IMG/VR virus record: IMGVR_UViG_2534681834_000001
Span: 1-9,108 of that record
DNA: 9,108 nt
Source of the DNA: a virus
Lineage: Monodnaviria > Loebvirae > Hofneiviricota > Faserviricetes > Tubulavirales > Inoviridae
Reading direction: 5' to 3' (one strand)
Part shown: piece by piece, positions 1 through 9,108 of the stretch
How the letters are laid out: each line of letters opens with the position of its first letter
Numbering within the stretch: the stretch's first letter is position 1
The notes under the pieces: generated by a model
The model's input: the letters and a program-made list of their open reading frames with translations, nothing else
What the model was told of the DNA's origin: nothing
The model's database searches: none
Position numbers and translations under genes: made by a program

Positions 1-129
1 CTATGACATATCTCCCTGGTATCGGCGGACAACCAAAGGCACAACATGAAACATCATCATGCCGCCTTCCATGCCTGACGGCATAAAAACAATAAAACAA
101 ACATCGTCATATTGCTTAAAAAATGCCAT
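1..129 (-). CDS. Hypothetical small protein (about 42 aa) downstream of pIV; speculative
   Basis: By my reading a minus-strand frame is open from the pIV stop down to a TAG occupying window bases 1-3, with an in-frame ATG at 127-129 (a TTG at 163-165 is an alternative). It is below the ORF-track length cutoff and has a weak RBS. The window starting exactly on a stop codon, and ending exactly on the hipB start, suggests gene-boundary trimming. Confidence 0.25.
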   Translation of the reverse strand: MAFFKQYDDVCFIVFMPSGMEGGMMMFHVVPLVVRRYQGDMS

Positions 130-189
130 AAACCAAGATTCATCTTCTGTCCGTTCTCCTCGCAAAGCTGCGGGGATCGGACAGAATTC

Positions 190-1416
190 TCATCTTGGTA
201 CTTTGCGAACCTGAAGCATCACAACAATATCTGTCTTAGAATTTTCTGATGAACGTGAGCCAAAAATAGACCAACCAGACGAAGATTTAGAATCCTTCTG
301 CTCTGCAAGGCCGCCTATCAAAATAATATCACCATCATTCATAACAACGTCTGTTGTCACATCTCGCTTTAAAAGCGTCGGAGAATTATTAACGCCAGTA
401 TCAGTTGCAACAAAATTAGAAAGCTGCTGTTGAATGTTCAAATCAATAGCGTTGATTTTAATAGATGGTTTCACTCTAAACAAAACCCCTGAGCTACGAT
501 ACTCAACAGACTGAGTTGAATTATTACCATTAACTGTAACACTACCTAAAACAGGAACATCGGCACCTACAGAAAAAGAAGCCTCTGTATTATTCTTCAC
601 GCGCAATCTTGGCGAAGATACAACAGAAAATCTGTTATCAGTTGAAAGTAATGTATAAATTGCATCAATTGAACCTGTTTTTAAACTCAAAAAATCACCA
701 GAAGTACTAACGTTAGAGCCAAGAGAAATATTAAATTTTTCAGATATAACTTTAGCAGCAAGTAAAAATCCTGAGCCATCATTCTGACCAGTCTGAACCT
801 CAAAAACATATCCTGAAACAACAACCTCATCAGGAACCGTATCAATGGTTGGCAATATGCTTTTGATAATGTCAATATCTTTTTGTGTGCCATAATAAAC
901 AAGAGAATCACCTAACCTATTGAAATTATTAGAAGCCCCTGAAGAAGAAGTACTGGATATGTTAGTGCTTATATTTCCTGAATTTCCAAATTGACCAGAT
1001 ACAAAACCAGAGAGAATATCAGACAAATAACCAACTGAACGATTTAATGGAGAATACACAAAAACCTTTAAAATGGGAGGTTTTTCTTGAGGTTTAAAAG
1101 GCGTTATGTAGTCAACACCTTTTTTTGTATGAATTTTAATGTTCATATTAGAAAAATAACGTTCAATAAAATCACGCTCATTAACATCCTTGGTTATTTT
1201 AAATGAAACAAGTCGTTGGTCATTGGCTAAATCAGGAGAAATCATATAAGGAACCTTAAAAACCTCTGAATAAATCAAAGAAATAGCCTCAGGTAAAGCA
1301 AGCTTTTTTATTTCAAGCTCAGTGGCAGAAAAACAAGAAAAACTAAAAACATCAAGCACATATATATTAAACGTTTCATTTGTCACCACCTGAATAAAAA
1401 GTAACAAGCTCACCAT
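190..1416 (-). CDS. Filamentous-phage pIV-like outer-membrane secretin (virion export channel)
   Basis: Final gene of the module, about 410-430 aa, with a secretin-like C-terminal region (…DGDIILIGGLAEQKD…IVVMLQVRKV) whose architecture matches M13 pIV as I recall it. The track ORF begins at a TTG (1479); the first ATG (1414-1416) has an AGGA RBS about 7 nt upstream, so I place the start at 1416, overlapping the pI stop by about 40 nt. Confidence 0.85.
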   Translation of the reverse strand: MVSLLLFIQVVTNETFNIYVLDVFSFSCFSATELEIKKLALPEAISLIYSEVFKVPYMISPDLANDQRLVSFKITKDVNERDFIERYFSNMNIKIHTKKGVDYITPFKPQEKPPILKVFVYSPLNRSVGYLSDILSGFVSGQFGNSGNISTNISSTSSSGASNNFNRLGDSLVYYGTQKDIDIIKSILPTIDTVPDEVVVSGYVFEVQTGQNDGSGFLLAAKVISEKFNISLGSNVSTSGDFLSLKTGSIDAIYTLLSTDNRFSVVSSPRLRVKNNTEASFSVGADVPVLGSVTVNGNNSTQSVEYRSSGVLFRVKPSIKINAIDLNIQQQLSNFVATDTGVNNSPTLLKRDVTTDVVMNDGDIILIGGLAEQKDSKSSSGWSIFGSRSSENSKTDIVVMLQVRKVPR

Positions 1417-2413
1417 CAACAATTCCTGTAAGTAAAACACCTTGATAATTAAAGGTGGAAGCAGGAACCATGCGGACAAGACCTGAATTATTTGTAATTA
1501 TCACATAGCTACGCCCTTCTCTTTCAAGTTTCCCAACGATACGCCAAGTTGAAGATAATTTAGGTGTATTTGGAATTTCAGGAACTGAATTAAAATTAAC
1601 AGAACGTAAATTAGATTCCTGAGGCGGCAAATCAGAAGCATCACTCTTGACCAAACCACCATTAAAAAACCTATAAAGATAACCAATGCTAAATATGAAA
1701 ATGAGAATCATAGCAAGAACAACAAAATACAAACTTTTCTTGCCTAAAATGCTAGCCCGATTATCAACAGTAAGTTCTTTGCCATCCCCATTCTCATATG
1801 ATTTATACAAAGGGAATATATCTGGATTATATTTCCTCTGATAACTTGTAATTTTGTTTGACTTATAAAGTTTAGAACCATTAAAAACATCGACACGATA
1901 ACGACTCTTCATGCCAATAGCAATATGCTTTTGCATTCTAAAAGTAGTATCTAACCTTGCTTTAATAAAACGAGGTAAAGAAGAAACCTCCTGATTTATA
2001 ACAACAAGGTCACAACAAACACCAGTTTCAATATTAGTAAAATGACGATGCTCGGCAATAAATGAACGATGATTCTCACAAATGGATTTATCACTATCCC
2101 AAATGCGCCAAGATTCATCAATAACAATCAAATCTCCATACTGACAAAATGTATCTTCAGGACGAGAATCTTTATATGGGAAAAAATCATCAGCTTTGAC
2201 ATCATCATTAGAAACATAAACAACATCACCTAAAGATATATCTTTCCCCGATTTTGATTTTTTCATGCAATAAGCATGAATTTTATCTTTATTTATACCG
2301 TAAATATTAGTAACAACACGACGCCCAGAAGAACAAGCAGGTACAATAACACTAGAAACAACCTCGTATGATTTACCACTACCTAAAGAACCAACATAAG
2401 CAGAAATAGGCAT
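1376..2413 (-). CDS. Filamentous-phage pI / Zot-family assembly ATPase
   Basis: N-terminal Walker A motif GSLGSGKS, directly comparable to M13 pI GKLGSGKT, a single internal hydrophobic segment (YFVVLAMILIFIFSIGYLY), about 345 aa, and located between pVI and pIV. The track start at 2425 is a TTG; the ATG at 2411-2413 puts the Walker A at the N-terminus as in pI/Zot. Confidence 0.85.
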   Translation of the reverse strand: MPISAYVGSLGSGKSYEVVSSVIVPACSSGRRVVTNIYGINKDKIHAYCMKKSKSGKDISLGDVVYVSNDDVKADDFFPYKDSRPEDTFCQYGDLIVIDESWRIWDSDKSICENHRSFIAEHRHFTNIETGVCCDLVVINQEVSSLPRFIKARLDTTFRMQKHIAIGMKSRYRVDVFNGSKLYKSNKITSYQRKYNPDIFPLYKSYENGDGKELTVDNRASILGKKSLYFVVLAMILIFIFSIGYLYRFFNGGLVKSDASDLPPQESNLRSVNFNSVPEIPNTPKLSSTWRIVGKLEREGRSYVIITNNSGLVRMVPASTFNYQGVLLTGIVDGELVTFYSGGDK

Positions 2414-2417
2414 AAAA

Positions 2418-2711
2418 CTAACCAATAATCGGAATTCTACGAATAATAAAACGAGTAATATATGCGTTAAATATTAACTGAAAACCTTCATTGAACTTAA
2501 ATAAATCAAAAAAATACCACATAGGAGCAGGTAAAGCTCGAAATAAAGCTGGCACGTTAAAATTAAATGGTATCCATGAAGATAATACATAAATGAACTC
2601 ATGAACAACAAAAAGAAGTCCAAAAAACAAAACAAACCTAATGATAACAGTTCTAAAAATAAAACCTAAAAGAACATTAACGATACTAAATAACAATCCA
2701 AATAAAGCCAT
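2418..2711 (-). CDS. pVI-like minor coat protein (hydrophobic, 97 aa)
   Basis: Highly hydrophobic small protein in the pIII-pI slot, with an ATG start and a GAGG RBS. Its stop lies 4 nt before the pI ATG. Assignment is by position and composition only. Confidence 0.6.
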   Translation of the reverse strand: MALFGLLFSIVNVLLGFIFRTVIIRFVLFFGLLFVVHEFIYVLSSWIPFNFNVPALFRALPAPMWYFFDLFKFNEGFQLIFNAYITRFIIRRIPIIG

Positions 2712-2726
2712 TTTAAAACCTCAATG

Positions 2727-4199
2727 TCACGTAGAAAGCAAAATACGCAAGGAAATTAAAGCCCATATCAAAGAAGAAATGACACCAATAAAAGAACGGT
2801 ATTCCTCCAAAAATACGCAATGCATATCAATAACGTAATCTCTATCAAACACATTAAATTTAGCAACAGGACATGTAGCAGAAAGACCTGATGGACGTAC
2901 TTCTAAATCTCGATACTGATTAAAAAGTTCTTTAATTGGACGAAGTATCTCCTCCGCAGAAGGTGGTGTATCTAGCGTCGGTTCCGGCACGTCTGGATGA
3001 CTAAAATCAGGATTATTTGTACCATTATCAGAACCGCCACCTGACTCACCAGAAGAAAATCCAGGCGCACTAATATTCACATCAGAAGATGGTGAATTTT
3101 GAGCTGGATACATATAATCAAATTCTGTCAAAGAACCATAATTAGGATAAGCAACTTTTATTTCATTCGATGTTACAGGATTTGTTGAAGATACAGGGAC
3201 TCCCTGATAATCTGGCTGGGATGCTGCATCCATTAATAAATTATTTATCATCTTAGCAAGAGTATCCAAATCCATAGGGACTTTCTTTAATCCATCCATA
3301 ACAGAAAACCCATCATCATCAGTTGCCATCTTATAATCAGAAAAAAGAATCTCTAGAGCCTTATCAAAATCCTTATTAAAATACACCTGTATACCCTGAA
3401 TAGGAGTAATAGTAGTAGTTATTGACTCACTATCTGTATTTAAATAAGAAGAAGTATAGCTATATTTTACAGACGAGGCCGCCCCCTCTTGTCCTTCATT
3501 TACCGATAAAATATTCAACTTATAGCTACAAGATTTATCAGGTGCCCGGCAAGTTAAACCACCACCTGATGCAACTGAATTAAAATATCCTTGAGCAACC
3601 CCAGTAACAGAACCTACAATAAATGGCCCCTTACAAGATGTACCATAAGTACATTGCCACCAACGATAACCGGCACTTACCTTATCAACAGTATCATAAC
3701 TATTCATATTAAGTGAGTCAGCACTGATGACAAAAGGATTATCAGGAGTTGGTTCAAAATCTACAGTAAACGTTTTATCACCAAAATTAACCTCCCATTT
3801 ACCGTTACCTAAAGCTTTACCAGATGTGGCAATTAAATAACGACCATTATCAGAAAAATTTTCAGCAGTAAGAGACCCAACGGAATATCCAACTCCAGCC
3901 CATGTCAATGCACCTGAAGCACTACGGAAAAAGCCCTTGCTGGCAATAGATGGCGATTTTGACAACACAGTTTTAGATACTGCTGTAGATGTATTCCTAA
4001 CCATTAATGAATAAGCAGATTCGGTAGTCGTTACCTGAAGAGCTCTAGATGAAATCACCCTACCAAGCACAGTTGGAAGAACTGCCCTAGTTACAAGTAA
4101 AGGATTAGAGTAAACTTTCTGCACTGGAATTAATAAAGAGAAAAAAAATATAAAAAGAGATGTTAAAGCGATAACCCTTTGATTACAGCCCAAGCGCAT
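2727..4199 (-). CDS. pIII-like minor coat / adsorption protein (490 aa)
   Basis: N-terminal signal-peptide-like hydrophobic stretch, Cys-containing N-terminal domains, a Gly/Ser-rich linker (SSGESGGGSDNG) and a C-terminal domain with membrane anchor (…CPVAKFNVFDRDYVIDMHCVFLEEYRSFIGVISSLIWALISL…) that resembles the M13 pIII C-terminus pattern C.P..F…IDC…FR. It sits immediately after the pVIII terminator. Confidence 0.75.
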   Translation of the reverse strand: MRLGCNQRVIALTSLFIFFFSLLIPVQKVYSNPLLVTRAVLPTVLGRVISSRALQVTTTESAYSLMVRNTSTAVSKTVLSKSPSIASKGFFRSASGALTWAGVGYSVGSLTAENFSDNGRYLIATSGKALGNGKWEVNFGDKTFTVDFEPTPDNPFVISADSLNMNSYDTVDKVSAGYRWWQCTYGTSCKGPFIVGSVTGVAQGYFNSVASGGGLTCRAPDKSCSYKLNILSVNEGQEGAASSVKYSYTSSYLNTDSESITTTITPIQGIQVYFNKDFDKALEILFSDYKMATDDDGFSVMDGLKKVPMDLDTLAKMINNLLMDAASQPDYQGVPVSSTNPVTSNEIKVAYPNYGSLTEFDYMYPAQNSPSSDVNISAPGFSSGESGGGSDNGTNNPDFSHPDVPEPTLDTPPSAEEILRPIKELFNQYRDLEVRPSGLSATCPVAKFNVFDRDYVIDMHCVFLEEYRSFIGVISSLIWALISLRILLST

Positions 4200-4250
4200 A
4201 AAAGTCCCCAGAAAAAACTCATTAAATACCAGAAATTTAAAATCATAACC

Positions 4251-4276
4251 AAAAAAAGGGGAGAAACTCCCCTTAC
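4251..4276 (-). terminator. Rho-independent terminator downstream of the major coat gene
   Basis: On the minus strand: AAGGGGAG-TTT-CTCCCCTT followed by a run of T, starting about 10 nt after the pVIII stop. This is the same position as the strong terminator after gene VIII in Ff phages. Confidence 0.7.
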
Positions 4277-4285
4277 CTTAATAGA

Positions 4286-4516
4286 TTAAGCCGATTTAAC
4301 TGTACGAAGAATCCAACGAACGCCAGCAATACCAGCATAAAGTACAACTAATGATGCTGCTACGGCCATAATACCAGTAAGAACAGAACCAAAATCAATT
4401 GAATTGGTAAGTTGACTCAAATCAACCCCTGAAGAAGATGTGCCTGGGTCATCAGCAAAAGAAGGCATAGAAAATGAAGCTGCCAGTAATGAACCTAATG
4501 AAATGATCTTTTTCAT
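4286..4516 (-). CDS. pVIII-like major coat protein precursor
   Basis: From MKKIISLGSLLAASFSMPSFA (signal peptide, AxA-like cleavage before DDPG) the mature ~55-aa protein has an acidic N-terminus, hydrophobic core and basic C-terminus (RWILRTVKSA), the hallmark of inovirus major coat proteins. GGTGG RBS before the ATG at 4514-4516; the track's longer start at 4537 is less likely. Confidence 0.85.
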   Translation of the reverse strand: MKKIISLGSLLAASFSMPSFADDPGTSSSGVDLSQLTNSIDFGSVLTGIMAVAASLVVLYAGIAGVRWILRTVKSA

Positions 4517-4529
4517 AAAAATCCACCAT

Positions 4530-4757
4530 TTATGCATTTCGTATTAACTTGATAATCAAGCTGATGCAATGTGAAAATAAATACAAAGCAACAACCGAAG
4601 TAAAAGCAACCCCCCAATATTGAGCAAATATTGAATAATCAATATCAGAGAATTGCTGGTATGGAATCTCAGAAAAAATTAACTTGACTTCCTTACAGTC
4701 ACCACTGGGTTTAATATCACAAATAGAGGCAATAATAACTTTATCATGAGATTCCAT
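4530..4757 (-). CDS. Small membrane protein (75 aa) at the pVII/pIX position; function unknown
   Basis: Single ORF between pV and pVIII with a C-terminal hydrophobic segment (WGVAFTSVVALYLFSHCISLIIKLI). Ff phages have two ~32-aa proteins (pVII, pIX) in this slot; here there is one longer protein. Assignment is positional only. Confidence 0.5.
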   Translation of the reverse strand: MESHDKVIIASICDIKPSGDCKEVKLIFSEIPYQQFSDIDYSIFAQYWGVAFTSVVALYLFSHCISLIIKLIRNA

Positions 4758-4763
4758 AACTTA

Positions 4764-5036
4764 TCACTTTTCTGCAATAGGAATTAAAACAATCTTACCA
4801 ATACGTAATTTTTGAAAGTCACCAACAAAAATACTGGAAGGATGCAACTGATACAAACCAGCCGGATATGGAGCCTGGCCTTGTTCAAGAGGAATTTTAA
4901 ATAGTTGAGGGTAATCCCCACCGAGGAAAATATAACCAGACTGTTCAGATATCGTATATGGTTTACCAGTGTTCTTAGAAACACCACTACGAGTATCTGC
5001 AACAGCTTGAGTAGGTTTAATTTCAATCTTAATCAT
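4764..5036 (-). CDS. pV-like ssDNA-binding protein (90 aa)
   Basis: The translation MIKIEIKPTQAVADTRSGVSKNTGKPYTISEQSGYIFLGGDYPQLFKIPLEQGQAPYPAGLYQLHPSSIFVGDF… aligns along its length with M13 gene V protein (MIKVEIKPSQAQFTTRSGVSRQGKPYSLNEQLCYVDLGNEYPVLVKITLDEGQPAYAPGLYTVHLSSFKVGQF…, from memory). AGGTG RBS; start 13 nt after the pII stop. Confidence 0.9.
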   Translation of the reverse strand: MIKIEIKPTQAVADTRSGVSKNTGKPYTISEQSGYIFLGGDYPQLFKIPLEQGQAPYPAGLYQLHPSSIFVGDFQKLRIGKIVLIPIAEK

Positions 5037-5049
5037 AATACACCTAATG

Positions 5050-6165
5050 TTAAGCTACACGTAAATAAGACGGCTTTATATACCAAGAAGGAATAACACA
5101 ATCCGAAACAGTTATTTCTCTTGTTTGTTTCACAACAACAGGAGAGAATTTAGAGACATTACATTTTTGAGCAATATCAATACCAATCTTCCTTAACCTT
5201 GCTCGATGTGTCTGGACTTGCTTTTTATTTAAATCAAAAATATGACCGTGAAACCATTGAATTGCATACATGGCTGTAGTATTGGCAGCACGAGTAGTGT
5301 CAACAACACCACGACTAATAAGATGTTCACTAATAGTTTCAAAGTCCATAGCATTCACCGATAACTTTTCATCAAGCTCAAGAAATTCAGAATGTAACTT
5401 ATTTAACAAAGAATAATCAGAAAGTCCCCAATAGCACATGGATTTTTTTTGAAGAAAACGAGACTTTAATTTTTGCTCAAACCTGACAATGCCGTTGTCC
5501 TTGCAGTAATTAATGACATCCATTATATAATTAAATTCTTTAGAATCCTCTGAGAATTTATTTTTGATTTTCGCAAGGCTATGCAACTCAAGCTCATGAG
5601 CTTTGTTATATACTGTTGGGTATATAAGATTGACATTGCCTTTTTTTGAAAGCCAGTCAACGGATTTCCCATTGGAATGCAACCGTGGAATACTATTCCT
5701 GTAAGGTTGAGTAGAAAGACCTGATATATAATCATCCTCATTCCCCTTCCCTACTGATTTGTTTGATGTTATATGCAGTTCTTTAATTAAAGCACCATCA
5801 GTAATCAAATGAGCTTTTTCATTCTCTTTCGATTGTCCAGGCATTAACTTTGTACACTTGGTAAATAAAGGTAATTTCAGTTCAGTTAGAATCTGATTAA
5901 ATACCATGACACAAGCATCTACAGTCGGAAGCCCAAAAAGATTATCAAGACGTCCCCAGCGGGACGGATTTCCAGTCATTTTTAACACTGAACCACGGAT
6001 CGAGATTGAAACAACATCACAGAAAGAGCCACGATGCTGGAAGGTTGGTTGAGATAATGCGCTAGCCTCCCCGCTTTCAAGATGTATACGCTGATAAGCT
6101 ACATCGCTCAGTATCGGCAACTGATAGCCGAAATCCTGTTCGATAGTTAACCAGTCGTAAAACAT
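5050..6165 (-). CDS. pII-like rolling-circle replication initiator (nickase)
   Basis: First and largest gene of the module, directly upstream of pV. The internal segment DNGIVRFEQKLKSRFLQ matches M13 gII SGLVRFEARIKTRYLK (from memory). The track start at 6177 is a TTG; the first ATG (6163-6165) is preceded by a GAGAG RBS. Confidence 0.85.
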   Translation of the reverse strand: MFYDWLTIEQDFGYQLPILSDVAYQRIHLESGEASALSQPTFQHRGSFCDVVSISIRGSVLKMTGNPSRWGRLDNLFGLPTVDACVMVFNQILTELKLPLFTKCTKLMPGQSKENEKAHLITDGALIKELHITSNKSVGKGNEDDYISGLSTQPYRNSIPRLHSNGKSVDWLSKKGNVNLIYPTVYNKAHELELHSLAKIKNKFSEDSKEFNYIMDVINYCKDNGIVRFEQKLKSRFLQKKSMCYWGLSDYSLLNKLHSEFLELDEKLSVNAMDFETISEHLISRGVVDTTRAANTTAMYAIQWFHGHIFDLNKKQVQTHRARLRKIGIDIAQKCNVSKFSPVVVKQTREITVSDCVIPSWYIKPSYLRVA

Positions 6166-6177
6166 AGAATCTCTCAA

Positions 6178-6360
6178 TCATTCAAGATGAGCCGCAAGGC
6201 TCAACACTGATACTTAACGGTATCAATAATGCTATTATCAAACATAACAGACGTCAATGGTATTGATACTAACAAATATCAAAACTGACCCTACAGATTC
6301 AGCTATGAAAAATGGAGGTTAAAATTAAGACTTTGCAATCAGCATGAGAAGGCAGCAGAT
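6178..6360. promoter_or_regulatory. Divergent promoter/operator region between pII (minus) and the HTH regulator (plus); possibly also the plus-strand origin
   Basis: 183-bp AT-rich intergenic spacer between divergent genes. Candidate sigma70 elements for the regulator: TTCAGC (6298-6303), 16-nt spacer, TAAAAT (6320-6325), then an AGAAGG RBS. Candidate for pII on the minus strand: TTGACG (rc of 6252-6257), 17-nt spacer, TAGCAT (rc of 6229-6234). The motifs are weak matches. Confidence 0.5.
6205..6285. repeat. Cluster of TATCAA / TTGATA hexamers (putative operator or iteron sites)
   Basis: TATCAA at about 6221, 6236 and 6276; inverted TTGATA at about 6263; inverted pair TGATAC-N6-GTATCA at 6208-6225; GTATTGATAC at 6260-6269. 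They overlap the candidate pII promoter elements. Confidence 0.4.
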
Positions 6361-6849
6361 ATGGCAGTAGACAAAGAGTGTGCAGAACGTATACGTCTGT
6401 CTATCATCCAAAATTTTACATATGACGATATCGAAAATGAAACAGGTATCAGCGTCAGTACCCTTAAACGGCTGGCTTCTGGAGAAAGGGAACCCAAATT
6501 AATAGAAATCAGGAAGATAGCTAAAGCGACAGGAAAAAATCCGGTATGGTTAGCATTCGGTGAGTCAACCCTGCCTCTGCCTGAGAACCTTGGCGAAGAT
6601 ATGACTGCTTTTGGTTACGGTATGGATTTTAAGTTACAAGGTCATGAAGCAGGTGAAGCGGCGGCGAAAATCCGCCTGATGGCCGCGATCCGGGACATAG
6701 AGAAAGATGATGTTGTTTTTCTGGAAAAATTTATAGACTTGCTGAATCTGGATCGCACAATAAACAGCGTCAAAACCAAACGTTACGGCTACACAGAAGA
6801 AGAAACGCTGAAAAGACTAAACCTTCCCCAGCCGAAGGGGAAAAAGTAA
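6361..6849 (+). CDS. XRE/Cro-CI-type helix-turn-helix transcriptional regulator (putative prophage repressor, 162 aa)
   Basis: N-terminal HTH signature (…TYDDIENETGISVSTLKRLASGEREPKLIEIRKIAKATGKNPVWLAFGE…) typical of phage repressors, with a C-terminal ~90 aa I do not recognise. It is transcribed divergently from pII, like rstR versus rstA in CTXphi, and is noticeably more GC-rich than the structural module. Confidence 0.8.
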   Translation: MAVDKECAERIRLSIIQNFTYDDIENETGISVSTLKRLASGEREPKLIEIRKIAKATGKNPVWLAFGESTLPLPENLGEDMTAFGYGMDFKLQGHEAGEAAAKIRLMAAIRDIEKDDVVFLEKFIDLLNLDRTINSVKTKRYGYTEEETLKRLNLPQPKGKK

Positions 6850-6852
6850 AAA

Positions 6853-6909
6853 TACCGTGGGAAACCACGGTAAAGTTCGGGTGTCACAGAACCCCGAACC
6901 GCTTCGCGG
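6853..6909 (+). other. Three consecutive GC-rich stem-loops immediately after the regulator stop (terminator-like, or ssDNA origin/packaging hairpins)
   Basis: TACCGTGG-GAAA-CCACGGTA (6853-6872; 8-bp stem with a GNRA-type loop), GTTCGGG-N11-CCCGAAC (6875-6899), and CCGC-TTC-GCGG (6899-6909). None is followed by a T-run, so they are not classical intrinsic terminators. Confidence 0.4.
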
Positions 6910-7348
6910 TACAAATTTTAACCAAATGAAGAAAAAAAGACCATGCTTAAAAAAGATGGAAAAAGGAAAAAATAGTTGTTATTGAAAAAGCCAACTGCTT
7001 AGACTGCGAACAATTATCAGAAAGAATAGTTGAAAAAATCAAAGAGACAGAAGCATTAATAGAATGCCCTATTGGAGAACTGGACTTTCAATACATCGTC
7101 ATGAATGAAGCCAAAGCATATGCTATAAGAAAAAGAAAAAGATTTATATTTCAAAGGGTTAGCATATGATTTTGAAGGGGGTGAAAAAGCAGAATGGACA
7201 AGAAATTTAAGGGATGCACTCATATTCGATGATGAAAGAAAAGCAGCAATGATGATAAGGATAATGACATTCCCAAGAATGAATTATGAAATAGTTCCTT
7301 TAATCTACAAAGTAGATCCTCTATTCAAATCTGAAAAATAAAAATTTT

Positions 7349-7375
7349 GGTACGCACAATGGCGTTATGTATAAA
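7349..7375 (+). other. dif-like XerC/XerD site A (phage attP-type, degenerate)
   Basis: GGTACGCACAA-TGGCG-TTATGTATAAA against E. coli dif GGTGCGCATAA-TGTATA-TTATGTTAAAT (from memory): XerC arm 9/11, XerD arm 8/11, 5-nt central region. It lies in inverted orientation to site B on the other side of the hairpin. Confidence 0.5.
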
Positions 7376-7413
7376 AAGGCCGCTGCCGGATGAAAGTCTA
7401 GCAGCGGCCTTTT
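7374..7413. terminator. Perfect 13-bp stem-loop, bidirectional terminator-like; core of the putative attP forked hairpin
   Basis: AAAAGGCCGCTGC (7374-7386), 14-nt loop, GCAGCGGCCTTTT (7401-7413). A GC-rich stem with a T-run on either strand, about 105 nt downstream of the hipA stop, so it likely terminates hipBA transcripts and plus-strand transcripts from the phage side. Confidence 0.6.
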
Positions 7414-7443
7414 CAACATAACGCATACTACATTATGCGCACC
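7411..7443 (-). other. dif-like XerCD recombination site B (host-type XerC arm; putative prophage-chromosome junction at dif)
   Basis: Minus strand reads GGTGCGCATAA-TGTAGTATGCG-TTATGTTGAAA: the XerC arm is 11/11 to E. coli dif and the first 4 nt of the central region (TGTA) also match, then it diverges; a XerD-like arm (9/11) follows after an 11-nt rather than 6-nt central region. It is about 75-110 bp downstream of the hipA stop, where I recall the chromosomal dif of E. coli K-12 to lie. Confidence 0.6.
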
Positions 7444-7519
7444 AGTATAAACCAAGGAAGAATCCAGTCGTTGGCGGTCATGATTGTCGTGCTCATTAAC
7501 AACGACCAAACCCCATATC

Positions 7520-8842
7520 TCACTTACTACCGTATTCTCGGCTTAACCGTCCATGCAACCTCAACACATTGGTTTCAACTGCCGTCACCACGTTCTCCGG
7601 AAAATCTGTCGGTAATGAAGTCTTCACGTTATCCAGTGCTGCCGGAATCATTCTGGCAAAGTCACTTAGGATTTCATGCATCTGCACTTCCGGGAATCTC
7701 AGCACCTTTGCTGTCGCCAAAAAATGTCGCGGATAAATTTTATCGATTGCCGTTTTTTTGCCTTTGGATGCGTTAAGCCCCATTGCCAGTTTGAGATCGC
7801 TGATGTGTATTCCCGTACCGCCAAGGACCGGAAATGCTGAAATGATGTCGTAAAATGGCGTGAGTCGATAACTGCCGCCAGCCTGAATAAATACGGAGAA
7901 GTTTTTTGCATGGCCATCCGTTGCGCCAATCAACCACTGGAAGACCTGGAATTTCATAAAATCATAACGATCGCGAAGCGCCTCGCTGGACCCCATCAAA
8001 AACGCCATGATCCGCGCGATGCCTGGGCCTCCATCTGATTCATATTTCACAGATGAAGGTAAACCGAATGTCTGACACATATCCTCCTGTGGCAAGCGAA
8101 GTAAAACCGTTCGCTCAGTATTCCAACGCCTGTCAAAACGTTCGACCGCTAACGCGCGCACCCTTCCCGCTTTAATGATTTCTGCGTCCGGAACATTCAA
8201 CCCAAGTTCTTTCGCCAGCAGCAGACAGTAATACTCATTATCAACGCTTTGGCTGAGATCGAGCGTCGCATTGGGCTGCCTGATTTCGCCAATCGGTAAT
8301 TTAATGATGTGCGTCGTCGGCGTTATTCCTTTCGGAATGCACCAGTCATTGCCTATTCTAAGCAGCGCTGTCTTCTCCTGCGCGCCAGCAACCGAGATGC
8401 GAAAGTCATTTTCTTCTCTAATCATGCCCAGAGGGATATCTGCTTTATAAGCCGTTAATACTTCTTCAAGCCTGGCTTCAGTAAGCTTTTCCCATGCCAT
8501 TATCGGGCGCGTTATGGTTTCATTTTCGGGTAATAACGTTACGGCACCAACGCTGTCTCGCCCTATTTCTGACAATAAATCAAACGGTTGTCTGGATTTA
8601 GCATGATAACGTTTAACGATCCGGTCACGTACAATCGGGCTATCGGGTAACAGGTTATCGAAGAAGTTAAATACGGCATCTGAGGTGATATTCCCCCTCT
8701 GCAATGGCAGCGAAAGTGACAACGGTCTGGCATAACGGCTGGCTAACCACTCCGGTGCATACTTAAAGGTGTGCGCGCCGTTGGCTAACTTCGTTAACTC
8801 GCCTACCCGCTGGTTGTTCATCCAAGTGACAAGTTTAGGCAT
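7520..8842 (-). CDS. hipA: HipA serine/threonine kinase toxin of the HipBA toxin-antitoxin system
   Basis: The translation from MPKLVTWMNNQRVGELTKLANGAHTFKYAPEWLAS… to …LRLHGRLSREYGSK matches E. coli HipA (440 aa) as I recall it. The track ORF is extended upstream to an out-of-context start; the real ATG at 8840-8842 overlaps the hipB stop by 1 nt. Confidence 0.97.
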   Translation of the reverse strand: MPKLVTWMNNQRVGELTKLANGAHTFKYAPEWLASRYARPLSLSLPLQRGNITSDAVFNFFDNLLPDSPIVRDRIVKRYHAKSRQPFDLLSEIGRDSVGAVTLLPENETITRPIMAWEKLTEARLEEVLTAYKADIPLGMIREENDFRISVAGAQEKTALLRIGNDWCIPKGITPTTHIIKLPIGEIRQPNATLDLSQSVDNEYYCLLLAKELGLNVPDAEIIKAGRVRALAVERFDRRWNTERTVLLRLPQEDMCQTFGLPSSVKYESDGGPGIARIMAFLMGSSEALRDRYDFMKFQVFQWLIGATDGHAKNFSVFIQAGGSYRLTPFYDIISAFPVLGGTGIHISDLKLAMGLNASKGKKTAIDKIYPRHFLATAKVLRFPEVQMHEILSDFARMIPAALDNVKTSLPTDFPENVVTAVETNVLRLHGRLSREYGSK

Positions 8843-9108
8843 TACCACTCCAGATCTTGCTGTTCTGTTGATTCTGGCGAGGCATTTTTCGTGTCGCATA
8901 GTGTCATTGAGAGTTCAAGCGACTGTAAAATCTTAAAAAATGTCGTGAGCGTGGTATTGTCAGGGTTGTTTTCGAAATTGGAAATTGTCGCCTGCTTAAT
9001 GCCAATTTTTTTCGCCAGCTCGCTCTGCGTCCAGCCATTTTGCTGGCGAACCAGTTTCATTGCATTCGCTAATTGCGTTGGGCTATAGATCTTCTGAAAG
9101 CTCATCAT
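8842..9108 (-). CDS. hipB: HipB antitoxin / HTH autorepressor of hipBA
   Basis: The 88-aa translation MMSFQKIYSPTQLANAMKLVRQQNGWTQSELAKKIGIKQATISNFENNPDNTTLTTFFKILQSLELSMTL… matches E. coli HipB. The start codon is the final triplet of the window, so the promoter and operators are outside it. Confidence 0.97.
   Translation of the reverse strand: MMSFQKIYSPTQLANAMKLVRQQNGWTQSELAKKIGIKQATISNFENNPDNTTLTTFFKILQSLELSMTLCDTKNASPESTEQQDLEW

Follow-up and report, generated by a model that had tools for sequence, protein, structure and literature searches.

The window analyzed here, a stretch of 9,108 nucleotides that is 100% identical by sequence comparison to contig AIGD01000007.1 of assembly GCA_000249755.2, very probably carries a nearly complete temperate filamentous (M13-like) inovirus prophage, inserted at the E. 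coli dif site and equipped with its own export pore. The prophage totals ~7,683 nt, of which the window carries the right-hand 7,443 nt (Table 1). Elsewhere the unit of the phage has been assembled into contigs of 7,694 nt (L007/L008) whose ends overlap by 11 nt. This 7.7-kb prophage represents a new member of a phage type that was known before. The genes were assigned by profile matches, and the insertion site, both junctions and the hairpin by comparison of sequences; what is said of catalysis, repression and virion production is modeled on Ff, CTXPhi and YpfPhi.

Table 1. Features of the window, with coordinates, strand and the evidence for each assignment
Feature	Position	Strand	Evidence
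Phage intergenic DNA downstream of pIV	1-189	-	Matches strain 300709 and L007/L008
Gene IV (pIV secretin)	190-1379	-	396 aa in sibling copies
Gene I (pI/Zot-type assembly ATPase, 345 aa)	1376-2413	-	Pfam Zot 2.9e-26; PHROG 197 (Zot-like) 1e-70
Gene VI (minor coat protein, 97 aa)	2418-2711	-	Pfam DUF2523 2e-9
pIII-like adsorption protein (490 aa)	2727-4199	-	Position between pVIII terminator and pVI; sequence features
Rho-independent terminator after gene VIII	4256-4274	-	AAGGGGAGTTTCTCCCCTT then T-run; as in Ff
Gene VIII (major coat protein, 76-aa precursor)	4286-4516	-	PHROG 2186 'virion structural protein' 5.9e-24
ORF75 (75 aa, C-terminal membrane helix)	4530-4757	-	PHROG 3679 (no assigned function) 5.2e-15
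Gene V (ssDNA-binding protein, 90 aa)	4764-5036	-	Pfam Phage_DNA_bind 1.4e-23; PHROG ssDNA-binding 1.9e-29
Gene II (rolling-circle replication initiator, 371 aa from ATG at 6165)	5050-6165	-	Pfam G2P_X_C 6.7e-25 and Phage_CRI 1.2e-4
Divergent promoter/operator region, gene II to regulator gene	6166-6360		Repeats and promoter-like hexamers
HTH (Cro/C1-type) regulator, 162 aa	6361-6849	+	Pfam HTH_3 2e-8; PHROG 3557 'transcriptional regulator' 1.2e-23
Conserved three-hairpin element	6854-6916		ACCGTGGGAAACCACGGT AAAG TTCGGGTGTCACAGAACCCCGAAC CGCTTCGCGG
Accessory ORF (154 aa in L005)	6926-7341	+	Intact in L005, L007, L008
attP-derived forked hairpin, two inverted dif-like sites	7348-7443	-	ssDNA fold -35 kcal/mol, z = -9.55
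Chromosomal flank (hipA 7520-8842, hipB 8842-9108)	7520-9108	-	Pfam HipA_C 1.2e-51, Couple_hipA 2.3e-27; RefSeq annotation of homologous loci
Expected circular phage junction			GGTACGCATAATGTAGTATGCG

Eight co-directional minus-strand ORFs fill positions 190-6177 in the order pII-pV-ORF75-pVIII-pIII-pVI-pI-pIV, consistent with the Ff-like layout proposed in the initial annotation. Its core reading, a filamentous-phage module for structure, assembly and replication that includes a pIV secretin of the phage's own, is borne out by Pfam, PHROGs and PDB matches; profile HMMs from Pfam and PHROGs back pIV, pI, pII and pV, and all module genes but pIII. The direct similarity to M13 proteins claimed for three genes holds for pV (53% identity to M13 pV, 3.6e-28, and 51% to IKe pV, by BLASTP). 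It fails for pII (E = 0.035) and pI (E = 1.2), neither of which has a significant pairwise BLASTP match to its M13 counterpart. On sequence grounds the replication protein is of the If1 type, not the M13 type: pII matches PHROG 702 (replication protein, 8.7e-107) and shares 82% amino acid identity with If1 'ORF320', and its upstream part matches If1 in another frame (94%).

Among the genes first identified by diagnostic features, pVIII, pVI and pIV are now backed by profiles, and pIII is assigned by position and features. The pVIII precursor has a leader (MKKIISLGSLLAASFSMPSFA) and a mature part with an acidic N-terminus, hydrophobic core and basic C-terminus; a Shine-Dalgarno sequence (GGTGGA) lies upstream of its ATG at 4516, and its match to Pfam Phage_Coat_B (3e-4) is slightly below the gathering score. 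pVI also matches PHROG 974 'minor head protein' (1.6e-18) and the Ace-like PHROG 306 (3e-5). In the putative pIII, a signal-like segment is present at the N-terminus and a hydrophobic anchor at the C-terminus, along with a linker rich in Gly and Ser (SSGESGGGSDNG); the protein belongs to PHROG 3942 (no assigned function, 1.8e-82), and searches for Pfam, PDB or fold matches returned none. ORF75, 91% conserved in strain 300709, sits where genes VII and IX would be, a position that makes it a candidate virion-tip protein. pI contains the Walker A motif GSLGSGKS, is predicted to span the membrane once, and is 47% identical to its counterparts in gut-metagenome inoviruses.

The secretin matches Pfam Secretin (1.9e-24) and M13 pIV (27.5% identity, E = 1.8e-16 by BLASTP). 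Its best PDB sequence matches are GspD structures (1.6e-20), followed by f1 pIV (7OFH, 7.2e-12), and RefSeq names a homologue 'type II secretion system protein GspD'. These names would fit a host type II secretion or pilus system, rather than a phage, as the source of the secretin and Zot-like genes, but pIV matches PHROG 1012 'protein IV of M13' over its full length (4e-120), and its gene shares a 7.7-kb unit with pII, pV, pVIII and pVI that is absent at the K-12 site, tandem in other strains and bounded on both sides by dif-type junctions. A host origin is thus exceedingly improbable, and is effectively refuted by the PHROG match, the 7,694-nt unit contigs and the empty K-12 site.

The prophage sits exactly in the chromosome-dimer resolution site dif, 77 nt downstream of hipA. 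The right junction reads GGTGCGCATAA/TGTAGT ATGCGTTATGT. To the left of the window lie ~240 nt more of phage DNA and then a regenerated dif, where the junction, read in L004, is GGTACGCATAA/TGTATA TTATGTTAAAT; the flanks on both sides of dif are identical to the empty K-12 site. The attP-derived hairpin has 39 conserved pairs, nine of them with compensatory changes among seven related elements, and its final 11 nt (7433-7443) constitute the XerC arm (GGTGCGCATAA) that comes from the chromosome in the hybrid junction. No integrase gene was found among the ORFs of the window (ORF list and Pfam). By analogy, integration probably proceeds via a CTX-type XerCD substrate. Relatives occur at the same site in tandem arrays, with three copies in strain 300709 and two each in UTAK-3 and ETEC1749. 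The source contig consists of chromosome followed by a single prophage copy. Prophages of the CTX type require copies in tandem before phage ssDNA can be made, so the single copy would argue against the production of virions if neither tandem copies nor a replicative form are present, and the earlier suggestion that virions may still be produced is weakened.

The module had also been described as free of frameshifts. The sequence as given contradicts this: compared with seven near-identical copies, it lacks one base in the T5 run at 1345-1349 (A5 on the plus strand), and the shift uncouples the pIV start codon (ATG at 1379, which forms an ATGA overlap with the stop of pI) and the signal peptide from the reading frame of the secretin body. 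From this ATG the window reads MKRLIYMCLMFLVFLVFLPLSLK and then a stop, after 23 codons, whereas the near-identical copies read MKRLIYMCLMFFSFSCFSA/TELEIKK. The ORF spanning 190-1479 is open upstream just by chance, and all in-frame starts upstream would give a leader without a basic N-region. If the deletion is real and the secretin not exported, the element could be a defective, domesticated remnant whose one integrated copy yields no phage ssDNA. The early stop and poor alternative starts would agree with this, as would the single copy in the source contig, the presence of the same pIV deletion in L012, an independent assembly, and the existence of clearly degraded relatives (L009-L011), which an insertion sequence interrupts and which are linked to lsrK. 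However, the window differs from L005, L007 and L008 by five indels, one in the pIV leader and four in the accessory ORF outside 190-6177, all of which are under-called A runs of 6-8 bases, a signature of 454 or Ion Torrent-type error, with 0-2 substitutions and none relative to L008. The Logan contig from SRR491127 breaks at an A8 run, as expected of reads prone to homopolymer errors, and L012, whose contig breaks at an A8 run, may share strain and read chemistry with the window. The end of L012 also falls precisely on the junction of phage and dif, suggesting that its reads include another type of junction, from tandem copies or a replicative form. Because the pattern is one of A-run under-calls with almost no substitutions, the five one-base differences are most likely sequencing errors rather than decay, and the biological prophage is probably intact; we consider a remnant unlikely.

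Homopolymer length varies among near-identical copies at pIV 1349 (A5 vs A6) and at pVI 2514 (A7 vs A8 in L010/L011), as might be seen if a slip-strand switch in the T/A run of the pIV leader made secretin production and phage export phase-variable. At 5-8 bases, though, the runs are too short to favor efficient slippage, under-calls in the same assembly also hit a non-essential ORF, and the variation follows assemblies rather than lineages. We know of no precedent for slip-strand switching of inovirus secretins, and regard such a switch as very unlikely.

The phage extends beyond position 6177, the end of the module first described, up to 7443, and this part includes an HTH regulator gene in divergent orientation, a 60-nt element that is conserved, an accessory ORF and a folded attP of the CTX type. 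The region that separates gene II from the regulator contains two 24-nt direct repeats (6208-6231 and 6264-6287) and promoter-like hexamers on both strands (6257-6229 on the minus and 6201-6230 on the plus strand), which are consensus matches only; a search of this region found no LexA box. The regulator, 100% identical in the UTAK-3 prophages, may act as a repressor. The three-hairpin element matches the intergenic region of If1 over 61 nt at 100% identity, has a core 98% identical in Alteromonas phage phiAFP1, shows compensatory changes in hairpin 1, and was found in 24 IMG/VR inovirus contigs and 436 plasmids. On the phage-sense strand it contains GCGAAGCGG, a sequence also present between F and G in phiX174. 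The element is a candidate complementary-strand origin or primosome assembly site. The accessory ORF, broken in the window by four single-base A-run under-calls (6938, 6972, 7134 and 7135), has zero Pfam or PHROG matches. At the other end of the module, an imperfect 42-nt hairpin directly after the pIV stop (about 186-145) is, from its position, a candidate packaging signal or terminator; the fold of L007:7250-7694 has z = -3.4.

By sequence similarity, the structural module is closest to CUS-1/YpfPhi, and the replication module to If1. CUS-1 of E. coli O18:K1:H7 and YpfPhi of Yersinia pestis insert in dif via two inverted XerC/XerD-like sites, with tandem arrays possible, and have a divergent RstR-like regulator, an Ff-like gene order and a secretion module (PMC4266046), all traits of the phage described here. 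A CUS-1-type element (L016, in UTI89 and TUM14759), provisionally equated with CUS-1 by its presence in UTI89 and one 'PuvA' annotation, shares the attP hairpin type and has related pVIII (76%), pIV (66%), pI (50%), pVI (44%), ORF75 (36%), HTH regulator (36%) and pIII C-terminus (33%, in the protein annotated PuvA). Its pII and pV have no detectable match to those in the window, its accessory ORFs are different, its unit is larger (8.7-9.5 kb vs ~7.68 kb), and L016 lacks the conserved 60-nt element. One CUS-1-type relative occurs as a 9.5-kb circular episome.

Escherichia phage If1 (Infulavirus) shares the replication protein and the 61-nt element; pV, pVIII, pIII, pVI and pI show no detectable similarity, and pIV is 26% identical. 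If1 is non-integrating and I-pilus-specific, and its record, unlike the window, has no attP or HTH module. The Ff phages (M13/f1/fd) have the same order, II-V-(VII/IX)-VIII-terminator-III-VI-I-IV, with overlapping I and IV genes. Beyond pV and pIV, their pII and pI are related at the family level only and pIII is unrelated; a single 75-aa ORF replaces Ff genes VII and IX, and where Ff has an intergenic region this temperate phage has a regulator, accessory ORF and dif-type attP. CTXPhi of Vibrio cholerae, which has no secretin of its own, uses host EpsD and carries ctxAB, has proteins that are not close relatives. The two are alike in the folded ssDNA attP with two inverted dif-like sites and an unpaired central region, the XerC-side crossover, the regenerated dif, the absence of an integrase and the divergent regulator (folded attP and Xer integration of CTXPhi as outlined in PMC4266046, which cites Val et al. 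2005). The UPPhi901 group comprises Ff-like Enterobacterales prophages, tandem at dif, that are likewise mosaics of structural and replication modules (Shapiro & Putonti 2020, PMC7307601). UPPhi structural genes have ~70% amino acid identity to IKe/I2-2 (PMC7307601), whereas pI, pIII, pVI and pVIII in the window have no significant match to IKe.

In the proposed life cycle, the packaged (+) strand would be the minus strand of the window, on which the two inverted dif-like sites would fold into a forked hairpin mimicking dif. Host XerC and XerD would exchange one strand pair with dif, as in CTXPhi and YpfPhi, leaving a hybrid site beside hipA and, where the prophage ends on the other side, a regenerated dif; the sequences of both junctions show this outcome. 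The divergent HTH regulator presumably keeps the promoter of gene II repressed; once expressed, the If1-type pII would nick the (+) origin for rolling-circle replication, and pV would coat the ssDNA. The filament would consist of pVIII, the pIII-like protein, pVI and the 75-aa protein, and pI together with the phage's own pIV secretin would extrude it without lysis.

The phage part of the window follows the Ff-like genome plan, with genes in the order II-V-VIII-III-VI-I(-IV) on one strand according to the ORF listing, Pfam and PHROGs, and with a GC content of 0.29–0.39 against 0.46–0.49 in hipBA. The initial annotation of an Ff-like prophage module encoding its own secretin is upheld by this gene order and by profile searches, which support the secretin, Zot, rolling-circle replication and ssDNA-binding families. 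The C-terminal domain of pIV is assigned to Pfam Secretin (PF00263; 1.9e-24, 86.6 bits against a cut-off of 27.5), and PHROG 1012, 'assembly (protein IV of M13)', covers residues 3–394 of its 396 (4e-120). Sequence matches of pIV in the PDB comprise solved GspD secretins and f1 pIV (7OFH, 7.2e-12), and the protein is 27.5% identical to M13 pIV (BLASTP, E = 1.8e-16). The pI protein is a member of the Zot family (Pfam 2.9e-26, above the cut-off; PHROG 197, Zot-like, 1e-70) and its translation contains the Walker A motif GSLGSGKS. The pII protein matches Pfam G2P_X_C (6.7e-25), Phage_CRI (22.3 bits against a cut-off of 21.7) and the PHROG 702 replication protein (8.7e-107), and pV matches Pfam Phage_DNA_bind (1.4e-23) and PHROG 1199, ssDNA-binding (1.9e-29).

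Among the coat proteins, pVI falls in Pfam DUF2523, the pVI family (2e-9), and in a PHROG of minor coat proteins (1.6e-18). The pVIII protein is recognized by PHROG 2186, virion structural protein (5.9e-24), but scores just under the 23.5-bit cut-off of Pfam Phage_Coat_B (3e-4, 21.2 bits); its leader, acidic N-terminus, hydrophobic core and basic C-terminus are those of a small major coat protein. A terminator hairpin with a T-run lies 3' of gene VIII, as in Ff, and a single 75-aa membrane protein (ORF75) takes the place of Ff genes VII and IX. Because the ORF listing, Pfam, PHROGs, PDB sequence matches and the terminator agree, we regard the gene order, sizes and family assignments as real.

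Two of the supporting claims stand only in part. Diagnostic features had been invoked for four proteins, and PHROGs or Pfam support this for pVIII, pVI and pIV; the pIII-like protein fits pIII only in its position, leader, Gly/Ser linker and C-terminal anchor. Neither a Pfam search nor a PDB sequence search gave a match for it, its AlphaFold model (mean pLDDT 64.8) had no Foldseek match in the PDB at E <= 0.001, and a homologue search returned only ten relatives. Direct similarity to M13 proteins, claimed for pV, pII and pI, was recovered for pV (53% identical) but not for pII (E = 0.035) or pI (E about 1) when the proteins were compared pairwise by BLASTP with those of M13, IKe and If1.

Features of the prophage and its chromosomal flank, in window coordinates
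Feature	Positions	Strand	Source or remark
Eight co-directional ORFs	190–6177	minus	ORF listing
Secretin (pIV) ORF as listed	190–1479	minus	
A run in gene VI	2508–2514		A7 in the window
Terminator hairpin with T-run	4274–4256		
24-nt direct repeats	6208–6231, 6264–6287		gene II / HTH promoter region
Divergent ORF (HTH)	6361–6849	plus	ORF listing; followed by an AT-rich stretch, then hipA/hipB
Three-hairpin element	6854–6916		
Inverted dif-like sites around a GC-rich stem	7348–7443		downstream of the accessory ORF
Hybrid dif-like site	7416–7443		
hipA/hipB (hipBA toxin-antitoxin locus)	7520–9108		directly abuts the prophage
Single-base deletions	1349, 6938, 6972, 7134, 7135		each shortens an A run of 6–8 bases

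The claim that the module is intact and free of frameshifts was not borne out. The secretin ORF as listed owes its upstream openness to chance. The frame that starts at ATG 1379 reads MKRLIYMCLMFLVFLVFLPLSLK and then stops, 23 codons in all, whereas seven sibling copies encode the in-frame leader MKRLIYMCLMFFSFSCFSA, continuing into TELEIKK. In E. coli strain 300709, whose prophage is 89% identical, the gene IV ATG overlaps the gene I stop (ATGA) and a normal leader is encoded. An in-frame Sec signal peptide for pIV export to the outer membrane is therefore absent from the window sequence as given. Contig AIGD01000007.1 (GCA_000249755.2) contains the window sequence at 100% identity. Compared with three near-identical sibling prophage copies (L005, L007 and L008), the window has five single-base deletions and 0–2 substitutions. 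One of the deletions is in the pIV leader, and the other four disrupt an accessory ORF of 154 aa, which the other copies have intact.

Because all five deletions are in A runs, with almost no substitutions, they are likely to reflect homopolymer under-calling in the GCA_000249755.2 assembly, presumably from a sequencing platform prone to such errors, and a phage that is frameshifted in the sequence as given is probably intact biologically. It is improbable that the pIV leader defect is real. The gene IV deletion does recur in L012, the Logan assembly of SRR491127, but that contig breaks right after an A8 run, which points to homopolymer-error-prone reads. The A7 run in gene VI is A8 in two degraded relatives (L010 and L011), where it breaks pVI; homopolymer length variation among assemblies therefore extends beyond the window's source. 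For annotation, the lesson is that a long secretin ORF may appear intact and yet conceal a leader frameshift.

The prophage boundaries coincide with dif. On the minus strand the right junction reads GGTGCGCATAA/TGTAGT ATGCGTTATGT, a chromosomal XerC arm followed by phage sequence, and lies 77 nt from the hipA stop, which is the position of dif in K-12 by empty-site comparison. The left junction, about 245 nt past window position 1 in the source contig (read from L004), is GGTACGCATAA/TGTATA TTATGTTAAAT, in which the phage XerC arm meets the central region and XerD arm of the chromosome, that is, a regenerated dif. Strain 300709 likewise has its prophage exactly within dif, the site being regenerated on one side. 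L007 and L008, each 7,694 nt long, have an 11-nt terminal overlap (CGCATAATGTA), so that the unit is 7,683 nt and the crossover lies inside the common 11-mer; the phage-phage or circular junction would read GGTACGCATAATGTAGTATGCG.

No canonical 28-nt dif was found in the window at up to three mismatches, and the right-hand one of the inverted dif-like sites is a hybrid that matches dif only in its XerC arm and, partly, in its central region. For the phage-sense ssDNA, folding predicts an extended hairpin (-35 kcal/mol, z = -9.55) in which 6 nt bulge out at the central region. Seven related elements conserve this attP fold, and 9 of its 39 pairs show compensatory changes. The ORF listing and Pfam revealed no integrase-like ORF or match in the phage unit. 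An XerCD substrate of the CTXPhi/YpfPhi type has been described (PMC4266046), and from its sequence and predicted fold the attP of the window would be a substrate of that type, with strand exchange presumably catalysed by XerC/XerD. Two additional attP-type hairpins lie between the two tandem prophage copies of E. coli UTAK-3 (L002 3049–3152 and 3513–3616). Their stem sequence differs, with compensation, and they look like very short elements inserted at dif, either satellites or remnants, about 150–460 nt apart.

Copy number bears on the suggestion that the prophage may still produce virions. The double-stranded prophage form of CTXPhi lacks a functional attP, and its new ssDNA arises when rolling-circle replication runs between the origins of two successive prophages. 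Because two successive origins are needed in such a system, a solitary copy would be a poor virion producer. The source contig of the window runs from fimbrial genes through one prophage copy to hipA, an arrangement unfavourable for a CTX-type phage. Tandem arrays occupy the same locus in relatives, with three copies in strain 300709 and two each in UTAK-3 and ETEC1749, and all E. coli tandem inovirus arrays examined are between hipA and ydeT/yneL remnants. L005 terminates in a phage-phage junction, and L012 ends exactly at the phage/dif junction, an end point that may reflect a second type of junction among those reads. Virion production by this prophage is thus uncertain, and one CTX-type prophage copy alone should not be read as evidence of phage production.

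The divergent promoter region of gene II and the HTH regulator contains two 24-nt direct repeats (TGATACTTAACGGTATCAATAATG-like), which are candidate operators for that regulator. A LexA box (CTGT-N8-ACAG, up to one mismatch) was not found anywhere in the window, which therefore gives no indication of SOS control.

A nearly invariant three-hairpin element of some 60 nt separates the HTH gene from the accessory ORF, and 61 nt are 100% identical to the intergenic region of If1. In Alteromonas phage phiAFP1 the identity is 98% for the core of the element but only 52% for pII, and its 24-nt core occurs in 24 inovirus-sized contigs of IMG/VR, upstream of gene II and in one orientation throughout. 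The stem of hairpin 1 is kept by compensatory changes around a GAAA loop, and no variation occurs in the 34 nt that follow. On the phage-sense strand the invariant core includes GCGAAGCGG, and the phiX174 F-G spacer has GCCGAAGCGG; AAGCGG is a motif common to PriA-dependent primosome assembly sites. An Rfam scan returned no family for this element or the other window hairpins, and comparison with the complementary-strand origin of phage G4 gave no clear similarity.

Co-occurrence with pII in If1, phiAFP1, L001 and L002 had suggested that the element is the pII-cognate (+) origin. We demoted this reading because the element is also present in inoviruses without this pII (4 of the 24 IMG/VR contigs) and because its core is found in 436 plasmids, mostly conjugative, in spacers that are unannotated among the matches listed. 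Given this spread beyond the pII family, the conserved hairpin 1 and core, and the motif shared with phiX174, we think that the element is more likely to be a single-strand initiation signal or complementary-strand origin than a Rep-specific (+) origin. Since the element is found in Escherichia and Alteromonas inoviruses, including some with unrelated Rep proteins, it could be a horizontally mobile, host-recognised initiation signal that is swapped as a cassette between ssDNA phages and conjugative plasmids, a proposal that we put forward only tentatively.

Close relatives of the structural module are rare. Among 5,426 complete E. coli genomes, a single one carries it (190–4189) at >=85% identity, and 129 carry it at about 66%. 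The latter class corresponds to an element of UTI89, NC101 and others, whose pIII is named PuvA in one record, and we take it to be the CUS-1 family on the basis of its presence in UTI89 and the PuvA annotation. It also exists in E. coli TUM14759, whose records include a circular 'untypable plasmid' of 9,565 bp (NZ_CP128883.1) that is a CUS-1-type inovirus, presumably in its replicative form; the chromosome of that strain has copies as well. Proteins of the CUS-1-type class are 66% (pIV), 76% (pVIII), 50% (pI), 44% (pVI) and 33% (pIII) identical to those of the window, but its pII and pV have no match to the window's. We rejected near-identity (99% nt) to the CUS-1/YpfPhi core, as the value over pI-pIV is about 66% nt, measured against the UTI89/TUM14759-type element. 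No Yersinia pestis locus was found in a scan of genome contigs with the window pII.

The replication side has other affinities. UTAK-3-type prophages match the window at 98–99% on the attP side and in the genes for pII, pV and the HTH regulator, but have a different structural module. The window pII is 82% identical to If1 'ORF320', and its first 50 or so residues align upstream of that ORF in a different frame. The replication gene in the 1990s If1 record (NC_001954.1, 7313–8432) is annotated 'ORF320; homologous to R-pyocin'; because the window pII aligns across two frames, gene II is probably mis-annotated there and its frame probably in error. The nearest pI homologues in the phage database are uncultured gut inoviruses (47%). 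The structural genes of UPPhi have about 70% amino-acid identity to those of IKe/I2-2 (PMC7307601). Membership in UPPhi by IKe-like structural genes was rejected, as pI, pIII, pVI and pVIII had no significant BLASTP match in IKe, whose pIV is 27% identical to the window's. Structural module copies without gene II and the hipBA side, joined to lsrK, occur in draft and Logan contigs (L009–L011); these end in insertion-sequence inverted repeats (GGCTTTGTTGAATAAATCG...) and are degraded remnants in other strains.

In this prophage, then, an If1-type pII and an Ff/IKe-like pV are combined with a CUS-1-like morphogenesis module. The mosaic is a member of a class already known, the temperate inoviruses that integrate at dif (CUS-1/YpfPhi, UPPhi and CTX-type). 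Module exchange has been noted for UPPhi and YpfPhi (PMC7307601), and because the structural and replication modules of the relatives combine differently, the dif/hipA locus of E. coli can be seen as the home of a module-swapping inovirus population, a pool of mosaic phages. Dif-integrating filamentous prophages such as CTXPhi, YpfPhi/CUS-1 and UPPhi influence the virulence and fitness of enteric pathogens. The prophage adds to them a rare lineage in which a CUS-1-like morphogenesis module is joined to an If1-type replication protein, and connects If1, a classical phage of lytic type, with relatives that are temperate.

Follow-up and report, generated by a model that had tools for sequence, protein, structure and literature searches.

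Receptor-binding domains decide the host range of filamentous phages. They have been swapped to retarget M13 for phage display or antibacterial delivery (PMC12477597). In f1 pIII, Cys354 and Cys371 bracket a beta-hairpin ahead of the transmembrane (TM) helix, and the last 93 residues are enough for assembly (PMC10175506). As for the inoviruses that integrate at dif, the UPphi-type phages described in PMC7307601 are suspected of using IncI pili; no pilus receptor has been found for YpfPhi, whose host range is broad (PMC4266046), and YpfPhi and UPphi reportedly share less than 20% identity in their structural modules. Here, we compare these systems with a gene III analogue in a 9,108-nt stretch of DNA (the window), which an earlier note had described as a pIII-type adsorption protein with a divergent N-terminal receptor-binding region.

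The window holds a filamentous (Inoviridae-type) prophage in an E. coli chromosome, downstream of hipA, where dif lies (Table 1); its left junction falls outside the window. All morphogenesis genes lie on the minus strand, in the order given by the M13 annotation, II-V-(VII/IX)-VIII-III-VI-I-IV. The gene III slot, between coat gene VIII and gene VI and upstream of genes I and IV, is occupied by a 490-aa ORF with an ATG start, and prophages of Proteus mirabilis keep the same gene order, as does a phage-sized contig of 7347 nt. A hairpin between the coat gene and gene III, as found here, is also annotated in IKe and Pf1. The pVI analogue additionally matches phrog_974 and phrog_306 (‘minor head protein Ace-like’), and this DUF2523 protein is the presumed tip partner of the gene III product. 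A single 75-aa ORF fills the VII/IX position between gV and the coat gene.

Table 1 Features of the window and modules of the gene III product. Counts out of 154 give the presence of a module, scored by sub-profile searches, in the best 154 of 986 clusters.
Feature	Window positions	Strand	Residues	Description
hipB	8842-9108	minus		95-99% identity to thousands of E. coli genomes
hipA	7520-8899	minus		95-99% identity to thousands of E. coli genomes
HTH repressor-like gene	6361-6849	plus		
pII-type replication protein (rep)	5050-6177	minus		
pV ssDNA-binding protein (gV)	4764-5036	minus		
75-aa ORF	4530-4757	minus		phrog_3679, function unassigned
Major coat protein (gene VIII analogue)	4286-4537	minus		PF05356 E 3e-4; phrog_2186 E 3.7e-24; directly upstream of gene III analogue
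Terminator-like hairpin	4256-4274	minus		Between major coat gene and gene III
Gene III analogue	2727-4199 (including stop codon)	minus	1-490	490-aa adsorption/minor coat protein
Signal peptide	4110-4199	minus	1-30	MRLGCNQR and hydrophobic core; predicted cleavage VYS|NP
Nt	3864-4109	minus	31-112	Two helices and GALTWAGVGY motif; semi-conserved; about 38/154
B1	3705-3863	minus	113-165	Small beta domain; about 24/154
Mid	3330-3704	minus	166-290	Cys-rich alpha+beta domain; about 13/154
H	3075-3329	minus	291-375	Conserved helical domain, Pro/Gly-rich loop; about 140/154
Linker	2964-3074	minus	376-412	Gly/Ser/Pro/Asp/Asn-rich, flexible
Ct anchor	2730-2963	minus	413-490	Helix, Cys443-x17-Cys461 predicted beta-hairpin, TM helix 469-490; about 152/154
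pVI-like minor coat protein (DUF2523)	2418-2711	minus		PF10734 E 2e-9; directly downstream of gene III
Zot/pI	1376-2425	minus		
Secretin/pIV	190-1479	minus		

The replication/gV/repressor module (4751-9108) has 98.9% DNA identity to same-site prophages of other E. coli (UTAK-3, L008), and the replication module, in the rep region, is 77% identical to phage If1. The morphogenesis module of UTAK-3 is wholly different, and for its product at the gene III position the annotation says no more than ‘phage coat protein’. Among 5426 complete E. coli genomes, only strain 300709 has the structural module of the window, gene III included, which marks the prophage as a rare, probable dif-site element of E. 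coli. With a common replication module and a rare structural module, the phage is a mosaic.

The prophage of E. coli 300709 (NZ_CP025903.1, about 1782900-1803600) is the only closely related one in complete E. coli genomes. It is a tandem array beside hipA, with gene III in three places and a repeat unit of about 7.33 kb, an arrangement typical of dif-integrated inoviruses; the 7347-nt contig, from Logan, resembles one genome unit. A scan of genome contigs by a single peptide pattern located three close loci. A further relative, ‘plasmid unnamed4’ of E. coli A37 (NZ_CP195780.1, 7439 bp), amounts to a whole inovirus genome and is probably its replicative form; A37 carries it in integrated form in its chromosome as well, and it was found in only 4 complete E. 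coli genomes. Its 428-aa gene III product has the Nt, H and Ct modules in common with the window protein, and Mid only weakly.

Just downstream of hipA are two inverted dif-like sequences, GGTACGCACAATGGCGTTATGTATAAAA at 7349-7376 (+) and GGTGCGCATAATGTAGTATGCGTTATGT at 7444-7417 (-), the latter keeping the XerC arm of E. coli dif but with changes on the XerD side; the pair flanks a GC-rich hairpin (about 7377-7412). A search for the exact E. coli dif allowing up to 3 mismatches found no copy in the window, which has no integrase ORF either. The segment 7349-7444 resembles an attachment junction for XerCD or a folded attP like that of CTXphi. The 59 bp at 6841-6899, next to the end of the repressor gene, are 91.5% identical to Alteromonas phage phiAFP1 and as minus-strand ssDNA form three consecutive hairpins (z = -3.3). 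Rfam gave no match for these 59 bp, a candidate packaging signal or complementary-strand origin that distant inoviruses would have in common. The interval 6900-7341, which separates the repressor gene from the dif-like sites, is AT-rich and holds short broken ORFs only; matches to 6855-9108 occur in many E. coli genomes, whose annotation has small hypothetical proteins at 6900-7341. The interval is possibly an accessory part or a remnant of dif-site elements.

The 490-aa protein matches phrog_3942 at E 1.8e-82. Full-length homologues with 28-94% identity were found by BLASTP in Salmonella, Lelliottia, Proteus, Acinetobacter and Xenorhabdus, and also in Providencia, and an exhaustive profile search matched 986 representative protein clusters at E<=1e-3. 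Compared with the E. coli 300709 copy, gene III has a dS of 0.39 and a dN/dS of 0.08; its product is under strong purifying selection and is not a chance ORF. Nearly half of the amino-acid replacements between the two copies (13/29) fall at residues 240-284, in Mid, the module with the highest dN. Megablast of the gene III DNA against phage records gave no match, tblastn of the protein against phage records hit two uncultured inoviruses only, and a PDB sequence search returned chance matches only. Word-index profile searches added no further relatives, and the N-terminal block was not found outside this g3p family. Neither Pfam (E<=0.1) nor NCBIfam matched the protein, and its database names are all ‘hypothetical protein’.

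By hydropathy, the protein has two hydrophobic segments only, a signal peptide at residues 6-30, with cleavage probably near VYS|NP, and the C-terminal TM at 469-490. The MRLGS..R leader is common to the homologues and to a chimera, P0139, described below. Across the best 154 relatives, module presence divides the remainder into a variable part, residues 31-290, and a shared module of about 200 aa made up of H, linker and Ct. H, with the consensus DLDxLAKMINNLLMDAAxQPDYxGIPxSSxNPxTxNEI, is the highest-identity module in 9 of 10 family comparisons. The Gly/Ser linker that had been pointed out before is present as one short stretch, SSGESGGGSDNGTNN at residues 382-396, in a region of variable length among homologues (pLDDT <50 at 383-409). 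Ct shows the features of the anchor family: a Pro-rich lead-in, a helix, a CP...HC hairpin, a W-containing TM and an RI(L/V)LS end. Its Cys443 and Cys461 are invariant in the family alignment, in which C217/C224 are the only other conserved Cys pair. Both Cys-rich motifs that the earlier note had singled out, WWQCTYGTSCKGPF at 180-193 and GLTCRAPDKSCSY at 214-226, are there and lie in Mid, but C183 and C189 of the first are not family-conserved: P0002-P0010 lack the pair, and only P0001 and the copy of E. coli 300709 have it. An AF2 model built from an 11-sequence alignment (mean pLDDT 64.7, pTM 0.41) is confident for residues 40-80 (about 80-86), 170-285 and 310-350 (80-86), gives 60-73 for the B1 strands (121-159) and is poor for Ct (35-65), where it has strands at 446-450 and 453-457, inside the Cys443/Cys461 pair, and then helices up to the C-terminus. 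Mid (166-290), the most variable part, is proposed as the specificity determinant.

With hmmsearch, a deep Ct profile matches the C-terminal 51 residues of CoaA, from the Pf-like Pseudomonas phage 36-2, at E 1e-16, and the Ct anchor is clearly homologous to the CoaA C-terminus. The g3p of M13, If1, IKe, I2-2 and Pf1 is matched weakly by the Ct profile (hmmsearch E 0.002-0.03), always in the Cys-hairpin-TM register, and HHalign of Ct against Ff-like g3p likewise gave a weak, in-register match (E 0.005). Compared whole with M13 g3p, the protein reached E 0.14 in BLASTP and a probability of 0.3% in HHalign, so overall the two have no significant similarity. The earlier statement that the C-terminal domain resembles Ff pIII holds as this weak in-register match; the clear homology is to CoaA.

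P0139 (521 aa) is a natural chimera. It has the MRLGS..R leader and, over its N-terminal 200 residues, homology to IKe g3p (PF21443, IKe-type pilus-binding, E 1e-13; BLASTP against IKe g3p E 2e-25). Its IKe-type and N1-like regions are followed by M13 N2-like/N-domain sequence, H is absent, and its C-terminal 90 residues are 42% identical to the window Ct (E 4e-21). By joining receptor domains of the IKe/M13 type to Ct, P0139 shows that this module works as an anchor of g3p and that the receptor block is swapped like a cassette. Another relative, P0049, has an M13 N2-like segment (…LRECAFHSGFNEKPFTC…) with an H-like motif and Ct; gene III domain shuffling is seen in P0139, P0049 and P0042.

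The occupied gene III slot, the signal peptide, the C-terminal TM, the CoaA-homologous Ct and the P0139 chimera all support the description of a pIII-type adsorption protein. Taken as a whole and including the roles of the modules, the best explanation is, with high confidence, a pIII-type tip protein of an integrated E. coli filamentous phage. By analogy with f1 pIII, the protein would be exported by Sec, the leader cleaved near VYS|NP, and the mature protein held in the inner membrane by its C-terminal helix. It would then co-assemble with the DUF2523 pVI analogue at the terminating virion end and leave through the Zot/secretin machinery, with hairpin and TM as the putative assembly and anchor element. 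On the virion, the exposed block 31-290 would bind the primary receptor, its specificity set by the fast-evolving Mid, and during entry the conserved C-terminal module would open the tip and insert into the inner membrane. A putative Tol-dependent entry step is likely.

Receptor domains of the Ff type were looked for by profile and by fold. The N1 signature (PF05357, Phage_Coat_A) had no Pfam match in the protein at E<=0.1; the controls M13, If1 and IKe gave 6e-66, 1e-31 and 1.5e-8. The N-terminal profile reached HHalign E 0.84 against the Ff-like N-terminal alignment, and neither an N2 (F-pilus-binding) nor an IKe PF21443 domain was detected in the window protein. Domain and structure prediction and comparison with pIII of other phages, which were among the checks that had been proposed, returned no N1/N2 by sequence or predicted fold, and homology of the N-terminal region to F-pilus-binding N2, named beforehand as the finding that would overturn the reading of a divergent region, was not seen. 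That region had been put at about 350 aa. Its divergence from Ff N1/N2 stands and its boundary does not: the part without wider relatives is 31-290, and 291-375 is widely conserved.

With no Ff-type N1/N2 in the receptor-binding region, the receptor cannot be named from sequence. The earlier note had concluded that it is probably not the F pilus. The step from missing N2 homology to that conclusion is not strict, since IKe and If1 bind conjugative pili through unrelated domains. The conclusion is reached by another route, in that homologues in Proteus, Providencia, Xenorhabdus and Acinetobacter, together with YpfPhi and its lack of a pilus receptor, make an F-specific receptor unlikely, but not pili in general. 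Indeed, a conjugative or other retractile pilus bound via a new fold is a substantial possibility for the primary receptor, though we put it somewhat below even chances. Pilus tips are used by most characterised inoviruses, the related dif-integrating UPphi phages are suspected of using IncI pili (PMC7307601), and the IKe-type pilus-binding domains swapped onto the same anchor in P0139 imply that some members of the lineage use pili. This has to be set against the many genera spanned by close homologues and against the dif-integrating YpfPhi, with its broad host range and no pilus receptor found (PMC4266046).

The role of H can be read in two ways. We favour, with moderate confidence, H as the counterpart of the Ff C1 helices, so that H, linker and Ct together would match the complete C domain of Ff (C1 helices, linker, C2 helix, hairpin and TM helix). 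If so, the G/S stretch corresponds to the G/N/S-rich segment inside the M13 C domain, ahead of the C2 helix. Profile comparisons of H with the Ff C1 helices gave no signal beyond E about 0.01; the conserved Pro/Gly-rich loop of H, which is unlike a simple helical bundle, counts against this assignment, and P0139, a single case, argues by its lack of H that the anchor can do without this domain. The competing and more doubtful reading is that H is an exposed domain that binds a conserved secondary receptor (TolA or some other partner in the periplasm or inner membrane), in an IKe-like layout. It draws on the position of H as the best conserved segment in those 9 of 10 family comparisons and upstream of the flexible G/S-rich stretch, on IKe, in which the conserved Phage_Coat_A (N1-like) domain comes after the pilus-binding domain, and on P0139, which has the IKe N1-like region and no H. 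In addition, about 90 residues are left after the linker, close to the 93-residue minimal assembly region of f1 pIII (PMC10175506). A broader and rather improbable version would make H, in the roughly 1000 gene III clusters without Ff N1, the co-receptor-binding domain and have Nt-B1-Mid bind a non-pilus surface receptor. If true, this would be a second widespread entry architecture of filamentous phages, in Enterobacterales and relatives.

We consider it very unlikely that the N-terminal region is a true Ff-type N1/N2 diverged past recognition, serving a conjugative (possibly F-like) pilus and TolA in the Ff manner: g3p receptor domains do evolve fast, the pilus-binding domains of IKe and If1 are unrelated in sequence to Ff N2, and B1 (113-165), a small beta domain in a moderate-confidence part of the model, is about as large as N1. 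Neither sequence nor predicted fold gave an N1 or N2. That the protein is an accessory protein of the phage (moron), for instance an adhesin or toxin that is secreted or sits in the membrane, rather than the virion adsorption protein, might be read from its ‘hypothetical protein’ names and missing Pfam and NCBIfam matches, but is hardly credible given that it occupies the invariant gene III slot, that no other prophage ORF could supply pIII, and that its Ct is homologous to CoaA and naturally combined with IKe g3p domains.

N-termini of gene III products diverge as a rule among inoviruses, which makes the finding otherwise an ordinary one. As far as sequence comparison goes, what is known is a gene III analogue with an anchor of known type, and what is new is a receptor block without detectable relatives among characterised phages. 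The protein belongs to a large, functionally unannotated family without a Pfam or NCBIfam model, and the anchor of this family is interchangeable in nature with receptor domains of the IKe/M13 type. The boundary between the variable part (31-290) and the conserved part (291-490) offers a rational place to cut when domains are to be swapped or the receptor is sought.

In comparison with Ff g3p, the window protein has the same position (VIII-III-VI-I-IV), a signal peptide, a putative exposed N-terminal receptor region, a G/S-rich flexible segment and a C-terminal Cys-x16/17-Cys motif, predicted to form a beta-hairpin, ahead of a terminal TM helix, and a terminator follows the coat gene in both. 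It differs in its single short G/S stretch, where Ff has two long Gly-rich linkers, in its disulfide pattern, in the lack of N1/N2 and in a match over the last ~50 residues that is in register but marginal. CoaA of phage 36-2 is alike in its Cys hairpin and TM (42-50% identity to family members) and unlike in its unrelated upstream part, without Nt, B1, Mid or H, and in coming from a phage without a secretin gene. With the g3p of IKe and I2-2 (Lineavirus) and the IKe-like g3p of UPphi, the protein possibly shares a layout of variable domain, conserved domain, linker and anchor, whereas it has neither PF21443 nor PF05357, and its structural module is unrelated to theirs at the DNA level. PuvA/YPO2277 (CUS-1/YpfPhi; E. 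coli K1, Y. pestis) is alike by description: it is the gene-III-position protein of an XerCD/dif-integrating Enterobacterales inovirus with a broad host range and is needed for particle production (PMC4266046). For the PuvA link, none of the 4 E. coli genomes with the A37-type relative is listed with an O18:K1 designation. PHROG 3942 (function unassigned), Dulem virus 52 and Inovirus D_HF5_61 belong to the same family as the window protein (E 1.8e-82); Mid is not shared, and Dulem virus 52 has the Nt, B1, H and Ct modules at the same gene position.

Follow-up and report, generated by a model that had tools for sequence, protein, structure and literature searches.

The window analysed here, a stretch of 9,108 nucleotides, carries a filamentous (inovirus) prophage on its minus strand that adjoins chromosomal hipBA. 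The prophage genes and associated features are as follows.

6361-6849, divergent HTH regulator, followed by chromosomal hipBA
5050-6177, minus strand, pII
4764-5036, minus strand, gene V for the ssDNA-binding protein pV (Pfam PF02303 Phage_DNA_bind, E=1.4e-23)
4530-4757, minus strand, 75-aa ORF, a member of phrog_3679
4286-4516, minus strand, gene VIII for the major coat protein pVIII, a 76-aa precursor starting MKKIISLG (Phage_Coat_B, E=3e-4; phrog_2186, E=3.7e-24)
4256-4274, minus strand, intrinsic terminator 3′ of gene VIII with an 8-bp stem, a 3-nt loop and a run of T
4163-4246, minus strand, 27-aa membrane ORF (MILNFWYLMSFFWGLLCAWAVIKGLSL), past the gene VIII terminator and ahead of gene III
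2727-4199, minus strand, gene III-like adsorption protein (pIII) of 490 aa (phrog_3942, E=1.8e-82)
190-2711, minus strand, remaining structural and export module (pVI-like, pI/Zot, pIV), with its members on the next three lines
2418-2711, minus strand, pVI-like protein (DUF2523)
1376-2425, minus strand, pI/Zot
190-1479, minus strand, pIV secretin

The longest ORF for gene VIII would begin at 4537 (MHKWWIFMKK…). The ATG at 4516 is indicated as its start by a GGTGGA ribosome-binding site, the signal-peptide shape of the product and the way a relative is annotated in RefSeq, and with this start the 75-aa ORF and gene VIII do not overlap.

The 75-aa ORF is a real gene under purifying selection rather than a chance ORF. 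Compared with a 91%-identical relative, it carries 9 synonymous and 8 non-synonymous differences (dN/dS ~0.20), and the other two frames across it are closed by 3-11 stops. Comparison with related inovirus genomes, which the sequence-only reading of this DNA had proposed, finds homologues in the same slot in 24 other loci. The ORF begins with an ATG 6 nt past the gene V stop and ends just upstream of gene VIII. Given this spacing and the lack of a clear Shine-Dalgarno sequence, its translation is likely coupled to that of gene V. Two overlapping alternative-frame ORFs (28 aa, 4556-4642; 34 aa, 4513-4617) were set aside, as the corresponding frames in distant relatives are not hydrophobic or not open.

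The protein matches phrog_3679 (function unknown; E=5.2e-15) over nearly its whole length, residues 2-75 aligning with positions 2-88 of the 88 in the profile. When 1.8 billion representative proteins are searched exhaustively with phmmer, 17 relatives appear at E<=1e-3. Profile searching, another of the proposed follow-ups, retrieves 107 protein clusters at E<=1e-3, all of them “hypothetical” and none with a Pfam domain, from Escherichia, Providencia, Orbus, Burkholderia, Paraburkholderia, Pandoraea, and Trinickia. Pfam itself yields no match at E<=10 for the window protein or for any of 22 family members (Phage_Coat_B PF05356 included), and NCBIfam yields none for the 75-aa protein. A PDB sequence search with the family profile finds no f1 pVII, pIX, or pVIII chains; its matches are spurious WD40 “WGVAFS” repeats only. 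Foldseek comparison of the AF2 model with the PDB gives nothing below E=5. The sequence-only reading did not recognise the sequence, which is fair as regards relatives in Pfam, NCBIfam, and the PDB, but the family and the layout are present in the CUS-1 prophage, and the layout in the Vibrio phage VGJφ. The gene thus adds an ordinary new member to an existing but uncharacterised family, and its layout has been recorded before. The literature searched contains no virion proteomics, genetics, or other experiments on any phrog_3679-type family member.

Among 50,697 phage records, tblastn returns a single weak match, Dulem virus 53 (E=0.4), which on inspection proves to be a genuine member of the family and shares its gene layout, the tiny ORF included. 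Dulem virus 53 (locus L032, 2193-2407) also has two extra hydrophobic small ORFs (27 and 43 aa) between the DNA-binding gene and its 80-aa family gene.

Two regions can be distinguished in the 75-aa protein.

4638-4757, minus strand, residues 1-40, the acidic N-terminal region, which varies across the family and is predicted to form a beta-hairpin
4533-4637, minus strand, conserved C-terminal module, residues 41-75, a single long helix with a basic tail (KLIRNA)

The ORF between pV and pVIII had been described as having two Cys in a soluble N-terminal part and a C-terminal transmembrane segment; the sequence shows both Cys and one C-terminal hydrophobic stretch, for which the AF2 model gives a helix. 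The Cys residues, Cys13 (4719-4721) and Cys21 (4695-4697), belong to ASICDIKPSGDC near the N-terminus. Structure prediction, also among the proposed follow-ups, gives a confident helix at residues 41-74 (AF2 with a 20-sequence alignment, pLDDT 86-94) and a low-confidence beta-hairpin with strands at 6-13 and 21-28 (pLDDT ~60), whose loop has Cys13 on one side and Cys21 on the other. Across the family alignment, a variable N-terminal region of ~28-90 residues precedes a conserved 37-residue module with the consensus (D)IDYSxxAQxWGVAFTSVxxLYLFSHxIGLILKxVRNA. In the 89 members in which the helix could be placed, the N-terminal region holds exactly two Cys in 77, spaced 5 to 35 residues apart. This region has a negative net charge in 97% of the 89 (mean -3.5), while every one of them has a positive net charge over its last eight residues.

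The sequence of the 75-aa protein contains no signal peptide or N-terminal hydrophobic leader. An acidic N-terminal region followed by a helix with a basic tail suggests a single-pass protein with N-out/C-in topology, the way all Ff coat proteins are oriented before they assemble (PMC10175506). The N-terminal region would then be periplasmic and exposed on the virion, and Cys13 and Cys21 are expected to form a disulfide, oxidised in the periplasm.

In the Ff phages and their relatives (M13/f1, If1, IKe, and I2-2), the same slot between gene V and gene VIII encodes pIX (32-33 aa) and pVII (29-33 aa), each a single helix without a signal peptide. The conserved module of the 75-aa family, at 37 aa, is close to them in length. 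The 75-aa protein differs from pVII and pIX by an extra 40-residue soluble N-terminal region, and the slot holds one gene instead of two. A fusion of pVII and pIX, one of the explanations offered by the sequence-only reading, does not fit. There is one hydrophobic segment, and the 40 residues before it are soluble and acidic with two Cys. No in-frame internal start would give a small membrane protein, as the only ATG, GTG, or TTG codons in frame after Met1 are those at Leu58 and Leu67, both within the helix. Likeness to pVII was not detected either (hhalign P=0.12 for the family against phrog_7781, with no PHROG or Pfam match).

The same reading had contrasted a single protein at this locus with the two of Ff phages. 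The slot does hold one gene, but a search for a second tiny ORF finds the 27-aa membrane ORF at 4163-4246, on the other side of gene VIII, overlapping the start of gene III by 37 nt. Of the 25 loci carrying the 75-aa family, 24 have an ORF with its motif, FLWGLLCAWAVIQGL, in the same position; the exception is a degenerate second prophage copy with a frameshifted tiny ORF. That copy (locus L020, 3226-3898, the second of two) also has a truncated gene III (215 aa) and looks to be decaying. The 27-aa ORF shows 7 synonymous changes against 1 non-synonymous, and the motif hardly differs between E. coli and Paraburkholderia. Searching with a degenerate DNA pattern of this motif identifies 32 viral contigs. 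All ten new contigs found this way that include upstream sequence encode a 75-aa family member between pV and pVIII, despite differing pV/pII types.

The 27-aa ORF is not annotated in the RefSeq records examined, and its product has no match to Ff pVII/pIX, PHROGs, Pfam, or NCBIfam. Its conservation means that these phages do have two small membrane proteins besides pVIII, whose genes flank gene VIII rather than both lying upstream of it. The 27-aa protein is likely the second small coat or assembly protein. As its gene adjoins gene III, it may belong to the other virion end.

The closest named relatives come from CUS-1, a prophage of E. coli UTI89, which encodes an 83-aa member (“membrane protein”; WP_000381239) in the same pV-pVIII slot and a tiny ORF before pIII. 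CUS-1-type members are 83-89 aa long and are annotated as ‘membrane protein’ or ‘hypothetical protein’ (phrog_3679, E=9e-33 for the 89-aa form). The window protein is ~35-45% identical to them overall, with an N-terminal region that differs in sequence and length. YpfΦ of Yersinia pestis reportedly shares 99% identity with CUS-1 across 7.1 kb, and position is the basis on which its YPO2276-2278 genes have been assigned to morphogenesis (PMC4266046).

A more distant parallel is found in VGJφ, where the gene order ORF112 (pV), ORF81, ORF44 (coat), ORF29, and ORF493 (pIII) matches that of the window. ORF81 shares the architecture of the 75-aa protein: two Cys in a soluble N-terminal part, then a C-terminal membrane helix with a basic tail. 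Both ORF81 and ORF29 are annotated ‘putative minor capsid protein’, on position only, and hhalign finds no significant sequence likeness to either (P=0.14 for ORF81, P=0.03 for ORF29). A further candidate for comparison, φLf gVII, a genetic interactor of the packaging signal, was rejected because it belongs to the Ff-like two-ORF layout and not to that of the 75-aa type.

A natural exchange of modules in E. coli shows to which part of the genome the 75-aa gene belongs. Five E. coli prophages share the pII, pV, and regulator of the window at 98-99% identity, and the likeness stops at 4751, within the first codons of the 75-aa ORF. In UTAK-3, the one inspected of the five, pII and pV are 98.9% identical to those of the window and the structural module is different. 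Its slot (locus L030, 6675-7012) holds a 33-aa pVII-like ORF (…FIGGVITGRR) and a 52-aa hydrophobic ORF before the coat gene, and there is no tiny ORF ahead of gene III. This swap places the 75-aa gene in the structural module and amounts to an exchange of the 75-aa gene and tiny ORF pair for a pair of classic small ORFs.

In the loci examined, the slot of the 75-aa family is always the one that separates gene V from gene VIII. Essentially all of these loci also have the tiny WGLLCAWAV ORF ahead of gene III, and the two co-occur whichever serves as search query. Strict co-inheritance ties the gene to gene VIII and the tiny ORF in loci that encode at least three different kinds of pV and several of pIII. 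Near-identical 89-aa versions are even paired with different pIII proteins of 414 and 627 aa.

Co-inheritance of this kind bears on the possibility that the 75-aa protein is not structural. PfsE of Pf4 (PA0721, 30 aa) is a superinfection-exclusion factor that binds PilC and blocks type IV pili; virions are produced without it (PMC8764522). Pf4 is an integrative inovirus, and the gene for this small membrane protein occupies the same slot, flanked by the ssDNA-binding gene and the coat gene. By this precedent, the 75-aa protein could be a superinfection-exclusion or host-modulating protein of the inner membrane, acting on the host envelope through its periplasmic Cys-stapled region and outside virions. 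The high variability of the N-terminal region in sequence and length is what host-specific pressure would be expected to produce. However, PfsE is likened to the 75-aa protein by position and has no N-terminal domain. The part conserved in the 75-aa family is the membrane helix with its pVIII-like basic tail, not the exposed region, and the gene is inherited strictly together with gene VIII and the tiny ORF while pV and pIII vary, with near-identical versions alongside different pIII. An unrelated membrane protein of this sort, which the sequence-only reading had also put forward, therefore has its precedent in PfsE but fits the coat-like C-terminus and the co-inheritance less well, and is unlikely.

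The C-terminus of the 75-aa family resembles that of its neighbour, pVIII. Its last 22 residues align with the pVIII C-terminus with an hhalign score of 24.1 (P=4.7e-5). Shuffling of columns gives a mean of 9.4 (sd 2.2, maximum 18.3), with 0 of 200 shuffles reaching the observed score, and the reversed sequence scores 10.2. A gapless, end-anchored comparison of the last 22 columns gives 28.5 against a null of -14.5 (sd 7.6; z ~5.7), and among shifts of -6 to +6 register 0 alone is positive. The shared end-to-end pattern is S..LY....G....IL+.V+.A, and an ID[FY] motif 38 residues from the end possibly also matches pVIII in the same single register. The N-terminal half of the helix has no significant likeness to pVIII (p=0.19). 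Ff pVIII, which has the same design of membrane helix and basic tail, scores only 10-12 against either the 75-aa family or the local pVIII family, so architecture alone does not account for the match. The score also exceeds that of the local pVIII family against the VGJφ coat protein (20.5). Over 12 residues, cognate pVIII C-termini score modestly higher than non-cognate ones (20.7 versus 18.5; permutation p=0.003, with relatedness ignored). In the window, the DNA of the 75-aa gene and that of gene VIII are not alike. The pVIII-like 22 residues could reflect an old duplication or convergence.

Such a resemblance raises the question of whether the 75-aa protein is a pVIII paralogue, an alternative coat subunit with a display domain, sparse along the filament or at either end, rather than a tip protein that initiates assembly. 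The single-register match of the last 22 residues, possibly with ID[FY], and a score above that linking the local pVIII family to the VGJφ coat protein would suit such an origin. In contrast to the pVIII of the same phages, the 75-aa protein has no signal peptide, a different N-terminal half, no significant likeness in the N-terminal half of its helix, and probably low expression, as its weak ribosome-binding site and coupling to gene V suggest. The module swap, moreover, makes it the positional equivalent of pVII/pIX. On this evidence an alternative coat subunit is decidedly unlikely.

Against the tip proteins of Ff phages themselves, the family gives a weak hhalign match to pIX (phrog_10143; P=0.0019, probability 14%) that falls short of any safe threshold; it spans 21 columns, in a register consistent at the C-terminus. 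Ff pIX (M13, If1, IKe, I2-2) in turn has a C-terminus that weakly resembles that of its own pVIII (If1 SILVFKKLSEVST versus GIKLFKKFVSRAS; hhalign P=0.011). The first layer of the f1 structure has pIX and pVIII alternating about the pVII bundle, their N-termini pointing outward and their basic C-termini facing the DNA (PMC10175506).

The reading preferred here, at a probability of roughly 0.6, is that the 75-aa protein is a minor coat protein of the leading virion tip that packs in the manner of pIX and has the 27-aa protein as its partner. It is based on sequence and gene order, from which we infer virion incorporation, tip location, and the partnership with the tiny protein. In the CUS-1/YpfΦ-type lineage, the 75-aa protein would most likely take the functional place of Ff pIX, or of pVII/pIX. 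A low level of the protein would be made through coupling to gene V. Lacking a signal peptide, it would enter the inner membrane with its acidic N-terminal region facing out and its basic C-terminus facing in, and its two Cys would join as a periplasmic disulfide. At the pI/pIV export site, the C-terminal helix would pack against pVIII helices, facing the DNA. For this it would use the same C-terminal surface and basic tail as pVIII, much as f1 pIX alternates with pVIII. Packing of the helix among pVIII would, as proposed here, leave the variable N-terminal hairpin displayed at the tip.

A membrane protein at the export site might instead assist assembly and be released, not built in, for example by recruiting the packaging signal or pVIII to the pI/pIV machine. 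Integrative inoviruses do use assembly factors absent from Ff phages, such as PSB15 (bioRxiv 10.1101/2024.03.19.585677), and a basic cytoplasmic tail could contact DNA. In the 75-aa protein, however, this tail has just ~6 residues, while the paired Cys and the acidic region face the periplasm, where a DNA-recruiting factor would have no need of them. An assembly factor of this kind is very improbable.

The leading-tip reading draws on the slot position, the module swap, the pVIII-like C-terminus, the Cys and charge pattern found throughout the family, the co-occurrence with the tiny ORF, the f1 precedent, and the VGJφ annotation. Together these make it the best supported explanation, and the idea of a replaced tip protein, already raised from sequence, is favoured by position, predicted topology, pVIII likeness, and module swap over the others raised with it. 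Several points count against it. The likeness to pIX is weak and that to pVII absent, and the pVIII likeness spans 22 residues and could be convergent. By analogy, PfsE in the same slot of Pf4 is dispensable for virions. The proposed partner, the tiny ORF, adjoins gene III and may have its place at the opposite virion end. The model of the N-terminal region, at pLDDT ~60, is of low confidence.

A bolder extension of the leading-tip reading may be entertained tentatively. The leading end of CUS-1/YpfΦ-type phages could be capped by a two-protein set non-homologous to Ff pVII/pIX. One member would be an ancient pVIII offshoot or mimic that lost the signal peptide and gained a hypervariable, disulfide-stapled tip domain; the other would be the strongly conserved 27-residue protein missed by annotation. 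If so, the displayed domain could give the virion end a host- or environment-facing function.

To our knowledge, structures of the leading-tip proteins that start filamentous-phage assembly are known for Ff phages only. The 65-130-aa family and the 27-aa gene provide two concrete tip-protein candidates for integrative inoviruses, among them the virulence-linked YpfΦ of Y. pestis and CUS-1 of E. coli K1. They come with a testable rationale, namely that the C-terminus of the 75-aa family copies that of pVIII. What is modestly new is this pVIII-like C-terminus and the unannotated tiny gene; the family (phrog_3679, CUS-1) and the layout (VGJφ) were already known. If confirmed, the assignment would improve annotation of the CUS-1/YpfΦ-type inovirus group and reveal a natural tip display site that tolerates inserts of 30-90 residues.

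The whole element is present in 1 of 5,426 complete E. coli genomes, that of strain 300709, at ~89% identity. There the prophage (locus L001, 1-11761) occurs as tandem copies beside hipBA, next to hipA. In the window, dif-like sequences lie between the prophage and hipA at 7352-7380 (GGTACGCACAATGG…) and 7416-7443 (reverse complement of GGTGCGCATAATGTAGTATG), a position that suggests XerCD-mediated integration at dif. The canonical E. coli dif was not found when up to 3 mismatches were allowed. Between the phage regulator and the dif-like sites, positions 6850-7340 are A-rich and without a long ORF, and may be the site of decayed accessory genes.

Follow-up and report, generated by a model that had tools for sequence, protein, structure and literature searches.

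E. coli, Salmonella, Yersinia, Klebsiella and their relatives commonly carry filamentous prophages integrated at dif, some of which affect virulence; how lysogeny is controlled in prophages of this sort is understood only for CTXphi and the Pf phages. The locus described here raises the question of whether a gene for a helix-turn-helix (HTH) protein, lying divergently beside the replication gene of such a prophage, encodes the repressor of the element, and on which sites its product would act. The whole stretch of DNA analysed, 9,108 nt in length, is called the window below. From its sequence and from related loci, we infer that the protein binds the control region, represses the replication promoter and confers immunity, a reading that we regard as probable.

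The prophage and its regulator

The window contains most of one inovirus prophage, whose phage genes all lie on the minus strand. On the basis of the ORF list, Pfam and PHROGs, these include genes for a pIV-like secretin (190-1479), Zot/pI (1376-2425), a pVI-like protein (2418-2711), a pIII-like protein (2727-4199), the major coat protein (4286-4537), a small virion protein (4530-4757) and the ssDNA-binding pV (4764-5036); with the replication gene, the set accompanying the regulator consists of the inovirus genes pIV, Zot/pI, pVI, pIII, pVIII, pV and pII. The rolling-circle replication initiator pII (5050-6165, minus strand), whose operon is the presumed target of the regulator, was identified by Pfam (G2P_X_C, 6.7e-25, plus Phage_CRI) and as PHROG 702, "replication protein" (8.7e-107). 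The conserved start of this gene is the ATG at 6165, while the mechanical ORF call runs on to a TTG at 6177. A RefSeq homologue is annotated with 371 aa, and the "aaaacat" start is kept in all pII-type loci.

To the right of the prophage, hipA (7520-8899) and hipB (8842-9108) were assigned from the ORF list and Pfam. About 75 bp from the hipA stop, a dif-like hybrid site was spotted by eye on the minus strand (~7418-7446), and its XerC arm, GGTGCGCATAA, is identical to that of E. coli dif. A search with the E. coli dif consensus, allowing up to three mismatches, gave no match. Given the hybrid site, the element is a filamentous prophage integrated at dif, of the CUS-1/YpfPhi/UPphi kind (PMC4266046, PMC7307601). 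An Rfam search over the whole window returned no relevant RNA family.

The regulator gene (6361-6849, plus strand) is an intact ORF encoding 162 aa. The XRE/Cro-CI-type HTH noticed in the first-pass annotation is recognised by Pfam as HTH_3 (PF01381; residues 17-64, E=2e-8), with a score of 34.6 bits, above the gathering cut-off of 23. In PHROGs, residues 3-123 are covered by a "transcriptional regulator" family and residues 62-162 by PHROG 20579, a function-unknown family. The identical 162-aa protein has been registered on 158 contigs under the title [quoted passage not shown], and a literature search on its accession and the prophage type found no characterisation or publication of the family. 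The ATG at 6361, located ~29 nt past the predicted transcription start, is conserved; calls of 174 aa in some databases start at a TTG inside the regulator -10 and are probably too long.

The family is small: in a set of 5.8 billion proteins, ~21 clusters (90% identity) belong to it. Its hosts are E. coli, Salmonella, Yersinia enterocolitica, Yersinia kristensenii, Klebsiella, Enterobacter, Citrobacter, Photorhabdus, Providencia, Kluyvera, Pantoea and Erwinia. The loci inspected all belong to inoviruses or their remnants, none having a non-phage context, and the relatives in an inovirus setting come from E. coli, Salmonella, Providencia, Erwinia, Kluyvera and metagenomes. The likeness to rstR and rstA in gene orientation, which had been pointed out from the sequence, is borne out by the ORF map, by the CTXphi layout and by the relatives: in all intact loci that were inspected, the regulator and the replication gene are transcribed away from each other. 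When 50,697 phage records were searched by tblastn, the matches to the regulator were limited to the HTH (Vibrio inoviruses and cI-like repressors of Pseudomonas).

Three parts can be distinguished in the protein. Residues 1-67 (6361-6561) form a five-helix XRE/Cro-CI domain, as judged from Pfam HTH_3, AF2 and Foldseek. In the AF2 model, which was built from a 19-sequence alignment, this domain has a pLDDT of ~80 and helices at residues 2-18, 21-28, 32-40, 47-57 and 61-66, and the recognition helix begins with S31-V32-S33-T34. Foldseek matched the N-terminal domain only, to C.AhdI, C.BclI, 434 Cro, P22 c2, DdrO, Stl, lambda cI and SinR; the rmsd is 1.3-1.8 Å to C.AhdI, 434 Cro, P22 c2, DdrO and the SinR DNA-binding domain, with 63-64 residues superposed for 434 Cro, P22 c2 and C.AhdI. 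Residues 68-95 (6562-6645) are a variable linker predicted to be disordered, with pLDDT below 50 at residues 69-103 and weak conservation of the segment in the family alignment.

Residues 96-162 (6646-6849) make up a family-specific helical domain, presumably for oligomerisation, which was delimited by AF2 and profile search. When the C-terminal 68 residues were modelled alone, helices were predicted at ~96-111, 115-142 and 146-152 (full-length numbering), with moderate confidence (pLDDT of 78 when folded alone and 50-65 in the full-length model). Residues L127, L130 and I134 are invariant, and together with a hydrophobic spacing of 3-4 they suggest a helical packing interface; the Ala-Gly at residues 97-98 is not conserved. 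The C-terminal half had been called unrecognisable at first, and it stayed so outside the AF2 model of a short helical domain. Pfam gave nothing in this half, and no Peptidase_S24 domain; PDB sequence searches with the protein, the family profile and the C-terminal profile gave no match (best E=0.36 for the C-terminal profile, to unrelated proteins), and Foldseek with the C-terminal model gave no significant match (best E=3.1). A HMMER profile of the C-terminal domain recovered only the regulator family, with 8 representatives, from 1.84 billion representatives, and thus gave no link to a known sensor or oligomerisation family. By analogy with RstR, SinR and DdrO, we infer that it is a dimerisation or oligomerisation domain.

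Candidate operators and predicted promoters of the control region

The control region had been described as carrying direct TATCAA hexamers, with inverted copies, that overlap the candidate pII promoter. Exact copies are indeed present at 6221, 6236 and 6277 on the plus strand and at 6263 on the minus strand, i.e., four copies in 183 bp, where the rest of the window predicts 0.29 (P=1e-4). Since the probability that any hexamer reaches at least four copies, which corrects for the post hoc choice, is only 0.066, the window alone lends the hexamers modest support. The direct-repeat part of the description did not stand: the hexamers are fragments of two 18-bp palindromes, and the repeated unit is an inverted 7-nt half-site, AGTATCA. 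The first palindrome, O1 (TGATACttaacgGTATCA, 6208-6225), is perfect and covers the predicted pII transcription start, and its 7-nt half-sites, AGTATCA and GGTATCA, are separated by a 4-nt spacer. The second, O2 (TGATACtaacaaATATCA, 6264-6281), has one mismatch and lies 6 nt upstream of the pII -35.

Because the centre-to-centre distance is 11 bp, both AGTATCA half-sites lie on the same face of the helix. When the pattern TGATAC-N6-GTATCA was compared with the whole 9.1 kb, O1 matched with no mismatches and O2 with one, while all other sites had three. The two palindromes also constitute a 24-nt direct repeat, 56 bp apart; looping between them was considered and is not favoured, because 56 bp correspond to 5.3 helical turns and the sites are out of phase. 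A direct-repeat reading of the P2 C/Pf4r kind was rejected, since conservation falls on palindromic units and does not extend to one of the "direct" copies.

Thirteen distinct related loci were aligned from a conserved GCAAG box to the regulator start as a footprint of this region. Pairwise identity is 0.72-0.81 in the half-sites, 0.88 in the pII -35 and 0.73-0.79 in the two -10s (0.79 in that of the regulator), and it is 0.36-0.55 in the spacers and untranslated regions; within O1, the half-site columns reach 0.80-0.81 versus 0.52 for the spacer. The TATCAA at 6236 falls in the poorly conserved promoter spacer (0.36) and is probably incidental. An imperfect O3-like repeat, CTGACC-N7-TTCAG (6284-6302), overlaps the weak regulator -35. 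Its status is uncertain because its geometry is unlike that of O1 and O2, and it may bind something else. In one related locus (L003) the same repeat is perfect, CTGACC-N5-GGTCAG, and the loci with (A/S)R in the recognition helix carry regular GGCAC half-sites at this position.

Half-sites change together with residues 32-33 of the protein, VS going with GA(T/C)AC and (A/S)R with GGCAC. The GGCAC half-sites, two to four per locus, are present in all four loci with the helix S(A/S)RT and in none of the nine others. GATAC half-sites occur only with SVS(T/S), the loci with G-I-S-V-S-T/S carrying either GATAC or GACAC, and GGACA was found in the single locus with G-I-S-T-S-T. From our own alignment, we take residues 32-33 to correspond to the base-contacting Q28/Q29 of 434 repressor. 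Since perhaps three independent lineages are represented, the co-variation is not statistically strong; it is the signature expected if the protein reads the half-sites, and as such it is suggestive, strong circumstantial support for that reading. The pattern points to at least three immunity specificities, and the earlier idea that repressor alleles define immunity types fits the co-variation of residues 32-33 with the half-sites.

It is scarcely credible that the hexamers are chance features of an AT-rich intergenic region, with the regulator binding elsewhere or nowhere. The corrected probability of 0.066 and the lack of conservation of one of the four hexamers, that at 6236, speak for chance. 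They are outweighed by two 18-bp palindromes with at most one mismatch in a window that has none below three elsewhere, by the enrichment of perfect 6-nt inverted repeats (P=0.011), and by half-sites that are conserved in position and co-vary with the recognition helix across the 13 loci.

The predicted sigma-70 promoter of pII (6229-6257, minus strand) consists of a -35 TTGACG (6257-6252), a 17-nt spacer and a -10 TAGCAT (6234-6229), and scores 9/12 in a consensus scan. That scan found two promoters in the region versus 1.6 expected after shuffling, i.e., not above chance; at the same offset, a pII promoter scoring 9-11/12 is present in 11 of the 13 distinct related loci. With the predicted start near 6222, O1 is centred at ~+6 and O2 at ~-50, and neither overlaps the pII -10 or -35 hexamer directly. 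The repeats flank and abut the predicted promoter, and their proposed association with it was therefore upheld. A predicted regulator promoter (6298-6325, plus strand) has a weak -35 TTCAGC, a 16-nt spacer and a -10 TAAAAT (6320-6325). Six loci share this -10 (TAAAAT, TAGAAT or TAAGAT) at an unchanged position, +126 relative to the GCAAG box.

The weak regulator -35, together with sites whose centres fall near -40 and -60, where activators typically bind, also suits a different reading, which we consider unlikely: that the protein acts chiefly as a positive or dual controller, like the C-proteins of restriction-modification systems or lambda cI at PRM, driving its own transcript and downstream cargo, with pII repression secondary or absent. 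Two controller proteins, C.AhdI and C.BclI, are among its nearest matches in structure, and relatives have co-oriented cargo directly downstream, including a gene for the Shedu protein SduA. However, the downstream genes differ per lineage, and what stays constant is the control region with the divergent replication operon; O1 on the pII start occupies a repressing position. In the window itself, the downstream gene is frameshifted and three hairpins stand between it and the regulator.

An exchangeable cassette

Comparison with other prophages locates an exchangeable cassette, composed of the control region and the regulator gene, at 6172-6844. Homology with a prophage of E. coli 300709 extends over window positions 1-6171 (87%), stops a few bases from the pII ATG, restarts at 6845-6900 (93%) and resumes from 7083. 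The ETEC1749 prophage has the same joints, with homology at 5050-6171 and 6845-6919. Between the joints, both prophages carry an unrelated 67-aa gene with no Pfam match above threshold, accompanied by its own intergenic region with repeats of the ATGCATACAAGA and ATG(C/T)ATACAAGA types. Since homology is lost between fixed joints, 6172-6844 constitutes a cassette of a regulator and its cognate control region.

The right joint is at the last regulator codons and a conserved triple hairpin, three consecutive hairpins at 6850-6916 directly after the regulator stop. The fold z-scores of this element are -3.7 as DNA and -3.8 as RNA; the stretch is 97% identical to the major intergenic region of If1, and it resembles a terminator on the minus strand. 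Five complete E. coli genomes contain prophages that match window positions 4751-6922 with 98.5% identity, while the structural genes of these prophages are only ~66-70% similar. Out of 5,426 complete genomes, the cassette is present in these five only. In Providencia and in inoviruses from metagenomes, this regulator and its control region also stand beside replication genes of the Rep_trans type (PF02486). The suggestion of a swapped-in module, which had been based on GC content, has thus been confirmed at nucleotide resolution by the two prophages with shared joints, the 98.5% shared region and the Rep_trans contexts, and the regulator and its control region move as one unit between phages.

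The GC content itself is, as had been noted, higher in the regulator (43.8%) than in the structural module (34.7%), and it is 36.7% in pII. This hints at a foreign origin, and XRE HTH proteins are often antitoxins; a weak MqsA_antitoxin match was also obtained, but for RstR only. The gene could on these grounds be an antitoxin-like or accessory regulator of cargo, or a captured host regulator, unrelated to the phage life cycle, and we regard this as very improbable. There is no conserved downstream partner, the loci examined are all those of inoviruses or their remnants, and the cassette ends at the pII start on one side and at the phage intergenic hairpin element on the other. The same contexts answer the concern that it might be a host gene unrelated to the phage.

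Putting the protein, its operators and the joints together, one may tentatively picture a portable immunity cassette with two fixed joints that serves unrelated initiators (pII/HUH-type and Rep_trans-type), is re-set in specificity by two residues, and docks an inducer or antirepressor on its C-terminal domain; as a whole, we hold this joint reading to be possible but rather doubtful. Docking at the C-terminal domain is proposed in it because no SOS route is visible. The two joints in this picture are the start of the replication operon and the widely conserved triple-hairpin element.

The proposed switch and known systems

In the switch that we propose, the 162-aa protein would be the repressor of an integrative inovirus, and its 434/P22-type HTH probably binds the 18-bp inverted repeats as a dimer. 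O1 and O2 bracket the leftward promoter that is predicted to drive pII and the downstream phage genes. Since O1 lies on the predicted start and O2 against the -35, occupancy of either would exclude RNA polymerase. Such exclusion would silence replication and virion production in the prophage, and an incoming phage of the same specificity would likewise be silenced, giving immunity. The helical C-terminal domain on its flexible linker most likely dimerises or oligomerises for cooperative binding, and operator specificity would be set largely by recognition-helix residues 32-33. The regulator is probably autoregulated, because a good -10 and a weak -35 lie beside O2 and the O3-like repeat.

A search of the intergenic region for the LexA box CTGT-N8-ACAG found none with up to one mismatch, and hits with two mismatches were at chance level; no antirepressor was recognisable. 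SOS control was rejected, since there is neither an S24 domain nor a LexA box, and for the same reason induction, if any, is not by the classical SOS routes.

If the protein is an ordinary repressor, the gain is in annotation and tools, not in a new principle. The family would provide a testable switch for an enterobacterial group, with defined operators and promoters and a natural two-residue specificity series, and this series could be used to predict which prophages shut out which incoming phages. The clean boundaries show that inoviruses shuffle immunity modules apart from their replication and structural modules.

Among known systems, the Pf phages offer the immunity repressor of an integrative inovirus, Pf4r, for which dimerisation is needed for binding (PMC8402870). 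Pf4r is of the P2 C type and uses direct repeats, whereas inverted repeats and a 434-like fold are found here; its neighbour in Pf phages is an excisionase, whereas the neighbour here is the replication gene. YpfPhi/CUS-1 and UPphi are dif-integrating enterobacterial inoviruses, and they were compared with the present regulator by description only. YPO2273 of YpfPhi/CUS-1 is at the rstR position and has been described as homologous to RstR, with a role that "awaits experimental demonstration" (PMC4266046); no Yersinia pestis member was present among the regulator homologues found. In UPphi, unnamed reverse-oriented ORFs adjoin gene II, and no regulator is described in that paper (PMC7307601).

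SinR and DdrO have the same layout as the regulator, i.e., an XRE domain, a linker and a short all-alpha C-terminal domain, and their N-terminal domains superpose on it (3qq6, 6jq1, 6rnx). Their C-terminal domains gave no match in sequence or fold, and neither a SinI-like antagonist nor an IrrE-like protease partner was found. With 434, P22 c2 and lambda cI-Cro, the regulator shares the five-helix DNA-binding fold (rmsd 1.4-1.6 Å), and as in lambdoid repressors generally there are several palindromic operators of 17-18 bp at divergent promoters. The base-reading positions of 434 repressor match the variable recognition-helix positions of the regulator. Repressors of the lambdoid/LexA type differ in having an S24, RecA-cleavable C-terminus, in place of which ~60 helical residues are found here, and the present element is a ssDNA filamentous phage, unlike the lambdoid hosts of those repressors.

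The nearest counterpart in arrangement is RstR of CTXphi, a small XRE/HTH_3 protein divergent from a replication initiator across a short control region, as here. Each heteroimmune rstR allele is accompanied by intergenic operators of its own. According to PMC8402870, which cites Kimsey and Waldor 2004, RstR represses the rstA promoter as a dimer of dimers. In contrast to the RstR system, no LexA box was found here, and the partner replication protein here is pII-type. RstR has 112 aa versus 162 aa for the regulator, and the C-terminal regions are unrelated; identity is 38% over 39 residues, in the HTH only, and the hhalign probability is 72% over 42 columns. Orthology with RstR was rejected, as the HTH alone aligns (39-42 residues) and homology does not extend over the full length. 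The protein is thus a functional analogue of CTXphi RstR within the XRE superfamily rather than its orthologue. It is an uncharacterised member of a well-known repressor kind, and an ordinary repressor is to be expected.

Start of the replication gene and its leader

In the window, a mechanical ORF call begins the replication gene pII (minus strand) at TTG 6177. The start conserved in all relatives is ATG 6165, with GAGAG ahead of it, and the intergenic region between pII and the divergent regulator gene is therefore 195 bp in length (6166-6360). Within the predicted 5' leader of pII mRNA lies a small hairpin (TGAGCC-gcaa-GGCTCA, 6188-6203), inside which falls the GCAAG box conserved in 13 of the 13 loci. 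Relatives have an additional half-site, AGTGTC or AGTGCC, at the position of this hairpin, and the version in the window is degenerate (AGGCTC).

From the regulator stop codon to the host junction

Immediately 3' of the regulator stop codon, three hairpins stand in a row (6848-6916; fold z of about -3.7), and the regulator cassette has its right-hand recombination joint here. This triple hairpin shares 97% identity with part of the "major intergenic region" of phage If1 and 92% with Alteromonas phage phiAFP1. A core of 56-70 nt is contained in E. coli records numbering 694, with 424 places on plasmids. A single plasmid match was examined, and there the core had a degraded ISNCY transposase gene on one side and an STM4504-family gene on the other. 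Candidate roles for the triple hairpin are single-strand origin, packaging element, and hotspot of recombination or insertion.

Downstream of the hairpins, positions 6927-7341 hold a broken homologue of a hypothetical ORF, which has 157 aa in E. coli 300709 and 136 aa in ETEC1749. Its frame shifts inside A runs (about 6930-6975 and 7128-7145), and all that still reads in the frame of the conserved C-terminus is a 30-aa ORF (7249-7341). Possible causes are pseudogenisation, slippage and homopolymer sequencing error.

Two mutually inverted dif-like sites follow at 7348-7446, one at about 7350-7377 on the plus strand (GGTACGCACAATGGCGTTATGTATAAAA) and the other at about 7418-7446 on the minus strand (GGTGCGCATAATGTAGTATGCGTTAT), with a GC-rich hairpin (7378-7414) between them. 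The stop codon of hipA is about 75 bp from this region, which has the look of a prophage-host junction combining an attP-derived site in the style of CTXphi with a hybrid host dif. In E. coli JNE23-001, a related prophage adjoining hipA is present in two complete tandem copies (2586-18600 of that locus). Tandem copies are typical of dif-integrated inoviruses; the window covers one copy only, the one nearest hipA.

Exchanged, damaged and cargo-bearing relatives

At the position of the regulator cassette, E. coli 300709 (6657-6980) and ETEC1749 (2617-2949) have a different regulatory cassette, with an intergenic region of its own containing repeated ATG(C/T)ATACAAGA motifs. It encodes a 67-aa protein (MAEKKYTSLRVPEERKMELEKAA...), for which no Pfam match above threshold was found and whose N-terminus looks ribbon-helix-helix-like by eye; the ETEC1749 annotation begins this gene at an internal Met, giving 51 aa.

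An Erwinia tracheiphila locus has a regulator 95% identical to that of the window. Since a deletion of about 41 bp at about 2870-2900 removes both the predicted operator palindrome O1 and the replication-promoter -10, the sequence suggests a crippled or locked prophage. In two IMG/VR contigs, L009 and L010 (2800-3418), the regulator gene has a truncation at residue 26 as well as a frameshift and is fused beside the pVI/Zot genes, and the control region, pII, pV and coat genes have all been deleted. A related 102-aa fragment, P0038, is found on 293 Yersinia enterocolitica contigs, and it is probably because of remnants of the L009/L010/P0038 type that PHROG 20579 is limited to the C-terminal 102 residues.

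Two Providencia inovirus prophages carry variable cargo directly 3' of the regulator homologue and co-oriented with it, namely a Shedu SduA defence gene in L015 (4544-5356; PADLOC 4.7e-97) and an SLFN/AlbA_2-domain gene with a tRNA_anti-like gene in L016 (4558-5628). In its position behind the regulator homologue, this cargo resembles lysogen-expressed morons located behind a repressor gene.

Follow-up and report, generated by a model that had tools for sequence, protein, structure and literature searches.

Replication origins of filamentous phages and the setting of the locus

To our knowledge, very few origins of filamentous phages have been determined by experiment, essentially those of Ff with its close relatives and that of CTXphi. 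In M13 the nick is located in the loop of hairpin D (GTTCTTT^AATA). The Ff minus origin, which is recognised by RNA polymerase, consists of two long hairpins, B and C, that mimic -35 and -10 elements, and for packaging Ff has a single long, imperfect hairpin (~78 nt) that is located beyond gene IV and is specific to the assembly proteins of the phage. Nick hairpins of other HUH systems include IR-II of pT181 and the nonanucleotide hairpin of geminiviruses and circoviruses. In CTXphi the intergenic region ig-1 occupies the space from att to the 3' end of rstR, and RstA has its nick site there (PMC8265649, PMC4439123); the plus strand is nicked between a G and a T in the apical loop of a hairpin (PMC4439123, PMC8265649).

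The locus described here belongs to a filamentous (inovirus) prophage beside hipBA. The window, i.e. the whole stretch of DNA that was analysed (9,108 nt), is part of an E. coli chromosome. On its minus strand (190-6177) we found, in the order of transcription, the genes for a gpII-type Rep, ssDNA-binding, coat, pIII-like, pVI-like, Zot/pI and secretin proteins, and because the phage genes lie on this strand we take the minus strand of the window to be the viral (packaged) strand. The region of interest, 6850-7345, is situated between an HTH regulator gene and a double-dif att hairpin and is made up of two parts, a conserved hairpin element that most likely serves replication, and a cargo gene that is dead. 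The relevant features are as follows:

5050..6177, minus strand: gpII-type Rep (Pfam Phage_CRI and G2P_X_C), which sets the viral strand
6361..6849, plus strand: HTH_3 regulator, divergent from rep, with its stop codon 3 nt before SL1
6853-6910: hairpin element of three stem-loops, first part of the region
6853..6872, minus strand: SL1, 8-bp stem TACCGTGG/CCACGGTA with 6853-6860 paired with 6865-6872, loop GAAA at 6861-6864 (TTTC on the viral strand), read from the sequence
6875..6899, minus strand: SL2, 7-bp stem GTTCGGG/CCCGAAC with 6875-6881 paired with 6893-6899, 11-nt loop TGTCACAGAAC at 6882-6892, of TGCTCACAGAAC type (GTTCTGTGACA on the viral strand), read from the sequence
6899..6910, minus strand: SL3, G+C-rich mini-hairpin of 4-5 bp, CCGC-TTC-GCGG, with 6899/6900-6902 paired with 6906-6909/6910 and loop TTC (the viral strand contains GCGAAGC), read from the sequence
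6943..7341, plus strand: A-rich remainder, second part of the region, a pseudogene of a 133-aa cargo ORF (P0001 family) with two frameshifts, from six-frame translation and alignments with intact copies
~7346..7443, minus strand: CTXphi-like attP/dif forked hairpin with two dif-like sites, DNA fold -35 kcal/mol, z -8.4

The attP/dif hairpin forms the far border of a cargo slot, and hipA and hipB come next. A preliminary description of the region had called it AT-rich and free of long ORFs, which we can confirm: the G+C content ranges from 0.32 to 0.39 across 6850-7345, the plus strand is A-rich, and the longest ORFs are 42 aa on the plus and 55 aa on the minus strand. The same description had likened the region to the Ff intergenic region and to CTXphi ig-1, and by position this analogy holds, ig-1 being placed between att and the 3' end of rstR. 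The other intergenic stretch, between rep and the regulator gene (6178-6360), contains a GAGCC-GCAA-GGCTC hairpin, the inverted repeats GGTATCAATA ... TATTGATAC, which are operator-like in look, and two weak promoter-like matches facing each other.

Structure and sequence conservation of the hairpin element

The three stem-loops that had been proposed, the first with a GAAA tetraloop, can be read directly from the sequence, and 6853-6910 folds with a z-score of about -4 on either strand. As minus-strand DNA the fold reaches -16.7 kcal/mol (z -4.19) and as plus-strand RNA -28.8 kcal/mol (z -4.10); in each case none of 200 shuffled sequences folded equally well. On the viral strand the order is GTTCGGG-GTTCTGTGACA-CCCGAAC, TTTA, CCGTGG-TTTC-CCACGG. 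For 6913-7345 single-strand structure of minus-strand DNA was not significant (z -1.57). The covariance models of Rfam 15 gave no match to the hairpins (6850-6912), even at E <= 10, and nothing indicates the small RNA that had been considered for this region. Sub-threshold Rfam matches to eukaryotic and archaeal snoRNA models at ~7213-7307 are put down to chance, and a search of the rest of the window for a kissing-loop partner of the SL2 loop returned matches only at chance level.

The alignment used for covariation comprises 39 distinct variants, with 500 shuffles as control. Overall 94% of the cells are paired, a covariation score as high as the observed one was reached by none of the shuffles, and the signal is lost when the pairing partners are slid. 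In SL1 compensatory changes were found at all six inner pairs, with GAAA, GAAT, AATT, ATGT, GTTA and ACTT as loops, which are of the GNRA type in the enteric group. SL3 shows changes on both sides at all three of its pairs; its loop varies (TTC, TAG, AA, TCC, TGC), it is missing in several lineages, and it is thus an optional flanking hairpin. The preliminary description had named missing conservation of the hairpins as the observation that would overturn its proposal; the hairpins are conserved and covary, so this objection falls away. Among the single-step mismatches of SL1 on the plus strand, G-T and C-A occur in roughly equal numbers of lineages. As C-A on the plus strand corresponds to G-T on the minus strand, wobble pairs are about equally frequent on both strands, which does not fit a role in RNA only.

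The SL2 stem and most of its loop are invariant in the 39 variants. Invariance of the stem in this main set is partly an artefact, because the search pattern fixed SL2; a scan in which the SL2 stem was left free gave just one more stem variant. More distant relatives (Pseudomonas phages WX-Y and 36-2, phage silverpheasant213 and Vibrio cyclitrophicus phages), with Reps of 35-47% identity, have the SL2 stem replaced with compensation, by GTGGGGG/CCCCCAC, TGGGGG/CCCCCA or TTGGG/CCCAA. The loop core on the viral strand, CTGT(T/G/A)ACA, is kept in these Pseudomonas, silverpheasant213 and Vibrio phages, and a tetraloop hairpin is retained 4-5 nt downstream of SL2 on the same strand. In several variants (L002, L019, L021, L077) the CTG of the loop is replaced by CAG, and the G-T step is the sole dinucleotide of the SL2 loop that never varies. 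SL2 thus combines a fixed loop with a variable stem, and the hairpins that flank it are purely structural.

Distribution of the element

The hairpin element recurs as ~60 sequence variants. Carriers among phages are If1, Alteromonas phiAFP1, Dulem virus 53, inoviruses from human saliva and Pseudomonas phages; the If1 copy is annotated only as 'major intergenic region'. We found the element in 33 inovirus contigs of IMG/VR and in genomes of Yersinia, Lelliottia, Pectobacterium, Erwinia and Pantoea (Enterobacterales), Vibrio, Salinivibrio, Aeromonadaceae, Neptuniibacter, Marinobacterium and Cellvibrionaceae. As many as 694 E. coli records match the first 60-85 bases of 6850-7345, while the remainder gave no such match. 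Neither the motif, written as text in both orientations and both variants, nor any account of the element was found in the searchable literature, and the phiAFP1 paper does not discuss origins.

There is one element per phage unit, tandem prophages carrying one each (L027, L070). Tandem or repeated prophages with the element were seen in several genomes, namely L027 (two copies 7.3 kb apart), L070, L072/L086 and L091. A tandem arrangement of prophages is what CTXphi needs to produce virions from the chromosome.

Matches to the element also occur in CRISPR loci. A spacer of Zobellella taiwanensis (L099, NZ_PXYH01000003.1, ~4926-4948) corresponds to the linker and SL2; the array has at least 83 repeats of 29 nt with spacers of 32 nt. 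Similar matches were found twice between repeats in Shewanella profunda (L104, 695-717 and 4606-4628). With these spacers the hosts thus aim at that part of the inoviruses which is most conserved.

Position of the element relative to rep and the regulator gene

In 64 of 86 occurrences the element is adjoined by a gpII-type Rep gene (PF05144 and PF05155), invariably on the opposite strand in window orientation, and is located upstream of rep on the viral strand, at a distance of 54-1482 nt from the rep start; occurrences with no adjoining gpII-type Rep are mostly contig ends or relics borne by insertion sequences (IS). At most loci SL1 starts 0-10 nt from the stop codon of the regulator gene and a cargo gene on the same strand as the regulator begins 30-130 nt past SL3. 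A Cellvibrionaceae prophage (L068) is arranged differently: here the element precedes the start codon of rep by 20-70 nt, and the regulator gene starts on the other side. Because of this arrangement we regard the element as tied to rep rather than to the 3' end of the regulator gene.

The element also coincides with mosaic breakpoints. Identity between the window and a contig of E. coli (L122) extends over 5603-6910, the two diverging from 6911, and in two further loci (L003, L012) similarity to the window breaks at or inside the element. The Rep of L012 is 96% identical to that of the window, yet SL1 differs at four of six pairs. SL1 does not follow Rep identity, and we therefore rejected the idea that Rep recognises SL1 by its sequence; a candidate for Rep binding could be the stem of SL2, which is invariant.

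In two CTX-like Vibrio loci the element lies beside a Rep_trans-type RstA and the canonical CTX ig-1 origin. In V. cholerae JS9803 (L006, AF416590.1, 1876-2032) a CTX-like ig-1 holds the element between two 33-nt direct repeats of ig-1 sequence. In the second locus (L011, 2840-3035) RstA shares 99% identity with the CTXphi protein and is accompanied by a different regulator, the element and the start of the CTX ig-1.

Comparison with described origins

We checked the M13 sequence at 5767-5836, where the stem of hairpin D measures 7 bp and its loop, GTTCTTTAATA, 11 nt (AGTCCAC-GTTCTTT^AATA-GTGGACT). SL2 of the window likewise has a 7-bp stem and an 11-nt loop, and both loops begin with GTTCT. 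In M13 a tetraloop hairpin, E, follows 3 nt later, and in the window the tetraloop hairpin SL1 follows SL2 after 4 nt, so that SL1, as an accessory to SL2 located 3' of it on the viral strand, is comparable to hairpin E. The Rep belongs to the same family (Phage_CRI/G2P), and in both systems the hairpins are located on the viral strand upstream of rep. They differ in the remainder of the loop (TTAATA in M13, GTGACA in the window) and in that a divergent regulator gene separates the hairpins from rep in the window. A counterpart of the gpII-binding repeats was not identified in the window, and its hairpins have no adjoining long minus-origin or packaging hairpins.

The map of CTXphi is the same, with att, ig-1 or the cargo slot, the origin hairpin, the 3' end of the repressor gene and rep in this order, and CTXphi also uses Xer/dif integration. 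By our own placement of the published description, the CTXphi nick hairpin is ACCCCCG-TCTAG^TATTA-CGGGGGT, ~75 nt from the rstR stop codon. Both systems have a G+C-rich stem of 7-8 bp and a loop of ~10 nt with a G-T step, followed by a small hairpin (PMC4439123). In contrast to the window, RstA is a Rep_trans protein (PF02486) and not of the gpII type, the loop sequence is TCTAGTATTA, the CTX origin comprises 167 bp and requires HU, and canonical CTXphi does not contain the element. Canonical CTXphi (L043, ~879-888) does contain CTGTGACAC, identical to the SL2 loop/stem junction on the viral strand, 14 nt 3' of the hairpin with the published nick, which may reflect either coincidence or a common recognition.

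The primase-dependent priming signals (G sites) of phage G4 and of plasmids resemble the element in that a single-stranded phage genome carries three short hairpins and in that these are strongly conserved from replicon to replicon. The element differs from them in that no CTG is found 3' of the last hairpin and in that it is not present in ordinary plasmid backbones. The hairpins of pT181 (IR-II) and of geminiviruses and circoviruses are alike in design only, i.e. in having a conserved loop motif, a covarying stem and Reps of low identity; Rep families and motifs are different.

A candidate plus-strand origin and alternative functions

A plus-strand origin was absent from the preliminary description and fits the observations best. 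We therefore propose, giving it about an even chance of being correct, that the three hairpins form the core of the plus-strand (rolling-circle) origin of the phage on the minus, i.e. viral, strand. This is the best explanation because of the Ff-like stem, loop length and hairpin order, the map position shared with CTXphi and the invariant G-T step. The element is non-coding, is located upstream of an HUH Rep on the viral strand and is present in one copy, and its large-loop hairpin (SL2, 7-bp stem, 11-nt loop) is followed after 4 nt by a small one (SL1). Judged from the alignments, a fixed loop core that extends from E. coli phages to Pseudomonas and Vibrio phages on a covarying stem is the pattern of a nick hairpin. 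The wobble mismatches on both strands and the mosaic breakpoints at the element count in favour of this origin as well. Under this proposal SL2 would be extruded or exposed as a single strand, and the gpII-type Rep would nick the 11-nt loop, likely at the invariant G-T of CTG^T(K)ACA. In the window this would place the nick, as a guess, on the minus strand between the complements of 6887 and 6886 (CTG^TGACA). The free 3' OH would then prime synthesis toward SL1, the regulator gene (antisense) and rep, and one round later the regenerated SL2 would serve as termination and ligation signal. SL1 and SL3 may act as structural helper hairpins. The ~430 bp remainder is outside the origin; it is a dead cargo gene in a variable slot that reaches from the origin to attP. 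We infer nicking, the nick position and any dependence on Rep from these likenesses.

Two observations argue against the plus-strand origin. SL1 does not track Rep, and in the two CTX-like loci the element lies beside RstA, where an origin of the gpII type should be useless. In addition, the SL2 loop is near-identical across Reps down to ~31-35% identity, which a conserved host enzyme explains at least as easily. Taken together, the behaviour of SL1, the loop shared by divergent Reps and the two CTX-like loci favour a site for a host enzyme, i.e. a minus-strand (complementary-strand) origin, in which the hairpins would fold on SSB-coated viral ssDNA and DnaG primase, RNA polymerase or PriA would lay the primer for conversion to the replicative form. 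Almost identical elements beside Reps of 31-50% identity in hosts of several orders point to such a conserved host enzyme, and the element is retained beside an unrelated RstA for which a separate plus origin is present. Three short ssDNA hairpins are also found in oric of phage G4, the loop contains CTG, the start triplet of E. coli primase, in most variants, and the position is compatible, the Ff minus origin being located directly 5' of hairpin D. The known types of minus origin, as suggested in the preliminary description, are nevertheless a poor match. With regard to G4, SL1 is followed on the viral strand by TATTTTTAC, with no CTG 3' of the last hairpin, the only CTG sits in the SL2 loop and is CAG in several variants, and a sequence comparison with G4 oric revealed no likeness. 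With regard to Ff, the hairpins of 11-25 nt are much shorter than B and C, and no promoter-like match occurs in 6850-6912 on either strand. Plasmids lack the element except for inovirus prophages and one lineage of IS passengers, which speaks against a general plasmid priming signal. If the element were a minus origin, it would thus be one of a new kind, and this part of the earlier suggestion stands as a rather unlikely reading. An unlikely extension of it is a new class of complementary-strand origin that shows the loop CTGT(K)ACA to a host enzyme, e.g. primase at CTG, and that together with attP brackets a defence slot, the content of which passes back and forth between inoviruses and those IS of the IS1202 family that target dif. 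If true, this would explain why the element is shared across at least five gamma-proteobacterial orders whatever the Rep, RstA-type CTX relatives included.

Functions apart from replication appear less probable still. An RNA element at the 3' end of the regulator mRNA (terminator, attenuator, processing or stabilising site) would shield the regulator from the cargo gene that follows, or adjust the joint expression of the two. The position of SL1 within 0-10 nt of the regulator stop, the same-strand cargo gene after SL3, the GNRA loop of SL1 in the enteric group, the RNA fold (z -4.1) and a T-run after SL2 in Dulem virus 53 are consistent with it. It is improbable in view of the variable SL1 loop, the C-A mismatches on the plus strand that are as frequent as G-U pairs, the hairpins having no match in Rfam, and a strict conservation of the SL2 loop that is superfluous for termination or stability; the terminator of the regulator transcript considered earlier is made unlikely by the plus strand, which has no conserved U-tract, and by L068, where the element is upstream of the regulator gene and beside rep. 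We regard it as highly improbable that the hairpins are a packaging (morphogenesis) signal on the viral strand or a terminator of the long minus-strand operon. The Ff packaging hairpin lies in the equivalent intergenic region, and SL1 on the minus strand is followed by TTTTTACTTT and was the one terminator-like site in a scan, which gave none on the plus strand. This T-run, however, is present after SL1 in only about half of the variants and stems from Lys codons in the tail of the regulator gene. The packaging signal, one of the candidates in the preliminary description, is not borne out as a leading one, since the hairpins are far smaller than the ~78-nt Ff signal and near-identical in phages with very different morphogenesis genes; phiAFP1 and the window, for example, have unrelated coat and assembly genes.

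Returning to the plus-strand origin, this type of origin is known as such, and the element appears to be a new member of it. Most likely it is the site at which plus-strand synthesis begins in a large group of inoviruses that integrate at dif. The 25-nt hairpin, whose loop hardly varies from If1 to inoviruses of Alteromonas, Vibrio and Pseudomonas, offers an easily tested candidate origin for a large group of Xer-integrating prophages. The element can furthermore serve as a sharp sequence tag for finding such prophages, and marks the left border of their cargo slot.

The cargo slot and its pseudogene

In inoviruses the slot between the element and attP carries genes for Shedu, SIR2-like, TIR or AbiJ-like proteins or unknown small genes, and it looks like a hot spot for defence genes. 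Downstream of the element a Shedu (SduA), a SIR2-like (PADLOC PDC-S25) or a TIR-domain protein is encoded in L021 (714-1523), L077, L069 and L093. The two conserved flanks probably allow recombination to replace one cargo by another, in agreement with the breaks in similarity that are seen at the element.

In the window the slot is occupied by the pseudogene 6943-7341, in line with the decayed gene that had been suspected in the A-rich part. The same DNA contains an intact ORF of 133 aa in near-identical phages, namely an IMG/VR prophage (L012, 108-509(-)) and the E. coli contig L122 (1340-1741), which were used for the alignments. The reading frame of the window starts with the ATG at 6943 and is shifted by -1 in the A-run 6967-6972, so that a TAG is reached at 6973-6975; through the middle of the gene a different frame stays open, as far as 7167; an indel of -2 near 7142 restores the first frame, whose last 68 codons end with the TAA at 7339-7341. 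L122 has one A fewer at 6932, one A more in 6967-6972 and two extra bases after 7142, along with a cluster of substitutions at 7112-7170; owing to these indels the ATG at 6943 of the window runs into the TAG. The A-run 6932-6938, just before the cargo ATG, has 7 A in the window and 6 in both L012 and L122, and with this third homopolymer difference, sequencing error may have played a part in the A-runs. We classify the gene as a pseudogene because read-through needs a -1 and then a +1 shift. For the same reason, and as near-identical phages have a plain ORF, programmed frameshifting of the cargo gene was rejected.

An open frame at 7063-7341 had been read by hand in the preliminary description and was distrusted there. 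It does not form a single ORF: frame 0 closes with the stop at 7165-7167, the frame that ends at 7341 opens only at ~7137, and the two overlap at ~7137-7167 as halves of one frameshifted gene. A six-frame recheck justified the distrust, and since 7063-7341 consists of two frames, the supplied ORF track is right.

The P0001 family, to which the intact copies belong, accounts for 11 representative clusters among 1.84 billion. Its conserved motifs are WTxNLRDA and VPLIYQVDP; both are encoded in the third piece of the window copy, which has no uninterrupted ORF of ~130 aa. Members of the family are found in the equivalent slot of other prophages (L002/L026, L041, L071).

Copies of the slot in insertion sequences and plasmids

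On ColV, IncHI1A and related plasmids the element is located inside an ISKpn21-like IS of the IS1202 family. The order is left inverted repeat, transposase, SL1 remnant with SL2 and SL3, defence gene, first arm and central hairpin of attP, and right inverted repeat; the passenger gene differs by copy and is AbiJ-like, Shedu or TIR. Thus the cargo slot has been copied into an IS that is spreading on ColV and IncHI plasmids. Targeting of XerCD sites and carriage of passengers have been described for the IS1202 family (bioRxiv 10.1101/2022.12.17.520857, PMC10132070). Copies were found in a ColV-type plasmid (L004, NZ_CP033091.2, 2376-5190), in the IncHI1A plasmid p10068 (L118, 1860-4435) and in L120 (1400-2546), and the first of these shows a 5-bp target duplication, AACAT, beside a dif-like site. 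The possibility that the plasmid matches reflect a general priming signal was rejected, because the matches belong either to inovirus prophages that reside on plasmids (L119) or to the passenger of the ISKpn21-like IS.

In the chromosome of E. coli G5 (L121, 2300-4610) an IS of the ISKpn21 family with a DUF6904 passenger is situated 5 bp from dif at the end of a related prophage, with the duplication AATAT; here IS and phage compete for the same dif site. ORF348 of phage If1, located in the major intergenic region (L001, 1369-2415), encodes a protein of the IS605 OrfB/TnpB type (PF01385 and a Cas12f1-like TNB domain), and the classical If1 genome therefore carries an IS.

Follow-up and report, generated by a model that had tools for sequence, protein, structure and literature searches.

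The window analysed here, a stretch of 9,108 nucleotides, is occupied from position 1 to 7432 by the body of an inovirus prophage on the minus strand; the last 250 nt of the 7683-nt phage unit and a regenerated dif lie to the left of the window. All of the morphogenesis and replication genes are found on the minus strand. These are a secretin (190-1479, Pfam Secretin), a Zot/pI protein (1376-2425, Pfam Zot), a DUF2523/pVI protein (2418-2711, Pfam DUF2523), a pIII-like protein of 490 aa (2727-4199), a coat protein (4286-4537, Pfam Phage_Coat_B, below cutoff), ORF75 (4530-4757), the ssDNA-binding protein pV (4764-5036, Pfam Phage_DNA_bind) and the rolling-circle replication protein pII (5050-6177, Pfam G2P_X_C/Phage_CRI). 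The core gene set of the Inoviridae (pII, pV, coat, pIII-like, pVI, Zot-type pI and secretin) is complete and co-oriented within the 7683-nt unit. A Pfam scan of 10 ORFs returned inovirus functions and an HTH repressor only, with no integrase or recombinase domain.

On the plus strand, a divergent HTH_3 repressor-like gene sits in the rstR position (6361-6849). It is followed by a slot for an accessory, or cargo, ORF (6857-7341) that ends just before the attachment region described below. Identical copies of this phage have an undamaged cargo ORF of 154-162 aa, whereas single-A deletions at 6931, 6966, 7129 and 7135 disrupt the reading frame of the window copy. Moreover, the prophage appears to be single-copy on its contig. 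Given the apparent single copy and the frameshifts, this particular prophage may be inactive, although the frameshifts may equally be sequencing errors. On the other side of the attachment region lie the host genes hipA (7520-8842) and hipB (8842-9108), both on the minus strand.

Two inverted dif-like modules in a long palindrome

The interval between the cargo slot and hipA holds a long imperfect palindrome at 7347-7445. The original prediction had described a palindrome of roughly 100 nt built around a perfect 13-bp hairpin at 7347-7447, and this was confirmed base for base in the sequence, by a repeat finder and by folding. The repeat finder returned a perfect 13-nt inverted repeat (7374-7386 with 7401-7413) as well as an outer 15-nt inverted repeat pair (7362-7376 with 7410-7424). 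The former is an inner, G+C-rich 13-bp stem (7374-7413) with a 14-nt loop, which constitutes the apex of the forked hairpin. In the standard annotation the hairpin is unlabelled, with 'none' given under the match.

A regular-expression search for a XerC-like arm, 4-13 nt and a XerD-like arm identified two composite modules in the window. Both lie inside the palindrome, at the positions where inverted XerC-arm/central/XerD-arm modules had been predicted. Site A (7349-7375, plus strand) reads GGTACGCACAA TGGCG TTATGTATAAA and site B (7411-7443, minus strand) reads GGTGCGCATAA TGTAGTATGCG TTATGTTGAAA; the two are inverted and 35 nt apart. Site A begins with a phage-derived XerC-arm-like 11-mer (7349-7359), which pairs with the XerC arm of site B in the folds. 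There follow a 5-nt spacer (7360-7364), which supplies the bottom strand of the centre once the site is folded, and a XerD-arm-like 11-mer delimited by the module expression (7365-7375). In site B the XerC arm (7433-7443) is host-derived, as judged by comparison of attB, both junctions and the intact attP. The 11-nt central region (7422-7432) starts with four nucleotides (TGTA, 7429-7432) that equal the central region of the host dif, and is succeeded by a phage-derived XerD-arm-like 11-mer (7411-7421). Neither a 28-bp dif with up to 3 mismatches nor any dif with a 6-bp spacer was found anywhere in the window.

Simulated windows of the same dinucleotide content (n = 2000) contained a mean of 0.0575 modules, and at least two modules were present in 3/2000. 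These counts refute the idea that the likeness to dif arms arose by chance inside an ordinary hairpin, for which it can be said that single Xer arms with up to 2 mismatches are not rarer than chance in the window. Moreover, chance would have to account for a fold z-score of about -8, exactly reciprocal junctions and an architecture conserved across genera, and we assign it practically no probability.

Folded as ssDNA, the plus strand has a minimum energy of -32.4 kcal/mol (z -7.6), and 0/200 shuffles were as good. This fold reproduced the pairings and the bulge that had been stated for the plus strand: 12 pairs join 7348-7361 to 7431-7444, 7362-7370 is paired with 7416-7424 and 7374-7386 with 7401-7413, leaving a one-sided 6-nt bulge at 7425-7430, within the central region of site B. 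Pairing of the XerD arms is imperfect, with one mismatch and a 1-nt bulge. The minus strand of the prophage copy folds more strongly still (-35.0 kcal/mol, z -8.4) because two A.C mismatches turn into G.T wobbles, and the viral strand of the intact attP reaches -38.0 kcal/mol. In Rfam the hairpin matched nothing above threshold; the weaker matches were to generic long-hairpin miRNA precursor models, and we read them as chance.

Empty site, junctions and crossover interval

At the corresponding position, 77 nt downstream of hipA, prophage-free E. coli K-12 carries the canonical 28-bp dif, GGTGCGCATAATGTATATTATGTTAAAT, and lacks the palindrome. Of 5426 complete E. coli genomes, 5238 match the hipA side only, from about window position 7425 rightwards, and no high-coverage match spanning the palindrome was found among them. 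Identity with the host starts at 7429 and thus takes in the XerC arm and 4 central bases. The second junction is found 250 nt beyond the left edge of the window, where the source contig reads host sequence, ...ATTTAACATAA TATACA TTATGCGTACC, and then phage sequence. This regenerated dif, at the far end of the prophage and outside the window, has 1 mismatch to the canonical dif. Two sources yielded an intact attP: contigs of 7694 nt whose ends overlap by 11 nt, and a tandem junction of the same phage in a second assembly. The circular and tandem copies give a unit length of 7683 nt.

Read from XerC to XerD arm, the host dif (attB) is GGTGCGCATAA TGTATA TTATGTTAAAT, site B of attP in the free phage is GGTACGCATAA TGTAGTATGCG TTATGTTGAAA, the hipA-side junction in the window is GGTGCGCATAA TGTAGTATGCG TTATGTTGAAA and the far junction is GGTACGCATAA TGTATA TTATGTTAAAT. 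In the last of these, GGTACGCATAA is the XerC arm of the phage, with its diagnostic A at position 4, and TGTATA TTATGTTAAAT is host. The four sites are consistent with reciprocal exchange inside an 11-nt interval, CGCATAATGTA, the exchange being placed there because it is bounded by the arm polymorphism at 7440 (C in the host, T in the free phage) and by the first phage-specific central base at 7428. This interval includes the XerC cleavage position, expected between 7432 and 7433, and the homology of the phage to the central region of dif is TGTA alone.

Alignment to the empty site therefore located the crossover, and the dif-like site anticipated at the other end of the prophage was found, with a phage XerC arm, host centre and host XerD arm. 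The claim that site B has a perfect host XerC arm and then diverges inside the centre, fitting a XerC-mediated crossover, was likewise borne out. We consider it very likely that 7347-7447 is the hipA-side (attR-type) junction of a 7.7-kb inovirus prophage at dif, the chromosome dimer-resolution site of E. coli, in which the whole CTXphi-type attachment region has been kept. The original view of a dif-integrating inovirus in E. coli with a CTXphi-type attP is supported by the empty site, the junctions and the inovirus gene set. Its position directly beside hipBA, to which attention had also been drawn, is real, but is a mere by-product of where the native dif is located. A special biological significance of this adjacency is ruled out, given the spacing of dif and hipA in K-12.

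Strand assignment

The original prediction had taken the plus strand as the folded ssDNA. However, all phage morphogenesis and replication genes are on the other strand, and the window matches If1 in reverse orientation, the If1 genes lying on the strand deposited for that phage. As an established rule, inovirus genes run in the sense of the packaged strand. Therefore, the packaged ssDNA corresponds to the minus strand of the window. Read along this strand, the 5′ half of the hairpin consists of site B in its top-strand orientation, and XerC cleavage of the minus-strand hairpin would therefore join the host arm to site B, as is observed. The complementary, plus-strand hairpin predicts a host arm joined to site A, and such a joint is not seen. 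The folded strand was thus corrected to the minus strand on the basis of the genes, the If1 homology and the joint of the host arm to site B.

Conservation in related phages

In strain 300709, three tandem copies of a related phage (80-96% amino-acid identity) lie between dif and hipA, and the anatomy is identical in kind at all of the junctions. At least two tandem copies of another lineage are present in JNE23-001, whilst A37 contains a tandem array of another lineage together with a 7439-bp circular form (a circular 'plasmid'). The 11-nt spacer of site B and the 5-nt spacer of site A recur in these three strains and at eight further E. coli loci. This 11/5-nt layout is also kept in variants from other Enterobacterales, and the spacer of site B begins with TGT in all variants.

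Eight diverged variants, some of them carrying host-derived outer flanks, share one consensus fold of 39 pairs, with the 6-nt bulge always on the site B strand. Six pairs of this fold are kept through changes on both sides, both in and outside the XerC arm, and the inner 13-bp stem is invariant in 8/8 variants. The covariation term is only -0.52 kcal/mol, and covariation support is limited to a few pairs because most of the stem does not vary.

An exact 21-mer of the hairpin core, TTATGTTGAAAAGGCCGCTGC, occurs twice in Y. pestis. It is also present in Photorhabdus, Pectobacterium, Kluyvera, Lelliottia, Kosakonia, Izhakiella and Rosenbergiella, in each case with the double-site layout. Amongst the complete E. 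coli genomes, 922/5426 carry the hairpin, and 1237 places with a hairpin were recorded in all. Across the Enterobacterales, inovirus replication and morphogenesis modules in at least four unrelated combinations appear to be joined to the hairpin attP. A variable cargo slot is always found beside it, containing SIR2, DUF2971 + MltR, DUF6953, 'mobilome CxxCx11CxxC' or STM4504-family genes, some of which are defence-like. Decayed copies of the hairpin are found on ColV-type virulence plasmids.

The absence of the palindrome from K-12 agrees with the original prediction, which took it to be foreign to prophage-free strains, with one correction: some strains carry a related, decayed hairpin beside hipA without phage genes there. 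We interpret these as decayed remnants of mobile elements because a separate canonical dif and accessory genes lie beside them and the site B arm has been lost. Were they instead ancestral, the palindrome could be native E. coli chromosome downstream of hipA, for example a hipBA terminator or a part of the dif region. This reading is already refuted by K-12 and most genomes, which carry a plain dif and no palindrome, and by the 5238 genomes in which homology ends at about 7425-7429. Moreover, the hairpin is found inside circular and tandem phage units, and in Yersinia, Photorhabdus, Pectobacterium and other genera. A native origin is therefore extremely improbable.

A model for integration

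By analogy with CTXphi, we propose that the packaged (+) ssDNA of the free phage, corresponding to the minus strand of the window, would carry inverted sites B (11 nt) and A (5 nt) whose spacers would be unusable as they stand. Intrastrand pairing would then give a forked hairpin, the stem of which would rebuild one XerC-binding and one XerD-binding arm. The centre would be partly unpaired: the cleaved strand would contribute 11 nt and the opposite strand 5 nt, leaving a bulge of 6 nt. Host XerC would cut after GGTACGCATAA in the hairpin and after GGTGCGCATAA in dif, one pair of strands would be swapped and the shared TGT(A) would stabilise the exchange. The resulting pseudo-Holliday junction would be converted into a prophage through replication. 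Next to hipA such a route should leave a host XerC arm, phage centre, phage XerD arm, hairpin and site A, and this product is the one that the window shows. At the far end, a phage XerC arm, host centre and host XerD arm would make up a working dif.

Sites B (11-bp spacer) and A (5-bp spacer) are not duplex Xer substrates, and integration should therefore be irreversible. Progeny would arise by rolling-circle replication across tandem copies. Single-copy prophages are predicted to be locked in, which bears on whether spread is still possible. A single-stranded substrate, catalysis by XerC only and resolution by replication are likewise what we infer from the CTXphi analogy. Two features of the fold sit against the hairpin model: the imperfect pairing of the XerD arms, and a bottom-strand spacer of 5 nt, one less than the canonical centre.

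A further point is that double-strand exchange at site B alone would leave identical junctions. The double-stranded replicative form might thus recombine with dif through site B, in the manner of VGJphi, with site A and the stem-loop retained for other roles. They could act as a bidirectional terminator insulating the cargo gene from hipBA, or as a replication or packaging signal. The inner stem lies between convergent units, the accessory ORF and hipA, and has an A run on one side and a T run on the other, as in an intrinsic terminator. Since A runs and T runs lie beside it on both strands, it may double as a bidirectional terminator; a terminator scan did not flag it because its 14-nt loop exceeds the 8-nt limit. 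However, the spacer of site B is 11 bp in every variant, and the equivalent 12-bp CTX attP1 is unusable as a duplex Xer substrate (PMC4246890). Nor does the phage possess the single near-canonical dif-like site of a VGJphi-type element. A terminator alone would leave unaccounted for the Xer-like arms and 5-nt spacer that site A keeps across diverged phages and genera, and sites A and B pair more extensively than termination would require, with compensatory changes both inside the XerC arm and elsewhere. We therefore regard the duplex route as unlikely, and prefer integration of the folded single strand.

Significance

CTX-type attachment is already known in E. coli and Y. pestis, and the present phage brings no new mechanism. 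Its attachment region does suggest that the single-strand integration design of CTXphi is not confined to Vibrio, but is the standard attachment module of diverse filamentous prophages of the Enterobacterales. Once recognised, the 11/5-nt double site allows the exact borders of a prophage and its cargo slot to be identified. We tentatively raise the possibility that the hairpin attP is an exchangeable cassette among Enterobacterales inoviruses. If this were true, dif-integrating inoviruses and their remnants would be a common and largely unannotated route by which accessory or defence genes enter the terminus region. The breadth of the attP cassette and its cargo slot is a more interesting lead than the present copy.

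Comparison with known dif-integrating phages

VGJphi-type phages are, like the phage described here, dif-integrating inoviruses with a XerC-first exchange. However, they have a single dif-like site with a near-canonical centre, which works as a duplex and is reversible, whereas two inverted sites with non-canonical spacers are found here. A VGJphi-type single attP was rejected, as none with a 6-bp spacer exists in the window and the modules have 5-nt and 11-nt spacers only.

UPphi phages are inoviruses of ~7.5 kb from E. coli and other Enterobacterales that are found in tandem at dif (Shapiro and Putonti 2020, PMC7307601). Their repeats match the first 15 bases of dif only, their structural genes are IKe/I2-2-like and their core genes are ~98% or more identical to those of UPphi901 (PMC7307601). 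Similarly, the window shares exactly 15 nt with dif (7429-7443), and in both cases accessory ORFs adjoin the dif end. A search of the Zot protein of the window against 53 phage records gave no IKe, I2-2 (Lineavirus) or If1 match. Judged indirectly, by this lack of an IKe/I2-2-like match to its Zot protein, the phage is apparently not a UPphi virus. The UPphi paper, which is the main survey in E. coli, gives just the 15-base partial dif repeat and makes no mention of a hairpin, an attP or an inverted second site (PMC7307601).

Ypfphi and the E. coli phage CUS-1 are classed as CTX-type, and their attP features suit direct integration of ssDNA (PMC3089051, PMC4246890). Compared with the attP of Ypfphi (Y. 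pestis) and of Ypfphi-type prophages in E. coli, the hairpin of the window shows ~84% identity, a value found for related E. coli copies. With Y. pestis it has in common the order of the arms, the 11/5-nt spacing and the exact 21-mer TTATGTTGAAAAGGCCGCTGC. Since the hairpin-core 21-mer and the double-site layout are shared, the attP of the window is a diverged homologue of the Ypfphi-type attP. CUS-1 is reportedly near-identical to Ypfphi, with 99% nucleotide identity over 7.1 kb. Further points of likeness are the arrangement of Ypfphi and CUS-1 (E. coli O18:K1:H7) in tandem at dif, and morphogenesis proteins that are distantly related to those of Ypfphi (amino-acid identity of 50% for Zot, 65% for the secretin and 63% for the coat). 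In contrast, the Y. pestis locus contains no match to pV or to the If1-type replication gene (81% aa identity to If1), and pIII is 33% identical over half its length only. The centres also differ, being TGTAGTATGCG / CGCCA here and TGTACGACTCG / CGTCA in Ypfphi, as does the lower XerD arm.

Identity of the phage with Ypfphi or CUS-1 was therefore rejected: the structural proteins have just 33-65% of their residues in common, the replication modules are not the same and clear homology is confined to the attP. We also sought CUS-1 in K1/ST95 genomes, where PMV-1 had a plain dif and ST95-32 a rearranged lambdoid remnant. The JNE23-001-type prophage was rejected as a candidate for CUS-1, because it belongs to a different lineage, one present in ETEC strains such as E24377A. 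Judged by its sequence, the phage is a separate mosaic lineage with a variant attP, and is neither CUS-1 nor Ypfphi.

In CTXphi El Tor of Vibrio cholerae, a CTX-type IMEX (integrative mobile element exploiting Xer), attP1 is AGTGCGTATTA TGTGGCGCGGCA TTATGTTGAGG, with a spacer of 12 nt, and attP2, inverted to attP1 and about 90 bp from it, is AATGCGTATTA TACGCCA TTATGTTACGG, with spacers of 5-7 nt given for this site (PMC3089051; PMC4246890). The (+) ssDNA forms a ~150-nt forked hairpin on which XerC catalysis alone suffices; the junction is resolved through replication and integration is irreversible (PMC3089051; PMC4246890). Unlike CTXphi, the present phage resides in E. coli, with arms that match the E. 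coli dif. Its hairpin is ~100 nt with sites 35 nt apart, compared with ~150 nt and ~90 nt in CTXphi, and there is no sequence homology beyond the Xer arms. Moreover, it has its own secretin and an If1-type replication gene and is without toxin cargo.

The likenesses to CTXphi concern the manner of attachment. Both are inoviruses without an integrase that are found at dif, and both have two inverted dif-like sites with spacers that are wrong for duplex Xer recombination (12/7 in CTXphi, 11/5 here). In both, TGT starts the spacer of the cleaved strand, next to the XerC arm, and matches the host dif. The XerD arms have TTATGTTGA.. in common, that of CTX attP1 being TTATGTTGAGG and that of the window TTATGTTGAAA. 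The attP lies in both between a cargo slot and divergent repressor on one side and the end of the morphogenesis operon on the other. A XerC-side crossover and a dif regenerated at the far end are also common to the two, and tandem arrays occur, here in relatives and in a second assembly of the same phage (PMC3089051, PMC4246890). Taken together, integration at dif, the lack of a recombinase of its own, an inverted double site, XerC-side exchange and a regenerated dif place this prophage with the CTX-type phages, and its viral strand is predicted to form the corresponding forked hairpin, in which an unpaired centre separates a rebuilt XerC arm from a rebuilt XerD arm.

Results and Discussion

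With window positions 7340-7427 as the query, 922 of the 5426 complete E. coli genomes contain a related hairpin of 80-92% identity. It lies at 755 places on chromosomes and at 482 on plasmids, with a maximum of 14 in a single genome. None of these chromosomal or plasmid places carries a RefSeq annotation.

The hairpin also occurs without a phage. A module of ~2.7 kb lies near iss/ets on ColV-type plasmids (L009 3288-6071; L010 4346-6077). It comprises a 28-bp dif-like site that has a 6-bp centre (TGTGCGCACAA TCTATC TTATGTTAAAT), followed by an ISNCY transposase pseudogene, a gene of the STM4504/CBY_0614 family and then site A and the hairpin, in which the XerC arm of site B, the second inverted dif-like module, has been replaced. 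The module looks like a decayed Xer-dependent element that was relocated to virulence plasmids. The chromosome of strain CFSAN061763 lacks the phage between its canonical dif and hipA (L011 5328-8140). The same hairpin, again truncated, is found in this interval, together with a pseudogene for a transposase and a gene of the SIR2 family. This locus is a non-phage remnant at dif with a defence-like gene.

Strains with tandem arrays of other inovirus lineages at dif provided further arrangements. One inovirus of strain A37 appears twice in the assembly, once in tandem copies integrated at dif and once as a circle of its own (L015, L016). The circle (L015, 7439 bp) was deposited as a plasmid ('plasmid unnamed4') and is presumably the replicative form of the inovirus. 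Strain JNE23-001 contains extra site-B-like modules (AGTGCGCATAA GACATATGCCG TTATGTTGAAT) at L014 2103-2135, 2567-2599 and 10719-10751, with a spacing of ~460 nt, placed between dif and the phage and also between phage copies. Possibly these are satellites of very small size, or else traces that previous integration events left behind.

On nucleotide comparison, the window phage is a mosaic. Its replication and repressor module (4751-6917) shares 98.6% nucleotide identity with JNE23-001-type prophages, which are present in ETEC strains such as E24377A and whose structural module is unrelated to that of the window phage. The nucleotide identity of this module to If1, a non-integrating phage, is 78.5%. 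Four small hairpins follow one another on the minus (viral) strand (6810-6940, z -4.7), where the repressor gene is separated from the cargo ORF. Alteromonas phage phiAFP1 is 92% identical to positions 6840-6899, and positions 6855-6936 were found again in other E. coli genomes. This run may be a minus-strand origin or a packaging signal common to distant inoviruses.

Compared with two otherwise identical phage copies (L004, L006), the window has single-A deletions within A runs at 1344, 6931, 6966, 7129 and 7135. These deletions break the accessory ORF (6857-7341, plus strand, 154-162 aa) and also shift the secretin reading frame; their pattern looks like homopolymer sequencing error in the draft assembly rather than real decay. 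Genome bins labelled Candidatus Nanosynbacter and Ruminococcaceae (L031, L041) include contigs with an E. coli-type dif flank and the prophage junction of the window, and these contigs are probably mis-binned Enterobacteriaceae sequence.

Immediately upstream of the hairpin, the gene differs from phage to phage (L017-L027), with DUF6953, DUF2971 together with an MltR-family regulator, a 'mobilome CxxCx11CxxC protein' and hypothetical proteins found there. This position is a cargo slot, and in CTXphi the equivalent position is occupied by ctxAB.
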